Positions 1-64,000 are shown, numbered from the stretch's first letter. The stretch is DNA of 64,000 nt from an uncultured Bacteriovoracaceae bacterium (GCA_964572865.1 CAZNGN010000008.1:31561-95560), one strand, 5' to 3'. Translations and numbers: made by a program. Notes: generated by a model from the sequence alone, not told the origin.

Positions 1-1196
1 CCATCTGTGCCGAATGAAGTTTGAAGGATGCTATATCCAACTGGATTGGGAGCATTTGCTATTACAGTGAGACCTCCGCCAACGACAGATCCAGATACAA
101 GGGCATATTTAGCAAGGTCTGATAAGTTTGGAACAAGTGACCCTAAATATGTAAGTGCTGCATTGTCGACTACGGCAGTGAGACCAATTGAGCCAAGATA
201 TAATAAATTCGCATTTAATTTTGTGATGATTGGTTCAAGCCACCAATTTTGAAATCCACCTAAGATGACTAATCCAGCTAAAAAGAGAGATACAAGCAAA
301 CTTTCTTTCATTCGAAGAGTATTTTGATATTTTTTAGTAGCTTGAGCAATTGCTAAGAAAACTAAGGCTGCGCCAATTACAATATTTGAATAATGAGCAA
401 AAAATACAATTACTGATAAAAGTACCAAATGAATAAAAATTACTAACTTTGGTGTTGTTACTTTAATAATGCTTTTAGATACACTAAGTGATGAAAGTTC
501 TTTTTTGAATAAATAAGCAAGAATTGTTGAAGAGATGATTGAAGAAAATAAACCTTTCCAGCCGAAGTTTAAAAACATAAATTTTAAATTCCAATCAAAT
601 GTTTTTGCGACCATTAAAACGGGTGGTGCAGCGTAAGGCGTAAGTGTTCCGCCAATTGAAATGTTTACAAAAAGTGTTCCTAAAATTGCATATTTTAACT
701 TTGTTGATATTTTATTTTTGAAATAGTTTTCAAATAAAATATACGCTGTAACTGTCATCGCAGCTGGTTCAGTAATAAAGCTACCTAGGGATGTTCCGAA
801 AGTTAATGTAACGATTAATACAGATATTGAATAGGGAATCGGTAATAGTCTTGCAATGAATGCGATGATTGTATCAGCAATATCTAATACCGGTTTTGAT
901 GAACAAATTAAAAGTACAGCAAAAATAAAAATTGGTTCTGAGTAGTTTTTAGAATTTAAGTAATTTACAGCCTCATTTGGGCTTATAACGAACGAAATGT
1001 ATAATAATAATACTGCAGACCATAATGCGAAAACGAGTTCTACTTCAGATAATAAAGTAAACAGTACTTTAAAAGTGGAGCCTTGCTTGAAATTTCGACT
1101 CAATTTATGCAATTGCCCCACTAAAAAAGTATGTATAATGGCTAGGCAAAAAACAAATGTTGCAGCAACCTGTACTGTTTTTAAGTTTGTGTTCAT
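1..1196 (-). CDS. Polytopic membrane permease, possibly a Na+/H+ antiporter-like ion transporter; partial, with the C-terminus beyond the window start
   Basis: ATG at 1196-1194 (minus) preceded by AGGAA. The by-eye translation (MNTNLKTVQVAATFVFCLAIIHTF...) stays open to position 1 and is very hydrophobic with many predicted transmembrane helices. The ORF track omits it because it has no stop inside the window, and lists no other minus-strand ORF over 1-1217. The family assignment is a guess. Confidence 0.55.
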   Translation of the reverse strand, partial: MNTNLKTVQVAATFVFCLAIIHTFLVGQLHKLSRNFKQGSTFKVLFTLLSEVELVFALWSAVLLLYISFVISPNEAVNYLNSKNYSEPIFIFAVLLICSSKPVLDIADTIIAFIARLLPIPYSISVLIVTLTFGTSLGSFITEPAAMTVTAYILFENYFKNKISTKLKYAILGTLFVNISIGGTLTPYAAPPVLMVAKTFDWNLKFMFLNFGWKGLFSSIISSTILAYLFKKELSSLSVSKSIIKVTTPKLVIFIHLVLLSVIVFFAHYSNIVIGAALVFLAIAQATKKYQNTLRMKESLLVSLFLAGLVILGGFQNWWLEPIITKLNANLLYLGSIGLTAVVDNAALTYLGSLVPNLSDLAKYALVSGSVVGGGLTVIANAPNPVGYSILQTSFGTD

Positions 1197-1217
1197 TCCT
1201 ACAAACTTTAACAGTAA

Positions 1218-2357
1218 TTACTGATTCATGCAAAATGCATTTGAACTAAATATAAGACCGTTGCCAGTGATTTGTATTTCATTCCATGCAATCAAAGAAC
1301 CATCCCATTTTGCAAGACCAGTAATGTGAGCTTCAGAGCGAGTAGCTAAAATGGTTCCAATTACTGAACCTTGTCCTGAGATATGAATATTGCTATGACA
1401 TCCATATAAGCTAAACAAAATGTGTTTTGCATCAACTTGAGTTGAGCTTTTAATAGATGCATTGCCACTCAATGAAAACTCACCTTTTACTATAAAGATG
1501 AATACATCTTGAGATGTACCATTTAATGTGAGTGTTTCGTTGCCAGTTAATTGAATTCCATTATTAACTTCAATTACATTTAATCCGCCATTTCCAGTAA
1601 TGACAGTATTACTGTTGATTCGGTTAAAACTTTGTGTGGCATTTAAACTTTGAATGTAGTCAGAATAGTTTTCAATCGAAATTTTTTCAGAGTGAAAGTC
1701 TTTTTGAACTACAGCATGAATGTAAGCATTTCCAGTTTTACGAACTCGGTCAGTGCAACCTATAAACAAAGTTGAATCGATCGATGCATTACCTGTTAAT
1801 GTTGCAGTCGAGTTTTCAAACATATAAACGTTTCCATTTACTTCTGCATTTCCTGTCATAGCTAATTCAGTATTGCCTAATCCAATTACGGCAGCATTTT
1901 GGTTTAGACAAAAATGTTCGTTACTTGGATTTACTACAACCGAAGTAGGCGAACTCGATGGAGTTGGTGTTGGAGTAGGCGATACAGCTACGGTTGGTGT
2001 TGGGGTTGGAGTAGGTGTTGGATCTACGTACACCGAAGTTTCAGTAGGTGAAGGTGTTGGCGTAGGATCAACATAAACGGTAGATTCTGTTGGTGAAGGT
2101 GTTGGTGTTGGGTCAATTCCTGTTGGTGGATCTACAAAAACGGTAGTTTCAATCGGAGTTGGAGTTGGTTCGGGTGTTAATTCAGGTGTTGGGTTGATTG
2201 GATCAACATCAGTTAAATCATTTCCATTTGTACCCGCAGAATTAATGGCATCTTGATCTGAAGTTTTGCTAAAATTACTGTCTGTTGATTCACAGGCAGT
2301 TAAAAAAAGCATTGATAATATAGAAGCGTTAAACGAGCTTAAACGTAAGGTAATCAT
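1218..2357 (-). CDS. Lipoprotein with a Pro/Thr-rich tandem-repeat linker and a C-terminal beta-helix domain of the DUF3494 ice-binding-like family
   Basis: Signal peptide ending in lipobox LTAC. About 110 aa of PTPTPSPTE(S/T)xVYVD-type repeats. The C-terminal half matches the DUF3494 pattern by eye ([28 protein letters not shown]...[25 protein letters not shown]...). Confidence 0.6.
1900..2215 (-). repeat. In-frame tandem repeat, unit about 45 nt (15 aa), encoding the Pro/Thr linker of the DUF3494 lipoprotein
   Basis: Near-identical units are visible on the plus strand, for example ggtgaaggtgttggcgtaggatcaacataaacgg and ggtgaaggtgttggtgttgggtc. The antisense reading gives the GVGVGV pseudo-ORF at 1873-2076. 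Confidence 0.6.
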
Positions 2358-2547
2358 AAAAGTACCCTCCTTAATAAATCACATTCTCTTTTACATGGGA
2401 TTCTCTCTTTCATTGGTTGATATTGAATATTAAAAGATCTTAACTATTATTCTACGCTTTTTAGCGCAAAGCGCAATAGAAAATTATTAAATAATAACAG
2501 ATACTTATAAAAAACGGTTAAGAATATATAATTATAGTTGAGTTTAA

Positions 2548-3426
2548 TTATTTTAAAGAACTTAAAAACATCCAGATTGCATCAATCTCAGTTTGGTTTA
2601 ATTGTTTTAGTAAATTTACAGGCATCGGAGCTCTTAATGGTTGCCCGGAATAAATTGAAACTCCAGATTGAATCATTTTTTGAAAGTTTTCTTTTGTCCA
2701 ACGTGAGTCTGCCCCCAAACGAATATTAGCAGCAGGCGGCCAAGAAGGATCTCCTCCCGGAATTGGGCCCCCTTTATATTCAGAGCCATGGCACCCAATG
2801 CAGGCGTTTGCTAAATATTTACCAAATTCAATTGTCGCGGCTTCGGTAGGTTTTGTTCCAAACCCTTTTGAATGATCAATGAAATGCGCAGGAAACACTA
2901 CTGGCATTTTATCTAATGCACTTAGAATTTTTAACATCGGACCATATGTATTCTGATGACTTTCTTGTGCAATTTCAGGAGTACTACGTAAAAAAGCAAT
3001 CAATGCAGATAGATCATCTGTACTCATGCCTTCAAAATCAAAAGAAGGCATAAATCGCAATGAACGCCCTGATTGATGTACTCCATAACGAACTGCTCGT
3101 ACAATATCTTCATCACTAAGGTGTTTTGTACGAAAGGGAGTAATGTTTACGCCATATAAACTGCCCATAGCACCGTTTTCCATTATTTTTACGCCAGTCA
3201 AATTTTGACCATGGCATTCAACGCAACCATTGCGAACATAATAAATGCGTTTACCAAGTTCTATATTTGGATTTTGTTTCCAATTGATTTTAGATAGTTC
3301 TTCATGCATTGGAAATTTTTCTTCTAGTTTAGAATTAAACTTACTAAATTGAATTCCAATAAAAATACTTGCTACTACGACTAGAGTTGCTAATAAAAAT
3401 CCAATATATTTGAAAAATTTCTTCAT
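2548..3426 (-). CDS. Membrane-anchored diheme c-type cytochrome
   Basis: N-terminal transmembrane helix. Two CxxCH haem-binding motifs (CVECH and CIGCH). Confidence 0.75.
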   Translation of the reverse strand: MKKFFKYIGFLLATLVVVASIFIGIQFSKFNSKLEEKFPMHEELSKINWKQNPNIELGKRIYYVRNGCVECHGQNLTGVKIMENGAMGSLYGVNITPFRTKHLSDEDIVRAVRYGVHQSGRSLRFMPSFDFEGMSTDDLSALIAFLRSTPEIAQESHQNTYGPMLKILSALDKMPVVFPAHFIDHSKGFGTKPTEAATIEFGKYLANACIGCHGSEYKGGPIPGGDPSWPPAANIRLGADSRWTKENFQKMIQSGVSIYSGQPLRAPMPVNLLKQLNQTEIDAIWMFLSSLK

Positions 3427-3504
3427 CTGATTTGGCCCTTTCGAATGAAGTGAGTAGGTAAAAAAGTTCTACTAGATTAGATAAAAAAAACCGATACGTA
3501 AGTA

Positions 3505-4785
3505 ATGAAATACTTTATTTTTATTTTAATATTTATTTCTCATTCTGTTTTTGCTCAATGCAAAAAGCAAACGACTAAAATTGAAAAATTAGAAAGTTTT
3601 GCAAATTTAAATTTAAATTATGGATGTCTAGGAGCCTATGTTGCAAATGAATTAAAAGAATATCATCCCGATCGAAATATTAATGGTGAAAAATTAGCAG
3701 AAAATGTAGCAGCGTGGGCACAAGAAAATACTAAAAAAGAGAATTGGTTTACAGATATTAGAGATTCTTTTAAATCAAGAATGAAAGCGGGTGCAACTCT
3801 TCTGCCGCGTTTATGGAATGGTTCACTTATTTCATATGATCAAGATCAAAATGATATTCAAAAATTAAGAAAATGGCTTTTGAGCACAAAAGATTTATCT
3901 GTAACCCCTGATCAGCTGATTAAACATGCATTAGCAATTTCTGAAGGAAACATCGAGCGTGCGATTACAATGTGTTATAATCACTTTTTAGTTGAAGGTG
4001 CTGTGGGTGTAAACGCAATTGAACGTGACACTCGTTGGTATGTAATGAAAATGACTGACATCACTGGAGAGAGAGAAGTTTTTGATGATATTGGCCACAA
4101 AGTGAATGGGCAGTATAAAAAATTCGGAAGAGGAGATTTGTATTCAGCATATTATCATTTTTTTGCAACCGCATTGCATTCGTATATTCGTGAAGAAAGT
4201 TCTGTCAGCTTAAGATTGCCAACATCAACTTATTCTTGGCTTGAGGAGTCTCAGTGGAATAAATCGATGGAGGATAAATTAAAACGTAAACAAATTGATG
4301 AAGAAGGAGCTGAGTTTGGAAAAAACTTAGCTGAACTATTAAAAAAAGATGAGAAAGTAAAAGTAAATGGAAAATACATAGAAGACAGACCCGATCTTTA
4401 TGGTGAAAAGTGGGCTTTGAAAGAAGGACAACATCCAAGAGATTTTAATACAGACAATAAAACTTATAATTATCCTACTGCTTTAGAAGAAGTCACAATT
4501 CTTAAGAAACTAATGCAAAATGAAAAATACTATAAAAAATATTTTAATTGTTACGCAGATCATTTAAGAGGTAGCGATAATCAGTACATCATTTTATCTG
4601 TCGTAGAAACTTTGTCACAAGATCGTGATTTGAAAACTGGAAAAATTAAAAAAGATTCCTATGATCTTTTAAAGAAAATGAGTCAAAAGGGCTACAGTGT
4701 TGTGAAGAAGATGGCCCAATGTGTTCTAACTGAAAAAACATTAGAAGAGTGTGAAAAAGCAAATCGCCCAACCAATCTTGAATAA
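3505..4785 (+). CDS. Secreted hypothetical protein, 426 aa
   Basis: Clear signal peptide (MKYFIFILIFISHSVFA) and a long ORF. Divergent from the cytochrome gene. No family recognised. Confidence 0.5.
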   Translation: MKYFIFILIFISHSVFAQCKKQTTKIEKLESFANLNLNYGCLGAYVANELKEYHPDRNINGEKLAENVAAWAQENTKKENWFTDIRDSFKSRMKAGATLLPRLWNGSLISYDQDQNDIQKLRKWLLSTKDLSVTPDQLIKHALAISEGNIERAITMCYNHFLVEGAVGVNAIERDTRWYVMKMTDITGEREVFDDIGHKVNGQYKKFGRGDLYSAYYHFFATALHSYIREESSVSLRLPTSTYSWLEESQWNKSMEDKLKRKQIDEEGAEFGKNLAELLKKDEKVKVNGKYIEDRPDLYGEKWALKEGQHPRDFNTDNKTYNYPTALEEVTILKKLMQNEKYYKKYFNCYADHLRGSDNQYIILSVVETLSQDRDLKTGKIKKDSYDLLKKMSQKGYSVVKKMAQCVLTEKTLEECEKANRPTNLE

Positions 4786-4870
4786 AAGATTCAAAAGATT
4801 AATATGTTAACGCTAGGCGCAACTAAAAATTGGTTGTAGCTATGAATCGCGTTCGTTAAGTTAAAATGCG

Positions 4871-5857
4871 ATGTTTTTAAAAGATTCTTTTCAAAGAAAA
4901 TTTTCATATTTAAGACTTTCAGTTACAGAAAAATGTAATTTTAAATGTGAGTATTGTTTGCCGAATGGGTTTCAAGAATTTGCCTCAAACTATGATGAAA
5001 ATGAATTAACAATCAATGAAATAAAAAATTTAGTTACAGCATTTGCAAGTCTTGGTGTCACGAAAGTTCGACTCACTGGAGGAGAGCCAACCGTGAGACG
5101 AGATATTGTTGAAATTGTAGATGTTGTTTCGAGAATTAATGGAATTGAAGATATTGCATTAACGACAAATGGATTTAAATTGCCACAGTTAGCGCTATCT
5201 CTTCGCACTGCTGGATTGAATAAGTTAAATATTAGTTTAGATAGTTTAAATAAAAACAAATTTAATAAAATCGTCGGTGGCGACAAATTTGAATCTGTTA
5301 TGATGGGAATTGAGACTGCACTCAGTTTAAAATTTAATAGCATAAAATTAAATGCAGTTTTAACTGCAGAAACAACTGAAGATGAAGTTCAGTTGTTTTT
5401 AAATTATATTAAAAATAAACCGATTAGTGTGCGTTTCATCGAATTAATGAAAACAGAAAAAAATTCAGAATTTTTTAAAAAAAATCACATCAACGCTGGC
5501 GCTTTAAAATTATTTCTTCAAAAAAATGACTGGAAAATAATGAATAAAAAATCAACAGATGGACCTGCAATCGTTTATAGACATAATGACTACGAAGGTT
5601 CGATTGGAATTATTGCTCCATATACAGAAGGTTTTTGTGAAGACTGTAATCGTTTGAGGGTAACTTCAGTGGGCGGTTTAAGGCTTTGCTTATTTGGAGA
5701 AAATGACTATCAATTGCGAGATTTATTACAAAATGAAAATCACAGTAATGATTTAATAAATCGCATTCAATCTGCAGTACTAGAAAAACCAGAAAGTCAT
5801 TTTTTAAAATATGGAATTGTAGGAAAAAATACACATTTTGCTCAAATTGGAGGCTAA
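4871..5857 (+). CDS. moaA: GTP 3',8-cyclase MoaA, a radical-SAM enzyme
   Basis: N-terminal YLRLSVTEKCNFKCEYC radical-SAM CxxxCxxC cluster. The size and C-terminal Cys motif are typical of MoaA. Confidence 0.85.
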   Translation: MFLKDSFQRKFSYLRLSVTEKCNFKCEYCLPNGFQEFASNYDENELTINEIKNLVTAFASLGVTKVRLTGGEPTVRRDIVEIVDVVSRINGIEDIALTTNGFKLPQLALSLRTAGLNKLNISLDSLNKNKFNKIVGGDKFESVMMGIETALSLKFNSIKLNAVLTAETTEDEVQLFLNYIKNKPISVRFIELMKTEKNSEFFKKNHINAGALKLFLQKNDWKIMNKKSTDGPAIVYRHNDYEGSIGIIAPYTEGFCEDCNRLRVTSVGGLRLCLFGENDYQLRDLLQNENHSNDLINRIQSAVLEKPESHFLKYGIVGKNTHFAQIGG

Positions 5858-5858
5858 C

Positions 5859-6860
5859 GTGAATCAAGAAAATGCAAATTATAAAATGATAGATATCGAT
5901 CACAAAGTGGATACGCACCGAAAAGCAGTAGCATCTGGTTATTTTTATGCCTCACACGAAACAATTAAAAAAATAATAAATAAAGAAATCCCAAAAGGCG
6001 ATGTACTTTCTTTGGCTGAAATTGCAGGCATACAAGGTGCTAAACTAACATCTCAAGTTTTGCCACTTTGTCATCCTTTGCAATTAACATCAGTCAGAGT
6101 ATGGACAGAATGTTTGGCTGATACCATCCAAGTATTTTGTGAAGCAAAAACGATATCAAAAACGGGTGTTGAGATGGAAGCATTATGTGGAGTGAACGCA
6201 GCACTACTTTGTATTTATGATTTAGTTAAAAGTGTTGATCCAGTTTTAGAAATAAAAAATATTAAGTTACATTCAAAGGAAGGCGGAAAAACCGGACATT
6301 GGATGAATCCAACAATCGAACAAAAGTCGATTGAACAGCCATCCGAGAAAAGTGCTTCTAGTGAGTTTACAAACTTACATTTTTCAGTAATCACAATGAG
6401 CGATCGAGCATATCAAGAAAAATATGAAGATCATTCTGGAGCAGAAATCGTAAGTTGGGTTCAAAAAAATAACGGAAAACTCATTCAAAAAATAATTCTT
6501 CCCGACGAAAAAGATAAGTTAATGTCTGAAATTAAAAAGTTAATTGCAGAAAAAAGTACAAATTGCATTTTAATTTCTGGGGGCACTGGTTTATCAAAAC
6601 GAGACATTACGCCTGAAGCAGTTTCTCAATTAGTAAAAGAATGTGGTGGAAAAGAAATTTGCGGTATTGGTGAATTGTTAAGAAATGAAGGAATTGCAAA
6701 AACAAAATTTGCAGTGCTCAGTCGTTCTTCGGGATATTTAATTGAAAATACTTTAATCATTACTTTGCCTGGAAGTGTAAAGGCAGTGTTAGAAAGTTTA
6801 CCTGTGATTCATGATTTAATTCCTCATATGATTCATACTGCTCGAGGTGGTTCACATTGA
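5859..6860 (+). CDS. moaC: Fusion of cyclic pyranopterin monophosphate synthase MoaC with a MogA/MoaB-type molybdopterin adenylyltransferase domain
   Basis: The N-terminal about 150 aa is MoaC-like (LTSQVLPLCHPL...EALCGVNAALLCIYD). The C-terminal about 170 aa is MogA/MoaB-like (ILISGGTGLSKRDITPEA). A GTG at 5859 lies 5 nt after GGAGG (5849-5853), so the likely start is GTG 5859 rather than the ORF-track ATG at 5838. Confidence 0.75.
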   Translation: MNQENANYKMIDIDHKVDTHRKAVASGYFYASHETIKKIINKEIPKGDVLSLAEIAGIQGAKLTSQVLPLCHPLQLTSVRVWTECLADTIQVFCEAKTISKTGVEMEALCGVNAALLCIYDLVKSVDPVLEIKNIKLHSKEGGKTGHWMNPTIEQKSIEQPSEKSASSEFTNLHFSVITMSDRAYQEKYEDHSGAEIVSWVQKNNGKLIQKIILPDEKDKLMSEIKKLIAEKSTNCILISGGTGLSKRDITPEAVSQLVKECGGKEICGIGELLRNEGIAKTKFAVLSRSSGYLIENTLIITLPGSVKAVLESLPVIHDLIPHMIHTARGGSH

Positions 6861-7939
6861 GATTTAAAATTAATAATTTAAACAATTTCTTTGGAGCATT
6901 TGCAGATATTGCGATTATGCTGCCGATTATATCGCTTTTATCTGTTCACTCAGGGTTTTCAGCCCCCACATTATTTTTAACAAGTGGTATGCTATATGTT
7001 TTCAGTTCATTGTACTATAGAGTTCCCATTTCAATTCAGCCATTAAAATCAATAGCGATTTCTTCGTTAACGTTAGGAGCAAGTTTTTATGATGTGCGAA
7101 TGGCGGGTTTTTTATTGGGATTTATTTTTGTATCTCTTTGGATTCTGAAAATTGATAAATATTTAAATAAAATTCCAGATTCGATTGTACATCAAATTCA
7201 AGTGGGGTTAGGTACACTTTTATTAATTCAAGCATACCGAAGCGATTCTAATGCGATTATATATTTAATCAGCGCAGTCGTTGCTTTTGTACCATTCTTA
7301 TCAAAAATTCCTGTGTTAGGAATTGTAGCAGTCATCGGATTATTATTTGGATTATTTTATCCAAGTTCAAGTAAAGAATTATCAATCAATTCAAATTTAC
7401 ATTGGAACATAATTATATCTCTTTTATTGCCTCAGATTATATTAACTCTTTCAAATTCAGTTGTAGCAACACAAAGAGTATGCAAAACGTATTTTAAAAG
7501 CGAAGCTAAAAATGTAAAAATGAATCGACTCATCTTTAGTATTGGATTTGGAAATATAATTTCATCAATGTTAGCTGGGTTACCGTTTTGTCATGGTTCA
7601 GGTGGGGTAACTGCTCATGCCAAAGGAGGGTCACGTAACTTTATATCAACTATAGTGACTGGTGCATTTTATATAATTTTCGGCATTATATTGTTTAATT
7701 TTAAAAATTTAACTTTTCAGTTACATCCAGTATTTATTTCATTTTTACTTGCAACGACTGGCTTTTATCATATGCAATTAGCAAAAAATACAATTTTACA
7801 AAAATTAGGAATTTTTAAAGTCATTACTTCAATTTTGATTACTGTAATTTCTTTAAATTTAATTTATGTTTTATTGTTTTCTATAATTTTAGAAATATTA
7901 GAAAATAAATATCTAAAATTGAAACGAGCATTCGTATGA
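6857..7939 (+). CDS. MOT1-family high-affinity molybdate transporter (sulfate-permease-like MFS_MOT1)
   Basis: Polytopic membrane protein carrying both MOT1 signature motifs: PISIQPLKSIAISS (consensus PxPVQPMKxIxAxA) at 7025-7066 and GLPFCHGSGGVTAHAKGGSRNF (consensus FGxMPxCHGxGGLAxQ..FGxRxG) at 7577-7642. TTG start at 6857 lies 6 nt after GAGGTGG and overlaps the upstream stop. An alternative internal ATG is at 6917. Confidence 0.7.
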   Translation: MRFKINNLNNFFGAFADIAIMLPIISLLSVHSGFSAPTLFLTSGMLYVFSSLYYRVPISIQPLKSIAISSLTLGASFYDVRMAGFLLGFIFVSLWILKIDKYLNKIPDSIVHQIQVGLGTLLLIQAYRSDSNAIIYLISAVVAFVPFLSKIPVLGIVAVIGLLFGLFYPSSSKELSINSNLHWNIIISLLLPQIILTLSNSVVATQRVCKTYFKSEAKNVKMNRLIFSIGFGNIISSMLAGLPFCHGSGGVTAHAKGGSRNFISTIVTGAFYIIFGIILFNFKNLTFQLHPVFISFLLATTGFYHMQLAKNTILQKLGIFKVITSILITVISLNLIYVLLFSIILEILENKYLKLKRAFV

Positions 7940-9207
7940 TTCGATATTCTGAAGCTTTGAATTGTATTTCTGAAATCGCATTAGAGTTAAGAGATCAAAA
8001 AGAGTTATATGAAGTTGTATCAATAAAGAATGCAACCGGTAGAGTTTCATTTAATGATGTATTTTCAACTGAAAACATTCCAAATGTTGATAATTCAGCG
8101 ATGGATGGATTTGCATTACGATCAGTAGATATACAAACTGCTTCAATTGAACATCCCATTGAGTTAAAAGTGGTAGGATCAATTGCTGCAGGAGATTTGA
8201 ATGCATGGAAAGAACATAATGATTTAACAGAAAATACATCCGTTGAAATTATGACTGGGGCACCTATCCCTTTAAATGGTGCAGACTGCGTAGTAAAAAT
8301 AGAAGATGTTAAATGTATTCATAACCAACAAGGCAAAATCATTTCGATTGTCATAAGTAAACCACTACATAAGTATGAAAATATACGACGCTTTGGTTCG
8401 GATCTGTCAATTGGAGATAAACTTCTTTCAAAAAATACGAAAATATCTTCAGAAAATATAATGGTTTTATCAAGTGTGGGGATTTCAGAAATTAAAGTTT
8501 ATAAAAAACTAAAAGTTGGAATTCTATCAACTGGATCTGAAATTGTAGATGCAGGAATTAAAAAAATAGAAAAAGCACAAGTTCGTAATTCTACGACAGC
8601 ATATATTCAGTCTATATGTGAAAAAATGATGTGTGATGTAGTTGTGTCGGAGCATGTTACTGACGATCCTGTACAATTTAGAAGTAAATTCGAAAAAATG
8701 TCATCAAATAGAATAGATGTTATTTTTACGACCGGTGCTGTATCGATGGGTAAGTATGATTTTATTCCAAATGTTTTAAGAGAATTAAATTCAGAAATTT
8801 ATTTTCATAAAGTTGCCATTAGGCCTGGTAAACCAATTATTTTCGCTAAAACAAATGATAATATAGTAGTCTTTGGTTTGCCCGGAAATCCAGTTTCAAG
8901 TGCAATTGGTCTTCGATTTTTCTTTGAACCTTATTTGAGAAGTTATTTTCAGTTAGAAAAAGAAAGTATCTTTAAAGCAAAATTATTAAAACCTACAAAT
9001 AAAATGTTAGGCCTAAGAACCTTTTTAAAAGCAAATATTAAAAATGACTGCAGTCAAATTTATATTGAACCACAAGACGGACAGTCATCTCATATTGCAA
9101 AATCATTACAGAATTCAAATGCATGGATCATTGCCGATGAAGAATTGCAAGATTTACAGACAAATCAAATAGTGAACTTTGTGCCAATTGATTCAGAGCT
9201 AATGTGA
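7936..9207 (+). CDS. moeA: Molybdopterin molybdenumtransferase MoeA
   Basis: NSAMDGFALR and GLPGNPVS motifs. About 420 aa. ATGA overlap with the upstream gene. Confidence 0.85.
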   Translation: MIRYSEALNCISEIALELRDQKELYEVVSIKNATGRVSFNDVFSTENIPNVDNSAMDGFALRSVDIQTASIEHPIELKVVGSIAAGDLNAWKEHNDLTENTSVEIMTGAPIPLNGADCVVKIEDVKCIHNQQGKIISIVISKPLHKYENIRRFGSDLSIGDKLLSKNTKISSENIMVLSSVGISEIKVYKKLKVGILSTGSEIVDAGIKKIEKAQVRNSTTAYIQSICEKMMCDVVVSEHVTDDPVQFRSKFEKMSSNRIDVIFTTGAVSMGKYDFIPNVLRELNSEIYFHKVAIRPGKPIIFAKTNDNIVVFGLPGNPVSSAIGLRFFFEPYLRSYFQLEKESIFKAKLLKPTNKMLGLRTFLKANIKNDCSQIYIEPQDGQSSHIAKSLQNSNAWIIADEELQDLQTNQIVNFVPIDSELM

Positions 9208-9214
9208 GGAAAAT

Positions 9215-9490
9215 ATGATTAAAATTGAATTAAAAATGTTTGGAACGTTTCGAAAATATGAAAACAATCAGATGATATCACAGGTTCATTCGCTAAACGC
9301 TATATCGATACAAGAAATTAAAAAACAAATATCTTTGAAACTTGAATCTATTCAAAAAAATGATTCAATCCTTGTTTTTGACTCAGCGTTTGCGAATGCT
9401 CATTCACATAAACCAATTATTTTGACTGATGAAACGATTATTTCAGAATCTTGCTCATTAGCCATTTTACCTCCTGTGTGTGGCGGTTAA
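9215..9490 (+). CDS. moaD: Molybdopterin synthase sulfur-carrier subunit MoaD
   Basis: 91 aa ending in Gly-Gly (…PPVCGG). GAGGAAAA RBS. Operon context. Confidence 0.75.
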   Translation: MIKIELKMFGTFRKYENNQMISQVHSLNAISIQEIKKQISLKLESIQKNDSILVFDSAFANAHSHKPIILTDETIISESCSLAILPPVCGG

Positions 9491-9961
9491 ATGAAACAAA
9501 ACATTAAATGTTCAATTACAAATAATAAAATTAATATAATGAATGCAATTCAATTTGTGCAGTCATCTGAGTTGGGCGCGCAGAATATTTTCATTGGAAC
9601 GGTTCGATCTCCAAATCACAATCAAGAAGTTGTTTCGGTTCATTACGATGTATTTGAACCAATGGCATTAAATACTTTTAATGAAATAGCGAATGAAGTG
9701 CTAGCAAAGTTAAGCATGAGCCTTAAAATATATATTGAACATCGAGTAGGTATTTGTCCGACCGGTGAAGAAAGTATTGTAATTGCCGTAGGATCAAAAC
9801 ATCGCGAAGATTCTTACAAAGCTTCTAGATACATTATTGAAGAAATTAAAAAACGTTCACCGATTTGGAAAAAAGAAATTTATTCTACTGGAGAGAGTGA
9901 GTGGCTACAGGGGCATTCTCTTTGCCAATATTCAAATGGTGTTGAGCATTCACTGTATTAG
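9491..9961 (+). CDS. moaE: Molybdopterin synthase catalytic subunit MoaE
   Basis: 156 aa with a MoaE-like core (FIGTVR...HRVG...VIAVGSKHREDSYKASRYIIEEIKKRSPIWKKE). TAAATG overlap with moaD. Confidence 0.8.
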   Translation: MKQNIKCSITNNKINIMNAIQFVQSSELGAQNIFIGTVRSPNHNQEVVSVHYDVFEPMALNTFNEIANEVLAKLSMSLKIYIEHRVGICPTGEESIVIAVGSKHREDSYKASRYIIEEIKKRSPIWKKEIYSTGESEWLQGHSLCQYSNGVEHSLY

Positions 9962-10700
9962 TACATGTTTTACAATTGGAATTTTTTAGAATTTCAAAAG
10001 TATGTATTTTAGGCATTTCTGAAAAATCTAAATGAATGAATTTAGATTTAGTAACATTTAGTGGATTTGCTAAATATAAAATACTTTCGGTCGCTTGTAT
10101 GCCAGCAACAATTCCGGCAAATGAGCCTAACACACCAGCGCTTTCACAAGTTTGAATTCGTGCTTTTGGTTTTTGAGGATATACACATCGAAAACAAGGA
10201 CCATTATGTAAATTAAAAATTCCAACATGACCTTCAAATTGATCAATGGATCCATAAATAAATGGTTTCGAATAATTAAAACTAAAATCATTAATTAGTA
10301 ATTTAGTTTCAAAGTCATCGCATGCATCAATGATGATGTCATATTGTGCAAATAAATCATCCGCTATTTCGGAAGTTAATTGATAAGGATATGCAATTAC
10401 ATTTGTATTTGAATTAAATTTCTTTAAATTGTGTTGAGCTGCTAACGCTTTGTTTGTTCCTACATTCTCTTCAGAAAACAAAATCTGTCTGTGTAAATTG
10501 GATAAGCTTACCGTATCATAATCAATAACACCGATTGTTCCGATTCCTGCAGAAGCAAGATACATTGAAATGGGATTTCCTAATCCTCCCATTCCAACTA
10601 TGAGTGCTTTTGAATTGAGTAAGTTAGTTTGGCCGTTCGGCCCAATTTGGTTTAAACTAATCTGTCTTTGAAAGCGGATTGGATCAAACATTTTTGCCAA
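9885..10700 (-). CDS. moeB: Molybdopterin-synthase adenylyltransferase of the MoeB/ThiF E1-like family
   Basis: IVGMGGLGNPISMYLASAGIGTIGVIDYDTVSLSNLHRQ Rossmann/ThiF motif. C-terminal CxxC...CxxC zinc site. Its 3' end overlaps the convergent moaE by 77 nt. Confidence 0.8.
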   Translation of the reverse strand: MAKMFDPIRFQRQISLNQIGPNGQTNLLNSKALIVGMGGLGNPISMYLASAGIGTIGVIDYDTVSLSNLHRQILFSEENVGTNKALAAQHNLKKFNSNTNVIAYPYQLTSEIADDLFAQYDIIIDACDDFETKLLINDFSFNYSKPFIYGSIDQFEGHVGIFNLHNGPCFRCVYPQKPKARIQTCESAGVLGSFAGIVAGIQATESILYLANPLNVTKSKFIHLDFSEMPKIHTFEILKNSNCKTCTNTVNAQHHLNIGKENAPVATHSLQ

Positions 10701-12246
10701 TAGCTTTTTCTAAAATTCGTTCGCTGATTAAGAAGCCAACTCCGAGAGCAGTACCTAATCCGAAGAACATCATAAAGAAACTATAGTTCGACATGGTTGA
10801 GTAAAAGCCGCCCAAATATCCTGCCAAGTAGTTGCCGATGAATGAAGACAAGAACCACATTCCCATCATCATTGCGAGCATTCGAGCAGGTGCTACTTTT
10901 GTAACAAAGGATAAGCCAATCGGAGACAAATAAAGTTCTCCCATTGTGAATATAAATGTTGTTACAGTTAACCACATCATATTGATTAAAGATTTATCTG
11001 CGGTTACTTGAGAAGATCCCCACGCTAAAAATAAAAAGGCAGCGCCGGCTAAAAATGAACCAATCGCCATTTTGCGTACAGAAGAAGATTTCTTACCTTT
11101 TCGTGCACGAACTGCCCAAATGGTATCTAAGATCGGTGCAAATACGAAAATAAAAAATGGATTGAACGATTGATAGGTTTCAGCGCGTCCGCCTAAAATG
11201 GTCCAATCAGCTTTTTCATCTGCCCATAGTTGTAATGTATTTCCTTGTTGTTCAAAGATTGCCCAAAAGAAAATAGTCAAAGCACACAATACTACGAGAG
11301 CAGTTACTTTGCTGCGTTCAGTGTGATCTTTGAGTTTTGAAATGGTAAATGCAATCGAAGCAATGATTGCAACAATTGCGATCATTTTAATTGTCATTGG
11401 TAATGCTAAGAATACAAAAAAGCCAATCATTACTGCAAAAAATCCACCAGTGGTTTTTAAAGTAATTTGTTTTCGTTCTTGTTCTGGAGCAAGCTCTGAA
11501 GATTCAGGCGGCAAATGTTTGCGGCCCATGTGGTAAATGATTACGCCTAAAAGCATGCCGATACCAGCGAGGGTAAATCCAACGTGCCACGTAGCTTGTG
11601 GTTCGTTGTGTCCCATTCCTTTTGCAATCCATTCAGCAACGGTTGCACATAAGATTGGAGAGAAGAATGCACCTAAATTAATTCCCATATAAAATAATGT
11701 GAATGCACCGTCTCTGCGATCGTCGCCTTCAGGATATAAATTTCCAACTTGTGTAGATATGTTTGGTTTGAAAGCACCATTTCCTAAAATTAAGAAAAAT
11801 AATGCTAATAAGAATGAAGCTTCAAATGCCATCAAGAAGTGACCGATGGCCATTAAGATTGCACCGATGTAGACGGTTTTCTTTTTTCCAAAAACATGGT
11901 CGGCTAAAATTCCACCAAAGAATGGTGATAGATAAATAAAGCCTGTGTATAATCCATAAATTTCTGATGAGAAGGGTTGAATGTCGAGGGCTTTACCAGA
12001 ACTGCCTTCGATTATTTTACGTAAAACATCCATGCCGATTACACTTTGAAATCGGGCAGGATCACTCAATAAATATTTAGTCATGTATAATACGAGTAAT
12101 GCGCGCATTCCGTAGTAAGACATGCGTTCCCACATTTCTGTAAAAAATAAATAGAACAACCCTTTCGGATGAATAGTGCTCGATTTTTTGAGCATTACGA
12201 TGAGATAAACGAGAACTACTAAAACGATGATTGTGCCGATAGACAT
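10684..12246 (-). CDS. POT/PTR2-family proton-dependent di/tripeptide transporter
   Basis: MWERMSYYGMRALLVLYM PTR2 signature. About 12 predicted transmembrane helices. 520 aa. Confidence 0.8.
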   Translation of the reverse strand: MSIGTIIVLVVLVYLIVMLKKSSTIHPKGLFYLFFTEMWERMSYYGMRALLVLYMTKYLLSDPARFQSVIGMDVLRKIIEGSSGKALDIQPFSSEIYGLYTGFIYLSPFFGGILADHVFGKKKTVYIGAILMAIGHFLMAFEASFLLALFFLILGNGAFKPNISTQVGNLYPEGDDRRDGAFTLFYMGINLGAFFSPILCATVAEWIAKGMGHNEPQATWHVGFTLAGIGMLLGVIIYHMGRKHLPPESSELAPEQERKQITLKTTGGFFAVMIGFFVFLALPMTIKMIAIVAIIASIAFTISKLKDHTERSKVTALVVLCALTIFFWAIFEQQGNTLQLWADEKADWTILGGRAETYQSFNPFFIFVFAPILDTIWAVRARKGKKSSSVRKMAIGSFLAGAAFLFLAWGSSQVTADKSLINMMWLTVTTFIFTMGELYLSPIGLSFVTKVAPARMLAMMMGMWFLSSFIGNYLAGYLGGFYSTMSNYSFFMMFFGLGTALGVGFLISERILEKAIGKNV

Positions 12247-12312
12247 GTGGAAACTCCTTATATCTATAAGAAGTTGCTAAAGAGAACGCTAATTGTCAAA
12301 TTGGTTATTCAA

Positions 12313-12504
12313 TTATTGTGTAGTCCAAGAGTCTTGGCAGATGGTTGGATCGTTTGCTTCTTCAATATCTAGGTCTGAAGGATCGCCAGTGAGTGAAGCT
12401 TGAGTGCCCGTTTCAGCAGTTTTGTCAGTTACTTTTGAAGTGCATGATCCGATTGAAAGTGAAAGCGCTAGTAAAATGATAACGATACTGAAATATTTTG
12501 ACAC
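12313..12504 (-). CDS. Small lipoprotein, 63 aa
   Basis: GTG start 5 nt after AGGGGG. Signal peptide with lipobox IGSC. Acidic mature part. Confidence 0.45.
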   Translation of the reverse strand: MSKYFSIVIILLALSLSIGSCTSKVTDKTAETGTQASLTGDPSDLDIEEANDPTICQDSWTTQ

Positions 12505-12726
12505 AAAAACCCCCTGATATTGTCAATTATATCAGTTTATCGGCAAAATGTTCATAGACTTTAGTTATTTTTTAAGTATATGAAATTATTGATATATTAT
12601 TGACAGTTTGTGCTCTTCACTGTTTTGTATCATTAGAAAACAGCATGAAATTCAAGAAAAGTTGCATAATATCCGATAATTATAGTAAGATATTATATAT
12701 CTATATATATTGTACGTTGGTGGGGA

Positions 12727-15675
12727 ATGAAAATAAGGGTTCTATTATTTATTTTAGTTTTAGTCTCAGTTATCGGATTATCGTTCGATGCAATTGCAAC
12801 TCCATACTACGAGTTTGATACAACAAATTTTTATCCTGGCGATATTGGTGAAGATTCACAACCGACGATTAGTATAAGTGGTTGCCCATCTTATGGTGTC
12901 ACATTTGGAATCTATGATGATTCAAGTTGCACTAATTTAGCATTTGTTCCTAGTGCTCCGATTATGTGTATTGCACCACCAGATCCGTTCTTAGTTACAA
13001 CTACGAAAACATTAACAACAACCGGAATTTATAATTATTATATAAAATTTAATGGAGCTTGCGATATAAATTCAACTCATTACTTAAATAATTCTGCACC
13101 ACTTAAATATTATTATTTAAATCCGACTATGGAATTAGATCCGGTACAAACTCCAAACTATACTGATACTACTCCCACAATTTTAATTCATTCGGCGCTT
13201 CCTAATTCAATCTTAGAATTATTTAAAGATTCAAGCTGTAGCCAAAGCGTAAGCTCAACTGCTAATGCAAGCTCTACTGGTGAAGCTTCTATTACAACAA
13301 ATCATATTTTAACTGCATTGAATTTTTACTTAAAAGTGAAACGAAATTTAACTGATGATGGATATTGCATTCAAAATCATGTTTTATTTTATCCATTAAA
13401 TTCAGCTCTTGTTACAATGTCTAGAATTAATCCAACAGGTAGTAGATCAAATACAGTATTAAATCCTAAATTTAGAATTTCTAACATAAACACAATGGCA
13501 GGTCAGGTCATTAAATTAAAAGCTAAAAATACTAGTACAAATATTATTTCAACATCAGCAAATCATACAATTACTTCTATAGAGGCAAATGATGGATATG
13601 TTGATATCACATTTTCGCCTTCGCTAACTTGTTCGGCTTCCGTTTGTATTTTTAGTATTTATCCTAACATAAATGCTAACGATCATTACTATGTAGCTCT
13701 TGATTATATTTATGATATTGCAACGCCTTCGATTAATTCATTAACGTATACGATCAATGGTCAATTGAATTCACAATATAATACAAACAATGGAAATGTG
13801 ACAATATCTCTAAATCAAATTTGGCAAGATGATGTTTATACATTTTATTTTTATGCTAACAATAATTGTTCAGGCACCGAGAGTTCAATCGCAATATCAA
13901 ACTTTCAATCTAGTATCACAACGAATATTGATTTAGCTTTTGATGGAACTTATCAATTTTCTTATAAAGCAAAAGATTCAGCTGGTAACAATTCTTCACC
14001 AACATGTAGAATATTTACTAATCCAATCATTGCTGGATCAAACATAAACATGACAATAGATCGAGTCAGTCCTAATATCAGTAATATTAATATACAAAAA
14101 TCTGTAAACGGAGTTCTTCAAAATGCAAATGGACTTTGGTCTGATACAGTTAGTATTACTGCTAATTCAACTGATAATTCATATATTTTAAGTACTGCAA
14201 CAAAACTTAATATGAATAGAACTTATAATAATGTGGTATATAATGCGCAATTTAATTTAAATTGTACAAATAATGCACAAAATACAAGTTCAAATTGTTC
14301 ACTATCTCTTGATACGTTAAATAATTCTCAGTTTTTAGATCAATTTAAGTATATTCCAAATCAATCATCTACGCCTATATTATTAAGCTCAAATGCTGGT
14401 GTAAATTCTAACGGAAGTTATAACTTTACATTGAGTACGCTTGATAATTTTGGCAATTCTTACACATCTGCATCCTATTCAGCAGTTATATCAAATGATT
14501 TTGTCTCTCCAGTTATCAGTTTTAACAGTCCGCCAGAAAATGCAACTTTAAATGGAAATCCAACTTGTATTTTGGCAACAGGAACAGCGTTCCCTGTACA
14601 GCTGCAGCTTTCAGATGATACAGGTGGAAACAAAACTATGTTCGTATTTATGAATGAAAATCAAGCATCATTGCCAAGTGCATTTTCAAATGCAAATTGT
14701 CCTATAAGTGGAAGTACTACATTGCAGGGTATATCTACTATAAATATATTTCAAAGCGGAAATGTAAGTAATGGATTGTTTTCAACAAGTTTGAATACGA
14801 TTAGTAAAGCAAATAATATTTATTACTTGCGAGCTGTCGCCTGCGATTCTGCCGGACATATGAGTGTAGCACATGATTCATGTTTGAAAATTGCAAATGC
14901 AGTGAATGATACTGCAATTCCAACTGGATTAGCATTTAATAGTACACCAACAACTGCAAGTGGAAATAATTTTATTTTAACTGCAAAAGTTTTTGATGAT
15001 GTTCAAATCGCAAAAGTAGAGTTGTATAAGAATGGAGCACTTTATATGGTTAGTAGTGTTCCGCAAGATTTTACTCCGAATGCAGGTGATCCATGGAAAT
15101 ATGATTTTAAAATTAATACGCTAACGTTACCAAATGGCAGTGCTACATTTGCATTGAGAGCGTGTGATACTTCGAATAATTGCACATCCTTGACTGCTTC
15201 GATCATAGTAACGATACAAAATGCTGATCTAATTTTGCAGGCAGAAAACTATACGCCCATTGCAGGTTTGGTGTTTCCAATTGCTACATCTGCAGCAACA
15301 GGAAGTCCGATTGTGATTTCATTTCCTGTAGGTACTTCAAAATTTAATTGGATCACATATACTGTACAGCCACGATTTGCAGCAAATAATGATTATTATG
15401 TTTACGTACGATTGAGAGCAAAAGATTCAAATTTACCAACAGGATTAAAAATAAGTTTAGACAACGGTTTAACCTTTACGAATATGTCATATCGAAAAAA
15501 TAATACGTTTAAATGGTGTCGTTATCAGGTGAACGCTACTACTGCTCGAAAATTTAAATTTGATCCAGCTAATCCTAAGTCAGTTCAATTTAAATTTAAT
15601 AATTCAAATCTTGAAGTAGATAAAATATCGATTCTTCCTGCCGATGCCACTTCAATCAACCTACAAAATCAGTAA
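12727..15675 (+). CDS. Large secreted Asn/Ser/Thr-rich surface protein, 982 aa, a probable adhesin with Ig-like beta domains
   Basis: Signal peptide MKIRVLLFILVLVSVIGLSFDAIA. 982 aa uninterrupted. Highly N/S/T-rich with many NxS/T sites. No enzymatic motif recognised. Confidence 0.6.
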   Translation: MKIRVLLFILVLVSVIGLSFDAIATPYYEFDTTNFYPGDIGEDSQPTISISGCPSYGVTFGIYDDSSCTNLAFVPSAPIMCIAPPDPFLVTTTKTLTTTGIYNYYIKFNGACDINSTHYLNNSAPLKYYYLNPTMELDPVQTPNYTDTTPTILIHSALPNSILELFKDSSCSQSVSSTANASSTGEASITTNHILTALNFYLKVKRNLTDDGYCIQNHVLFYPLNSALVTMSRINPTGSRSNTVLNPKFRISNINTMAGQVIKLKAKNTSTNIISTSANHTITSIEANDGYVDITFSPSLTCSASVCIFSIYPNINANDHYYVALDYIYDIATPSINSLTYTINGQLNSQYNTNNGNVTISLNQIWQDDVYTFYFYANNNCSGTESSIAISNFQSSITTNIDLAFDGTYQFSYKAKDSAGNNSSPTCRIFTNPIIAGSNINMTIDRVSPNISNINIQKSVNGVLQNANGLWSDTVSITANSTDNSYILSTATKLNMNRTYNNVVYNAQFNLNCTNNAQNTSSNCSLSLDTLNNSQFLDQFKYIPNQSSTPILLSSNAGVNSNGSYNFTLSTLDNFGNSYTSASYSAVISNDFVSPVISFNSPPENATLNGNPTCILATGTAFPVQLQLSDDTGGNKTMFVFMNENQASLPSAFSNANCPISGSTTLQGISTINIFQSGNVSNGLFSTSLNTISKANNIYYLRAVACDSAGHMSVAHDSCLKIANAVNDTAIPTGLAFNSTPTTASGNNFILTAKVFDDVQIAKVELYKNGALYMVSSVPQDFTPNAGDPWKYDFKINTLTLPNGSATFALRACDTSNNCTSLTASIIVTIQNADLILQAENYTPIAGLVFPIATSAATGSPIVISFPVGTSKFNWITYTVQPRFAANNDYYVYVRLRAKDSNLPTGLKISLDNGLTFTNMSYRKNNTFKWCRYQVNATTARKFKFDPANPKSVQFKFNNSNLEVDKISILPADATSINLQNQ

Positions 15676-15779
15676 AATTACTCCTTAACGCAGCGCGCTT
15701 AAGACATATATGCCTAGATAATTATTGATAAATTATACAAAAAATTGAAGACTAAGTTATCCTAACAGAAGGGGGAAAT

Positions 15780-16010
15780 ATGAAGACAATCATGTCATCA
15801 ATCTTATGTTTAATGTTCGTTGGAGCATCAGCGTTTGCTTGTCCTTGCAAAGAAGGAAAAGAAGCAAAAGCCACTGAAAAAGGCGCTAAAGTAGCTTGTG
15901 CATGTAAAGAAGGCAAAGAATGTAAAAGCTGCAAAGAGTGCAATGGCAAAAACTGCGAGCATCATAAGCATAAAGATGCTGAACCTAAAAAAGAAGAAGC
16001 ACATACATAA
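15780..16010 (+). CDS. Small secreted Cys/His/Lys-rich protein, metallothionein-like and probably metal-binding
   Basis: AAGGGGG RBS. Signal peptide (…GASAFA). The 56-aa mature part has 8 Cys in CPC, CAC, CKSCKEC and NC motifs with the internal repeat C(P/A)CKEGKE, and a C-terminal HHKHK. Confidence 0.6.
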   Translation: MKTIMSSILCLMFVGASAFACPCKEGKEAKATEKGAKVACACKEGKECKSCKECNGKNCEHHKHKDAEPKKEEAHT

Positions 16011-16124
16011 GTATTTGTAACCACTAGGTTAATGGCTATTTCAAGGACGATTGACACGGAGTATTAATTCGTGATAGCTACTTAGTTGTCGTCGTCTCGT
16101 CAGTACATGAGAAGGGGAATGTGT

Positions 16125-17798
16125 ATGATGAGAGTTAAAAGTCTAATAATTATTTCTATTATTATTTTATCTTCTTTGGTTTTTACCGCATGTAAAAATC
16201 CATTTAGTAAGGAAGATTCTAGTTCGCAAAACTCTACAAATACTCCTGCACCAACTTTCACTGGAGTTGTAATTGGCATTGATCCTACGACCGATTTAAC
16301 GTTAGCTCCACAATTAATTAAAGATACAGTTCTTTGGGACTCTTCTGGAAAAGTAGTAACTGGCACAATGGAAGATCGTGGAACTTGGGATTTAACTTCT
16401 GCATTTTTAGGTGAAGGACACTATTCAGGTGTTTCAAATTTACCAAACTCAAATCAAGTTTGCACTGGTAATACGATTTTAGGTGTTACAGGAGCAGCTG
16501 TTTGCCAAAGTGGAACAGCAACCACGCTTGCTTCTACTTCTCAAATTTTATCGGGATTTCAAGCTTGGGATTCTACAGGCACGTTGATGACGGGAACAAT
16601 GACTTCTCAAGGAAGTTTAAATGCTTCTCTTAGTTTTCCGGGAGCTGGATATTATTCAGGCACTGTAACTAACTTACCGACAACTTCACAAGTTTGTAGT
16701 TCAGTGAATGTATTAGGAGTTACAGGAGCAGCTGTTTGTCAAAGCGGCTCGACTACTTCTCCTGCCGGTGTTGGAAATATTTTAAATGGCTTAGAAGCTT
16801 GGAGTGCGACAGGCAATAAGATTACAGGCACTATGCCAAATCGTGGTTCATTAGATGCGACTCAGAGTTTTCCGGGAAATGGGTATTACTCTGGAATTGT
16901 AACCAATTCTCCAACTGCAGCTACCATTTGTAGTGGAAATACAGTTTTAGGTATAGCAGGAACTGCAATTTGTGGAGCACCTGCAACTCCATATTCATCA
17001 AATGCAAATCGCGATAAAAACACTACTCAAATTACACAGCTTCAAGAAACTGTGACGTATGCTGGTACTAGTTTGCCAAATAATTATCGCGAAATGCCAT
17101 TTGTATCTAAAGATGATGATGGTTCATTTTCATCAAATGCTACTAAAGTTGTGCGAACAACTTTTGTGAATTGTGGATTAACACAAACTACGATTACAGC
17201 TCGAATCAGCGACTGCGCAACCTTAAATGGTGTCAATGCAACGTGGGATGGACAGGTCAAAGGAAATAATGGTTTTGGTGTATGGAAGCTTGTTACAAGA
17301 ACCGCAGCAAATATCGAAGTATGGCGTGATGAACGCACAGGTTTATTGTGGTCATCAAAAGTTGCAACATCAAAAAATTGGTGTAAAGCTTCTGGAAATA
17401 ATAATAGTTCAGTTGTAACAAACACAAATTTTAAAGAAAATGATCCCAATGGTACTTGTACGAATTCATCGAATCAAAATACAACCACAGCACCAATTTC
17501 ATATTGTTTAGAAAATGCACAATTTGATACTTCAAATGTAAATGCTGCAGGCAAAGCTGGATTAAAAGCAAGTTCAACACCAACTGTTCGTTGGAGGCTA
17601 CCTACTTTGAATGATTATTTGCAAGCACAAGTGGATGGTATTAATTTAGTGCTTCCTGATTTTAGTACTTCGTATGAATGGACGGCAACGATTAACTCAG
17701 CAAATACATCGCAAGCATGGATGTATAGACCTGCATCAACAATCATTGCAACCAATCCTAGATCAAATAATCGCGATGTTCGTTGTGTGGGAAGATAA
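16125..17798 (+). CDS. Lipoprotein with three tandem Cys-capped repeats of about 70 aa and a C-terminal DUF1566 (Lcl C-terminal, lectin-like) domain
   Basis: GAAGGGGAA RBS then ATG at 16125, chosen over the upstream in-frame ATG at 16086. Lipobox VFTAC. The repeats end in QVCxxNxxLGVTGAAVC. The C-terminal domain has VWRDERTGLLWS...VRWRLPTLNDYLQA...YEW, typical of DUF1566. Confidence 0.65.
   Translation: MMRVKSLIIISIIILSSLVFTACKNPFSKEDSSSQNSTNTPAPTFTGVVIGIDPTTDLTLAPQLIKDTVLWDSSGKVVTGTMEDRGTWDLTSAFLGEGHYSGVSNLPNSNQVCTGNTILGVTGAAVCQSGTATTLASTSQILSGFQAWDSTGTLMTGTMTSQGSLNASLSFPGAGYYSGTVTNLPTTSQVCSSVNVLGVTGAAVCQSGSTTSPAGVGNILNGLEAWSATGNKITGTMPNRGSLDATQSFPGNGYYSGIVTNSPTAATICSGNTVLGIAGTAICGAPATPYSSNANRDKNTTQITQLQETVTYAGTSLPNNYREMPFVSKDDDGSFSSNATKVVRTTFVNCGLTQTTITARISDCATLNGVNATWDGQVKGNNGFGVWKLVTRTAANIEVWRDERTGLLWSSKVATSKNWCKASGNNNSSVVTNTNFKENDPNGTCTNSSNQNTTTAPISYCLENAQFDTSNVNAAGKAGLKASSTPTVRWRLPTLNDYLQAQVDGINLVLPDFSTSYEWTATINSANTSQAWMYRPASTIIATNPRSNNRDVRCVGR
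16311..16973 (+). repeat. Three tandem in-frame repeats of about 70 aa (210-225 nt) in the DUF1566 lipoprotein
   Basis: Each unit reads (ILxGxxAW(D/S)xxGxxxTGTMxxRGSxxxxxSFPGxGYYSGxVTNxPTxxxxCxxxxxLGxxGxAxC). The three units align with each other. Confidence 0.6.
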
Positions 17799-17801
17799 TT
17801 A

Positions 17802-18947
17802 TTAAATCAATCCAGTGACATGGTTTGCAATTGCAAGTGAGGACGTAAGTCCAGGTGATTCAATTCCTAATAGATTGATCCAGCCCGAATGTCCGCGGTC
17901 AGTTTCTTTTGCGATATAAAAATCACCAAGTTGTTTGCCATCAAAACCAATTAGCTTTGGTCTTACGCCGACGAAACCAGGAGTTAAATTAGCAGCGTTC
18001 ACGTTAGGTAGATATCGTGTTACAGCTTTTAAGAATTTTTGTGTAAGAGGTTCGATGTCTTCATCGTAAAAGTTTAAATCCACTCGATCTGCTTGTCTCC
18101 AATCAGTGTCAGGGCCAAGTCTTGCCATTCCTTCAAGATCTAAAGTCAAATGAATTCCCAGACCACCGCCCTTTGTATCTGGAAGAGGATAAATTAATTT
18201 TTTAGTAATATTTTTAAATTTATTTGATAAATGAAAATAATGACCGCGAACATAGGACATTAAAAAGGGCGGCTCCTCACCAAAAATATTTTTTGATAAA
18301 TCAAAAGCGCCAAGCCCTGCAGAATTGATAAGGATATCAGTATGCACTTTCATTTTGTCAGAGCCAGGTTGAGAAATGAGGAGTTCATAACCTTGTGTGA
18401 GTTTAGTCCACTGCAAACATTTACTTTGCTTAAATATTAAAACCCCATTTTGTTCGCTTAAAAGTGCTAATCTTTGTGTGTACTCTTCGCTATCGATGAT
18501 ACCTGTTGAGGTCGATAAAAGAGCGTGCTTTGCATTTATATTAGGCTCCAATGATTTAATTCTAGATTCATCAATTATTTTAGTAGGAACAAAATTATCT
18601 TTGGCTCTTTGATGCATCTTTTGGAGTTCTTCTAGTTCTACCTCATCATGAGCAACAACTAGTTTTTCGCATTTTTGAAATGCGATTTCATTTGATTGGC
18701 AAAAGTCATACAAAAGTGGCTTTCCCTCTAAACAAAATTTCTCTTTTAGTGAGCCTTCTTTATAATAAAGCCCTGCATGAATGACTTCAGAGTTACGAGC
18801 CGTTGTTTCGGTTCCTAAACGTTCGTGTTGTTCTATTAATAGAATACTTTTATTTTTGTATTTTTTAGAAATTGAATATGCACAAGCAACGCCAATTACA
18901 CCGCCGCCAATAATAACGATATCAAAAGAAATTTCGTGTTTGCTCAA
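17802..18947 (-). CDS. FAD-dependent oxidoreductase of the L-2-hydroxyglutarate oxidase (LhgO) family
   Basis: DIVIIGGGVIGVACAY dinucleotide fold. Collinear similarity to LhgO (EVIHAGLYYKEGSLKEKFCLEG, LIYPLPD). Confidence 0.6.
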   Translation of the reverse strand: MSKHEISFDIVIIGGGVIGVACAYSISKKYKNKSILLIEQHERLGTETTARNSEVIHAGLYYKEGSLKEKFCLEGKPLLYDFCQSNEIAFQKCEKLVVAHDEVELEELQKMHQRAKDNFVPTKIIDESRIKSLEPNINAKHALLSTSTGIIDSEEYTQRLALLSEQNGVLIFKQSKCLQWTKLTQGYELLISQPGSDKMKVHTDILINSAGLGAFDLSKNIFGEEPPFLMSYVRGHYFHLSNKFKNITKKLIYPLPDTKGGGLGIHLTLDLEGMARLGPDTDWRQADRVDLNFYDEDIEPLTQKFLKAVTRYLPNVNAANLTPGFVGVRPKLIGFDGKQLGDFYIAKETDRGHSGWINLLGIESPGLTSSLAIANHVTGLI

Positions 18948-20046
18948 TTACATAGTCCTGTTCTGCAGCGGTCATGTTGTAATAAAGTGGAAGTCTTGCT
19001 AAACCATCTGAAAATTTCATGCAGTGATTAAATGATTGACCTGATCGAATGAATTTTTTACCAAACGGCGATGTATGAAGGGCAACATAATGAAAAGGGG
19101 TACTAATTTCTTTTGATCTCATGTGTGAGATAAACTTTGTGCGCTCTTCAAAAGTTTTAAATAGAATTCCAAAAGTGTGAAAATTAGATTTGCAATTGGG
19201 TGGAATTTCTAACATTTCAACATTCCATTTTTTTAAATTAGGGCGAAACGCAAGTTCATAGCGTGCCCACAAAACTTGTCTTCTGTGATTGATTTCAGAA
19301 ATATTTTCAATTTGTGGAAATAAAAAAGCAGCATTGAGTTCAGATAAGACATAGCTAGAGCCAATGTCTACCCAGGTGTATTTATCAACAAGGCCTTGTA
19401 AAAATTGGCTACGATTTGTGCCTTTTTCACGTAAAATTTCAGCTCTTTGTAATAGCGATTTATCATTTACAATGAGAGCTCCCCCTTCGCCGCTTGTAAT
19501 ATTTTTAGTATCATGAAAACTTATGCAACCGATTTGTCCAAATGTTCCCAATGGTTTATTGTCGTAAGTTGCACCGGCACATTGTGCAGCATCTTCAACT
19601 AAAAAGATTTTATGCTTTTTACAAATTTCAACCAAACGATTCATGTCACAAGAGGCACCAGCATAATGTACTACAACAATGAGTTTGGTTTTTGATGTAA
19701 TCGTTTTTTCAAGTGCATCTAAATCAATGTTACCGTATTGATCATTATCAACAAAAACAGGAGTGGCTCCTCGTAATAAAAATGCATTTACTGTGGAAAC
19801 AAATGTAAAACTGGGAGAAATGAATTCATCGCCGGGTCCAATTTGAGAAAGCAAACCGGCTAATTCTAAAGAATGCGTGCAAGATGTCGTTAATAAAGTG
19901 GGAGAACCAAGTTGAGTTGATAAACTTTTTTCACATTTCTTATTGTATACCCCGCCACCTGATAATTGTGCTTGGTCATGCAGAATTTTTAAAATGTGTT
20001 CTTCTTCTTTTCCGGTATAACAAGGTTTGGTAAAGGGAACTTTCAT
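18922..20046 (-). CDS. DegT/DnrJ/EryC1/StrS-family sugar aminotransferase (WecE/ArnB-like)
   Basis: LTTSCTHSLELAGLL...GDEFISPSFTFVSTVNAFLLRGATPVFVD aligns closely with WecE. Confidence 0.75.
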   Translation of the reverse strand: MKVPFTKPCYTGKEEEHILKILHDQAQLSGGGVYNKKCEKSLSTQLGSPTLLTTSCTHSLELAGLLSQIGPGDEFISPSFTFVSTVNAFLLRGATPVFVDNDQYGNIDLDALEKTITSKTKLIVVVHYAGASCDMNRLVEICKKHKIFLVEDAAQCAGATYDNKPLGTFGQIGCISFHDTKNITSGEGGALIVNDKSLLQRAEILREKGTNRSQFLQGLVDKYTWVDIGSSYVLSELNAAFLFPQIENISEINHRRQVLWARYELAFRPNLKKWNVEMLEIPPNCKSNFHTFGILFKTFEERTKFISHMRSKEISTPFHYVALHTSPFGKKFIRSGQSFNHCMKFSDGLARLPLYYNMTAAEQDYVIEQTRNFF

Positions 20047-20049
20047 TTT

Positions 20050-21498
20050 TTAGATTGCTCCAATTCCACGTACAACTGAAATGATTGTTTTAATAATAAT
20101 CGCAATGTCTAAAAGTAACGAGCGGTTTTCTAAATAAAATAAATCATATTCCATATTCGCATGAATGGGTTCAGCACGTGCTGCTGAGATTTGCCATACA
20201 CCAGTGATTCCTGGCTTTGCTTCTAATCTTCGTTTTTCAATCGCACTGTATTGACTTACTATAAAGGGCATTTCAGGTCTGGGTCCAACTAAACTCATAT
20301 CTCCACGTAAAACATTGAAGAGTTGAGGAAGTTCATCTAGTGATGTTCTTCGAAGCCAGCGTCCTATTTTTGTAATTCTTGGATCGGTTGGATCTGAAGG
20401 TGTGCGTGCATATTGAGGAGCATCGATGTACATGCTTCTAAATTTGTAAAAGCTAAATTCTTTACCTTTTAGTCCAACTCGTTTTTGTTTGAAAATGATT
20501 GGACCTTTTGAGTCTAATTTAATCAATACTCCAATTAAAATATATAACGGTGAAAGAACAAGAATAAATGCTAATGATAAAATAAAATCAAGAATACGTT
20601 TCGCTATTAAATAAACTAAACTAGCTCGTTTTTTTCGTTTTCTCAAAATTGGAATTCCACCAATTTCAAACATTTCAATTTCTTGAATCAATTGATCATA
20701 TGAATTGGGAACAATTGAATAAGCTACTTGTGCAGAAACACAGTGTTCAACCAGTTGTTGGTTGCGATCAAATTTTGCTGAAGGAAGTGCTATCATTACA
20801 TGACTAATATCAAATCGTTTCAATTCATTTAAAACATCTTCACCACCAATGATGGGGACACCATTTTTAGGTCCTAATCCTGCCCATTTTACAGTTTGAC
20901 CGTGACGTGATTGATCGTCATCTAGAAATGCAACAGGTAACATTCCTAATGAAGGACTTTGAAATAATCTTTTAGCAAGATGAATGCCGATTTGTCCTGC
21001 GCCATAAATTAAAACTCTGGTTTGAGACCAGCCTTTCATGTGAAATAAAACATGAATTTTGTAAAAAGCCATTCGTTGAAAATACAAAATTATAGGTGCA
21101 CCAACGAGTGCTGTGGTGACAGTAACCCGAGAAAATGAAGTATAACGAATATAAAATGAAATACTTAATACGATAGCAGCAGCATAAAGTCCTACCCGAA
21201 AAATTCCACGTAGTTCTTTTATATTTAATAAACTGATTTCGCGCCTGTATAATCCCATTCGATCTAGTAAAAAAATGTATAAAATACTTACGGCAGCTGA
21301 AATGTATAGAAATTCTATAAAATTTTGAGGTGAAATGCCTTTTAAATACTTTGTATAGAAAAAATAACTCGCCATGTAGCTTAAAAAAATTGCGAGATAG
21401 TCTGCAACCACTTGAAAGATAGTGATAAACTTACCAAAGGTTGCGCGCACTCTTTTAGATGTATTGAGCTCCATGCCTTGCAAAACTATAGAATCCAT
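20050..21498 (-). CDS. Polyprenyl-phosphate hexose-1-phosphate transferase, the initiating sugar transferase (WbaP/PssY type)
   Basis: N-terminal transmembrane segments plus a C-terminal bacterial sugar-transferase domain (KRVGLKGKEFSFYKFRSM...DELPQLFNVLRGDMSLVGPRP). Confidence 0.8.
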   Translation of the reverse strand: MDSIVLQGMELNTSKRVRATFGKFITIFQVVADYLAIFLSYMASYFFYTKYLKGISPQNFIEFLYISAAVSILYIFLLDRMGLYRREISLLNIKELRGIFRVGLYAAAIVLSISFYIRYTSFSRVTVTTALVGAPIILYFQRMAFYKIHVLFHMKGWSQTRVLIYGAGQIGIHLAKRLFQSPSLGMLPVAFLDDDQSRHGQTVKWAGLGPKNGVPIIGGEDVLNELKRFDISHVMIALPSAKFDRNQQLVEHCVSAQVAYSIVPNSYDQLIQEIEMFEIGGIPILRKRKKRASLVYLIAKRILDFILSLAFILVLSPLYILIGVLIKLDSKGPIIFKQKRVGLKGKEFSFYKFRSMYIDAPQYARTPSDPTDPRITKIGRWLRRTSLDELPQLFNVLRGDMSLVGPRPEMPFIVSQYSAIEKRRLEAKPGITGVWQISAARAEPIHANMEYDLFYLENRSLLLDIAIIIKTIISVVRGIGAI

Positions 21499-21545
21499 TT
21501 ATTTTAAAGACTTAACGCTAAGATACAGGAAGAGCAACTCTTTAA

Positions 21546-22673
21546 ATGAAAGTCGCAATTGTACATGTTCCATATCAATTTCGAGGTGGTGAAGACGTAC
21601 ATATTGATGTGTTAAAAAATGTTTATTCAAAATTATCTATCGATGTAGAATTTTTTCCAAAAAACAGAAATAAACCTGGCCTTTCATTCAAAAACACATT
21701 TAAATCGCTTAATTTTCTCTCAAATTTTGAAGATTTTGATACTTATTGGAATGACGCAAAGCCAGATTTCTTACATTTACATAATATTTATCCAATTTTA
21801 GGACCAAGATTTTTAAAATGGATCGTGAATACTCAGAAAAAAGCAATTATGACTACTCATAATCACAGATTTTATTGCGCCAATGGCCTTGCGCTACGCG
21901 ATAATAAAATTTGCAAAGATTGCTTTCATGATGAAATGAAAATGAAGCCCGCTGTGTTCAACTGCAATTTAGAACTTCAAAAATCAATATATTATTCAAT
22001 CGCACTAAGCGAAAACCATTCACTATTGAAAAATGCGATCAAACACTTCATTGCGCCTTCGCCCTATATTGCCAAAGAATTAGAAAAGTGGGGAATCGAA
22101 CAAAATAAAATTACTCAAATTACAAATCCTGTAGAAATTGAAAATGGATTTCAAACTTCAAATGAGATTTCGAATGATTTATTTTATGCCGGTAGACTTT
22201 CAATTGAAAAAGGCATTGTAAATTTATTAAAACTTACAAAAGAATTACCTGATGTACGATTTGTCATTGCTGGAGACGGACCCCTTAAAAAAGAAGTGAT
22301 TGAGGCATCGAGAGTACAAAAAAATATCTCTTATTTTGAAAAGTGTTCACGATCTGAAGTAATGAACCTCATTTCAAAATCTAAGTTAGGAATTTTGCCT
22401 TCGATTTGTAACGAAATATTACCTACGTTTGTTTTAGAATGTGAAATGCTTGGAACAAAATGTTTAGTTCCGAATCTAGATTCAACTACATGGTTCGCAG
22501 GCAGTATGTGGAATGCAAGTTTAATGAATACCTTTAGTGTTGAATCAATGAAAAAAGTCGTATTAGAGGAAATGAGTTTGTTTAAAAAGAAAGAAATTAA
22601 AACTGAAATTAAGCAGCAATTAAGTGTAGAATTGTATGCTTCAAAACTTAAAAAAGTGATCGATCAATTATGA
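21546..22673 (+). CDS. Glycosyltransferase family 4
   Basis: FYAGRLSIEKG GT4 motif. Divergent from the initiating transferase. Confidence 0.7.
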   Translation: MKVAIVHVPYQFRGGEDVHIDVLKNVYSKLSIDVEFFPKNRNKPGLSFKNTFKSLNFLSNFEDFDTYWNDAKPDFLHLHNIYPILGPRFLKWIVNTQKKAIMTTHNHRFYCANGLALRDNKICKDCFHDEMKMKPAVFNCNLELQKSIYYSIALSENHSLLKNAIKHFIAPSPYIAKELEKWGIEQNKITQITNPVEIENGFQTSNEISNDLFYAGRLSIEKGIVNLLKLTKELPDVRFVIAGDGPLKKEVIEASRVQKNISYFEKCSRSEVMNLISKSKLGILPSICNEILPTFVLECEMLGTKCLVPNLDSTTWFAGSMWNASLMNTFSVESMKKVVLEEMSLFKKKEIKTEIKQQLSVELYASKLKKVIDQL

Positions 22674-23596
22674 AAAAAACATTTTTTGTAGAAAATTCAA
22701 TACAACAAATCAGTTCAATTTTTACATGGAATTGGCCTCAAAAAACACAATTAGCGCGAAAGTACATTTCTCAAAAAAAACCAAAACGAATTATTTTTAT
22801 AGGAACGGGCAGTTCATTTCATGTTGCCAATTGGAGTAATTGGGTTTGTAGCGCAAATCAAATCGAATCACTTTGTATTACTTCTTGGGAAATTTTGGCC
22901 GAAAAATTTAAACCACAAAAAAATGATATGCTCATTTTTATTTCTCATAGAGGCGCACAAGGGTTAACAGCTAAATTAATTCAAAAATTTAAACTTCACT
23001 CTAAAATATTAATTTGTGCACAAGAAATGCCCACAATGAATGTCATGACCATTCATACTGTAAAGCCTGAAAAATCAAACGCACATACAATCAGTTTGGT
23101 TGGCGCCATGCTTTCTATACTTTCATTGTTCCAAATCAAAATTGATTTTAATAAAATAACTAAAGAAAAAATGAAAGAACTAAAATTTAAGTATTCAAAA
23201 CAAAACTCTGTTTATTTTATTGGTGCAGGCATTATGTCGAGTATTGCTTTTGAAGCCGCATTAAAAGCTAGAGAGATGGCTCGTATTCCAGCATTTGGAT
23301 ATCAATTAGAAGAATTTTTACATGGGCCTTCGATTGCGTTAAAGAAAAATGATTTAGTAATATTTCTAAACCATCAAGTGATTCAAAACTCATTTTTATG
23401 GGATGAGCGTTTGAAACAAATTAAAATGACCTGTAAAAAATCAAAATCTAAACTTATTTCAATTGGAAACTCGAAATATAAGTCCCAGGCAGATTCTTTT
23501 TTAAAATCGATATTACTTTTGCGAATACTTCAAAAAACATTGTTAAATCAGGCACTTCGCTTAAAGGTGAATCCTGACATTAACCCTTTTGCGTAA
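22670..23596 (+). CDS. Sugar isomerase with tandem SIS domains (GlmS-C/AgaS-like)
   Basis: [13 protein letters not shown] and [22 protein letters not shown] phosphosugar-binding motifs. Confidence 0.55.
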
Positions 23597-23615
23597 TTTG
23601 TGTTATAAAACAGCC

Positions 23616-24551
23616 ATGCAAGATCCAGTCGTAACTGAAATTCTAAAACTTAAAGAACAGAAAAACGCAGTCATTTTAGCTCACTATTATCAAGATTCTG
23701 AGATTCAAGATGTGGCCGACTTCATCGGTGATAGTTTAGAGTTGTCAAAAAAGGCTGCCACTACCACCAAAGACATTATCGTTTTTGCTGGCGTGCATTT
23801 CATGGCAGAAACTGCCAAAATCTTAAATCCTTCAAAAAAAGTATTATTGCCTGACTTATCTGCTGGCTGTTCATTGGCTGATTCGTGTCCTGCCGATCAA
23901 TTTTCGATTCTAAAACAAAAGCATCCCAATGCAGTGGTTGTGACGTATATCAACTGTTCTACCGAAATGAAGGCATTGAGTGATTATATTTGCACTTCAA
24001 GTAATGCAGAAAAGATCATTCGTTCAATTCCAACTGATCGTGAGATTATTTTTGCTCCCGATAAGAACTTAGGAGCTTATTTGTCTAAAAAAACAGGAAG
24101 AAAAATGATTCTATGGCAGGGCAGTTGTCTTGTTCATGAAATTTTCTCTGAAAAGCTTATTCGGCAATTAAAAGTTCAAAACCCAGATGCGCTTGTGATC
24201 GCGCACCCTGAGTGTGAAGAAGATGTATTGAAACTTGCTGATCATATTGGATCTACGTCTGCATTGTTGAAATTTTCTCAAGAAAGTAGTGCGAAAAGAT
24301 TTATAGTAGTAACGGAGCCTGGAATTATCCATCAGATGAAAAAATTAAGTCCAAGTAAAGAATTCTTGATGGGACCAGCAGTAGACTCAAAAGATGGGCG
24401 CACTTGTGCTTGTAATGAATGTCCATATATGAAGAAAAATACACTCGAAAAGGTCCGAGATTGTCTTTTAAATGAAACTCCAGAAATTCTTTTAGAAGAG
24501 TCTTTGAGAAAGAAAGCGCTTTTACCTATTGAAAGAATGCTTTCAGTCTAG
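23616..24551 (+). CDS. nadA: Quinolinate synthase NadA
   Basis: [19 protein letters not shown]...FMAETAKIL...three conserved Cys regions. The ORF is open from a TTG at 23589. ATG 23616 aligns with the start of NadA homology. Confidence 0.8.
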
Positions 24552-24572
24552 GGCAGAAAATATCTATTCAAA

Positions 24573-25031
24573 TTAAATATTTTTAACAAGTAATGTACGT
24601 TGGTTGTCTTTAAAGCCAAGTTTTTGGTAAAACTTCTTAGTTCTGCGATTATTTTTGGTTACTTCAAGTCTAAGTGTGTTTATTCTTTCTTTTTTGCAGA
24701 CTTCAAATGCTTTTTTAATTGCAAGAGTGCCGATTCCTAGACCGCGATGTTGCTTTAAAATAAATAATTCATCTATAAATGCTTCACGACCTCCACACTC
24801 TAAGCTAAATCCAAAGCCAAGTGCCATATAACCTATTAAATTTGTATTATTTAGATAAATTCCTAAAATTAATCCAAAAGATTGATGCTTTAAAAGTTGT
24901 TTTAAAGCGTGTTGTGCTCGTTTTAAATCCCATGAAAGAAGATCAAATTGATAAAATTGTTCCATCAATAGGATAATATTTTGATCAATCTTAGATTTTT
25001 TATTCAATTTTAATTTTTTAAACGTGATCAT
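24573..25031 (-). CDS. GNAT-family N-acetyltransferase
   Basis: QHRGLGIGTLAIKKAFE...FYQKLGF acetyl-CoA binding motif A. 152 aa. No evident SD before the ATG at 25031. Confidence 0.7.
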   Translation of the reverse strand: MITFKKLKLNKKSKIDQNIILLMEQFYQFDLLSWDLKRAQHALKQLLKHQSFGLILGIYLNNTNLIGYMALGFGFSLECGGREAFIDELFILKQHRGLGIGTLAIKKAFEVCKKERINTLRLEVTKNNRRTKKFYQKLGFKDNQRTLLVKNI

Positions 25032-25066
25032 GAATATTCAAGCCATTTCGTTTTTTTAATTATGAA

Positions 25067-25103
25067 CAAAAAAAAACGAGCCAACTGATTTCAGAGGGCT
25101 CGT
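25067..25103 (-). terminator. Rho-independent terminator between the poly-Lys micro-ORF and the GNAT gene
   Basis: On the minus-strand RNA the sequence is ACGAGCC-CUCUGAAAUCAGUU-GGCUCGU followed by UUUUUUUUU, a 7-bp stem with a 9-U tract. Confidence 0.7.
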
Positions 25104-25106
25104 CGT

Positions 25107-25127
25107 AAAACACTTTGCGAGTGTTTT
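25107..25127 (-). promoter_or_regulatory. Perfect 8-bp hairpin (AAAACACU-CGCAA-AGUGUUUU) between the micro-ORF stop and the terminator
   Basis: The inverted repeat is seen directly. The position suggests a leader-region structure. Confidence 0.4.
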
Positions 25128-25143
25128 GAAATAGAAAAAATAC

Positions 25144-25194
25144 TTATTTCTTAGATTTTTTCTTAGCTTTTTTCTTTGCTTTTTTCTTAGCCAT
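25144..25194 (-). CDS. 16-codon poly-lysine micro-ORF (MAKKKAKKKAKKKSKK), a candidate leader peptide or tiny polycationic peptide
   Basis: GGAGG (plus 25201-25205) 6 nt upstream of the ATG. Three 12-nt repeats AAGAAAAAAGCW. TAA stop, followed by the hairpin and terminator. Confidence 0.35.
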   Translation of the reverse strand: MAKKKAKKKAKKKSKK

Positions 25195-25405
25195 TGAAGG
25201 CCTCCTTTTGGTTTTTGTGCTGTAGAGAGTCCGTTCTCATCAGCACGTTTAGTACTGCAACTTTACGTCTTCCTAATAAAACTTGATGACTTACATATAT
25301 GTTACCTAAAAGTTTCAAAAATCAAAATTTTTTTTCATAATTATGCATTTTTTTTCCTAGTGAATGTTACTTAAATGAGAAAAAATTAGAAAAAATGGTT
25401 TTTTT

Positions 25406-26128
25406 GTGATGAAAATGGTGATTATGAAGAAAAAATTCTCGATTTTAATTCTATTTTTGATGTTCAATTACATTTTTGCTGAAGAAAAAGATGCAAAAGT
25501 AGTTCAGAAAGAAGAAAAAGTTACTCAAAGTGATGAAAAATCAAAAATTTCGCCAATGAAAGGTACATTATTTGAGTTTTTGAAGAAAAAATATGGTTCT
25601 ACAACCACTTTGAAAGCAAATTTTGTTCAAATACAAAAAAATAAAATGATGGGATCAGAAAAAAAATCAGAAGGCGTGCTCGAAATCAAACGTCCAGACA
25701 AATTTCGTTGGGACACACTCAAGCCAGATCCAACTTTGTTACTTTCGAACGGAAAAAAAATAATTTATTACACTCCACCCTTTCATGAAGGTGAAAAAGG
25801 ACAAGTGATTTTCAAAAAATCAGCAGATGTGCAATCAAAATTGGCCATTGATTTACTCTCAGGTAGTGCCAACTTAAAACAAGACTTTAAACCTAAAAAA
25901 ATCGCTGATAGACACTACGAGTTAATTCCGATCAATAAAAACCTTGGTGATATCAATAAGATAGAGCTTTATATTGATCCTAAGGCCAATTTAGTCTATA
26001 AGGTCGTATTACAACACACCACAGAAAATGAGACGGAAATTGAACTACAAAACGTTCAACTAGCTGAAAAAATTGAAGAGAATCGATTTGAATTTCAAGT
26101 TCCGCCAAACACCGAAGAGATAAAGTAG
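25406..26128 (+). CDS. lolA: Outer-membrane lipoprotein carrier protein LolA-like
   Basis: Signal peptide. LKANFVQIQKNKMMGSEKKSEGVLEIKRPDKFRW matches the LolA family core. The start may be an internal ATG at about 25424. Confidence 0.6.
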   Translation: MMKMVIMKKKFSILILFLMFNYIFAEEKDAKVVQKEEKVTQSDEKSKISPMKGTLFEFLKKKYGSTTTLKANFVQIQKNKMMGSEKKSEGVLEIKRPDKFRWDTLKPDPTLLLSNGKKIIYYTPPFHEGEKGQVIFKKSADVQSKLAIDLLSGSANLKQDFKPKKIADRHYELIPINKNLGDINKIELYIDPKANLVYKVVLQHTTENETEIELQNVQLAEKIEENRFEFQVPPNTEEIK

Positions 26129-26159
26129 AGATTAAGTAATATTATATAGAGGAAGTAGT

Positions 26160-26648
26160 ATGCCATCGTTTGATATCGTTTCTAAAACAGATCCACAAGA
26201 AGTCGACAACGCAGTTAACATTGCAAAAAAAGAATTATTAAATCGATTTGATTTTAAAGGTTCTAAATCTTCGATTGAATTCAACGGAAAAGATGAAATT
26301 GTTCTGGTTTCAGATGATGATTACAAATTAGGACAATTAAAAGACATTTTAGAGAGTAAAATCACCAAAAGAGGCGTTTCATTGCTCGCTTTAGACTATC
26401 AAAAGCTTGAAGATGCTACTTTGGGAACCAAAAGACAAAAGATTAAATTAAAACAAGGCGTAGATAAAGATAGAGCAAGAACGATTATCCAAACCATAAA
26501 AGAGAGTAAATTAAAGGTTCAAAGCCAATATATGGACGAACAAGTTCGTGTATCAGCAAAAAAAATAGATGACCTTCAAGAAGTCATTCAAACTTTAAAA
26601 ATGTCTAAAATTGATCTTCCTCTTCAATTTGTAAACATGAGATCGTAA
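26160..26648 (+). CDS. yajQ: YajQ-family (UPF0234) nucleotide and cyclic-di-GMP binding protein
   Basis: MPSFDIVSKTDPQEVDNAVNIAKKELLNRFDFKG... is collinear with E. coli YajQ. Confidence 0.85.
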   Translation: MPSFDIVSKTDPQEVDNAVNIAKKELLNRFDFKGSKSSIEFNGKDEIVLVSDDDYKLGQLKDILESKITKRGVSLLALDYQKLEDATLGTKRQKIKLKQGVDKDRARTIIQTIKESKLKVQSQYMDEQVRVSAKKIDDLQEVIQTLKMSKIDLPLQFVNMRS

Positions 26649-26677
26649 TCGAAAAAAGAAGTAAGGATTAAGCAGTA

Positions 26678-28018
26678 ATGGAAAAAAACGTACACTTCGT
26701 ATCACTGGGATGCCCTAAAAACTTAGTCGACTCTCAAGTCATGCTCGGACTTTTAAAAACCGACAAGTACGGAATTACAGATGAACCATCAAAAGCAAAT
26801 GTAATCGTTGTAAACACATGTAGTTTTATTGAGTCAGCTAAAAAAGAATCAATCGATGCTATTTTAGAAATGGCCGAATATAAAGACACAGGTAAATGTG
26901 AAGCACTTGTTATGGCAGGCTGTCTTTCTCAAAGATATAAAGACAAACTTCAAGATGAACTACCTGAAGTCGACTTATTTATTGGAACCGGAGAGTACCA
27001 AAGAATTGCAGAGCTTGTAGATTGGGCTAGAAAAGGTGAGCTTCCACAACGTGCTTATGTAAATAAGCCAGCATTCATTCATACAGATGAACATCCTAGA
27101 CTTCAGACAGGACAAAATTTTTCTGCATACTTAAAAATCTCTGAAGGATGTAATCGCCGTTGTAGTTTTTGTATTATTCCTAATTTAAGAGGCAATACTA
27201 GATCGCGCACAGTGGAATCTTTGGTTGAAGAATCAAAGAGATTGGCACTTTTAGGTGTGAAAGAATTAAATTTAGTTGCACAAGATTTAACCGAATATGG
27301 AATGGAACATCGTTATCAAAAGATGACACTTGAAAAACTATTGCCAGAGCTTGCTAAAATCAAAGGTGTAGAGTGGATTCGTTTGTTTTATGCATATCCT
27401 GACCAATTTTCTGATGAGTTGATCGACATTATGGCTTCAGAGCAAAAAATAGTTAAATATTTAGATATGCCGATTCAACACACCTCAGACCGAATTTTAA
27501 AATTAATGAATCGTAAATTCACACGCCAAGAAATATTCGATTTTATCGGTAAACTTCGCGATAAAATGCCAAATATTTATTTGCGAACTTCAACGATCGC
27601 AGGTTTTCCATCTGAGACCGACGAAGAGTTTGTTGATTTCATGAAAGACTTAGAGTTATTGAAGTTTGATCATTTAGGTGCATTTAGTTATTCAAAAGAA
27701 GAAGATACAAAAGCAGCATTACTAGACGGACAATTGCCTTTAAAAACTCGAGTTGCTCGCCAAAGAAAAATTAGAAAATTTCATGAAGAGTATTCAGCAA
27801 AACGAAATAAAGAATTAGTCGGAAAAACATTCACCGTATTAGTTGAAGGTGAGTCTGATGAAACAGAATTACTTTTAAAGGGTCGCCATTATGGACAAGC
27901 TCCAGACATTGACGGACAAGTTCTCATTAATGAAGGCGTAGCTAAAGTAGGTGATTTGGTTCAAGTTCAAATCACAGAAGCATTGCCTTACGATTTAGTG
28001 GGTGGAATCTTAGAATAA
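26678..28018 (+). CDS. rimO: Ribosomal protein S12 methylthiotransferase RimO
   Basis: VHFVSLGCPKNLVDSQ MTTase N-domain. Radical-SAM CNRRCSFC cluster. C-terminal TRAM domain. 446 aa. Confidence 0.8.
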   Translation: MEKNVHFVSLGCPKNLVDSQVMLGLLKTDKYGITDEPSKANVIVVNTCSFIESAKKESIDAILEMAEYKDTGKCEALVMAGCLSQRYKDKLQDELPEVDLFIGTGEYQRIAELVDWARKGELPQRAYVNKPAFIHTDEHPRLQTGQNFSAYLKISEGCNRRCSFCIIPNLRGNTRSRTVESLVEESKRLALLGVKELNLVAQDLTEYGMEHRYQKMTLEKLLPELAKIKGVEWIRLFYAYPDQFSDELIDIMASEQKIVKYLDMPIQHTSDRILKLMNRKFTRQEIFDFIGKLRDKMPNIYLRTSTIAGFPSETDEEFVDFMKDLELLKFDHLGAFSYSKEEDTKAALLDGQLPLKTRVARQRKIRKFHEEYSAKRNKELVGKTFTVLVEGESDETELLLKGRHYGQAPDIDGQVLINEGVAKVGDLVQVQITEALPYDLVGGILE

Positions 28019-28023
28019 AATTT

Positions 28024-29106
28024 TCATTCAGAGGTTTTATAAGATATTTTGAGAATTCGATTTTGGTTCTCAATGATTGAAGATCCTCTTAATTCGATTG
28101 AGTTATTTGCTTTGTTATAAACCCAACCATTTTTAGAATCATTTTTAATTTTCATTCCATCAATTTCAATCTCAATCTTTGATTTAGGAAGAGAAGTTAA
28201 TTTATAGATCGGTTCGTTTGAAAATTGTAATTGAGAAGCAATATTTACATATTCTTCTGAAAAATCAGTCGTCACATCTTTAATTGTACCTTGAAGTACA
28301 TTTTCTGAAGCTTTTAAATACACAGAAGGATACATCATAAAATCTGGTCTAATCATTTCATCTGCTTTTGGTGGTTTTGCTTTTAAATTTATAAAATAGC
28401 TGATTTTAATTTTAGTGGGATCACCTTTTATTTGACGCAATCTGTTTTGTAATTCTTGAATTCTTGAATCAACATTTTCATTTTTAGCAATAAATTCATC
28501 TTCATCAGTAATAAAAATAATTGAAAGTATGGCATCGTTTCGTAAAAAACCAGCATTCGTATGATTATTTGGACTTAATCCCAAAGTAATAGAACGTATG
28601 CATTGTTCATAATTACTGCCTTTGGTTCCCAGTTTTACGTTATTTTGAAACTTTTCAATTAAACTTGGAGTTTCGCTAGTAAGAAAATATTCACCTGGAT
28701 ATTTTGTTTTAAATGCACCATTGTCATTGATTACATCTGAAGAAACAATTCCGATGTGAAGATTCATGCCGCTATTTTCGGTAGCTTCAATAAAATTTTG
28801 AAAGTGTGAAGACAGAATGTATTGCTTATCTGCCATTGATCCTGAGTTATCTACACAAAATAAAATGTCAGCTTTATCATTACTAACCGAAGGAACAGTA
28901 AACTCTTGTGTTACAAATACAGTGTTTGATGGAGCAGTTTCTTTAATTGGTTCGTTTTGAGCAATAGGAGATGATTGTGTGCTAGAATTTTTGTCGTTTT
29001 TTTCATTTGTAAGCATATGAGAGAAGTTATAACCACTAACTCCACATCCAATTTGAGAAAAAATTACTAAAAAAATTGAGAATTTATTGAATGCGCTTAA
29101 CTTCAT
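28024..29106 (-). CDS. von Willebrand factor A (VWA) domain lipoprotein
   Basis: Lipobox QIGC. MIDAS motif DNSGSM in ADILFCVDNSGSMADKQ. Confidence 0.65.
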   Translation of the reverse strand: MKLSAFNKFSIFLVIFSQIGCGVSGYNFSHMLTNEKNDKNSSTQSSPIAQNEPIKETAPSNTVFVTQEFTVPSVSNDKADILFCVDNSGSMADKQYILSSHFQNFIEATENSGMNLHIGIVSSDVINDNGAFKTKYPGEYFLTSETPSLIEKFQNNVKLGTKGSNYEQCIRSITLGLSPNNHTNAGFLRNDAILSIIFITDEDEFIAKNENVDSRIQELQNRLRQIKGDPTKIKISYFINLKAKPPKADEMIRPDFMMYPSVYLKASENVLQGTIKDVTTDFSEEYVNIASQLQFSNEPIYKLTSLPKSKIEIEIDGMKIKNDSKNGWVYNKANNSIELRGSSIIENQNRILKISYKTSE

Positions 29107-29131
29107 ATTGCTCCTTAATAAATAGGCCTGA

Positions 29132-29160
29132 ATAATATATTATTTGATTAATTTAGTCAA
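29132..29160 (-). promoter_or_regulatory. Candidate sigma70 promoter for the VWA lipoprotein gene
   Basis: Minus strand reads TTGACT, then 17 nt, then TATTAT, followed by AAGGAG and ATG. Spotted by eye. Confidence 0.3.
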
Positions 29161-29225
29161 TTATAATATGACTAACCACTGTATAATAAATATCAATAAT
29201 TACATATATTTAGTTAGTTAGTTAA

Positions 29226-30083
29226 TTAATTAATGACATTTACTTCTGAGGGAGCGGCTTTAATTATCACTTTACCAAATTTACAGTCTTCTATGGTTAG
29301 AATTAGATAGTTTACACCTTCACCGCGACGATCCATTTCGGTTTCAATTGAGTGTACTTTTCCTGCAAATGAAACTATTTCGCCCATCGTGTATTCTTGT
29401 ACAGATGTTGTGCCGAATACGAGTTTATTTTTATATAAAGTATTTATTCCTTTAGTATAGAAATCTGAATCATCATATTTCTGAAATTTTAATTTCTTAG
29501 ATTTTACTTCAGATATCAATTGTTCTGAAAGGTCATATAATTTCTTCAAATATCCTTTGCGTGATTTCAGAGGAAATCTATATATTCCAGTGTTTAAACC
29601 TTCAAATATTTTATAATTTTTTAATTTTCGATTAGCTTCAGGCATGTAAAAATATTCTTTGAAATATAGTGGAATGATGCCGTCTGAACGATTAATTAGT
29701 TTTGGGTTTATTACTGTTGCTAGTCTATTAAATGTTCGTTCATCAGTCCAGTCTTCAATGATCATAAGTTTTTTAATTTTTGCCAAGCCATTTTGGAATA
29801 TATAATTATCTTCTCTAGAAAAACTTCCTTCGAATACTGGATTCATGTTGAAATAAGCAACATAACTTGCTTCTTTTAACTGTTCATTTGTGAGCATTTC
29901 AGAAGGAATCCAATCGTCATTTAAAGTTTTTAAAATAGATTTTATTTTTTCATTGTATTCATTTTTGTTTTGAATTTTCTCATTTTGATATGAGTCTTTA
30001 AGCATGAGTTTACATGGTAGCGTATCGGCAAATAGGCAGTTTAGTAGAAGTAATTGAGAAATTAGATATATGATAATTTTCAT
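29226..30083 (-). CDS. Secreted hypothetical protein, 285 aa, possibly with a C-terminal OB-fold (BOF/YgiW-like) domain
   Basis: Signal peptide. No catalytic motifs. The OB-fold resemblance is weak. Confidence 0.45.
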   Translation of the reverse strand: MKIIIYLISQLLLLNCLFADTLPCKLMLKDSYQNEKIQNKNEYNEKIKSILKTLNDDWIPSEMLTNEQLKEASYVAYFNMNPVFEGSFSREDNYIFQNGLAKIKKLMIIEDWTDERTFNRLATVINPKLINRSDGIIPLYFKEYFYMPEANRKLKNYKIFEGLNTGIYRFPLKSRKGYLKKLYDLSEQLISEVKSKKLKFQKYDDSDFYTKGINTLYKNKLVFGTTSVQEYTMGEIVSFAGKVHSIETEMDRRGEGVNYLILTIEDCKFGKVIIKAAPSEVNVIN

Positions 30084-30168
30084 GTAGTATTCACATTCTT
30101 TGCAAAAAATTAGTAAAACTATCTATCATTATGCGTTGAAATCAGATTTATGAAAACAGGCAGAATAG

Positions 30169-31254
30169 TTATAATTGCTGGGAATTATTTGCCCGTTTGC
30201 TTTTATCAAGCTGCCGCCACGATTTGCCTTCGCGTGCTTTTGAATTGATTTGAAATTTATTTACTGCATTTTGATGGTCTTTAAAATTGGTTGTGAATTC
30301 ATGAGTGCCATCGTTATGAGACACAAAAAATAAATACGGAGTTTCTTCAGGATTTAAAGCTGCCACGATTGCTTCTTTACCTGGATTGCAAATAGGACCT
30401 AAAGGAAGTCCTTTGATTACATAAGTATTGTAAGGTGTTTTTCGCAATAAATCTTCTCGATGAATGTTTCCTGAATAATCTGGAATTCCATAAATGACAG
30501 TTGGATCACTTTGCAGCTTCATTTTTTTCTTTAGTCGATTATGAAATACAGAGGATATTTTCGGGCGTTCAACTGCAGCACCCGTTTCTTTTTCAATTAC
30601 ACTTGCCATGGTAAGAATTTGATAGGGAGTAAAACCGATTTCGTGTGCACGAAGCTTCATTTCTTCAGTGAAAACTGATTTATGTTTTAAAACCATTTGC
30701 GCAATGATTTCATCTACTGGCATTTTTCTGCGAATTAAATAGGTGTCCGGAAATAAATAACCTTCAATATTTCCAGAAGCTGGTTTTAATCCTAACGAAG
30801 AAATGAATTTTTCGTCATTACAAAGTTTAATGAATGTATCTTTTGAATCTGGTCGAATTCCTTCTAAAATATCTGCAATTTGTTTGTGATTTAAACCTTC
30901 AGGCACTCGAAATGGAATTCCATAACTGATTCCAGAAATAATTATATTCATTACTTCATCTGGTTTCATTGAAGTTAAAAACCGATAATCACCAGCTTTA
31001 ATTTTAGAAAGGTTACCTTTAAATCTGCCGTACCAATAAAAGTACTGTGCATTTGAAATAATTCCATTGTGTTCAAGTTCTTGGATTATAGCCCAAGGCG
31101 TCATATTCTTTTCTACTTCATAGAATATGGTTTTTGGGTTCTTGTCTGACATCGGAGAGTTTATGAAATTTACAAACTGAATTCCTTTATAGACAACTAC
31201 GCCGCTAATGGCCAAAAAGATTAGCCCAATGAATAATAAACTTGCTCTCCTCAA
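30169..31254 (-). CDS. mltG: Endolytic murein transglycosylase MltG (YceG family)
   Basis: N-terminal transmembrane anchor. YceG-like domain (…SGNIEGYLFPDTY...). Confidence 0.8.
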   Translation of the reverse strand: MRRASLLFIGLIFLAISGVVVYKGIQFVNFINSPMSDKNPKTIFYEVEKNMTPWAIIQELEHNGIISNAQYFYWYGRFKGNLSKIKAGDYRFLTSMKPDEVMNIIISGISYGIPFRVPEGLNHKQIADILEGIRPDSKDTFIKLCNDEKFISSLGLKPASGNIEGYLFPDTYLIRRKMPVDEIIAQMVLKHKSVFTEEMKLRAHEIGFTPYQILTMASVIEKETGAAVERPKISSVFHNRLKKKMKLQSDPTVIYGIPDYSGNIHREDLLRKTPYNTYVIKGLPLGPICNPGKEAIVAALNPEETPYLFFVSHNDGTHEFTTNFKDHQNAVNKFQINSKAREGKSWRQLDKSKRANNSQQL

Positions 31255-31352
31255 TCATTCCTCGTAAATATAGTTGTGAATAATCTATAACCCAATCATA
31301 TCATTCTAATGATTCAATCAACAATTTAATTCTAATCAATCGAAGGAGAAAT

Positions 31353-32600
31353 ATGCATCTTAAAGAATTAAAAGAGAAAAAAATCAGCGATTTAACTGAA
31401 TTAGCAAAATCAATGGGAATCGAAAATGCTTCTTCCCTACGTAAACAAGAATTAATATTCGGAATTTTACAAAAATCAGCAGAACAAAACCAAGCGATCT
31501 ATGGCGACGGCGTTTTAGAATGCCTACCCGATGGATTCGGATTTTTACGTTCACCTGATTATAACTATCTTCCAGGTCCAGACGATATTTATGTATCACC
31601 ATCACAAATTCGTAGATTCAATTTACGAACAGGTGACACTATTTCTGGACAAATTCGTCCTCCAAAAGAATCGGAAAGATATTTTGCTCTATTGAAAGTT
31701 GAAAATTTAAACTTCAAAGACCCAGCAGAGACAAAAGATAAAATTCTTTTTGATAACTTAACTCCTCTCTATCCTAACGAGAGATTGAATTTAGAATTTG
31801 ATCCAACCAATTATTCTACACGTATTATCGACATGATGGTTCCAATCGGAAAAGGTCAACGTTGTTTGATCGTTGCTCCTCCACGTGCTGGTAAAACAGT
31901 GTTGATGCAAGATTTAGCAAACGCGATTGTGAAAAATAATCCTGAAGTTGCATTAATTGTACTTCTGATCGATGAACGTCCTGAAGAAGTGACAGATATG
32001 CAAAGAACAGTAAAAGGCGAAGTGGTCAGTTCTACATTCGATGAACAAGCTTCACGTCACGTACAAGTTGCTGAAATGGTTTTAGAGAAAGCAAAACGTT
32101 TAGCGGAAAATAAAAAAGACGTTGTTGTATTGTTAGACTCAATCACACGTCTTGCTCGTGCGTACAACACAGTAGTTCCTCCGTCAGGAAAGATATTGTC
32201 AGGCGGTGTGGATTCAAACGCGTTACATAAACCAAAACGTTTCTTCGGAGCTGCACGTAACTTAGAAGAAGGTGGTTCATTAACCATCATCGCTACTTCG
32301 TTAATTGATACAGGTTCACGTATGGATGAAGTGATTTTCGAAGAATTTAAAGGTACTGGTAACTCAGAAATTCATCTTGATCGTAAGCTTATGGAAAAAC
32401 GTATTTTCCCATGCTTAGACATCAATAAATCAGCAACTCGAAAAGAAGAATTGATCATTCCTAAAGAAGATCTTCAAAGATTGTGGATTTTAAGAAAAGT
32501 ATTACATCCGATGAATCCAGTGGATGCAATGGAATTCGTATTAGACAAAGTTGCAAAAACTAAAACCAATAAAGAATTTATTGGAGCGATGAACAGCTAA
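31353..32600 (+). CDS. rho: Transcription termination factor Rho
   Basis: N-terminal CSD-like RNA-binding domain ([14 protein letters not shown]). Walker [16 protein letters not shown]. RecA-like ATPase domain. AAGGAG RBS. Confidence 0.95.
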
Positions 32601-32617
32601 TTCTTTTAGGAACCTAA

Positions 32618-33667
32618 ATGGCTGAAAAAAAATATACAAGTATCGGGGGGCAGGCAGTAATCGAAGGCGTGATGATGCGTTCTCCCCACTATCTTGCCAT
32701 TGCTGTTCGAAAACCTGATAGAAAAATTGTAATCAAAGAAATGAAATGGAAGGGTTGGGCTGACAAATTTCCACTCTTAAAAAAACCAGTTCTTCGTGGT
32801 GTGGTTACATTGATTGAATCAATGGTGAATGGAATTGAAGCTTTAAGCTATTCAGCAAATGTTGCTGTTGCAAATGATCCAGAAGCCACTGCAAAAAATG
32901 GTGGAAAAAAAGAAGAAATTACAACATTTGCAATGATTAGTAGTATTGCTTTTGCCTTTGCAATGGGTATGGCAATTTTTGTGGCTGCTCCCCATTTGTT
33001 GACCGCGTTTTTAGGTAAACTTGGCTTGTTTCAGCAAGGAATTGATAATCCGATATTTCATTTAATAGACGGGTTAATTAAAGTTTTATTTTTAGTTACT
33101 TATGTTTACGTGATTGCGTTCATGAAAGATATCTATCGAGTATTTCAATATCATGGCGCTGAACATAAAAGTATTTATGCTTTTGAAAGCGGATTAGAAT
33201 TAACCGTTGAAAATGCAAAAAAATATACAACTCTACATCCACGTTGTGGCACATCGTTTTTATTATTTTTATTAATTATATCAATCATCGTATTTTCATT
33301 CGTTTTTCCTGCATTTGGATTAACTAAAATTTCAAATGTTGCGATATTAAATCACTTAGGAATGATCGTAATTAAAATATTTTTAATGCTCCCTGTGGCT
33401 GGATTAAGTTATGAGTTCATTAAGTTGTCTGCAAAATATATGGGAAATCCAGTTTGTAGAACCATGATTTATCCAGGATTGATGCTTCAAAAATTAACAA
33501 CTCGTGAACCCGATGCCGATCAATTAGAAGTGGCTTTGGTTTCATTAAAACGAGTTTTATTGCTAGAAAAAAATCCTGCACTTTTAAGTGATCAAGAAAT
33601 CGAAGTATCCGGCTTAAGTGACATTCAGTCAGTACCCGCAACCGTTACAGAGTTTGCCGAGGCATAA
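32618..33667 (+). CDS. DUF1385 (YqhQ-like) membrane protein
   Basis: IGGQAVIEGVMMRSP motif. Multi-transmembrane protein. Sits upstream of prfA-prmC, as in many Firmicutes. Confidence 0.6.
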   Translation: MAEKKYTSIGGQAVIEGVMMRSPHYLAIAVRKPDRKIVIKEMKWKGWADKFPLLKKPVLRGVVTLIESMVNGIEALSYSANVAVANDPEATAKNGGKKEEITTFAMISSIAFAFAMGMAIFVAAPHLLTAFLGKLGLFQQGIDNPIFHLIDGLIKVLFLVTYVYVIAFMKDIYRVFQYHGAEHKSIYAFESGLELTVENAKKYTTLHPRCGTSFLLFLLIISIIVFSFVFPAFGLTKISNVAILNHLGMIVIKIFLMLPVAGLSYEFIKLSAKYMGNPVCRTMIYPGLMLQKLTTREPDADQLEVALVSLKRVLLLEKNPALLSDQEIEVSGLSDIQSVPATVTEFAEA

Positions 33668-34744
33668 ATGTTTTCAAAATTAGGTGACGTCGAAAGAAGA
33701 TTCGAAGAACTCGAAATGAAATTGTCTGACCCAAGCATCGCGGGAAGGCCTAATGATTTTAAAATGTTTTCAAAAGAGCGCGCAGACTTAAGTGAGTTAG
33801 TGGATGCGTATCGACGATATAAAGTGGTTACAAAAGAAATTGAATCAAATAAAGCCATGCTTGAAGAAAAAGACGAAGATATCCGTCAAATGGCTAAAGA
33901 AGAATTAAATACATTGGGCGTTGAAAAAATACAACTCGAAGAAAGAATGAAAATCCTACTTCTTCCGAAAGATCCCAATGACGATAAAAATATATTACTT
34001 GAAATTCGAGCAGGTGCAGGCGGTGAAGAAGCATCCCTATTTGTAGGGGAGTTATATCGTTTGTATCAAAAATATGCTGATACCCAAGGTTGGAGAGTTG
34101 AAGTATTGAGTGCTAACCCAACAGGACTTGGCGGATTTAAAGAAATCATTTCTATGATTTCTGGCAATAAAGTTTATAGCAAACTTAAATACGAAGGTGG
34201 AGTTCATAGAGTACAACGTGTACCTGAAACAGAAGCGCAAGGTAGAGTGCATACTTCGACTGTAACGGTTGCAGTTTTGCCAGAAGCAGAAGAAGTTGAA
34301 GTGACGATTAATCCAAACGATTTACGCATTGATGTGTTTAGAGCAGGCGGACACGGTGGTCAGTCAGTAAATACCACAGACTCTGCTGTTCGCTTAACAC
34401 ATATTCCTTCAGGATTAGTCGTAATTTGTCAGGACGAAAAAAGTCAGCTTAAAAACAAAGATAAGGCAATGAAAGTATTGCGTGCGCGCTTATTAGACAT
34501 GGAACAAGAAAAAGCTGCTAAAGAAATTTCTGATAATCGTAGAAGTATGGTGGGAACAGGCGACAGGTCAGAGCGCATTCGTACTTATAATTTTCCACAA
34601 TCAAGACTTACTGATCACCGCATTGGTTTAACATTACATAATTTGCCTGAAGTAATGGAAGGCAAAATCGGTGAAATTGTTGATTCACTGATAGCGCATC
34701 ATCAGGCAGAAATGCTCAAAGCCTCTGGGGCACAGGCTATATGA
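33668..34744 (+). CDS. prfA: Peptide chain release factor 1
   Basis: GGQ motif ([24 protein letters not shown]). PxT-type recognition region. 358 aa. Confidence 0.95.
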
Positions 34745-35535
34745 TTCCAATGCATGAGCGAAAAATATTAGAAGCTCATGTCAGAGGAGTTTCACTTTCT
34801 CAGTTAGCATTTGAACAAGAACCTCTTAATGAATTTCAAGAAACACAATTAAAAGATTTAATTAAACTGCGAATGCGAAAAATTCCGCTGCAGTATTTGG
34901 TAGGTTCACAAAATTTTTACGGAAGAGATTTCTATGTAAACACATCTGTTTTGGTTCCGCGTCCTGAAACAGAACAATTGGTTGAATTGGTATTAAAACA
35001 ATTGAGCAATTCAGAAAAATATTTTGGTTTAGACGTAGGCACAGGCTCTGGTTGCATTGCTTTGACTATTGCACTTGAGCGTCCCAACGTTCAAATGATG
35101 GCTACTGAATCTCAATCAGATGCTCTAGAAATCGCATTAGAAAATTGTAAAAATTTAAATGTAAAAAATATCAACTTCACCGAAGTTCGATATGAACCTG
35201 ATCTTTCGCAATACCATCAATTTTGTGATTTAGATTTTATTGTAAGTAATCCGCCGTATTTAATTGAAACAGATGAAGTCTCTGAAGATGTGCGCACCCA
35301 TGAACCGCAAGAAGCGCTTTTTGTTCCCGCGGAAGACGCTTTGAAATATTATAAATTTTTACTAGAATTAATGAAAATTAGATTAAAAGATAATGGTTTC
35401 GCTGCATTTGAAATTGCTGAAAATCGATCTCTAGAAACAAAACAATTATTTGATCAGGCAGGATATAGCGCGGAGGTGTTAAAAGATTTAGCAGGTCGCG
35501 ATCGAATATTATTAGTTAAAAAGGAAAATCAATAA
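34741..35535 (+). CDS. prmC: Release-factor glutamine N5-methyltransferase PrmC (HemK)
   Basis: NPPY motif (VSNPPYL). SAM-binding LDVGTGSG. Overlaps the prfA stop. Confidence 0.85.
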
Positions 35536-36872
35536 TGAAAAATAAAACTTCTGATATATGGAAAGTAATCGGCGCTTCTTCTGCAGGAACACTAATCGAG
35601 TGGTATGATTTTTATATTTTTGGAAGTCTTGCTACAATCATTTCTAATTTATTTTTTCCAAAAGGAAATGAAACAATTTCATTGATGCTCACACTTGCTA
35701 CGTTTGCTACTGGCTTTGTGGTTCGTCCGTTTGGTGCCATTTTCTTCGGAAGAATCGGAGACTTAATTGGAAGAAAATATACATTTTTAGTGACACTATT
35801 ATTAATGGGTGGTTCTACGTTCATGATTGGTTGTATTCCTACTTACGAAACAATAGGAATTGCAGCACCGATATTATTGCTCTTGCTACGCTTGCTTCAA
35901 GGATTAGCATTGGGCGGTGAGTATGGTGGAGCAGCTACATATGTAGCTGAACATAGTCCTGAAGGTAAGCGTGGATTTTACACAAGCTTTATTCAAACGA
36001 CTGCAACACTTGGATTGTTTGTTTCATTGGGAGTCATTCTGGCAACACGTAGTACTTTAGGCGAAGAAGTGTTTGCAAAATGGGGTTGGCGTATTCCATT
36101 TATACTTTCGATTTTTTTAGTAATTTTTTCTTATTTTATCAGAACTAAAATGAGTGAATCACCATTATTTCAAAAATTAAAATCTTCTGGAAAAGCATCC
36201 AAATCTCCATTGCGCGATAGTTTTTTAGAGCCAGAAAATAGAAGAATGGTTATTTTAGCACTATTGGGTGCAACAGCAGGACAAGGTGTAGTTTGGTATA
36301 CAGGTCAGTTTTATGCACTTTATTTTTTACAAACGGTTCTTAAAGTAAATTTTGTAATCGCAAATCAAATCATTGCAATGGCTTTAATTTTAGGAACTCC
36401 CTTTTTCATCGTATTTGGTTATTTATCAGACAAAATTGGAAGAAAAAAAATAATGATGACTGGAATGTTATTGGCAGCATTCACGTATTATCCGATTTAT
36501 ACTGCAATGATGACAGCATCAGGATTTAATTCTGCAACACCTGAATTAGGTTCACCAAATCCAAATGTGGTTGTTTTAACAATGCTCATTTTTATTCAAG
36601 TGATATATGTTACAATGGTTTATGGACCAATCGCAGCGTTTTTGGTTGAATTATTTCCAACTAAAATTCGTTACACCTCAATGTCACTCCCATATCACAT
36701 TGGAAACGGCGTATTTGGCGGATTGGTACCATTAATTGGCACTTGGGCTGTTAGTAAAACAGGCGATTTGCATGCAGGAGTATTTTATCCAACAGCAATT
36801 GCGTTACTATCGTTTTTAGTCGGATCTATTTTTATTAAAGAAACTTTTAAACGCACTTTATTAGATGAGTAA
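35535..36872 (+). CDS. MFS transporter of the metabolite:H+ symporter (ProP-like) family
   Basis: 12 predicted transmembrane helices. GRIGDLIGRK MFS signature. Confidence 0.7.
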   Translation: MKNKTSDIWKVIGASSAGTLIEWYDFYIFGSLATIISNLFFPKGNETISLMLTLATFATGFVVRPFGAIFFGRIGDLIGRKYTFLVTLLLMGGSTFMIGCIPTYETIGIAAPILLLLLRLLQGLALGGEYGGAATYVAEHSPEGKRGFYTSFIQTTATLGLFVSLGVILATRSTLGEEVFAKWGWRIPFILSIFLVIFSYFIRTKMSESPLFQKLKSSGKASKSPLRDSFLEPENRRMVILALLGATAGQGVVWYTGQFYALYFLQTVLKVNFVIANQIIAMALILGTPFFIVFGYLSDKIGRKKIMMTGMLLAAFTYYPIYTAMMTASGFNSATPELGSPNPNVVVLTMLIFIQVIYVTMVYGPIAAFLVELFPTKIRYTSMSLPYHIGNGVFGGLVPLIGTWAVSKTGDLHAGVFYPTAIALLSFLVGSIFIKETFKRTLLDE

Positions 36873-36943
36873 AAATATATTATATAAGAATTCACTGGTC
36901 GTAACAGTATGATTTTCATAATATATAACAATAGAGTACTCAA

Positions 36944-38215
36944 ATGGATAAATTAGTCATACAAGGTGGACATAAATTAAAAGGTTCAATTAAGGTAGGA
37001 GGAGCGAAAAACTCAGCCCTTCCCATTTTATTTGCAACCGTTTTAACTGATGGAGAATGTCAGTTAGAAAATGTTCCCAACTTATCAGACATTGTAACTA
37101 CAATTCGGCTTCTCTCAATGATGGGTGTAGATGTTCGTCCAAAATTAAATGATCATAAAGTTTCTGTTCAGGCAAAATCATTAACTAATTTTGAAGCACC
37201 ATATGATTTAGTAAGAACCATGAGAGCATCCGTTTTAATTTTAGGTCCATTGCTAGCTCGATTTAAAAAAGCAAAGGTTTCTTTACCAGGGGGATGTAGC
37301 ATTGGCGCTCGTCCCGTGAATTTGCATTTAATGGGTTTTGAAAAAATGGGAGCTCGAATCAAAATCGAACAAGGTTATATTTTTGCTGAGACTGATGGAT
37401 TGGTAGGAGCTGATATTACATTTGATCAAGTATCTGTGGGTGCTACTGAGAATGTGATGATGGCAGCAACTCTTGCAAAAGGAAAAACAATTTTAAGAAA
37501 TTGTGCTCAAGAACCTGAAATTGATGATTTGGCAGATTTTTTAAATCAATGTGGAGCAAAAATTACGGGTGCTGGAACTCCTACTATTATGATTGAGGGA
37601 GTTGCAAAATTAAATGGATGTCGACATGCAGTGATTGCAGATCGAATAGAAGCAGGAACTTATTTAATTGCTGCAGCTATGACGGGTGGAGATGTTGAAC
37701 TGACTGATATTCCGCCACAATTTTTAACAGCACTGATTGATAAACTGGAAGACTGTGGATTTGAAATTAAAATTGGAGACGATACAGTATCGCTAAAAAC
37801 AACTAGCCATTCTTTTAAAGCACAGGACATTTCAACAATGCCGTTTCCAGGTTTTGCAACTGATATGCAAGCACAATATATGGCACTGATGTCAATTTGT
37901 GATGGTACTTCAGTGATCAAAGAAAATATTTTTGAAAATAGATTCATGCATGTGCCCGAATTAGTACGTTTAGGTGCAGATGTCACCATTCAAGGAAATA
38001 CTGCAATCGTACGTGGACTGCGTGGCAAAGGGAATTTAACAGGTGCTACGGTGATGGCTACAGATTTGCGAGCTTCTGCATGTTTAATTTTAGCAGGACT
38101 TGCAGCCTATGGTGAAACAACTGTAAGAAGAGTGTATCATCTTGATCGTGGTTACGAACAAATGGAAGTCAAACTCAATCAATTGGGTGCAAAAATTGTG
38201 AGAGCTGAGGAATAG
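36944..38215 (+). CDS. murA: UDP-N-acetylglucosamine 1-carboxyvinyltransferase MurA
   Basis: MDKLVIQGGHKLKGSIKVGGAKNSALPILFA... is collinear with MurA and includes the active-site Cys region (GGCSIGARP). Confidence 0.95.
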   Translation: MDKLVIQGGHKLKGSIKVGGAKNSALPILFATVLTDGECQLENVPNLSDIVTTIRLLSMMGVDVRPKLNDHKVSVQAKSLTNFEAPYDLVRTMRASVLILGPLLARFKKAKVSLPGGCSIGARPVNLHLMGFEKMGARIKIEQGYIFAETDGLVGADITFDQVSVGATENVMMAATLAKGKTILRNCAQEPEIDDLADFLNQCGAKITGAGTPTIMIEGVAKLNGCRHAVIADRIEAGTYLIAAAMTGGDVELTDIPPQFLTALIDKLEDCGFEIKIGDDTVSLKTTSHSFKAQDISTMPFPGFATDMQAQYMALMSICDGTSVIKENIFENRFMHVPELVRLGADVTIQGNTAIVRGLRGKGNLTGATVMATDLRASACLILAGLAAYGETTVRRVYHLDRGYEQMEVKLNQLGAKIVRAEE

Positions 38216-38217
38216 TA

Positions 38218-39165
38218 ATGATAACGGTCGTGATTCCTTGCTTTAAAGTTAAAAAACATATTTTAGATTTGCTTTCGCAAATCGGTTCAGAAGTTCATCG
38301 AATTTATGTTGTCGATGATAAATGCCCTGAAGAAACCGGAAAGTATGTAAAAGAAAATTGCAAAGACTCACGCGTTCAAGTTCTGTTTAATGAAAAAAAT
38401 ATGGGTGTGGGCGGAGCAATGATCACAGGATTTCGACAATGCATTCGTGATGGAGCTTCTATTGTTGTAAAACTAGATGGCGACGGTCAAATGAATCCTA
38501 AAATCATATCAAAATTTATAAAGCCAATTCAGGATGGAGAAGCTGATTATACAAAAGGAAATCGATTTTTTCTTTTAGAATCACTTCAATCAATGCCATT
38601 GATACGTAAAATAGGTAATGCGGGTTTATCTTTTATTACCAAAGTTTCTACCGGTTATTGGCGTATTATGGATCCTAGTAATGGTTTTTTTGCCATACAT
38701 GGAAAAGTATTAAAATACTTACCTTTAGATAAAATAGATAATAGATATTTTTTTGAAAGCGATATGTTGTTTAGGCTCAATATTATTCGAGCAGTCGTTG
38801 CAGATATCCCAATGGATGCTGTTTATGAAAATGAAAAAAGCAATTTAAGTGTAACTAAAACTTTTTTTAGTTTTCCTATAAAACATTTTATACGATTTTA
38901 TAAACGAATTATTTATAATTACTTTTTACGGGACTTTAATTCGGCCTCACTTCAATTAATAATGGCTAAAATATTAATTTGGTTTGGTGTAATTTTTGGT
39001 TCATACCATTGGTGGAAAGGCGAAGTGCAAGGTATTCCAGCTACCTCTGGAACTGTAATGATTGCAACACTTCCTATCATTATTGGTTTTCAGCTTATGC
39101 TCGCTGCAATTCAATATGATGTAAGTTCAACGCCCACTGAACCCATTCATTCTAAAATAGAGTAG
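38218..39165 (+). CDS. Family 2 glycosyltransferase, polyprenol-phosphate (GtrB/ArnC-like), with C-terminal transmembrane helices
   Basis: VVIPCFK...VVDDKCPEETG...DGDGQ GT2 DXD region. Two C-terminal transmembrane helices. Confidence 0.7.
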   Translation: MITVVIPCFKVKKHILDLLSQIGSEVHRIYVVDDKCPEETGKYVKENCKDSRVQVLFNEKNMGVGGAMITGFRQCIRDGASIVVKLDGDGQMNPKIISKFIKPIQDGEADYTKGNRFFLLESLQSMPLIRKIGNAGLSFITKVSTGYWRIMDPSNGFFAIHGKVLKYLPLDKIDNRYFFESDMLFRLNIIRAVVADIPMDAVYENEKSNLSVTKTFFSFPIKHFIRFYKRIIYNYFLRDFNSASLQLIMAKILIWFGVIFGSYHWWKGEVQGIPATSGTVMIATLPIIIGFQLMLAAIQYDVSSTPTEPIHSKIE

Positions 39166-39172
39166 GTAACAA

Positions 39173-39715
39173 ATGGAATTTACGAAAACAAAAATATCTG
39201 GATTGTATTTAATTCAAAACGACGTATTTAAAGATGACCGAGGAATGTTTGTAAAGTCATATCGACATGAAACTTTTGACAAATTGGGAATAAAAATTGA
39301 TTTACAAGAACAATTTTATTCAGTTTCTAAAAAAGCTGTTGTTCGCGGAATGCATTTTCAAATTCCTCCGCATGATCAACACAAGTTAGTGAGTGTAAGT
39401 TATGGTGCGATCTTTGATGTTGTATGTGATATTCGAAAAAATTCACCAACGTATGGTGTATGTGAAACATTTGAATTGAGTTTTGAAAATGCAAAAGCGT
39501 TATTTGTTCCCAAAGGCTTGGCCCACGGATTTCAAGCATTGACTGATCAAGCTACAGTTCATTATCAAGTAACCAGTATGCATGCCCCAACTCATGAGCA
39601 AGGGATATGTTACGACTCAATTGGAGTAAAATGGCCGATTGAGCCAGCAATTACTAACGATCGTGATAAAAAATTTCCAAAACTAAAGGACTACGTATCA
39701 CCGTTTTATTTTTAA
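39173..39715 (+). CDS. dTDP-4-dehydrorhamnose 3,5-epimerase-like cupin (RmlC family)
   Basis: RGMHFQIPPHDQHKLVSVSYGAIFDVVCDIRKNSPTYG matches the RmlC core. 180 aa. Confidence 0.75.
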   Translation: MEFTKTKISGLYLIQNDVFKDDRGMFVKSYRHETFDKLGIKIDLQEQFYSVSKKAVVRGMHFQIPPHDQHKLVSVSYGAIFDVVCDIRKNSPTYGVCETFELSFENAKALFVPKGLAHGFQALTDQATVHYQVTSMHAPTHEQGICYDSIGVKWPIEPAITNDRDKKFPKLKDYVSPFYF

Positions 39716-39716
39716 T

Positions 39717-40163
39717 ATGAAAACCTTAATTTTAATCAGAAGATTTTGTATTGGAACTTATTTTGGAATTGCCTTGATGGCTGCGATGGCAGCTCCAGTA
39801 GTTTTTTATAATATAGATTCAAAAACTTTAGCTGGTAAAATCTTTGGACAAATATTAACTAAAATGAATGTCATAGAAATCATTTTACTATCAGTTATAT
39901 TATTTATTGGAATCATTACGATTAAGGGTAAAAAGAAAATTGTAACTACGATTATTACTTTATTAATGTTATTAAACTGGTTTGTATATGCACAGACAAT
40001 GACAAATCGAATGAATGTATTAAGAGAGCAGATTTCTTCATTTGATACTCCTAGTAGTGCTGACTCTACTCCTAAGGCTGAATTTGATGTGCTTCATCAG
40101 CGATACACTAAAATGATGTCAGCCAATATGATTTGTAGCATTGTATTGGGATTAATACCTTAA
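39717..40163 (+). CDS. Small membrane protein (DUF4149-like)
   Basis: Four predicted transmembrane helices. The family guess is low confidence. Confidence 0.4.
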   Translation: MKTLILIRRFCIGTYFGIALMAAMAAPVVFYNIDSKTLAGKIFGQILTKMNVIEIILLSVILFIGIITIKGKKKIVTTIITLLMLLNWFVYAQTMTNRMNVLREQISSFDTPSSADSTPKAEFDVLHQRYTKMMSANMICSIVLGLIP

Positions 40164-40170
40164 TAATCAT

Positions 40171-40971
40171 TTATCGTATTTTTTGTGTGATCGCTTGCTT
40201 CAAAACGGCAGCCACAAATTTAGGATTTGTAGATAAATATCTTGATGCCAATCTGCCTGGTTCAGATAAAAGTCTATGAGACCATTCGAGACCAGTTTTT
40301 TGCATCCAAAGCGGTGCACGTTTTTTATTTCCAGATAAAAAATCAAAAGCAGCACCTACCCCAAGCATAAGTCCTTTTTTAAGATATTTATGAGATCGAT
40401 ACATAAAAATTTCTTGCTTGGGAGCACCTAAACCAATCCAAATTACATCAGCATTAGTGGTATTTATTGTATCTAAATCAGATTTTTCGTCCGATGAAAG
40501 TTCTGTGTAAATGGTTTGAGCCGGACGAATTGGTGGAGAAACCATGCCCGCAATTTTTAGGTTTGAATTCAATTTTAATAGATTTTCTTTCAACAAAGAA
40601 ATGGTTGAAGGAGAGCCTCCATAAAAATAATGACTTAAATTTGAATATTTTGAGTCACTAACTAAAAGTTCTAGAATATCAGGGCCACTTGCGCGTCCAT
40701 GAATCGTTGAACCATTTAGTATTTTTGATGCCCAGATTAGAGGAACCCCGTCTGCTGTAGAAAGAAAGGATTCATTTGTAATTTTTTGATATTCAAGATC
40801 TTCTAAGCCAGTAGTAACTGTATGTACATTTGAAACGCAAATGTACTGTGCATGCTGAATTGTGTGATTCTGTGATGAATAATGTAAAATGATGTCTGCA
40901 GTTTCTGCACAATCGAAAACAGAAATATTTGATCCTAAGATATTTACTCGTTCAGATAAGTTTTGATTCAT
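40171..40971 (-). CDS. WecB/TagA/CpsF-family glycosyltransferase
   Basis: ADGVPLIWASKI...IWIGLGAPKQE...HRLLSEP is collinear with the WecG/TagA family. Confidence 0.75.
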   Translation of the reverse strand: MNQNLSERVNILGSNISVFDCAETADIILHYSSQNHTIQHAQYICVSNVHTVTTGLEDLEYQKITNESFLSTADGVPLIWASKILNGSTIHGRASGPDILELLVSDSKYSNLSHYFYGGSPSTISLLKENLLKLNSNLKIAGMVSPPIRPAQTIYTELSSDEKSDLDTINTTNADVIWIGLGAPKQEIFMYRSHKYLKKGLMLGVGAAFDFLSGNKKRAPLWMQKTGLEWSHRLLSEPGRLASRYLSTNPKFVAAVLKQAITQKIR

Positions 40972-41897
40972 GATAGATTAAATAATTCAGATAATCCCGT
41001 ATTTAGATTAACGGTTGGTGTCCAATTTAACACTTTTTTAGCTGCCGATATGTCTGCCATTGAATAGCGGACATCTGCTTCTCTTGCTTCACCATGACTC
41101 AAATTTATGTCGGTACGTTTTGATACTGAAATCATCGTATTTGCTAATTCTTTAATTGAAGTCGATAGTCCAGAGCCAATGTTAATGGCGCTTCCATTGA
41201 ATTCTTTTAAACTTAGAGTATTTTCACATGCTTTTGCTACATCTTTTACAGAAATAAAATCTCTAGTCTGAGCGCCATCGCCATTAATGACGATTTGCTT
41301 TTTTGTGTTATTTTTTAAGATTTTATTAAAAACGGTGATTACACCAGTATAGGGCGAACTATCATCTTGGCCTACGCCATATACATTAAAAAAACGAAAG
41401 CAAAGTGAAGAGAGTCTTTTAGAAGAATAAAATAATCTCAAAGCTTCTTCTGAATTCATTTTTTGTGCACCATAAAATGAAATTGGTGAGGATACAGTAT
41501 CCGATTCTTTTAAAGCAATATTTAGTTTGCCATTATTACCATAATTAGAAGCAGAGCTGGCAAATACAATGAATGGTTTTTTAGTTAAATTCGAGCAATA
41601 TTCTGCAATTTTTACAGTAGAAAGAAAATTGTTTTCATAGGTTTCTTTTGGATTTTCTTGGCATAACGGAACACTTACAGTAGCTGCGAAATGATAAATA
41701 AAATCAGCTGACTTGATATCTTGTTCATATTTTGCAATTTCCCTACAGTCAGCTTGAATGTATTTAACGTTTTTAATTTCATTTTTAGGTTTTTTTAAAT
41801 CGATAACGGTAACTTTGTGATTCAAAGATAAAAGTTCAGCAGTATTAGAACCAATAAAACCACTACCGCCTGTTATGATTATGTTTTTAGCAGTCAT
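40968..41897 (-). CDS. NAD-dependent sugar epimerase/dehydratase (SDR family)
   Basis: IIITGGSGFIGSN Rossmann motif. YxxxK region. 309 aa. Confidence 0.75.
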   Translation of the reverse strand: MTAKNIIITGGSGFIGSNTAELLSLNHKVTVIDLKKPKNEIKNVKYIQADCREIAKYEQDIKSADFIYHFAATVSVPLCQENPKETYENNFLSTVKIAEYCSNLTKKPFIVFASSASNYGNNGKLNIALKESDTVSSPISFYGAQKMNSEEALRLFYSSKRLSSLCFRFFNVYGVGQDDSSPYTGVITVFNKILKNNTKKQIVINGDGAQTRDFISVKDVAKACENTLSLKEFNGSAINIGSGLSTSIKELANTMISVSKRTDINLSHGEAREADVRYSMADISAAKKVLNWTPTVNLNTGLSELFNLS

Positions 41898-43480
41898 TGA
41901 TTTTCTTTAGGTACAGCCAAATATAGTTTTGCTTCGCTTTTTGAATCTGAAGTGCGAAGTTCTTCAGAATATTCTCCACAAATTTCTAATATTTGATTTG
42001 TAGTTGGAAGTGGTTCTGAAGAAATAATGTATTGATATGAAAAGAAACCAGATAAGTTTTTAGCAAACCAATGATGAATCGATTCTAAGCTATATGCTAG
42101 TTTAGATTTCGCTCCAAAAATGGATGTGAATGATAGTGGAACGCTATTTACGTTTCTGATTATATAGCTACTTTGTTGAAATAAGCGCATTAATGACTTT
42201 TTAGTATAGAGACGAATGTGATGTTTATCTAAAATGCCGCGTGTACCATAATTGAATTGTCCAATGGTAAGCATTAAGCGAGTGATAAAGAATCCAACGT
42301 TACTACATAAAGCTATGATGACAGGTCTTGGTCTAACTTTATGTTGAGATCTAATTAAATCTAAAACGTGATCTGGCTTTGAAACTCTTTCTAGTAAATC
42401 TCCTAAAATAATAAAGTCATATTCATTTTTTTGAAAAATATTTTTAAGTTGATCAGGCTCTTCTATGATATTCATGTGAAAATAATTGCGAAAGTTTGCT
42501 TCGACTTTAGAAGGATCGAGCGAATCAACACCATCCACGATACAACCCTTTTCAATAAGTCGTTTTGCAATATGACCTTTTCCACATGTAACATCTAAAA
42601 CGCGAGTAAAGGGAGCAACCATATTCACAATTTGAGTGTGAGATGAATATGGTGTTAGTTTTGCTGGTCTTTGATAGGGTAATACATCGAATTTACGATC
42701 ATATAAAAATCCAAGTTGTTGTATGCGATAGTGGATAACGGCAAAAAGAACATTTAAAGCATAATCAACACCATTCACGTGACAAATTTCATCTCCATAA
42801 TGTGTTGGAATTGGAATTTCTACAATTTTTGCATTGGCAGCTAAGCATTGAATTATGATTTCGGTATCAAAATGAAAGTCATTTGAATTTTTTTCAAAGG
42901 GAATTCTTTTCAATAAATTGATTGAGTATGATCTATAGCCAGAATGGAACTCGGACATGTTACTTTTTAAAATACGATTTTGTATTTTAGTTAAAATTGT
43001 ATTTCCAATAATTTTGTAAATGGGCATTCCGCCTTTTCGTGCAGACTTAATCGAATACATTCTCGTACCAAACACAGCATCTGGTTTTTTTTCTGAGTCA
43101 TATTCAGCGATCAGGTCTCCTAAAAGTTCAGGAGCATATTGGCCGTCTCCATGAACCATAAATACACGATCGAAACCATTATCAATTGCGTATCGATAAC
43201 CAAGTTTTTGGTTTCCACCGTAACCTTGATTTACAGGATTTTTTAAAACTGTAATTTTAGCTTTTCCTTTATATTTTTCGCTAACGGTATCAGACACATA
43301 GAAGGTACTGTCTTTAGAAGCATCATCAATAATGAGAACTTCATTTTCTGGATTTAAAATCACTGATTCTGGAATTCGAGCGACGACTTTTTCGATAAAT
43401 TTTTCGTGGTTATACGCTAAGATGAAGATTAGATTTTTTGCCATACTATAAGGTTTATCGCAGCTGAGATCGCTTATCAA
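41894..43480 (-). CDS. Bifunctional family 2 glycosyltransferase (N-terminal) and class I SAM-dependent methyltransferase (C-terminal)
   Basis: N-terminus has IDDASKDST...NQGYGGNQK (GT2). C-terminus has VLDVTCGKGHIAKRL SAM-binding motif I and a following motif II-like region. Confidence 0.65.
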   Translation of the reverse strand: MISDLSCDKPYSMAKNLIFILAYNHEKFIEKVVARIPESVILNPENEVLIIDDASKDSTFYVSDTVSEKYKGKAKITVLKNPVNQGYGGNQKLGYRYAIDNGFDRVFMVHGDGQYAPELLGDLIAEYDSEKKPDAVFGTRMYSIKSARKGGMPIYKIIGNTILTKIQNRILKSNMSEFHSGYRSYSINLLKRIPFEKNSNDFHFDTEIIIQCLAANAKIVEIPIPTHYGDEICHVNGVDYALNVLFAVIHYRIQQLGFLYDRKFDVLPYQRPAKLTPYSSHTQIVNMVAPFTRVLDVTCGKGHIAKRLIEKGCIVDGVDSLDPSKVEANFRNYFHMNIIEEPDQLKNIFQKNEYDFIILGDLLERVSKPDHVLDLIRSQHKVRPRPVIIALCSNVGFFITRLMLTIGQFNYGTRGILDKHHIRLYTKKSLMRLFQQSSYIIRNVNSVPLSFTSIFGAKSKLAYSLESIHHWFAKNLSGFFSYQYIISSEPLPTTNQILEICGEYSEELRTSDSKSEAKLYLAVPKENQ

Positions 43481-43531
43481 TGTGAATTAATAGATATAAA
43501 AACGCCCTAAGTGCTCGTAATTAAAGGGTAA

Positions 43532-45007
43532 TTACCAGATCGGTTGTGAAATACCAAAACTAAATTTAGATAAATCAATATCACCTTTTGGCTCACTATA
43601 TTGAATACGAGTTACTTCAAAAACAAAGGCAAAAGGATTGTCAGTGATCATAAAAAGTTGAAATCCTAATCCAGCAGTAATCTCATGATTTCGAGAAGAG
43701 TTGAATTGCATGCCTGTACTTAAAGCAGAATATCTGCCGTATGTCCAAACCCCACGATGTCCGGGAGGCGTTTTACTTAATAACAAACCTAGTTGCGGCC
43801 CTTGCCATGTTCTAATTCCATAAATTCCTTGAGGAGTAGGTGGATTTACAAACATTCCCAGAAGTGTAACACCAGGTTGGATAATAAATTTGATATCAAG
43901 AAATTCAAATGGCAGTTGATATCCGAATTTCGGGTTAAGTCCATAATATGAAAACGGATTTATTTCAGTATTATATTTTGTAAATATTCTTGGAAAATAA
44001 TTAAAAGTATATAAATCAGAAAATGTTGAAATGTATAAAGAATATTTATTGGGAGTAAAAATATATTTATAATCAAGTTGTCCCGCAAGACTCTTTTTAA
44101 TCATTGTTAATTCTAATGAATTTTCATTATATTTATAAATTGAAAAATTAAAACCTAAGTTAAGTGTTGAGCGCTTTTCACGAGGGGGAGGATTGATCAA
44201 TAAATCGTAATTATGAATCGTTCCTTTAATATCATAAGCACCAATGTTTGTAATGACTTCTTGAGATTCATAATCCTCTAGCGACTTGGATAGCGGATAA
44301 ACAATAAATTCATTATTATTTAAGTGATCTAATTTTCCAACTTGAGAAGACTCGTTCCATTTTGCATCATGAGATTTAAAAAATAGAAGTTGATTCAAGT
44401 TCTTAAGTGAACAATTGATTCCAATATAAAAATATTCTGATTTTAAAATCGAAGATACGGTTGATTTTGGTGAGATATAATCTTTAGTACAATCTTCATC
44501 AATAATCAGTAAAGATTGATCGGCTAATATTTCAAGTTTGATCTTATAGTCTACTAGTTTATTAGTTTTCGTATCTTTAAATTGAACCGTTGCTTCTGTA
44601 ATTCTTGATTCTATTGAAAAATCAATTGTATTTTGATTTTCATCATAATTAATTAATTTTGAACCAGAGATTGAAGTGATCGAATCAAATTTATGATTTT
44701 TAGGAAAATTACTTAATGATACTTTAATACGAAAAGAGGGAATTTCTGTTCGAGTACCGTCAGCCAGAGCAGCGTTTTTTAGTCCCCAACCATATTCATC
44801 AGAAATTACACTGAATCGTCTGCCACTTATATCTGACCATTGGCCTGTATAAGATACATTTATATTTTGTAATAATTTACTGCCAACATAATATGCCTTA
44901 TTTGCTGCAAAGCAGTTCAATGAAAAGAATAGAGATAAGAGTATGACTTGAAATTGAATAAACTGGCGTCGTTTCATTAGATTTATCTTATCAAATAAGT
45001 GCTTCAT
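43532..45007 (-). CDS. Probable outer-membrane protein, 491 aa, ending in an aromatic residue
   Basis: Signal peptide (…LFFSLNCFA). The C-terminal …FGISQPIW is typical of a beta-barrel terminal motif. The function is unknown and may be polysaccharide export or assembly. Confidence 0.45.
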   Translation of the reverse strand: MKHLFDKINLMKRRQFIQFQVILLSLFFSLNCFAANKAYYVGSKLLQNINVSYTGQWSDISGRRFSVISDEYGWGLKNAALADGTRTEIPSFRIKVSLSNFPKNHKFDSITSISGSKLINYDENQNTIDFSIESRITEATVQFKDTKTNKLVDYKIKLEILADQSLLIIDEDCTKDYISPKSTVSSILKSEYFYIGINCSLKNLNQLLFFKSHDAKWNESSQVGKLDHLNNNEFIVYPLSKSLEDYESQEVITNIGAYDIKGTIHNYDLLINPPPREKRSTLNLGFNFSIYKYNENSLELTMIKKSLAGQLDYKYIFTPNKYSLYISTFSDLYTFNYFPRIFTKYNTEINPFSYYGLNPKFGYQLPFEFLDIKFIIQPGVTLLGMFVNPPTPQGIYGIRTWQGPQLGLLLSKTPPGHRGVWTYGRYSALSTGMQFNSSRNHEITAGLGFQLFMITDNPFAFVFEVTRIQYSEPKGDIDLSKFSFGISQPIW

Positions 45008-45010
45008 ACT

Positions 45011-46105
45011 TCAAGAACTGAAGGCATTCACAGAGAAGATATCTTTATTTTTAAGATATTCATTTCTTTGAAATTGAAAATATGCAGAGGCTCCGATCAT
45101 CGCTGCATTATCAGTACAATATTGTAAATCGGGAGTAATCAATGAAGTAGTAAGCTTTTTAGAAATGAGTGAGCGGATACGAGAGTTGGCAGATACTCCA
45201 CCGACAAGGGCAAGAGTCTTTGCATTGGTCAATTGAATTGCATTACCGATTTTAGTAACTAATGTTTCACAAATCGCTTCTTGTATAGACGCACAGTAAT
45301 TAGCTAAATCATCATTTTGAGGTAATTTTGATTTATCAACTTCACCAAATATATGTGGAGTATATTTTTCAGCTTTCAATTGTTCTAATACGGCAGTTTT
45401 TAAACCTGAAAAACTAAACTCGAGTCCTTGATTTAATAAAGGACGCGGAAATGAATATTTTTTTACATTTCCGTTTTGGGATAAACGATCGATATGAACT
45501 CCTCCCGGATACGGTAGACCTAATAATTTTGCAGTTTTATCGAATGCTTCTCCGGCCGCATCGTCTCGAGTAGTTCCCAATAATTCTAGATCTAATTTTT
45601 CAGGCGGAAGATTTTTAAGCAAATATAAATTAGTATGACCACCACTGATTAAACAAATTAAAATAGGTAGTTTGTGTTTATCAGTTAAAAATCCATTTTT
45701 TTGTCCATCAATAAAAAGAGAGTGGATATGTCCTTGTAGATGATCGACTGTTATGAGTGGAATTTGTGAACTATAGGCAATCGCCTTTGCAGTAGAAAGC
45801 CCAACCAACAATGCTCCAATAAGGCCTGGACCATTTGTGACAGCAACAGCTGTTAAATCTTTAAATTCAAGCTTTGCACTTACAAGGGCTTCTTCAATGA
45901 TAACATTGATCATATCTAAGTGGTTTCTTGATGCAATCTCAGGAACAACACCGCCAAATTTCTTATGTAAATCGATTTGTGAAAAAATTTTGTTTGATAA
46001 AACACTAATGTGATTTAATGACTGTGAACTCGTAACAACGGAAGCGGAACACTCATCGCAGGATGTTTCAATTGAAAGTATTTTAGGCGGTTGAGTTTGC
46101 TTCAT
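45011..46105 (-). CDS. tsaD: tRNA N6-adenosine threonylcarbamoyltransferase TsaD
   Basis: ILSIETSCDECSASVV and the metal-binding H..H motif (HLQGHIHS). 364 aa. Confidence 0.9.
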   Translation of the reverse strand: MKQTQPPKILSIETSCDECSASVVTSSQSLNHISVLSNKIFSQIDLHKKFGGVVPEIASRNHLDMINVIIEEALVSAKLEFKDLTAVAVTNGPGLIGALLVGLSTAKAIAYSSQIPLITVDHLQGHIHSLFIDGQKNGFLTDKHKLPILICLISGGHTNLYLLKNLPPEKLDLELLGTTRDDAAGEAFDKTAKLLGLPYPGGVHIDRLSQNGNVKKYSFPRPLLNQGLEFSFSGLKTAVLEQLKAEKYTPHIFGEVDKSKLPQNDDLANYCASIQEAICETLVTKIGNAIQLTNAKTLALVGGVSANSRIRSLISKKLTTSLITPDLQYCTDNAAMIGASAYFQFQRNEYLKNKDIFSVNAFSS

Positions 46106-46115
46106 TATGATAACT

Positions 46116-47462
46116 TTATCGCACTTTTGGGCAAGTCATCAAACGATATTTCTCAAAAATAATGTTATAATTTGGCTTATTTTCATTATACCAAGAGGCA
46201 CTACGTTGCAAGGTATGGCAATTTAAGCAAGTTGTTACAGTGAGAGATTGAATGGGGTTATGTCCACCGGGACTATGACAATGTTCACATTGAACATTTT
46301 TAAACTCATTTTTAAATTGGCTAAGATTTTTATATCCACCATTTTGATTCAGACCCAATGTATGGCATTGAAGGCATTCGAGATTCTGACTTTGATTTTT
46401 ATGAACCAATGTTTCATATGCTTTCGAATGTCGTTGGTTTAAATGAAATTGAAATTGTTCTTGATGGCATTGTTTGCAAGATTGTACTGTTTTTATTTTT
46501 GGAGTTGCATTGTTATCCGAAAGGAGAACATGATCAATTTTTTTATTAACTTCTGCAATTTGTGTTTTATTTTTTTCAATTAATTTATCTAATGAGTTTA
46601 AATTCGAATCTTTTGAATCAAGGTCTTCGCTCATATTGAACAGTTGATTAGAAACACCGTCATATATTCCGATATGTTCGCCTCGAAGTGAAGCTTCAAA
46701 TATATTCGTTTGATTTATGCGAATTGGATTTGTTAAAAAATTCATCGAATGAGAAGAAAAGATAAAGTCAATGCCAGACACTTTTTGAGCAAGCAATTCG
46801 TCTTGTAAGGTGCCTGAATGAGATAAAAGTATAATATAGTTTACGTTTTGCGATTTTAATTTTGAAACTATTTTTTCGGCTGTTTCAACAAGAGGAACTG
46901 CTGAGAGCTCTGGCGGTAAGTTAAACTCAGGATTAAATAATCCAAATATTCCCACTTTTTTATTCGCAATGATTTGTATTGCATATGGCTGAAATACTAA
47001 ATCTTCTGAATTTTTAAAAACAATGTTTGAATTAATAATTTTAAAATTAGCATTTTTGACAATTGATTGAAACGTGTTTAAGCCCGCGCTCAAATCAATT
47101 TCTCCAGGCGTAAAGAATTGCACGCCTAATGTGTTGTATGCCGTTACTAAGTTTTTTGCTTGAACGATGTATTGTGGAAGTAGATATTCTGGTGGGTTTG
47201 CGGTTGGCAAAAACGTATCACCACTATCTAAAGAAAGAGATTCAATTTCTTTGGATAGTGAATTTAGCCAATTGAGTCTTCTGTGAACACCTCCTAACGG
47301 ATTGCTTCGGCAACCGCAGGGTGCAATTTCACCATTTATGTTCGAAGAATATAATATGCGAAACCCTAAAGATGAATTTGGATTGTTATCTTTTTTAGAA
47401 GAAGTATGTGAGCATGAAATGAAAGAAGCTGTTAAGCAAATAATGTATAAAAAATACTTCAA
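46116..47462 (-). CDS. Lipoprotein fusing a degenerate 5'-nucleotidase-like metallophosphoesterase domain to a C-terminal tetraheme c-type cytochrome
   Basis: Lipobox FISC. UshA-like blocks (KKVGIFGLFNPE; YIILLSHSGTLQDELLAQKVSGIDFIFSSHS), but the N-terminal metal-ligand motif is degenerate (ILYSSNINGE instead of HTND.HG). Four CxxCH motifs (CKQCH, CLQCH, CEHCH, CLNCH) in the last about 110 aa. Confidence 0.6.
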   Translation of the reverse strand: MKYFLYIICLTASFISCSHTSSKKDNNPNSSLGFRILYSSNINGEIAPCGCRSNPLGGVHRRLNWLNSLSKEIESLSLDSGDTFLPTANPPEYLLPQYIVQAKNLVTAYNTLGVQFFTPGEIDLSAGLNTFQSIVKNANFKIINSNIVFKNSEDLVFQPYAIQIIANKKVGIFGLFNPEFNLPPELSAVPLVETAEKIVSKLKSQNVNYIILLSHSGTLQDELLAQKVSGIDFIFSSHSMNFLTNPIRINQTNIFEASLRGEHIGIYDGVSNQLFNMSEDLDSKDSNLNSLDKLIEKNKTQIAEVNKKIDHVLLSDNNATPKIKTVQSCKQCHQEQFQFHLNQRHSKAYETLVHKNQSQNLECLQCHTLGLNQNGGYKNLSQFKNEFKNVQCEHCHSPGGHNPIQSLTVTTCLNCHTLQRSASWYNENKPNYNIIFEKYRLMTCPKVR

Positions 47463-48238
47463 GATTTTTTCAATTTAGATTTTGCTTTTTTAGCTTCAGG
47501 AGATTGAGGAAAACGTTCTAATAATTCTTGAAAAAAGCTTTGACCGTCTTTAGCAGAGCCTAATTGTTCAAAGCACAAACCAATTTTTAATAATGCGGCT
47601 GGAATGCGAGGAGACTTTGAAAAAGACTCTTGTACTTTCGAGTATTCTACAATCGCTTTTTTCCATGCCTTTTGTCCGTAAGCGGCTTCACCTAAGCCAA
47701 AATGCATTTCGGCAGCTTCTTTTCCTTTAGGATTTTTCTCTCCAAATTCTTTAAATTTGTCTGCAGCTCCATCGTAATTTTTAGCCATTAGTAGAGAATA
47801 ACCGTCTTGAAGTAAGGTTTTTGAAGAAGCAGATTTTCCACCTTTTTTAGAAGGTGGCTCTGATTTTGATTCACTTTCACTGTTTGATCTGTCTTTTAAA
47901 TCTTTTAATTCTGTCATGATTAACATTTGATTTTTTTCTAGATCAGCGACACGCATATCAAGTTTAGCTACATTTTGATTGGTGTCAGCAGTGTTCATAC
48001 CTTTTTGTTCGTGTTCGAGTTCTTCTAATTTACCTGAAATTCTAGTGATTTCATTCTTCAACTCTTCTAATTCATAATGAGAAGGTTTGGCTGAAACTGT
48101 TTTTGCAGTGCCTGAAACGTTTTGTGAATCGTCGGCATTGTCGTCATCGCCTTTGACCATTGTACGAGTTTTTAAACATCCAGAGAAAATGAGAGCGATG
48201 AGTAAAATTGAAAATGAGTATACGTTTTGTTTTTTCAT
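47459..48238 (-). CDS. cpoB: Tol-Pal system protein CpoB/YbgF (coiled-coil plus TPR)
   Basis: Signal peptide and lipobox. Central coiled coil (ELEELKNEITRISGKLEELEHEQ). C-terminal TPR repeats. Confidence 0.7.
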   Translation of the reverse strand: MKKQNVYSFSILLIALIFSGCLKTRTMVKGDDDNADDSQNVSGTAKTVSAKPSHYELEELKNEITRISGKLEELEHEQKGMNTADTNQNVAKLDMRVADLEKNQMLIMTELKDLKDRSNSESESKSEPPSKKGGKSASSKTLLQDGYSLLMAKNYDGAADKFKEFGEKNPKGKEAAEMHFGLGEAAYGQKAWKKAIVEYSKVQESFSKSPRIPAALLKIGLCFEQLGSAKDGQSFFQELLERFPQSPEAKKAKSKLKKS

Positions 48239-48819
48239 TTTGTATCTCCCGAGGATTTATCAAAAGTGGCAGACGATGAATCAGTTGGTTTCTTATCTGT
48301 AGTTGGCTGAGAGGAAGCAGTATTGGAAGCTGGTACGGAGGGTGTGCCAGAAGATGGAACCGGCGGCATTTCTTTTCTTCTCATTTCAGCTTTTAATTCT
48401 TGTTCACGTTTTTCACGTTCTTCAATTTCTAGTTGATGTTGTTTGCCAAGTTCTTTTGCATGTTGCATGGCGGTTTCTGGATCAACATTGGCGCCTTCAT
48501 TGGAGGGAGATTTGTTTGCAATTTCAGGTGTTGCGCCGCCCTTTAAGTAAGCTTCAAATTCTGCTTCTTCAGACAAACGCATTGCTTTACGAGCAAGCTT
48601 TTTTGCAACATCAAAGTTTTTTAAACGGTATTCGGTTTTAGCTTTATAGTATGTTTCACTTGCAGCTCGATATACATCAGGAGCTAGTGATTCTGCATGA
48701 AGTTCTTTGGCTGCTTTTAATGCAGCCTCAGCATTTGACATTTCCTGAATTGGACGTGGGGTTGCTACTGAACATCCCATGACAACCACACATCCAAATA
48801 AGGATAAGTATTTGATCAT
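48235..48819 (-). CDS. DUF4398-like lipoprotein with a Lys/Glu-rich coiled coil and a Ser/Thr-rich tail
   Basis: Lipobox VMGCS. AEAALKAAKELHAESLAPDVYRAASETYYKAKTEYRLKNFDVAKKLARKA resembles DUF4398. Confidence 0.5.
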   Translation of the reverse strand: MIKYLSLFGCVVVMGCSVATPRPIQEMSNAEAALKAAKELHAESLAPDVYRAASETYYKAKTEYRLKNFDVAKKLARKAMRLSEEAEFEAYLKGGATPEIANKSPSNEGANVDPETAMQHAKELGKQHQLEIEEREKREQELKAEMRRKEMPPVPSSGTPSVPASNTASSQPTTDKKPTDSSSATFDKSSGDTK

Positions 48820-48825
48820 TCTTAA

Positions 48826-49320
48826 TTATTTTTCAGTAACTCTGAATTCAGCTCTGCGATTTTTTCCCCATGCAGATTCATCGTGACCGTTATCTACTGG
48901 TTTTTCTTTTCCGTAAGAAATAATGCTTAAACGATCTGCATTTATGCCTTTATCAATTAAAAATGCTTTCGTTGCATTTGCTCTACGTTCACCAAGTGCG
49001 ATGTTATATTGAATTCCACCGCGTTCATCAGTGTGACCTTCGATTTGAACTTTAACAGATGATTTATCTTTTAAAACTTTAGCATTGTTATTTAGCATTT
49101 CTTTGGCTTTTGAATCTAATGCAGAAGAGTCATAAGCAAATGTTACGGTTTGAAGTCCCATTGCTTTTGCAGCACTATTGTCAGCTAAGTCTTGAGCAGC
49201 TTCATTTGATGAACCGCCTTCAGCGCCTTCATCACCTTTTTGCTTTTTAGAACATGATGTAGAAATGGCTAATGTTAAAGCTAATATTAATGTTAAAACG
49301 CTCATGCGTATGAGTTTCAT
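48826..49320 (-). CDS. pal: Peptidoglycan-associated lipoprotein Pal (OmpA-family C-terminal domain)
   Basis: Lipobox ISTSC. VTFAYDSSAL...EGHTDERGGIQYNIALGERRA...NRRAEF OmpA/Pal signature. Confidence 0.85.
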   Translation of the reverse strand: MKLIRMSVLTLILALTLAISTSCSKKQKGDEGAEGGSSNEAAQDLADNSAAKAMGLQTVTFAYDSSALDSKAKEMLNNNAKVLKDKSSVKVQIEGHTDERGGIQYNIALGERRANATKAFLIDKGINADRLSIISYGKEKPVDNGHDESAWGKNRRAEFRVTEK

Positions 49321-49362
49321 TATTGTCTCCTTTAAGAATAATTGAGTACTAAAAAAGTAGCA

Positions 49363-50697
49363 TTAGGTTGACCACAGTGCAACCGCAAGTATCGGAAATA
49401 CAAAGAAGAATATCACTAAACAATAGCCCATAATGTCACGTGCCTTTAAGCCCATGATGCTGAGCAGCGGAATTGCCCAAAACGGTTGAAACATATTTCC
49501 AACCATATTTCCGTATGCGATAGCCATAGTGGTTAATCCAACGGGTGAACCAAGCTCTTTTGCCGCTTGAATCATCACAGGTCCTTCTACGGCCCATTCG
49601 CCTCCACCTGAGGGAATAAACAGTTTAGTCACTACACTTGCAAAGTATGACATCAATGGAAGAGTTTGTTTGGTCGCATGTTCTACAAAAAAGTTTGCAA
49701 AGAGGTGGCCAAGACCTGTTTCTCTCATGATACCCATGATTCCACCATAAAATGGAAATTGTAGAATGATTCCAGAAGTTGCCTTCACTGAATTAGATAT
49801 CGATTTTGCGTAACTGGTTGGATTTCGATGGAGTAACATTCCAATGGTTAGAAATAAAAAGTTAACGATATTGTGATTTAAATTCAAACCGTTTTGCATG
49901 AAGTATTGATACATAAATACCAATCCTAAACCACCGATGATTAAATTGGTGACATAACTTCGTTCAAGTTTTTCAGCAAACGTTTTTGGCTTTTCAATCG
50001 ATTTTTTTAGAGGACTTAATTGTAGATCAACTTCAAACTCTGAAATCAGTCGAAGATTTCTTTTTGGATTCAATTGAGCAATTACAAAAGGAATTGCAAT
50101 CGCCAAAAATATACAAACGATTAAATTGGAAGGTAGAAAAATTGTTTGAGAGAGAGGAATGAGCCCAATTGTTTTTTCTAAGAAATGCCCAGGAGTATTG
50201 ATGAGCAAGGGTGCTGAGGCAGTCGTGCCCGCATGCCAAAGCAGCATACTAGTGTAGGCTGCGGTTGCTACCAGAGGATAATGAATTTGAATCTTACGCT
50301 TATGCATTGATTTTGCAGTTTCTCGTCCTAATAGAGATGCCATCACAAGACCAAGTCCCCAGTGAAGCCAACCTAAGACAATTGAAAAAAATGTAATTCC
50401 AATCAATGTGCGAGTTACATTTCGAGGCATAGAAGCAAACTTTTTAATTAATTTTTGAACAATGGGTGCATCTGCAATGGCTTCTCCTGTTACGACGATT
50501 AATACCATCTGCATTCCAAAATTGAGAAGTTCCCAAAAACCTGTGTTCCAATATTGTAATACTTGAGCAGGGTTTGATTGTGTCAGCCATTGTGCCAGTG
50601 CAAAGGTGGTGATGGTTAGCATTAAGACCAAGACAAATGGGTCAGGCATAAATGACCTGACGAATCGTTCACATTTCTCACCAAATTTTTCTAACAT
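49363..50697 (-). CDS. Short-chain fatty acid transporter (AtoE family)
   Basis: N-terminus FVRSFMPDPFVLVLMLTITTFALA is typical of AtoE. Polytopic. 444 aa. Confidence 0.7.
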   Translation of the reverse strand: MLEKFGEKCERFVRSFMPDPFVLVLMLTITTFALAQWLTQSNPAQVLQYWNTGFWELLNFGMQMVLIVVTGEAIADAPIVQKLIKKFASMPRNVTRTLIGITFFSIVLGWLHWGLGLVMASLLGRETAKSMHKRKIQIHYPLVATAAYTSMLLWHAGTTASAPLLINTPGHFLEKTIGLIPLSQTIFLPSNLIVCIFLAIAIPFVIAQLNPKRNLRLISEFEVDLQLSPLKKSIEKPKTFAEKLERSYVTNLIIGGLGLVFMYQYFMQNGLNLNHNIVNFLFLTIGMLLHRNPTSYAKSISNSVKATSGIILQFPFYGGIMGIMRETGLGHLFANFFVEHATKQTLPLMSYFASVVTKLFIPSGGGEWAVEGPVMIQAAKELGSPVGLTTMAIAYGNMVGNMFQPFWAIPLLSIMGLKARDIMGYCLVIFFFVFPILAVALWST

Positions 50698-50802
50698 GTT
50701 TTGATTTTTGCACAGAGTAGAGTGTTTTCGAAACCATTTTCTTATAAAAAGAACTATTTTTGGCCTCTGTATTGCTTAAGTTCGGGATGGAGGTAAAGAA
50801 AC

Positions 50803-51195
50803 ATGTCCGATTTTAATAGAGTCATATTAGTAGGAAGGTTAGGCAATGACCTTGAATTAAAAGAATCATCCACAGGAAAGGCATATTTACGAATGAACAT
50901 TGCAACTCATTCATATAAAAAGCCGAGTGATTCATCTAAAAATTCAAGTACTCATTGGCACAGAGTAATAGTGTTTGGTGCACAAGCTAAATTATGTGCA
51001 ACTTATCTTAAAAAGGGATCACCCGTTTTGATCGAAGGATCCATTGAAGTGAGCTCGTATAAAGATAAAGAAGGAAAAATGATTACTCAAAATACAGTTT
51101 TGGCAGATCGTGTGCGATTTCTTGGTGGAAGAATGCATGCCGATCTTACCGAATCAGATCAAGCAGGAGATGTCGATACAACATTGAGTGCTTGA
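50803..51195 (+). CDS. ssb: Single-stranded DNA-binding protein
   Basis: OB-fold N-domain (NRVILVGRLGNDLELKES...WHRVIVFG) and an acidic C-terminal tail. GGATGGAGG RBS. Confidence 0.8.
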   Translation: MSDFNRVILVGRLGNDLELKESSTGKAYLRMNIATHSYKKPSDSSKNSSTHWHRVIVFGAQAKLCATYLKKGSPVLIEGSIEVSSYKDKEGKMITQNTVLADRVRFLGGRMHADLTESDQAGDVDTTLSA

Positions 51196-51215
51196 TGTTG
51201 CACATCTCTCCCAAT

Positions 51216-51250
51216 CTCCCGCAAGTCGAGCATAGCTTGCGGGAGTAAAA
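51216..51250 (+). terminator. Perfect GC-rich 10-bp hairpin (CTCCCGCAAG / CTTGCGGGAG, 10-nt loop) after ssb, a probable intrinsic terminator
   Basis: The inverted repeat is seen directly. The trailing TAAAATGTTGT is only a weak U-tract. Confidence 0.45.
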
Positions 51251-51267
51251 TGTTGTAATCTGCAAGT

Positions 51268-52446
51268 ATGTTTTTCGTAAATGAAAAAAATCAAACATTA
51301 CAATTTCCTGAAGATTTAAATTTAAGATTAAAAAAATCTTTATTTGGTAGTTCGGAACCAGATTTTAACGAAATTAAAAAAATAAAATCTCAATTAGAAA
51401 AATTGTGGAAAATTTTAGCCGTAGATCGTGGAATTCAAAGTGAAGATCATTATAGTTTTGATAATAAATTAGTTAAAACGTATGCGTCGTATTATTTGCC
51501 GGTAAATATTTTAAAGCCCGCGGTGATTTTAGAAGAATTAAGTTTATTAGGTTTAAAACTTCAATTGCACAAAACAATTCGATGGTTAGATCTTGGTACG
51601 GGTCCTGGAACATTATTTTTAGGACTAAAATGGTGGTTAGAACAGCATGGATATAATCACGATCTGTCTATTTTAGGATTAGATCAGTCGAAAAATTTTA
51701 TTAATTTAGCTCAAGAAATGGATGGTCAAATTGATTTTGATTTGAAAAGTAATCGAAATTTCAAAACGATTAAAAATAAAAAAGACATTTTAAAAGAAAT
51801 CGAATTGTTTAAGCCAAATGTTTTAAGTGCAATGAATAGTTTGGCTGAAATCGAACCCAATCTTCAAAAAAGAATCGAATTTATAAAAGAAGTTTTAGCT
51901 GTTTTTGAAAAGGTTTCACCGAATGGGTTGATTTTATTTATTGAACCAGGATCTAAAAAAAATTCTCGAGAGTTAATTGAATTAAGAGAATGGATCAAGC
52001 AAAAGTATAATATTTGGCTTCCTTGTTTAAGTGATCGAGATTGTGGAGCCTTTCAAGATCAAAAAGATTGGTGTCACGAAGCGGTCGACTGTGAGTTTCC
52101 AGATTGGATCAATGAATTAGGTAAAAATGCTCAGATGCAAAAAGATTCTCTTCTGTTTTCGTATTTGGTTTTTACGTGTGGTACTTTTTTTGAACCTGAA
52201 AAATTTCCTCATAAATCGTTTCGAATGGTCAGTGATCGAATGCAAGAAAAAGGATTAACCAAATGTTATTTTTGTACTCACGATGGTGTAAAGCGAATGG
52301 CACGTTTAATTCATTCACGAGAAAACGATCAAAATGCTGATTTTCTCAATATAAAGCGTGGCGATATTATTACAGAAAGTGTGATTGATGAAAAAAACAA
52401 TGTTCAACAAATTGAAAGAGTTAAATTAACATCAGAAATATTTTAA
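51268..52446 (+). CDS. Class I SAM-dependent methyltransferase, possibly of the Rsm22 (small ribosomal subunit) family
   Basis: WLDLGTGPGT SAM motif I. A Cys cluster (CLSDRDC...C...C) and a later CxxC. 392 aa. Confidence 0.4.
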   Translation: MFFVNEKNQTLQFPEDLNLRLKKSLFGSSEPDFNEIKKIKSQLEKLWKILAVDRGIQSEDHYSFDNKLVKTYASYYLPVNILKPAVILEELSLLGLKLQLHKTIRWLDLGTGPGTLFLGLKWWLEQHGYNHDLSILGLDQSKNFINLAQEMDGQIDFDLKSNRNFKTIKNKKDILKEIELFKPNVLSAMNSLAEIEPNLQKRIEFIKEVLAVFEKVSPNGLILFIEPGSKKNSRELIELREWIKQKYNIWLPCLSDRDCGAFQDQKDWCHEAVDCEFPDWINELGKNAQMQKDSLLFSYLVFTCGTFFEPEKFPHKSFRMVSDRMQEKGLTKCYFCTHDGVKRMARLIHSRENDQNADFLNIKRGDIITESVIDEKNNVQQIERVKLTSEIF

Positions 52447-52851
52447 TTATTGTTTATCAGAAACTTCTATTACATCGCCAATCATAACAGAGTCATAACC
52501 AGCAATCGGTGTTTGGTCTTTAGGATAAAATTCTACCAAACGAGCAATACTAACATTTTTATCAACATGAATGACTTTTAATCTTGCGATGCGAATGGAT
52601 GTGTCGCCCATCATTTTACTGTTTGCATTGTCGAATATTACCATTCTTCTTTTGGCATCAATGAAGGCACCTTGTTTTAATCCATTATTGGTTCCTGCAT
52701 TAATATAAAAATCTTTATACATAATGTCGGTTTGTTTTAAAGGAACTTCTCTGATTACGGAAGTCACATTAAAGTCTGCCGCATGTGAGTTGGTAATGAG
52801 TACCAATGCTGCGATTACTTGAATGATGTTTTTTGATAACTGTTTCATCAT
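52447..52851 (-). CDS. Small secreted hypothetical protein, 134 aa
   Basis: Signal peptide (…ITNSHA). No family recognised. Confidence 0.4.
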   Translation of the reverse strand: MMKQLSKNIIQVIAALVLITNSHAADFNVTSVIREVPLKQTDIMYKDFYINAGTNNGLKQGAFIDAKRRMVIFDNANSKMMGDTSIRIARLKVIHVDKNVSIARLVEFYPKDQTPIAGYDSVMIGDVIEVSDKQ

Positions 52852-53029
52852 GTCCTAATGATCGGAATTTTGACGGCTGACTTTACATTGAACATTCATT
52901 TCATGTGTTTTTCAGGCAAGTTTTGCCCTGAATACTCAGACACATGTTCAAAATACTGTCACTAAACGAAGTCCTGCCTAGTGAGGGGGGCTATATCTAA
53001 TCAAATTCACTTTAAAGCCCGATAAGACA

Positions 53030-53830
53030 TTGATGGTAAAGTCAAAATTGGGAAAAGTGATTCCCATTTTATTTAAAAATAAAGCTGTAAAAGCCAATCA
53101 TGAGCTTCAACCAATTCTTTCAAGTATGAGAATTGAACTTGAAAGTTTTAGTAAGAAACTAGAAGCAGTTGATGGTGAAGTAACAACTTCATTACATAAT
53201 ATAATCGAAAGTTTAATTATATTATTGGCACGTGATCGCAAAATGTTGCGTTTATTACAACGAATGCATTCTCATGGAACGTATTTATTTTCTCATGGAT
53301 TAGCTACCGCAATGATGAGTTTGTTGATTTCAGTGAAATTAAAATTAGGAGATGAACATTTATTAGAGGTAGTGAGTTTTGGTGGATTGTTACATGATGT
53401 TGGTTTGCTTGGCTTTTCTGTAGAGCAAATTGAAAGTCATACCGTATTTGAATCTAAAAAAGACTATCGTTGGAAAGACTTAGAAAAACATTGCCATGTT
53501 GGCGTAAAATTTTTAGAAGGTGCAGAGTTTATTCCAGAAGAAGTTCAATTTATTGTGCAACAACATCATGAACGTGAAGATGGAATGGGGTATCCCAATC
53601 AAATTCCTGGCGAAGTTATTTTTTATCCATCTAAAATCGTATCCATTGCAGATGCATTTGCTGCATTGATTGTCGATCGTCCACATCGTGAAGCATTCTC
53701 AGTACAAAAAGCGTTGCAAATGATGAGTGATGATGTTGGAAAATTCGATGTAAATATTCTAAAAGTACTTAAACAATTGTTTGAATCAGATGAAAAATCA
53801 AGTTCTGATCAAAACTCAAAAGTTGCCTAA
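53030..53830 (+). CDS. HD-GYP domain protein, a putative cyclic-di-GMP phosphodiesterase or sensor, stand-alone
   Basis: HD motif (LLHDVGLL). The HHEREDGMGYP sequence is the HD-GYP signature. No receiver domain. Confidence 0.75.
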   Translation: MMVKSKLGKVIPILFKNKAVKANHELQPILSSMRIELESFSKKLEAVDGEVTTSLHNIIESLIILLARDRKMLRLLQRMHSHGTYLFSHGLATAMMSLLISVKLKLGDEHLLEVVSFGGLLHDVGLLGFSVEQIESHTVFESKKDYRWKDLEKHCHVGVKFLEGAEFIPEEVQFIVQQHHEREDGMGYPNQIPGEVIFYPSKIVSIADAFAALIVDRPHREAFSVQKALQMMSDDVGKFDVNILKVLKQLFESDEKSSSDQNSKVA

Positions 53831-55546
53831 TTACTTCACTTCAATATATTTATATTTATTCATTATGATTTCGCTTGTTTTGTAATTAGGAATTCGATCA
53901 CGAATTAAACGATATTCATTCTCAAAAATTCCATAAGCCCAAACAGCATTTTCTTGAATGATTTCTTCCATTTTACAAATAATTTCTTTTCGCTTTGCTG
54001 ATGATGACATGAGTGCCATTTGTTCATACAATTTATTGTATTCAGCATTGTCAAAGTTTGCCTCATTGGGACCAGGTGCTTTATTTGGTCCATATAAAAG
54101 TTGCATATTATTTTCTGCATCAGGGTAGTCCATCATCCATCCCCCTTTGCTTAGCTGTAAGTTACCTTTGTTCATTTTATCTAAATATGCAGGAAAAGTA
54201 TTTGCTACGATTTCAATTTGAATTCCGATTGCTGCTAAATTTTTAGAAATAAATTCAGCCAATTGTCGTTCAGATTGATCGGTGCCTCTTGTATCGTATT
54301 TCAATTGAGGCAATCCTTTACCGCCTGGGTAACCTGCTTTTTCCATTAATTTTTTTGCTCTCTCTACATCGTATGTCCATTGATAGGGTTTTCCGCAACG
54401 ATCTAAAATAGACGGAGGGTTTACTTCGTTTTGTGTTGAGCCTCGATCGTTTTTGAAAATTTTAAGCCAATTTACAGAATCAATTGCAGAAGCAATGGCC
54501 TGACGTAGATATTTATTTTCTCCTAAAATTTTATCTTTCATATTCATTGATACATACCAAAATGAATATGCTGGTTCTATACTCACTCGAATGCCTTTGG
54601 CTTTTAATTCAGGAGATACATCTTTAGTACCTTGAATCGCAGTTGCGAAGTTATCTTTAGGAATTTGAATTTGATCAAAATCTCCGTTCATAAAACTAAG
54701 CCAACGTGGTTGGTCTTCTTTGATCACTGTAAATTCAATTGCATCGGCTAACGGAAGTTTTTTACCTTGAACCACTTCATTTCTAAAATTTTCATTTTTC
54801 ACTAAAATAACTTTTGATTGAGGATTCCAACTTGCCGCTTTAAATGGACCTGTTCCGACTGGGTGATTTACAAAATCTTTTCCGTACATTTCAACCGCTT
54901 CTCTCGCAACAGGAGCAGTGAAGTGCATGGTCATAATGTAGAGTAGTTGAGGATACGGTTTGGTTAATTTTAATTCTAAAGTGTAGTCATCTATTTTTTT
55001 GAATCCTTCAACATCTTCTTTCATAACTTCTGCCGATGATTTGCCAGAAAAATGTTTTTGAAACTCGTTAATGCCTACTACTTTTCCGTCAAAAATCCAA
55101 AATGCTTGAGATTCATTTGCTGGATCTGCGTGGCGTTTATATGCATAAATAAAATCGTCAATGGTAACCGCGCGACCTTTGCCATTTGTAGCTTTAAAGC
55201 ATTCATCGTCTTGAAATTTGATGTCTTTGCGAATTTTTACAGTAACAGTTTTTCCATCTTTTGAAAAAGTGGGCATTCCGTCAGTTAAGTTAGGAATGAC
55301 TTCTAATTTTTCTGAAAAATAATTATATTGAAGTAGTCCTTCATAAATTTGATCGATTACTTCTGTTGAGATTACATCGTAAGAGTTCGTGGGATCAGAA
55401 GTTTTTACACCATCTTTTAAAGCCAAGTGTAGAATCTTACCTTTGATATTTGCCAAAGATCCATTTGAAGTGCTGTTGTTTTTTGAATTCGAACAGCCAA
55501 TCATTGAAATAATGATCGAAAATAAAAATAGTTGAGTTGTTTTCAT
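53831..55546 (-). CDS. ABC transporter substrate-binding lipoprotein, family 5 (oligopeptide/nickel type)
   Basis: Lipobox MIGCS. 571 aa. Collinear with OppA/DppA-type SBP_bac_5 blocks (…VGTGPFK..., …GGWMMDYPDAENN…). Confidence 0.8.
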   Translation of the reverse strand: MKTTQLFLFSIIISMIGCSNSKNNSTSNGSLANIKGKILHLALKDGVKTSDPTNSYDVISTEVIDQIYEGLLQYNYFSEKLEVIPNLTDGMPTFSKDGKTVTVKIRKDIKFQDDECFKATNGKGRAVTIDDFIYAYKRHADPANESQAFWIFDGKVVGINEFQKHFSGKSSAEVMKEDVEGFKKIDDYTLELKLTKPYPQLLYIMTMHFTAPVAREAVEMYGKDFVNHPVGTGPFKAASWNPQSKVILVKNENFRNEVVQGKKLPLADAIEFTVIKEDQPRWLSFMNGDFDQIQIPKDNFATAIQGTKDVSPELKAKGIRVSIEPAYSFWYVSMNMKDKILGENKYLRQAIASAIDSVNWLKIFKNDRGSTQNEVNPPSILDRCGKPYQWTYDVERAKKLMEKAGYPGGKGLPQLKYDTRGTDQSERQLAEFISKNLAAIGIQIEIVANTFPAYLDKMNKGNLQLSKGGWMMDYPDAENNMQLLYGPNKAPGPNEANFDNAEYNKLYEQMALMSSSAKRKEIICKMEEIIQENAVWAYGIFENEYRLIRDRIPNYKTSEIIMNKYKYIEVK

Positions 55547-55704
55547 AGTAGCCTTTCTTCTTTGGCATGGTGAAAAGCAAAAGTTGTGCCGTACTCAGAT
55601 TGCTTTTATTTGAATAGAGATAACATTCGAAGGAATTGGTATCAAATAGATACTAGAATTTATGAATATTTTTTAGATGCACCGCAATGCTATTGTGGGA
55701 TATT

Positions 55705-56169
55705 TTAAGTCGCAAAAAGTGTTTCGATCTCTGAAACAGTCTGTGAAATCTTATCAGCAGCTGCAGGTGCGATGAAAATTGTGTCGTCGCCTGCAAGCGT
55801 TCCTAATAATTTAGCAGGTTTTTTTCTGTCTAATATAGATGCAATGAGTGACGCCGAACCTGGTGTCGTGTGCATTACAATGAGAGATCCATTGTTTTGA
55901 ATGTCGATAATTAATTTTGATAAATTTGCTTTTTCAGGATTTAAAATATCAGCAGGTTCGTTCGTTGTACCAAATAAATTTAACTTATAAACAGTTTCAC
56001 CGCTTGTATTGGTAGTTTTGATAGCTCCCAATTTTCGTAAAGCTCTCGAAATTGTAGATTGATTGACGCTTAAGCCAAGTCCTTCTAGTTTTTCACGAAG
56101 TTCTTCTTGTGTTCCTACAAATCCTTTAGAAAGAATATTTTTTAGGGCTTCAGGTGTGGATTGAAACAT
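55705..56169 (-). CDS. argR: Arginine repressor ArgR
   Basis: Winged-helix N-domain (TQEELREKLEGLGLSVNQSTISRALRKLG). C-terminal oligomerisation/arginine-binding domain (GDDTIFIA..). Confidence 0.85.
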   Translation of the reverse strand: MFQSTPEALKNILSKGFVGTQEELREKLEGLGLSVNQSTISRALRKLGAIKTTNTSGETVYKLNLFGTTNEPADILNPEKANLSKLIIDIQNNGSLIVMHTTPGSASLIASILDRKKPAKLLGTLAGDDTIFIAPAAADKISQTVSEIETLFAT

Positions 56170-57109
56170 TTTTTACTCCATTTGATTTTTTAGAAATGAT
56201 TTTTGATTTTATTTTTTTAGATTTTTTTAATTCTTTTGATGCAGATTTCATTTGAGTGCAAATAGTTCCCACGCCTTGGCTTGTAAATAATTCTTCAATC
56301 AAGCAGTGTGGCCGTTTTGCATTGAGAATATGAACGTTTTTTACTCCCATTGAAAGAGCGTGTAAAATGGTTTGAACTTTTGCCAGCATTCCACCTTTCA
56401 CGACTCCGGTATGAATGAGATCGTGAATTTGAGCGGCATCGACTTCAGAAATCAAACTTCCTTCTGCATCTAAAATACCATCTTGATCGGTTAAATAAAG
56501 AATTTTGCTAATTCCTAATGCAGCTGCAATTTTTGAAGCTGCCCAATCAGCGTTTACATTAAGTGCTTTACCGTCTTCACTAAATCCTACAGGTGTAATG
56601 ACAGGAATGAATCCCATTCCAGCTTCTGTTTGTGTGTTTAAAACGGTTTTTATGTAAGAAACATCTACTTTTTCAACGTTACCCACTTGGCCAAGTTCAG
56701 GGCGAGAGGTTTTACATTGTAAAATTCTCGCATCAGTTCCGTTCACACCAACGGCACAAACACCTGCTTGGTTTAAAGTTCTCACAATTCGGCGATTTAC
56801 TTGTCCAGAGAGAACCATTTCAACAATGTCCATCATTTCTGGAGTTGTCACACGCTGACCGTCGATAAAATTCCATTCGATACCGTGAAGTGTAAGTTCT
56901 TTGTTAATCGAAGGACCTCCTCCGTGAACAAGAACAATTGAAATTCCTAAAGATCGAATGAGCGCTAGGTCTTTGCAAATGCTTACTACTAAATCTGAAT
57001 CTTGAAGGGCAGCTCCACCCAGTTTAATGAGTAGAGTTTCGCCTGCAAATGATTTTACATAATTTAAAGTATCTAATACAAATTGAGTTTTATTTGGTTG
57101 AGCCTTCAT
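56150..57109 (-). CDS. argB: Acetylglutamate kinase ArgB, with a Lys-rich C-terminal extension
   Basis: LLIKLGGAA...VLVHGGGP kinase motifs. A KKSKKIKSKIISKK tail overlaps the argR start by 20 nt. Confidence 0.85.
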   Translation of the reverse strand: MKAQPNKTQFVLDTLNYVKSFAGETLLIKLGGAALQDSDLVVSICKDLALIRSLGISIVLVHGGGPSINKELTLHGIEWNFIDGQRVTTPEMMDIVEMVLSGQVNRRIVRTLNQAGVCAVGVNGTDARILQCKTSRPELGQVGNVEKVDVSYIKTVLNTQTEAGMGFIPVITPVGFSEDGKALNVNADWAASKIAAALGISKILYLTDQDGILDAEGSLISEVDAAQIHDLIHTGVVKGGMLAKVQTILHALSMGVKNVHILNAKRPHCLIEELFTSQGVGTICTQMKSASKELKKSKKIKSKIISKKSNGVKNVSIHT

Positions 57110-58306
57110 TTAGTTATACTCCGTATTGATTTCAACATATCGCTTTGAAAGATCGCATCCCCAAGCAGTTGCTTGTTGTTTGCCAGAGTGAAAATCTGCA
57201 TTGATGTAAACTGTTTCGCGTTTTAATAATTCTTTTAATGCTTGTTTTTCAAATGCAACAGGTGCGCCTTGATCAAACACAACTGTGTCTTGAATTTTAA
57301 GTGTTAATTTAGACAAGTGTGCAGCAGGAATTCCTTCTGCACCTAAACGAGAAAGGATTCTTCCCCAATTCGGATCTTCACCATGAATTGCTGTTTTAAT
57401 GAGTGGACTCAATGTGATTCCACGAGCAGCTTTTCTGCAAAGTTCTAAATTCTCAGCATTTTTAAGGGTAACTTCAATTAGTTTAGTTGCACCTTCGCCA
57501 TCTCGTGCAATCGATTTTGCTAAAAACTGAGCTACTTCAGTGAGTGCTGTTTTCATTTTGTGGTAATCGCTATCATTATTGAGCGCAACACCTGAGGCAC
57601 CGTTTGCCATTAAGAATACACAATCGTTTGTAGAAGAGTCGCCATCTACGCTGATCATGTTAAAACTTAAATCAGTAATCTCTTTTAGCATTGTATGAGC
57701 TACATCTTTAGTAATAGCAGCATCAGTTAAAAGGTAGCCAAGCATGGTTCCCATATTTGGGTGAATCATGCCAGAGCCTTTACTAATTCCAGTGATGGTT
57801 ACATCGCCCTTAGAAAGAGTAACTGTAGTTGTAACTGTTTTTGGCACAAGATCAGTAGTTAAAATTGATAAAGCAAATGCTTCAGCCGTTTCATTGGGAC
57901 GAGCTACCATTTCTGGAATTGCAGCTGTTATTTTTTCAATATCAATTTGATGACCAATCACACCAGTTGATGCCGAGAGCACTTGTGTGGATTTACAATT
58001 CAGTGCATGTGCCGCAGACTCGATCATGAGTTTATTGCGTTTAACTCCTTCGTCACCAGTGGCAGCATTTGCTTGTCCAGAGTTTGTGATGATGGCTCTT
58101 ATGTTTGAAGCGGGAACTAATTTTTGGCTGTATAAAATCGGAGCAGCTTTGCATTCGTTTCGAGTAAAAACTCCAGCAACTACGGCATCGATTTCAGAAA
58201 TAATTATTCCTAAATCAGGTCTATATCTTCGAACGCCAGAGTTAATTCCTCCAGCTAAATACTTTTTAGGCAATGGTGTGCGTGCGGTTCCAGGTCCAGA
58301 TGTCAT
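57110..58306 (-). CDS. argJ: Bifunctional ornithine acetyltransferase / N-acetylglutamate synthase ArgJ
   Basis: Autoproteolysis site GTMLGY (the ATML-type Thr nucleophile). 398 aa. Confidence 0.85.
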   Translation of the reverse strand: MTSGPGTARTPLPKKYLAGGINSGVRRYRPDLGIIISEIDAVVAGVFTRNECKAAPILYSQKLVPASNIRAIITNSGQANAATGDEGVKRNKLMIESAAHALNCKSTQVLSASTGVIGHQIDIEKITAAIPEMVARPNETAEAFALSILTTDLVPKTVTTTVTLSKGDVTITGISKGSGMIHPNMGTMLGYLLTDAAITKDVAHTMLKEITDLSFNMISVDGDSSTNDCVFLMANGASGVALNNDSDYHKMKTALTEVAQFLAKSIARDGEGATKLIEVTLKNAENLELCRKAARGITLSPLIKTAIHGEDPNWGRILSRLGAEGIPAAHLSKLTLKIQDTVVFDQGAPVAFEKQALKELLKRETVYINADFHSGKQQATAWGCDLSKRYVEINTEYN

Positions 58307-59388
58307 AATGCTCCCTCCAGAGATTCAATTACCGTATGCGTAGGCGCATCGATCAAACGATTGAAATTTTCAATCGCTTGAGAAGCTGCACCTTTCAATA
58401 AATTGTCTATCAGTGAAAATGCGTACAGTTTATTGCCATCCGTTTTGAAAGCAATGTGTGTACGAGCAGAGCCCACTACTTTTTTAAGTAATAAGCTTTG
58501 TCTTTCGTTTTCATTGTTTAAACTTGTAATTTTTACGAGCGGATAATCTTTATATGCCGCTGTAAAAATGCTCTCGATTTGTTTTTGATTTTCTAAATCG
58601 CTTCCCATTGAAAAGCGTGGATTTAATTTACAAAAAATTGAACTAATAATTCCACGTCGAGTTGGAATTAAGTTTGTCGTAAAAAATGGATTGATTTGAA
58701 CAGCTGAAAATTCATGCACATATTTTTGAATTTCAGGTAAATGCTGATGCTTTGCGATTCGATAAGGCAGACACTCGCCGTCTACTTCGCTGAATAAGAG
58801 ATTTTCTTGCGCTTTTTTACCTGCACCGGTGGTTCCAGACTTAGCGTCTATAACGATAGACTCAGGATCAATCGCTGCTGATTTTAAAAGCGGAATTAAA
58901 GCCATGAGAACAGAAGTAGCATAACAACCTGGATTGCTAATCAATGTCGGTGCTTTCGTAGAAGGCTGTGCCCAAGGTGACAAACCATAGGTTGCTTTTT
59001 GAAGCAACTCAGGTGATGTGTGTTTAAGTTTATAAGTATTTTCAAAATTATCTTTTTCGAGTCTGTATGCGCCCGAAAGATCAATTACGTTTAAACCTTT
59101 TTTCAAAAGATGAGGAGCTAGTTCTAGTGAGGTTTCAGTGGGAGTAGCTAGAAATGCAGTGTGAATTATTTTTGTTTGAAGAAAAGAATCCAAATTTTTC
59201 TGATCGATTGCTGTTACATTTTTCGAAGAATTTTCAGGTAAATAATCAGATAAATTCCAATTTGAATCGGTAGCAATGCATGCCTCTAATTTTGCATTCG
59301 GATGCTTTAAAAGAATGCGAGCAAGATCAAGTCCTGAGTAACCTCTTGCGCCTATTATAATGACAGAGTGCTTTGGATGTTCATGCAT
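58303..59388 (-). CDS. argC: N-acetyl-gamma-glutamyl-phosphate reductase ArgC
   Basis: IIGARGYSGLDLARIL NAD-binding N-terminus. Catalytic Cys region (PGCYATS). Confidence 0.85.
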   Translation of the reverse strand: MHEHPKHSVIIIGARGYSGLDLARILLKHPNAKLEACIATDSNWNLSDYLPENSSKNVTAIDQKNLDSFLQTKIIHTAFLATPTETSLELAPHLLKKGLNVIDLSGAYRLEKDNFENTYKLKHTSPELLQKATYGLSPWAQPSTKAPTLISNPGCYATSVLMALIPLLKSAAIDPESIVIDAKSGTTGAGKKAQENLLFSEVDGECLPYRIAKHQHLPEIQKYVHEFSAVQINPFFTTNLIPTRRGIISSIFCKLNPRFSMGSDLENQKQIESIFTAAYKDYPLVKITSLNNENERQSLLLKKVVGSARTHIAFKTDGNKLYAFSLIDNLLKGAASQAIENFNRLIDAPTHTVIESLEGAL

Positions 59389-59397
59389 ATAACTGCG

Positions 59398-59469
59398 ATT
59401 ATGAACGCATAATTATGAATGTCAAATTATTTTTAATGGAATAAACTGTTCTCATTGCATAAATATGCA
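59398..59469 (-). promoter_or_regulatory. Candidate ArgR operator (ARG-box-like palindromes) in the argC upstream region
   Basis: TGCATAAATATGCA (59456-59469) is a perfect 5+4+5 palindrome of ARG-box architecture (consensus TGAAT-WWWW-ATTCA). Additional TTATGAA(C/T) half-sites lie at 59398-59420. Confidence 0.3.
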
Positions 59470-59474
59470 TATTT

Positions 59475-59978
59475 TTAAGTTTTCGGTGAAAGTAGGTCTT
59501 CTAGAAAAAATGCTGATAATTCGGCTCGTCCCGCAAGGCCTGATTTTTGGTAAATGGTAAGCGATTGTTGTCTAGAAGTGCGCTCACTAGTGCTGCGAAT
59601 GTCAGCGATTTCTTTTAAACTCAAACCTTTCAGTAAGAGATAGGTCACTTCTTTTTCTGCTGCTGTTAAATTCCATCTCGTTAATTGTTCATCAATTGCT
59701 TTTGAGAGACCTTCGATGAATTTGGCAGATTCAGCTTTCCATTTGAGCGATTCCGTTTTGATTTTGTCTATATCTACCTGTAATTCTCGATTTTTTTCGC
59801 GAACATCAGCATATTTTTTCCAAATAAAAATAGAACCTAAAACTGAAATGGTAACCATAAGGCCTTCGAGAATCATATGTACAATTGAGCCACCTGCACG
59901 GTAATCATTTAAGATGTCGATGATACCGATAACTGCAATGACCAATAAAACTATGATAGTTACAATTCGTTCTTTCAT
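59475..59978 (-). CDS. Membrane-anchored LuxR/FixJ-type HTH transcriptional regulator (two transmembrane helices plus a C-terminal HTH)
   Basis: Two N-terminal hydrophobic helices. The C-terminal LTAAEKEVTYLLLKGLSLKEIADIRSTSERT is a LuxR-type HTH. Confidence 0.6.
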   Translation of the reverse strand: MKERIVTIIVLLVIAVIGIIDILNDYRAGGSIVHMILEGLMVTISVLGSIFIWKKYADVREKNRELQVDIDKIKTESLKWKAESAKFIEGLSKAIDEQLTRWNLTAAEKEVTYLLLKGLSLKEIADIRSTSERTSRQQSLTIYQKSGLAGRAELSAFFLEDLLSPKT

Positions 59979-59989
59979 AACTTGAAGAA

Positions 59990-62647
59990 TTATAATCCGC
60001 TTTGGATTGCTTGAAAAACTTCGTCGAATTTAAAGTTTTTGCCACCAGCTTGAGCAAGATCTGGTTTGCCGCCACCGGTGCCTTCTAATATTGGAGCAAC
60101 TTTTTTCACTATGTCGCCTGCGTGAACTTGAGTGCTTAAATCTTTCGTAACCGCTACCAATAACGATGAAACATTTTTGGACTTATCTTTTGCAGCCAAT
60201 GCAATGACTGATTTATTCACTTTAGAGCGTATTAAATCAGCAAGGTCGCGCAACACTTTTGCAGGAGCATCGCCTTCGTTAATGTCAACAATGGCTTTAA
60301 TGAAAGATCCAGAGTTTGTTTTAGCCGCAGATTGAATCCAAGAATCTACATCACCAGCCATTGATTTGCGTGATTGAGCTTCGAGTGACTTGCGTAAATC
60401 TTTTTCAGCGGCTTGAAGTTTTTCAATTTTAATTGGTAACTCATCGGCAGCTGAGGCTTTCATCATCTGCATTAAACGGTCAATCAATGCATCTTTTTCA
60501 CGAAGTTGCTCAACAACTGCAGGTCCTGTAATTGCTGTGATACGACGAACGCCAGCTGCAATTCCGTTTTCATTTAAAATTTTAAAGCTTTGAATGTCAG
60601 AGGTGTTATCTACGTGAGTGCCGCCACAAAACTCGACAGATTCACCGACAGATACAACGCGAACTTTTGCACCATATTTATCACCAAAGAAAGCAATCGC
60701 ACCTTTGGCCATCGCTTTGTCTTTATCCATTTCTTCTTTTGAAACAGATTGTTGTAAAAGAATTTTTTCATTGATTTCGTTTTCAATTTTTTTCATTTCG
60801 TCATCAGTCAGTGGTTTTGTGTGATTGAAATCAAATCGTAATAAATCAGGAGTCACAAGAGATCCTGCTTGCTTAACGTGATTTCCTAAATATTTTCTCA
60901 ATGCATGATGGAGCAGGTGAGTGGCAGTATGGTTTTTAGCAGTAAGTTTTCGTTTTTTCACATCAGTAAGTTGGGTTACAGTAGCGCCTACTTTTAAAGA
61001 ACCTTGTGCCATGTCCACTCTGATGACAACTAAATCGCCCATTGGTTTTTGTACATCGATTGCACGAGCTTTAAATTCGGAAGATTGTGCTGAACCTAAG
61101 CGCACTTCGCCGTGATCACCCACTTGTCCGCCTGACTCTGCGTAAAATGGAGTAGAATCTACAACAATTTCAAATGATCCGGTAGAAGAGCGGTCCACTA
61201 ATTTTCCTTCTTCGATGATTGCTAAAACTTTTCCTTGGCCTTCTAAAGAAATGTAGCCAGTGAAAGTAGTTTTCAATCCTTTTTGATGAAGCTCTTTATA
61301 AATTTCATCAACGGCTTGTTCGCCCGAACCTTTCCAGTTTTCGCGAGAGCGTTCACGTTGAGCTTCCATTGATTTTGTGAAACCTTCTTCATCTACTGAG
61401 AAACCTTTTTCACGAGCTATCACTTGGGTTAGATCTAACGGAAATCCAAACGTGTCATATAATTTGAATGCTGTTTCGCCTGTGATTTTTTTGTTTTTAG
61501 AAGTGCTGCCCATAGAATCTTCTAAAACTTTTAATCCGTTTTCAAGTGTGATTAAGAATCGTTCTTCTTCTAGTTTAATTGAAGTTTCTAAGAACTCGCG
61601 TTTGTCTTTAATTTCTGGATACGCTCCACCCATTAATTTAATGAGTGACTCAGAGACCTTGTAGAAAAACGGATCACGAAATCCTAAATTACGTCCGTGA
61701 CGAATTGCTCGTCTCATAATTCTGCGTAAAACATAACCGCGTCCTTCGTTTGAGGGAAGCACGCCATCGGCTATCAAGAAGTTAGTAGCGCGCGCATGGT
61801 CTGCAATCACTCGTAAAGAAATATCGGTATCTTTTGATTTACCATATGAAACTTTTGCAAGTTTTGCGATATCCGAAATCAATGCTTGAAATAAATCTGT
61901 ATCATAATTTGTATCAACCGATTGAATGACAGAAGCTAGGCGCTCTAATCCCATACCTGTATCAATCGATGGTTTAGGGAGTGGAGTTAAGTTGCCTGAT
62001 TTATCGCGGTTGAATTGCATGAAAACTAAATTCCAAATTTCCATGAATCGATCGCCTTCAGAGCCTACAGTTTCATTTGGATCGCCATTTGAATATTTCA
62101 CCCCGCGGTCTACGAAAATTTCAGAACACGGTCCACAGGGACCAGTATCGCCCATTGCCCAGAAGTTGTCTTTTTCTCCAAAACGAAAAATTCTTTCGCG
62201 AGGAACTCCTTCTTGTTTATGCCAAATATCTGCTGCTTCATCGTCGTCTTTGTAAACAGTTACGTATAAAACATTTTTATCGAGTCCAATGGTTTTGGTG
62301 ATGAATTCCCAAGCAAAGTGAATCGCGTCTTTTTTAAAGTAGTCGCCGAAAGAAAAGTTACCAAGCATTTCAAAAAAAGTATGGTGACGAGCTGTGTATC
62401 CAACATTTTCAAGGTCATTGTGTTTTCCGCCAGCACGCACGCATTTTTGAGAAGTAGTAGCACGTTTATACGAACGAGGGTCTGATCCTAAAAATACATC
62501 TTTGAATTGATTCATTCCCGCATTTGTAAAAAGTAAAGTTGGATCGTTGTGAGGAACTAAACTTGAAGATTCAACAATTTGGTGACCATTTTTTTCAAAA
62601 TATTTTAAGAATTCAGTACGAAGCTGAGTAGCAGTTTTGTTTGCCAT
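59990..62647 (-). CDS. alaS: Alanine--tRNA ligase
   Basis: 885 aa. Class II motifs (FTNAGMNQFK), the editing-domain HxxxH...CGG zinc motif, and a C-terminal DHHA1 region. Confidence 0.95.
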   Translation of the reverse strand: MANKTATQLRTEFLKYFEKNGHQIVESSSLVPHNDPTLLFTNAGMNQFKDVFLGSDPRSYKRATTSQKCVRAGGKHNDLENVGYTARHHTFFEMLGNFSFGDYFKKDAIHFAWEFITKTIGLDKNVLYVTVYKDDDEAADIWHKQEGVPRERIFRFGEKDNFWAMGDTGPCGPCSEIFVDRGVKYSNGDPNETVGSEGDRFMEIWNLVFMQFNRDKSGNLTPLPKPSIDTGMGLERLASVIQSVDTNYDTDLFQALISDIAKLAKVSYGKSKDTDISLRVIADHARATNFLIADGVLPSNEGRGYVLRRIMRRAIRHGRNLGFRDPFFYKVSESLIKLMGGAYPEIKDKREFLETSIKLEEERFLITLENGLKVLEDSMGSTSKNKKITGETAFKLYDTFGFPLDLTQVIAREKGFSVDEEGFTKSMEAQRERSRENWKGSGEQAVDEIYKELHQKGLKTTFTGYISLEGQGKVLAIIEEGKLVDRSSTGSFEIVVDSTPFYAESGGQVGDHGEVRLGSAQSSEFKARAIDVQKPMGDLVVIRVDMAQGSLKVGATVTQLTDVKKRKLTAKNHTATHLLHHALRKYLGNHVKQAGSLVTPDLLRFDFNHTKPLTDDEMKKIENEINEKILLQQSVSKEEMDKDKAMAKGAIAFFGDKYGAKVRVVSVGESVEFCGGTHVDNTSDIQSFKILNENGIAAGVRRITAITGPAVVEQLREKDALIDRLMQMMKASAADELPIKIEKLQAAEKDLRKSLEAQSRKSMAGDVDSWIQSAAKTNSGSFIKAIVDINEGDAPAKVLRDLADLIRSKVNKSVIALAAKDKSKNVSSLLVAVTKDLSTQVHAGDIVKKVAPILEGTGGGKPDLAQAGGKNFKFDEVFQAIQSGL

Positions 62648-62670
62648 AGTGAGTTTGAATTTCTCACAAA

Positions 62671-63117
62671 TTAGTCTTTAAGAACAGAGAGTTTTTTTAC
62701 TACTTCATCTCTTGTGTATTGCACAATTTCTTCATAACCCATGGCTTTTTTATCTTTTGGACATAAAAATTCGGTTTGATTTGCATTTCTTAAAATTTGA
62801 GCACTTAGTTTTGCAATTGATAATAATTTAAAGCTCTCTTTATTAGGAAGAGCATCATAAGCTGTATAAACTAAGTTAAGTAATTCTGATTTGTCACATC
62901 CTCCGCTATATCCATATTGAAATGAGTCGTGAATAAATCTAGCTTGTGCAATTAGATCGCCCTTAGTGTCGTCTAATAAATCTAAAATTTGATGTCTTTC
63001 GTGGCGTTTGATTCCACCAGAAGATTTTTTAGAAGAATAAGCTTCAATACAATCGGCGCTTACATGAGTTGCGCTGAATGCTATTAAAAGTGAGAATAGG
63101 GTTAAAATCTTATTCAT
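62671..63117 (-). CDS. Small secreted hypothetical protein, 148 aa
   Basis: Signal peptide (…SATHVSA). Two Cys pairs. No family recognised. Confidence 0.4.
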   Translation of the reverse strand: MNKILTLFSLLIAFSATHVSADCIEAYSSKKSSGGIKRHERHQILDLLDDTKGDLIAQARFIHDSFQYGYSGGCDKSELLNLVYTAYDALPNKESFKLLSIAKLSAQILRNANQTEFLCPKDKKAMGYEEIVQYTRDEVVKKLSVLKD

Positions 63118-63169
63118 ATGGTCGGGTAATATACACTAATTATTGTATTGCGTCAATTTTTATTGATTC

Positions 63170-63198
63170 TTGCATTAGTTTTATAAATATTTAATAAT
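63170..63198 (+). promoter_or_regulatory. Candidate sigma70 promoter: TTGCAT, 17 nt, AATAAT, followed by GGAGG and ATG at 63221
   Basis: Hexamers and spacing read directly. The position fits the downstream partial gene. Confidence 0.3.
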
Positions 63199-63220
63199 AT
63201 TGGTAAAATTGGAGGATTCA

Positions 63221-64000
63221 ATGGTTAAGGCCCTTATATTATTTGTTACATTATTGATAAATACAGCATTTGCAGGATCAGATGAGTCAGAAAATGTAAA
63301 ATTAGAGTTAGCCAATAAAGTGAACTTTTTTAATTATGCTAGAACTCAATCGGGCACTTTACGTTTTAAGTATGAATCAAAGTATTTAAATGACATTCAA
63401 TCTGGATTAATTTCTCCAAATGTAACATATGATTTTTCTGAAGATGTTTCAGTTAATACTTATCGAATTGGGTATGAAAGAAAAATAACAGATTTTGTAT
63501 CTTTAGATGGATCAATTGGAATGTCGAACCAAAATTATTCATCTGCTGGAAGACTATATATCAAAGGCGCAAAAGCACCTGATTTTAATAAAATTAATTC
63601 CAGTTTTGATGGAATTAGTGAAATAAAAATTGAACCCAAATTTCATGCATATAGAGAACCAGTAGATTTATTTGCAGGCCTTCCTATTAGCTATTTTTTT
63701 ACTAAATATACTTTTTCGACTGGTGCAAGTATTTCAGACTTTGAGGTGAATCGATATACAGTAAATCCTTACGTTGGAATTTCTAAAAAGCTTGGAATTA
63801 GTATGTTAGGTGCTAAATTCAGCTATTTATTTAGAGGTAGTCGTAAGGTTTCAGTAAAAAATGGAAGCGATTATACGTTAACCAAAGGTAACTCATTATT
63901 AGGAGAAGTGTTCTATGAAGCGCATTTCAATAATCATTGGGTTGCGGGTGTGAGCACAGGTTATTTTAAACCATTTAATTATTCTGTTTCATCAGTAAAT
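63221..64000 (+). CDS. Secreted protein, probably an outer-membrane beta-barrel; partial, with the C-terminus beyond the window end
   Basis: GGAGG RBS 5 nt upstream. Signal peptide MVKALILFVTLLINTAFA. The open frame reaches the window end with alternating amphipathic beta-strand-like segments rich in Y/F/G. Confidence 0.5.
   Translation, partial: MVKALILFVTLLINTAFAGSDESENVKLELANKVNFFNYARTQSGTLRFKYESKYLNDIQSGLISPNVTYDFSEDVSVNTYRIGYERKITDFVSLDGSIGMSNQNYSSAGRLYIKGAKAPDFNKINSSFDGISEIKIEPKFHAYREPVDLFAGLPISYFFTKYTFSTGASISDFEVNRYTVNPYVGISKKLGISMLGAKFSYLFRGSRKVSVKNGSDYTLTKGNSLLGEVFYEAHFNNHWVAGVSTGYFKPFNYSVSSVN

What the first reader, a model, noticed from the sequence alone, without database searches (positions are those of the whole stretch)
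25060..25215. Poly-lysine micro-ORF with a strong RBS, a hairpin and a textbook terminator, about 35 nt upstream of a GNAT acetyltransferase
On the minus strand a GGAGG Shine-Dalgarno sits 6 nt before an ATG that opens a 16-codon ORF, MAKKKAKKKAKKKSKK (25194..25144). The ORF is built from three 12-nt AAGAAAAAAGCW repeats and ends in TAA. An 8-bp hairpin (25107-25127) follows 16 nt later, then a 7-bp stem with a nine-U tract (25067-25103). The GNAT gene starts only about 35 nt further on at 25031 and has no Shine-Dalgarno of its own. This layout matches leader-peptide attenuators such as trp/his, ermC/cat, and the aminoglycoside-responsive leaders of aac/aad genes, and runs of AAA codons are known ribosome-slowing sequences. 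The micro-ORF may therefore gate transcription or translation of the acetyltransferase in response to Lys-tRNA, polyamines or ribosome-targeting compounds. Alternatively it may encode a free polycationic peptide, for example a substrate or partner of the acetyltransferase or a ribosome-associated micro-protein. I could not find a clean antiterminator pairing by eye.
Basis: partly seen in the sequence, partly recalled or inferred. Interest (0 to 1): 0.78.

Follow-up and report, generated by a model that had tools for sequence, protein, structure and literature searches.

The report
Stand-alone polylysine micro-gene, not GNAT leader
The 16-codon Lys-rich ORF is real and conserved, but it is a self-contained mini-gene with its own promoter-like block, ribosome-binding site and terminator, one of a widespread and apparently unannotated class of 10-30-residue polylysine peptide genes, and not a leader that controls the neighbouring acetyltransferase.

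Summary
These are AAGGAGG 6 nt before the ATG, MAKKKAKKKAKKKSKK at 25194..25144 on the minus strand, a 12-nt repeat, an 8-bp hairpin, and a terminator with nine U. The GNAT-attenuator reading fails comparative tests. Five related lineages (LolA 48-67% identical) carry the same micro-ORF (16-22 aa), always divergent from lolA-yajQ-rimO. None has a GNAT downstream, and in two the downstream gene is convergent. GNAT homologues elsewhere sit next to acetyl-CoA synthetase and CinA genes with no micro-ORF nearby. No antiterminator pairing exists. The ORF evolves like a coding sequence: all indels are multiples of three, Lys codons change synonymously, and A-runs never exceed six. A pattern scan of reference genomes found 83 similar micro-ORFs across many bacterial phyla and DPANN archaea. 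Of these, 75 have SD-like cores (11% at random positions) and 40 have terminator-like sites (2.4% at random). No Pfam, NCBIfam, Rfam, PDB or literature match was found. My best reading is a monocistronic gene for a highly cationic micropeptide that binds RNA, ribosomes or DNA. That function is inferred, not shown.

The parts
25289..25325 (-). Promoter-like block: TTGATT/TTGAAA ... GTAACAT ... TGTAAGT
   Evidence: The block is nearly identical in L001 and recognisably conserved in L009, L004, L008 and L005 as TTGGAA/TTGGAT-16/17-(G)TAACAT. It overlaps back-to-back with a plus-strand TTCAAA-16-CATAAT site at 25314-25341, in front of lolA. Promoter function is inferred and the transcription start is not mapped.
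25195..25288 (-). 5' leader of about 95 nt
   Evidence: The leader aligns with those of L001 and L009. It is much shorter, about 30 nt, in L004 and L008.
25217..25246 (-). Leader stem-loop GUGCUG-AU-GAGA-ACGGAC-UCUC-UA-CAGCAC, with loop AYGGAY
   Evidence: The stem-loop is predicted independently in the window, L001 and L009. On the three-sequence alignment, 90% of cells are paired and 3 pairs carry compensatory changes. Slid controls give 32-67% paired and 0 compensatory pairs. Only three sequences are available, and the function is unknown.
25201..25207 (-). Shine-Dalgarno sequence AAGGAGG, 6 nt before the ATG
   Evidence: Seen. AAGGAGGCC is conserved in all six LolA-linked lineages. GGAGG is rare upstream of genes in this window, at 2 of 51 long ORFs.
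25144..25194 (-). 16-codon ORF encoding MAKKKAKKKAKKKSKK (stop codon included)
   Evidence: Orthologues of 16-22 aa occur in L001/L002, L005/L006, L009 and L004, and a copy cut off at the contig end occurs in L008. They differ by frame-preserving indels and synonymous AAA/AAG and GCN changes. AAG makes up 4 of 11 Lys codons, against 11.6% genome-wide. The longest A-run is 6 in all five complete orthologues.
25107..25127 (-). 3' UTR hairpin 1 (8 bp, loop CGCAA)
   Evidence: Seen. A hairpin at the equivalent position, with a different sequence, is present in L001, L009 and L005. It is absent in L004 and L115.
25068..25104 (-). Intrinsic terminator: GC-rich stem followed by nine U
   Evidence: Every LolA-linked relative has a terminator after the micro-ORF.
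25406..26128 (+). lolA, the conserved divergent neighbour (a synteny marker, not shown to be functionally linked)
   Evidence: Identified by Pfam LolA and TIGR00547. The arrangement of micro-ORF divergent from lolA-yajQ-rimO is conserved in all related loci.

Best explanation
Positions 25325-25068 on the minus strand form a self-contained, monocistronic transcription unit.

**Layout.** In order, the unit consists of:
- a promoter-like block;
- a leader of about 95 nt with one conserved stem-loop;
- a strong Shine-Dalgarno sequence;
- a 16-codon ORF;
- a stabilising hairpin followed by an intrinsic terminator.

**Product.** The unit encodes the peptide MAKKKAKKKAKKKSKK. After the expected removal of the N-terminal Met before Ala, this is a 15-mer with a net charge of about +11.

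**Evolution.** The gene is built from a slippage-prone 12-nt unit (KKKA). This explains the length variation of 16-22 aa among close relatives and 10-32 aa across phyla.

**Class.** It belongs to a widespread class of MA(A/T)KKK(A/T)KKK... micro-ORFs that gene callers miss.

**Proposed function.** The peptide is too short and too charged to fold on its own. I infer that it acts as a diffusible polycation that binds phosphate backbones. The most likely target is rRNA or the ribosome, in the manner of eL41, bS22, bL37 and bTHX. Nucleoid DNA is the alternative target, in the manner of histone-H1-like AKKK-repeat proteins.

**What is shown and what is inferred.**
- Shown: the anatomy, the conservation, the coding-type evolution, independence from the GNAT gene, and the breadth of the class.
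- Inferred: that the ORF is translated, that the peptide is abundant, and its molecular target.
For: **Conservation with changing neighbours.**
- Orthologous micro-ORFs occur in L001/L002 (MAKKKAKKKAKKKAKK), L005/L006 (MAAKKKAKKKATKKKAKKK), L009 (MAKKKATKKKASKKKATKKKKK), L004 (MAAKKKAAKKKTKKKVAKKKKK) and L008 (cut off at the contig end).
- All carry the SD AAGGAGGCC, all with readable downstream sequence (every lineage except contig-truncated L008) have their own terminator, and all lie divergent to lolA.
- The downstream genes differ, and two are convergent.

**Coding signature.**
- All indels among the orthologues are multiples of 3 nt.
- Lys and Ala codons vary synonymously.
- The longest A-run is exactly 6 in all five complete orthologues, despite 11-14 Lys codons.
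- AAG makes up 36-57% of their Lys codons, against 11.6% in 51 long ORFs of the window.
- In an independent Acidobacteriota family (12 loci), 9 of 10 variable ungapped ORF columns are third codon positions. ORF gaps there are only 3 or 6 nt, whereas UTR gaps are 1, 2, 4, 5 or 8 nt. The promoter TTGACA-17-TATACA, the SD and the terminator are all conserved.

**Signals across the class.**
- Of 120 genome hits to the pattern, 83 are ORFs of 35 aa or fewer.
- 75 of the 83 have an SD-like core, against 11% at random positions. 63 of the 83 have a 5-mer SD, against 103 of 4150 at random.
- 40 of the 83 have a hairpin followed by a T-run within 130 nt downstream, against 10 of 415 at random.
- Most of the 83 lie in intergenic DNA.

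**Expression signals in the window.** The micro-ORF has one of only 7 AGGAGG sites in the 64 kb.

**Precedent.** Tiny, very basic, unannotated ribosomal proteins are still being found. An example is Borrelia bS22, which is 30 aa and 61% K/R and sits in an rRNA pocket (PMC10618245).
Against: - There is no direct evidence of transcription, translation or peptide stability.
- Low-complexity poly-Lys sequences could be convergent rather than homologous across phyla, so the 'class' may be several unrelated inventions.
- Known ribosomal micro-proteins have specific, non-repetitive sequences and fixed lengths. These peptides vary from 10 to 32 aa, which fits a non-specific electrostatic role better than a defined ribosomal site.
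- No hit to any bS22, bL37 or THX model or to any PDB chain was found. Bias filters make such searches insensitive for this kind of sequence.
- AAR codons are also ARN triplets, the Hfq-type A-rich motif. Some of the nucleotide conservation could therefore serve an RNA-level function.
The phyletic distribution is therefore a sample, not a census.
Confidence: 0.6

Rival explanations
1. Leader-peptide attenuator. Ribosome speed on the Lys codons decides whether transcription stops at the U-tract or reads through into the GNAT gene.
For: A short ORF with a run of one codon type, followed by hairpins and a terminator, lies 36 nt before a same-strand gene that has no SD and no clear promoter of its own.
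Against: - There is no alternative (antiterminator) pairing. The two hairpins are the MFE structure and hold 43% of the ensemble.
- The stop codon lies 16 nt before hairpin 1, so a terminating ribosome would not melt the terminator.
- The micro-ORF and terminator are conserved without a GNAT gene in five lineages, two of which have a convergent downstream gene.
- GNAT homologues elsewhere have no micro-ORF nearby.
- Terminators follow such ORFs in many phyla with unrelated neighbours.
- The contexts contain no lysine-metabolism genes.
Confidence: 0.04
2. The functional product is the RNA. In this view the transcript is a small RNA of about 250 nt, or a dual-function RNA. Its A-rich (ARN)n tract and GGA-containing leader loop bind or titrate an RNA-binding protein such as Hfq or CsrA, and the ORF is secondary.
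For: - The leader hairpin is conserved with 3 compensatory pairs and an AYGGAY loop.
- The 3' hairpins are strong.
- The transcript is short and has its own terminator, like many sRNAs.
- AAR repeats are also ARN repeats, which follows directly from the sequence.
Against: - ATG, SD, reading frame and stop codon are preserved across very divergent nucleotide sequences and phyla.
- Indels are strictly in threes inside the ORF but not in the UTRs.
- The leader hairpin is absent in L004 and L008, which keep the ORF.
- No Rfam family matches.
Confidence: 0.12
3. Translation-coupled sensor or cis-regulator unrelated to the GNAT gene. Translating the Lys run reports on tRNA-Lys or ribosome status. 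It then controls the stability of its own mRNA, or the overlapping divergent lolA promoter, and the peptide is a by-product.
For: - The divergent arrangement with lolA-yajQ-rimO is conserved, and the -35-like elements overlap.
- Consecutive Lys codons are known to slow ribosomes (general knowledge).
Against: - Similar micro-ORFs in other phyla have entirely different neighbours, so linkage to lolA is specific to this lineage.
- Codon choice avoids long A-runs, which argues for smooth and faithful translation rather than programmed stalling.
- No mechanism links translation on one strand to promoter activity on the other.
Confidence: 0.08
4. The ORF arose by chance in an A-rich intergenic repeat and has no function.
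For: The genome is AT-rich (about 33% GC), and the ORF is a low-complexity tandem repeat.
Against: - The pattern is expected 0.02 times in the window.
- The ORF is conserved with SD and terminator at LolA identities down to 48%.
- The substitution and indel pattern is that of a coding sequence.
Confidence: 0.02

Closest known systems
Tiny basic ribosomal proteins eL41, bS22, bL37 and bTHX
   Same: All are very short (24-33 aa) and extremely K/R-rich. Their genes are often unannotated and free-standing. They bind rRNA pockets electrostatically as single helices. Borrelia bS22 (30 aa, 61% K/R) was found only through cryo-EM density (PMC10618245).
   Different: The window peptide is shorter, at 16 aa (10-32 aa in the class). 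It is a pure (A/S/T)KKK repeat with no Arg and no hydrophobic anchor residues, and its length is variable. There is no sequence match to any such family or to any PDB chain. Ribosome association is untested.
Histone-H1-like lysine/alanine-repeat nucleoid proteins (for example chlamydial Hc1/Hc2, Pseudomonas AlgP, and the mycobacterial HupB C-terminal tail; named from general knowledge)
   Same: They share the AKKK/TKKK/VKKK repeat chemistry. The same genome scan found long proteins (50-290 aa) that begin with the identical MAKKKA(T)KKK motif, and HU-like proteins with such N-terminal tails.
   Different: Those proteins are roughly 4-20 times longer or are fused to a folded DNA-binding domain. 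The micro-ORF is a minimal stand-alone repeat with its own promoter-like block and terminator. DNA binding is untested.
Leader-peptide attenuators (trpL, hisL, pheL) and drug-inducible leaders (ermCL, catL)
   Same: They also have a short ORF enriched in one codon type, a strong SD and a downstream terminator hairpin.
   Different: The window locus has no antiterminator alternative, no conserved regulated gene downstream, and no sequestered SD or start codon of a downstream gene. Its codon choice avoids slippery A-runs.
Leader peptides with a function of their own, such as the 14-aa peTrpL of Sinorhizobium (bioRxiv 10.1101/606483, listed)
   Same: This shows that a peptide of about 14-16 aa encoded by a tiny bacterial ORF can itself be functional.
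   Different: peTrpL comes from a genuine trp attenuator and is not polycationic. The micro-ORF here is not part of an attenuator.

Membership tests
Ribosome-mediated transcription attenuator (trp/his type) | Short leader ORF enriched in the codons of the sensed amino acid | tested here: met
   11 of the 16 codons are Lys.
Ribosome-mediated transcription attenuator (trp/his type) | Mutually exclusive antiterminator and terminator structures, whose choice depends on ribosome position | tested here: not met
   The 3' region folds into two independent hairpins, which are the MFE structure and hold 43% of the ensemble. The 3' arm of hairpin 1 (AGUGUUUU) has no complementarity to the 5' arm of the terminator (GACGAGCC). 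The stop codon lies 16 nt upstream of hairpin 1.
Ribosome-mediated transcription attenuator (trp/his type) | Conserved linkage to downstream genes whose function relates to the sensed amino acid | tested here: not met
   The downstream gene differs in every lineage and is convergent in L001 and L009. GNAT homologues lack the micro-ORF. No lysine-pathway genes are present.
Translational attenuation leaders (ermC/cat type) | The SD or start codon of the regulated gene is sequestered in a hairpin that a stalled ribosome opens | tested here: not met
   The GNAT gene has no SD. Its start codon at 25031 lies 36 nt beyond the U-tract and outside both hairpins.
Small basic ribosomal proteins (bS22, bL37, bTHX, eL41) | Sequence match to the family model or to a chain in a solved ribosome structure | tested here: not met
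   NCBIfam, Pfam and PDB searches with six class members of 20-28 aa gave no hits even at E <= 10. These searches are insensitive for low-complexity peptides, and the 16-aa peptide itself is below the tools' length limit.
Small basic ribosomal proteins (bS22, bL37, bTHX, eL41) | Very short, strongly basic polypeptide encoded by a free-standing gene with good expression signals | tested here: met
   The peptide is 69% Lys. The gene has an AAGGAGG SD, a promoter-like block and its own terminator.
Small basic ribosomal proteins (bS22, bL37, bTHX, eL41) | Stoichiometric presence in purified ribosomes | not testable with these tools
   This needs cryo-EM or top-down mass spectrometry of ribosomes from a host organism.
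Histone-H1-like K/A-repeat nucleoid proteins | Tandem (A/P/T/V)KKK-type repeats | tested here: met
   The peptide is (AKKK)3-SKK, encoded by a 12-nt tandem repeat.
Histone-H1-like K/A-repeat nucleoid proteins | A protein of tens to hundreds of residues that binds and compacts DNA | tested here: inconclusive
   The length of 16 aa is far below described members. Longer MAKKKA... proteins do exist in other genomes. DNA binding is not testable here.
Any curated RNA family (Rfam 15) | Score at or above the family's gathering threshold | tested here: not met
   There were 0 hits in the whole window. Only sub-threshold chance-level hits fell in 24900-25500. No hit overlapped a micro-ORF in 19 related loci.

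The most novel reading that the evidence does not exclude
MA(A/T)KKK(A/T)KKK... micro-ORFs of 10-30 codons are a widespread class of protein-coding genes that has been systematically overlooked. They are among the shortest conserved genes known. They occur in Acidobacteriota, Verrucomicrobiota, Planctomycetota, Methylomirabilota, Nitrospirota, Bdellovibrionota, some Proteobacteria, CPR bacteria, DPANN archaea and some phages. They encode an abundant polylysine micropeptide that is an unrecognised component or counter-ion of ribosomes or nucleoids. Such genes escape gene callers because of the length cut-off. The peptides escape tryptic proteomics because trypsin cuts after every Lys.
Probability: 0.3. 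Interest if true: 0.85.

Novelty: new variant of a known kind. Interest (0 to 1): 0.6.

Why it matters
If these ORFs are translated, many poorly studied phyla make a genetically encoded oligolysine. That would be a new minimal form of the small basic proteins that neutralise RNA or DNA charge. It would add a component to ribosome or nucleoid biology that current annotation pipelines and trypsin-based proteomics cannot see.

It would also supply a clean, compact test case: a promoter-like block, SD, a 12-22-codon ORF and a terminator, conserved with coding-type evolution. This could be used to benchmark small-ORF discovery.

For this window specifically, the result removes a tempting but unsupported regulatory link to the GNAT acetyltransferase.

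Tried and rejected
- **Genome scan with LolA alone.** It found no relatives. The window's lineage is not among the GTDB species representatives, and I could not establish its taxonomy. P0001 is not on record. The only other copy is an identical Logan contig.
- **Rfam.** The gathering-threshold search of the whole window and the permissive search of 24900-25500 gave nothing meaningful. The isrC and wcaG hits only reflect the terminator hairpins.
- **Family and structure searches.** NCBIfam, Pfam and PDB searches with class members gave no hits.
- **Metagenome scan.** A scan with an SD-specific pattern returned only two further micro-ORFs (L133 and L138) and several ordinary genes. It did not enlarge the LolA-linked family.
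- **tRNA-Lys link.** I tested whether micro-ORFs sit next to tRNA-Lys. In Saccharibacteria the downstream tRNAs are Met and Asp, so I rejected this.
- **Microviridae J proteins.** I tested whether the phage poly-K micro-ORFs are J-type proteins of Microviridae. The contigs encode proteins that look tailed-phage-like by eye (no Pfam or PHROG scan was run on them), so I set the idea aside.
- **bS23 and bS24.** I checked whether these newly named ribosomal proteins are such peptides. They are not.
- **Literature.** Searches for the peptide strings and for polylysine leader or small-ORF concepts found nothing relevant.
- **Promoter.** A clean sigma-70 promoter could not be assigned in the window. 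The best candidates have a 15-nt spacer or a weak -10, and the simple scan did not flag it. The promoter is therefore inferred from conservation only.

Full report
**1. Observation**

On the minus strand the window reads AAAAGGAGGCCTTCA-ATG GCT AAG AAA AAA GCA AAG AAA AAA GCT AAG AAA AAA TCT AAG AAA TAA (25207-25144). This gives an AAGGAGG Shine-Dalgarno sequence 6 nt before a 16-codon ORF that encodes MAKKKAKKKAKKKSKK.

Tandem Repeats Finder reports a 12-nt period with 4.1 copies and 86% matches. The KKKxKKK DNA pattern occurs nowhere else in the 64 kb, against 0.02 expected.

Sixteen nt after the stop codon lies an 8-bp hairpin (25127-25107). It is followed by a GC-rich stem and nine U (25104-25068). 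These two hairpins are the minimum-free-energy fold at -23.2 kcal/mol. The z-score is -4.3, none of 200 shuffles folded as well, and the fold holds 43% of the ensemble.

The GNAT gene (Pfam Acetyltransf_1) starts at 25031 without an SD. AGGAGG occurs 7 times in the window. Only 2 of 51 long ORFs have GGAGG upstream, and this is the only K/R-rich mini-ORF with an SD. An independent assembly from another sequencing run is identical over 401 nt.

**2. Relatives of the locus**

The neighbours are GNAT (minus strand), then divergently lolA, yajQ and a rimO-type radical-SAM gene (plus strand), with nadA beyond the GNAT gene. LolA has few relatives. Contigs that encode them were fetched.

In every one that includes the region upstream of lolA, the same micro-ORF lies divergently upstream of lolA-yajQ-rimO:
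- L001/L002: MAKKKAKKKAKKKAKK
- L005/L006: MAAKKKAKKKATKKKAKKK
- L009: MAKKKATKKKASKKKATKKKKK
- L004: MAAKKKAAKKKTKKKVAKKKKK
- L008: cut off at the contig end

All have the SD AAGGAGGCC. All with readable downstream sequence (every lineage except contig-truncated L008) have a terminator after the ORF. A promoter-like block, TTGNNN-15/17-(G)TAACAT, is also conserved.

A second hairpin between the stop codon and the terminator is present in the window, L001, L009 and L005, with unrelated sequences.

**3. The GNAT link fails from both sides**

None of the five related lineages has a GNAT gene downstream of the micro-ORF. In L001 and L009 the next gene is convergent. In L004 and L005 it is an unrelated gene on the same strand.

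From the other side, GNAT homologues at 44-48% identity lie next to acetyl-CoA synthetase and CinA genes. Their starts overlap or abut the preceding gene. None of those loci contains any K/R-rich mini-ORF.

There is also no antiterminator alternative. The attenuator reading is therefore rejected for the conserved element. Incidental read-through into the GNAT gene in this one genome cannot be excluded.

**4. The ORF evolves as a coding sequence**

Among the LolA-linked orthologues:
- all length differences are whole codons;
- Lys (AAA/AAG) and Ala (GCN) codons vary synonymously;
- the spacer residues stay small (A, S, T or V).

AAG makes up 36-57% of Lys codons in these ORFs, against 11.6% (171 of 1470) in the window's long ORFs. 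For the window alone, the probability of at least 4 AAG in 11 codons is 0.03. AAG is placed so that no A-run exceeds 6 in any of the five complete orthologues. This fits selection against slippery poly(A). It is the opposite of what a stalling device would need.

**5. A wider class**

I scanned one genome per GTDB species for ATGGC-N1-4-AARAARAAR-GC-N1-4-AARAARAAR.

Of the hits, 83 are ORFs of 35 aa or fewer. Examples are:
- MATKKKAKKKK(K)H in many Acidobacteriota;
- MAKKKAAKKKKK in Methylomirabilota;
- MAKKKAAKKKTAKKKRH in Udaeobacter;
- MAAKKKAAKKKAAKKKKQ in Reyranella;
- 20-24-aa forms in Bdellovibrionota, Oligoflexia and Planctomycetota;
- forms in CPR bacteria and DPANN archaea.

Signals around these 83 ORFs:
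- 75 have an SD-like core at -16..-4, against 11% of random positions.
- 63 have a 5-mer SD, against 103 of 4150 at random.
- 40 have a hairpin followed by a T-run within 130 nt downstream, against 10 of 415 at random.

Synteny is conserved within clades but differs between them, so there is no common operon partner.

One clade was examined in detail: 12 Acidobacteriota loci lying between a thiolase gene and a UvrD-like helicase gene (both labels read from the sequences by eye; no family scan was run). The whole unit is conserved there: TTGAC(A/T)-17-TATACA, two leader hairpins, the SD, the ORF, and a GGGGACGC/GCGTCCCC terminator. In the ORF, 9 of 10 variable ungapped columns are third codon positions. 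ORF gaps are 3 or 6 nt only, while UTR gaps are 1, 2, 4, 5 or 8 nt.

The other 37 hits are long AKKK-repeat (H1-like) proteins, HU-like proteins with such N-terminal tails, or unrelated proteins.

The same pattern in viral contigs served as a partial control. Only 39 of 120 hits were short, and only 16 of those had an SD. Many were C-terminal tails of longer ORFs. A set of phage micro-ORFs of 21-25 aa with GGAGG does exist there, however.

**6. Known families**

I found no match in Rfam, NCBIfam or Pfam, or among PDB chains. No paper in the held library contains these peptide strings or describes such ORFs.

The closest known things are the tiny basic ribosomal proteins eL41, bS22, bL37 and bTHX. 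Borrelia bS22 was unannotated until it was seen by cryo-EM (PMC10618245). The other close comparison is with histone-H1-like K/A-repeat nucleoid proteins. The locus works like these only by inference from composition. Membership is not shown.

**7. Mechanism proposed**

*Shown:*
- The locus is an autonomous, conserved unit with a strong SD and a terminator.
- The peptide sequence and reading frame are under purifying selection.
- The unit is independent of the GNAT gene.

*Inferred:*
- The unit is transcribed from the conserved promoter-like block.
- It is translated efficiently.
- The resulting 15-16-residue peptide, with a charge of about +11, binds polyanions. I favour rRNA or the ribosome as the target, with nucleoid DNA as the alternative.
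- The 12-nt repeat explains the length variation by slippage.
- Hairpin 1 plausibly protects the 3' end of the transcript.
- The leader stem-loop has an AYGGAY loop and 3 compensatory pairs in 3 sequences. It may be a regulatory protein-binding site (CsrA-like GGA) or an autoregulatory site. It is missing in L004 and L008.

**8. Verdict**

The finding is real. The element is a member of a broad and apparently undescribed class of polylysine micro-genes. Function remains inferential.

Interest is moderate to high, at 0.6. Novelty is a new variant of a known kind, namely very small basic nucleic-acid-binding proteins.

Noticed in passing
window 25289-25345: The micro-ORF's promoter-like block on the minus strand overlaps back-to-back with a plus-strand TTCAAA-16-CATAAT site at 25314-25341, in front of lolA. 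The same arrangement (TTCAAA-16-CATATT) is visible in L001. The two divergent units may therefore share or compete for one -35 region.
   Followed up: partly
window 25217-25246; L001 about 3655-3684; L009 about 760-790: A conserved leader stem-loop lies just upstream of the SD. It has an AYGGAY loop (GGA, like CsrA sites) and three compensatory base-pair changes in L009. It is absent from the short leaders of L004 and L008. A GAAUGGA string also lies next to the SD in the Acidobacteriota family.
   Followed up: partly
L140-L145 (GNAT homologues P0012, P0017, P0020): The closest homologues of the window's GNAT (44-48% identity) sit next to an acetyl-CoA synthetase gene and in several cases just before cinA. 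This suggests an Acs-linked protein acetyltransferase. In the window the gene has moved to a different context.
   Followed up: no
window 25029-25062: The GNAT gene has no SD. Its only promoter-like element is a CATAAT at 25062-25057, directly after the terminator's U-tract. A 2-codon mini-ORF (ATGGCTTGA, 25046-25038) lies in its short leader. How the GNAT gene is expressed is unresolved.
   Followed up: no
L021, L030, L037, L045, L051, L070, L075, L084, L106, L109, L121, L128: This Acidobacteriota family has a fully conserved mini transcription unit for MATKKKAKKKK(K)H, always ending in His. It consists of TTGACA-17-TATACA, two leader hairpins (one with compensatory changes GCAGU/ACUGC versus GCAAC/GUUGC), the SD, a 12-15-codon ORF and a terminator. 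It lies between a thiolase-like gene and a UvrD-like helicase gene (both identified by eye from the sequences, not by a family scan). A second Acidobacteriota family (MATKKKAKKKKH) sits in a different context.
   Followed up: partly
L078, L095, L108 (DPANN archaea); L042, L076 (Paceibacterota); L066, L122 (Saccharibacteria): Contexts are specific to each clade. In DPANN archaea the micro-ORF lies 81-137 nt downstream of a protein of about 560 aa that looks like glycyl-tRNA synthetase. In Paceibacterota it lies 70-111 nt upstream of secA. In Saccharibacteria it lies upstream of a tRNA-Met/tRNA-Asp cluster.
   Followed up: partly
L054, L077, L082, L085; L013, L018, L026, L032, L036, L052, L067, L081, L111: The same N-terminal motif MAKKKA(T)KKK begins HU/IHF-like proteins, as an N-terminal tail. 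It also begins long (50-290 aa) pure (A/T/V/P)KKK-repeat proteins in Planctomycetota, Verrucomicrobiota and Bdellovibrionota. This suggests a length continuum produced by repeat expansion.
   Followed up: no
L152, L157, L162, L164, L180, L215, L221, L229, L236 (IMG/VR contigs): Viral contigs that look like tailed-phage genomes (judged by eye from the largest ORFs) carry poly-Lys micro-ORFs of 21-25 aa with strong GGAGG sites, for example MAKKKKAKKKNKKKNKKKKKR. Many other viral hits to the pattern are only C-terminal tails of longer proteins.
   Followed up: partly
window 1-64000: No Rfam family reaches its gathering threshold anywhere in the 64 kb on either strand. This means no tRNA, rRNA or riboswitch. 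GC content is about 29-40%. The lineage has no close relative among GTDB species representatives under the LolA test.
   Followed up: partly
L047 7271-7501: Two Acido-Lenti-1 RNA matches (50.3 and 47.5 bits) lie on opposite strands about 4.5 kb from that locus's micro-ORF. They are unrelated to it.
   Followed up: no
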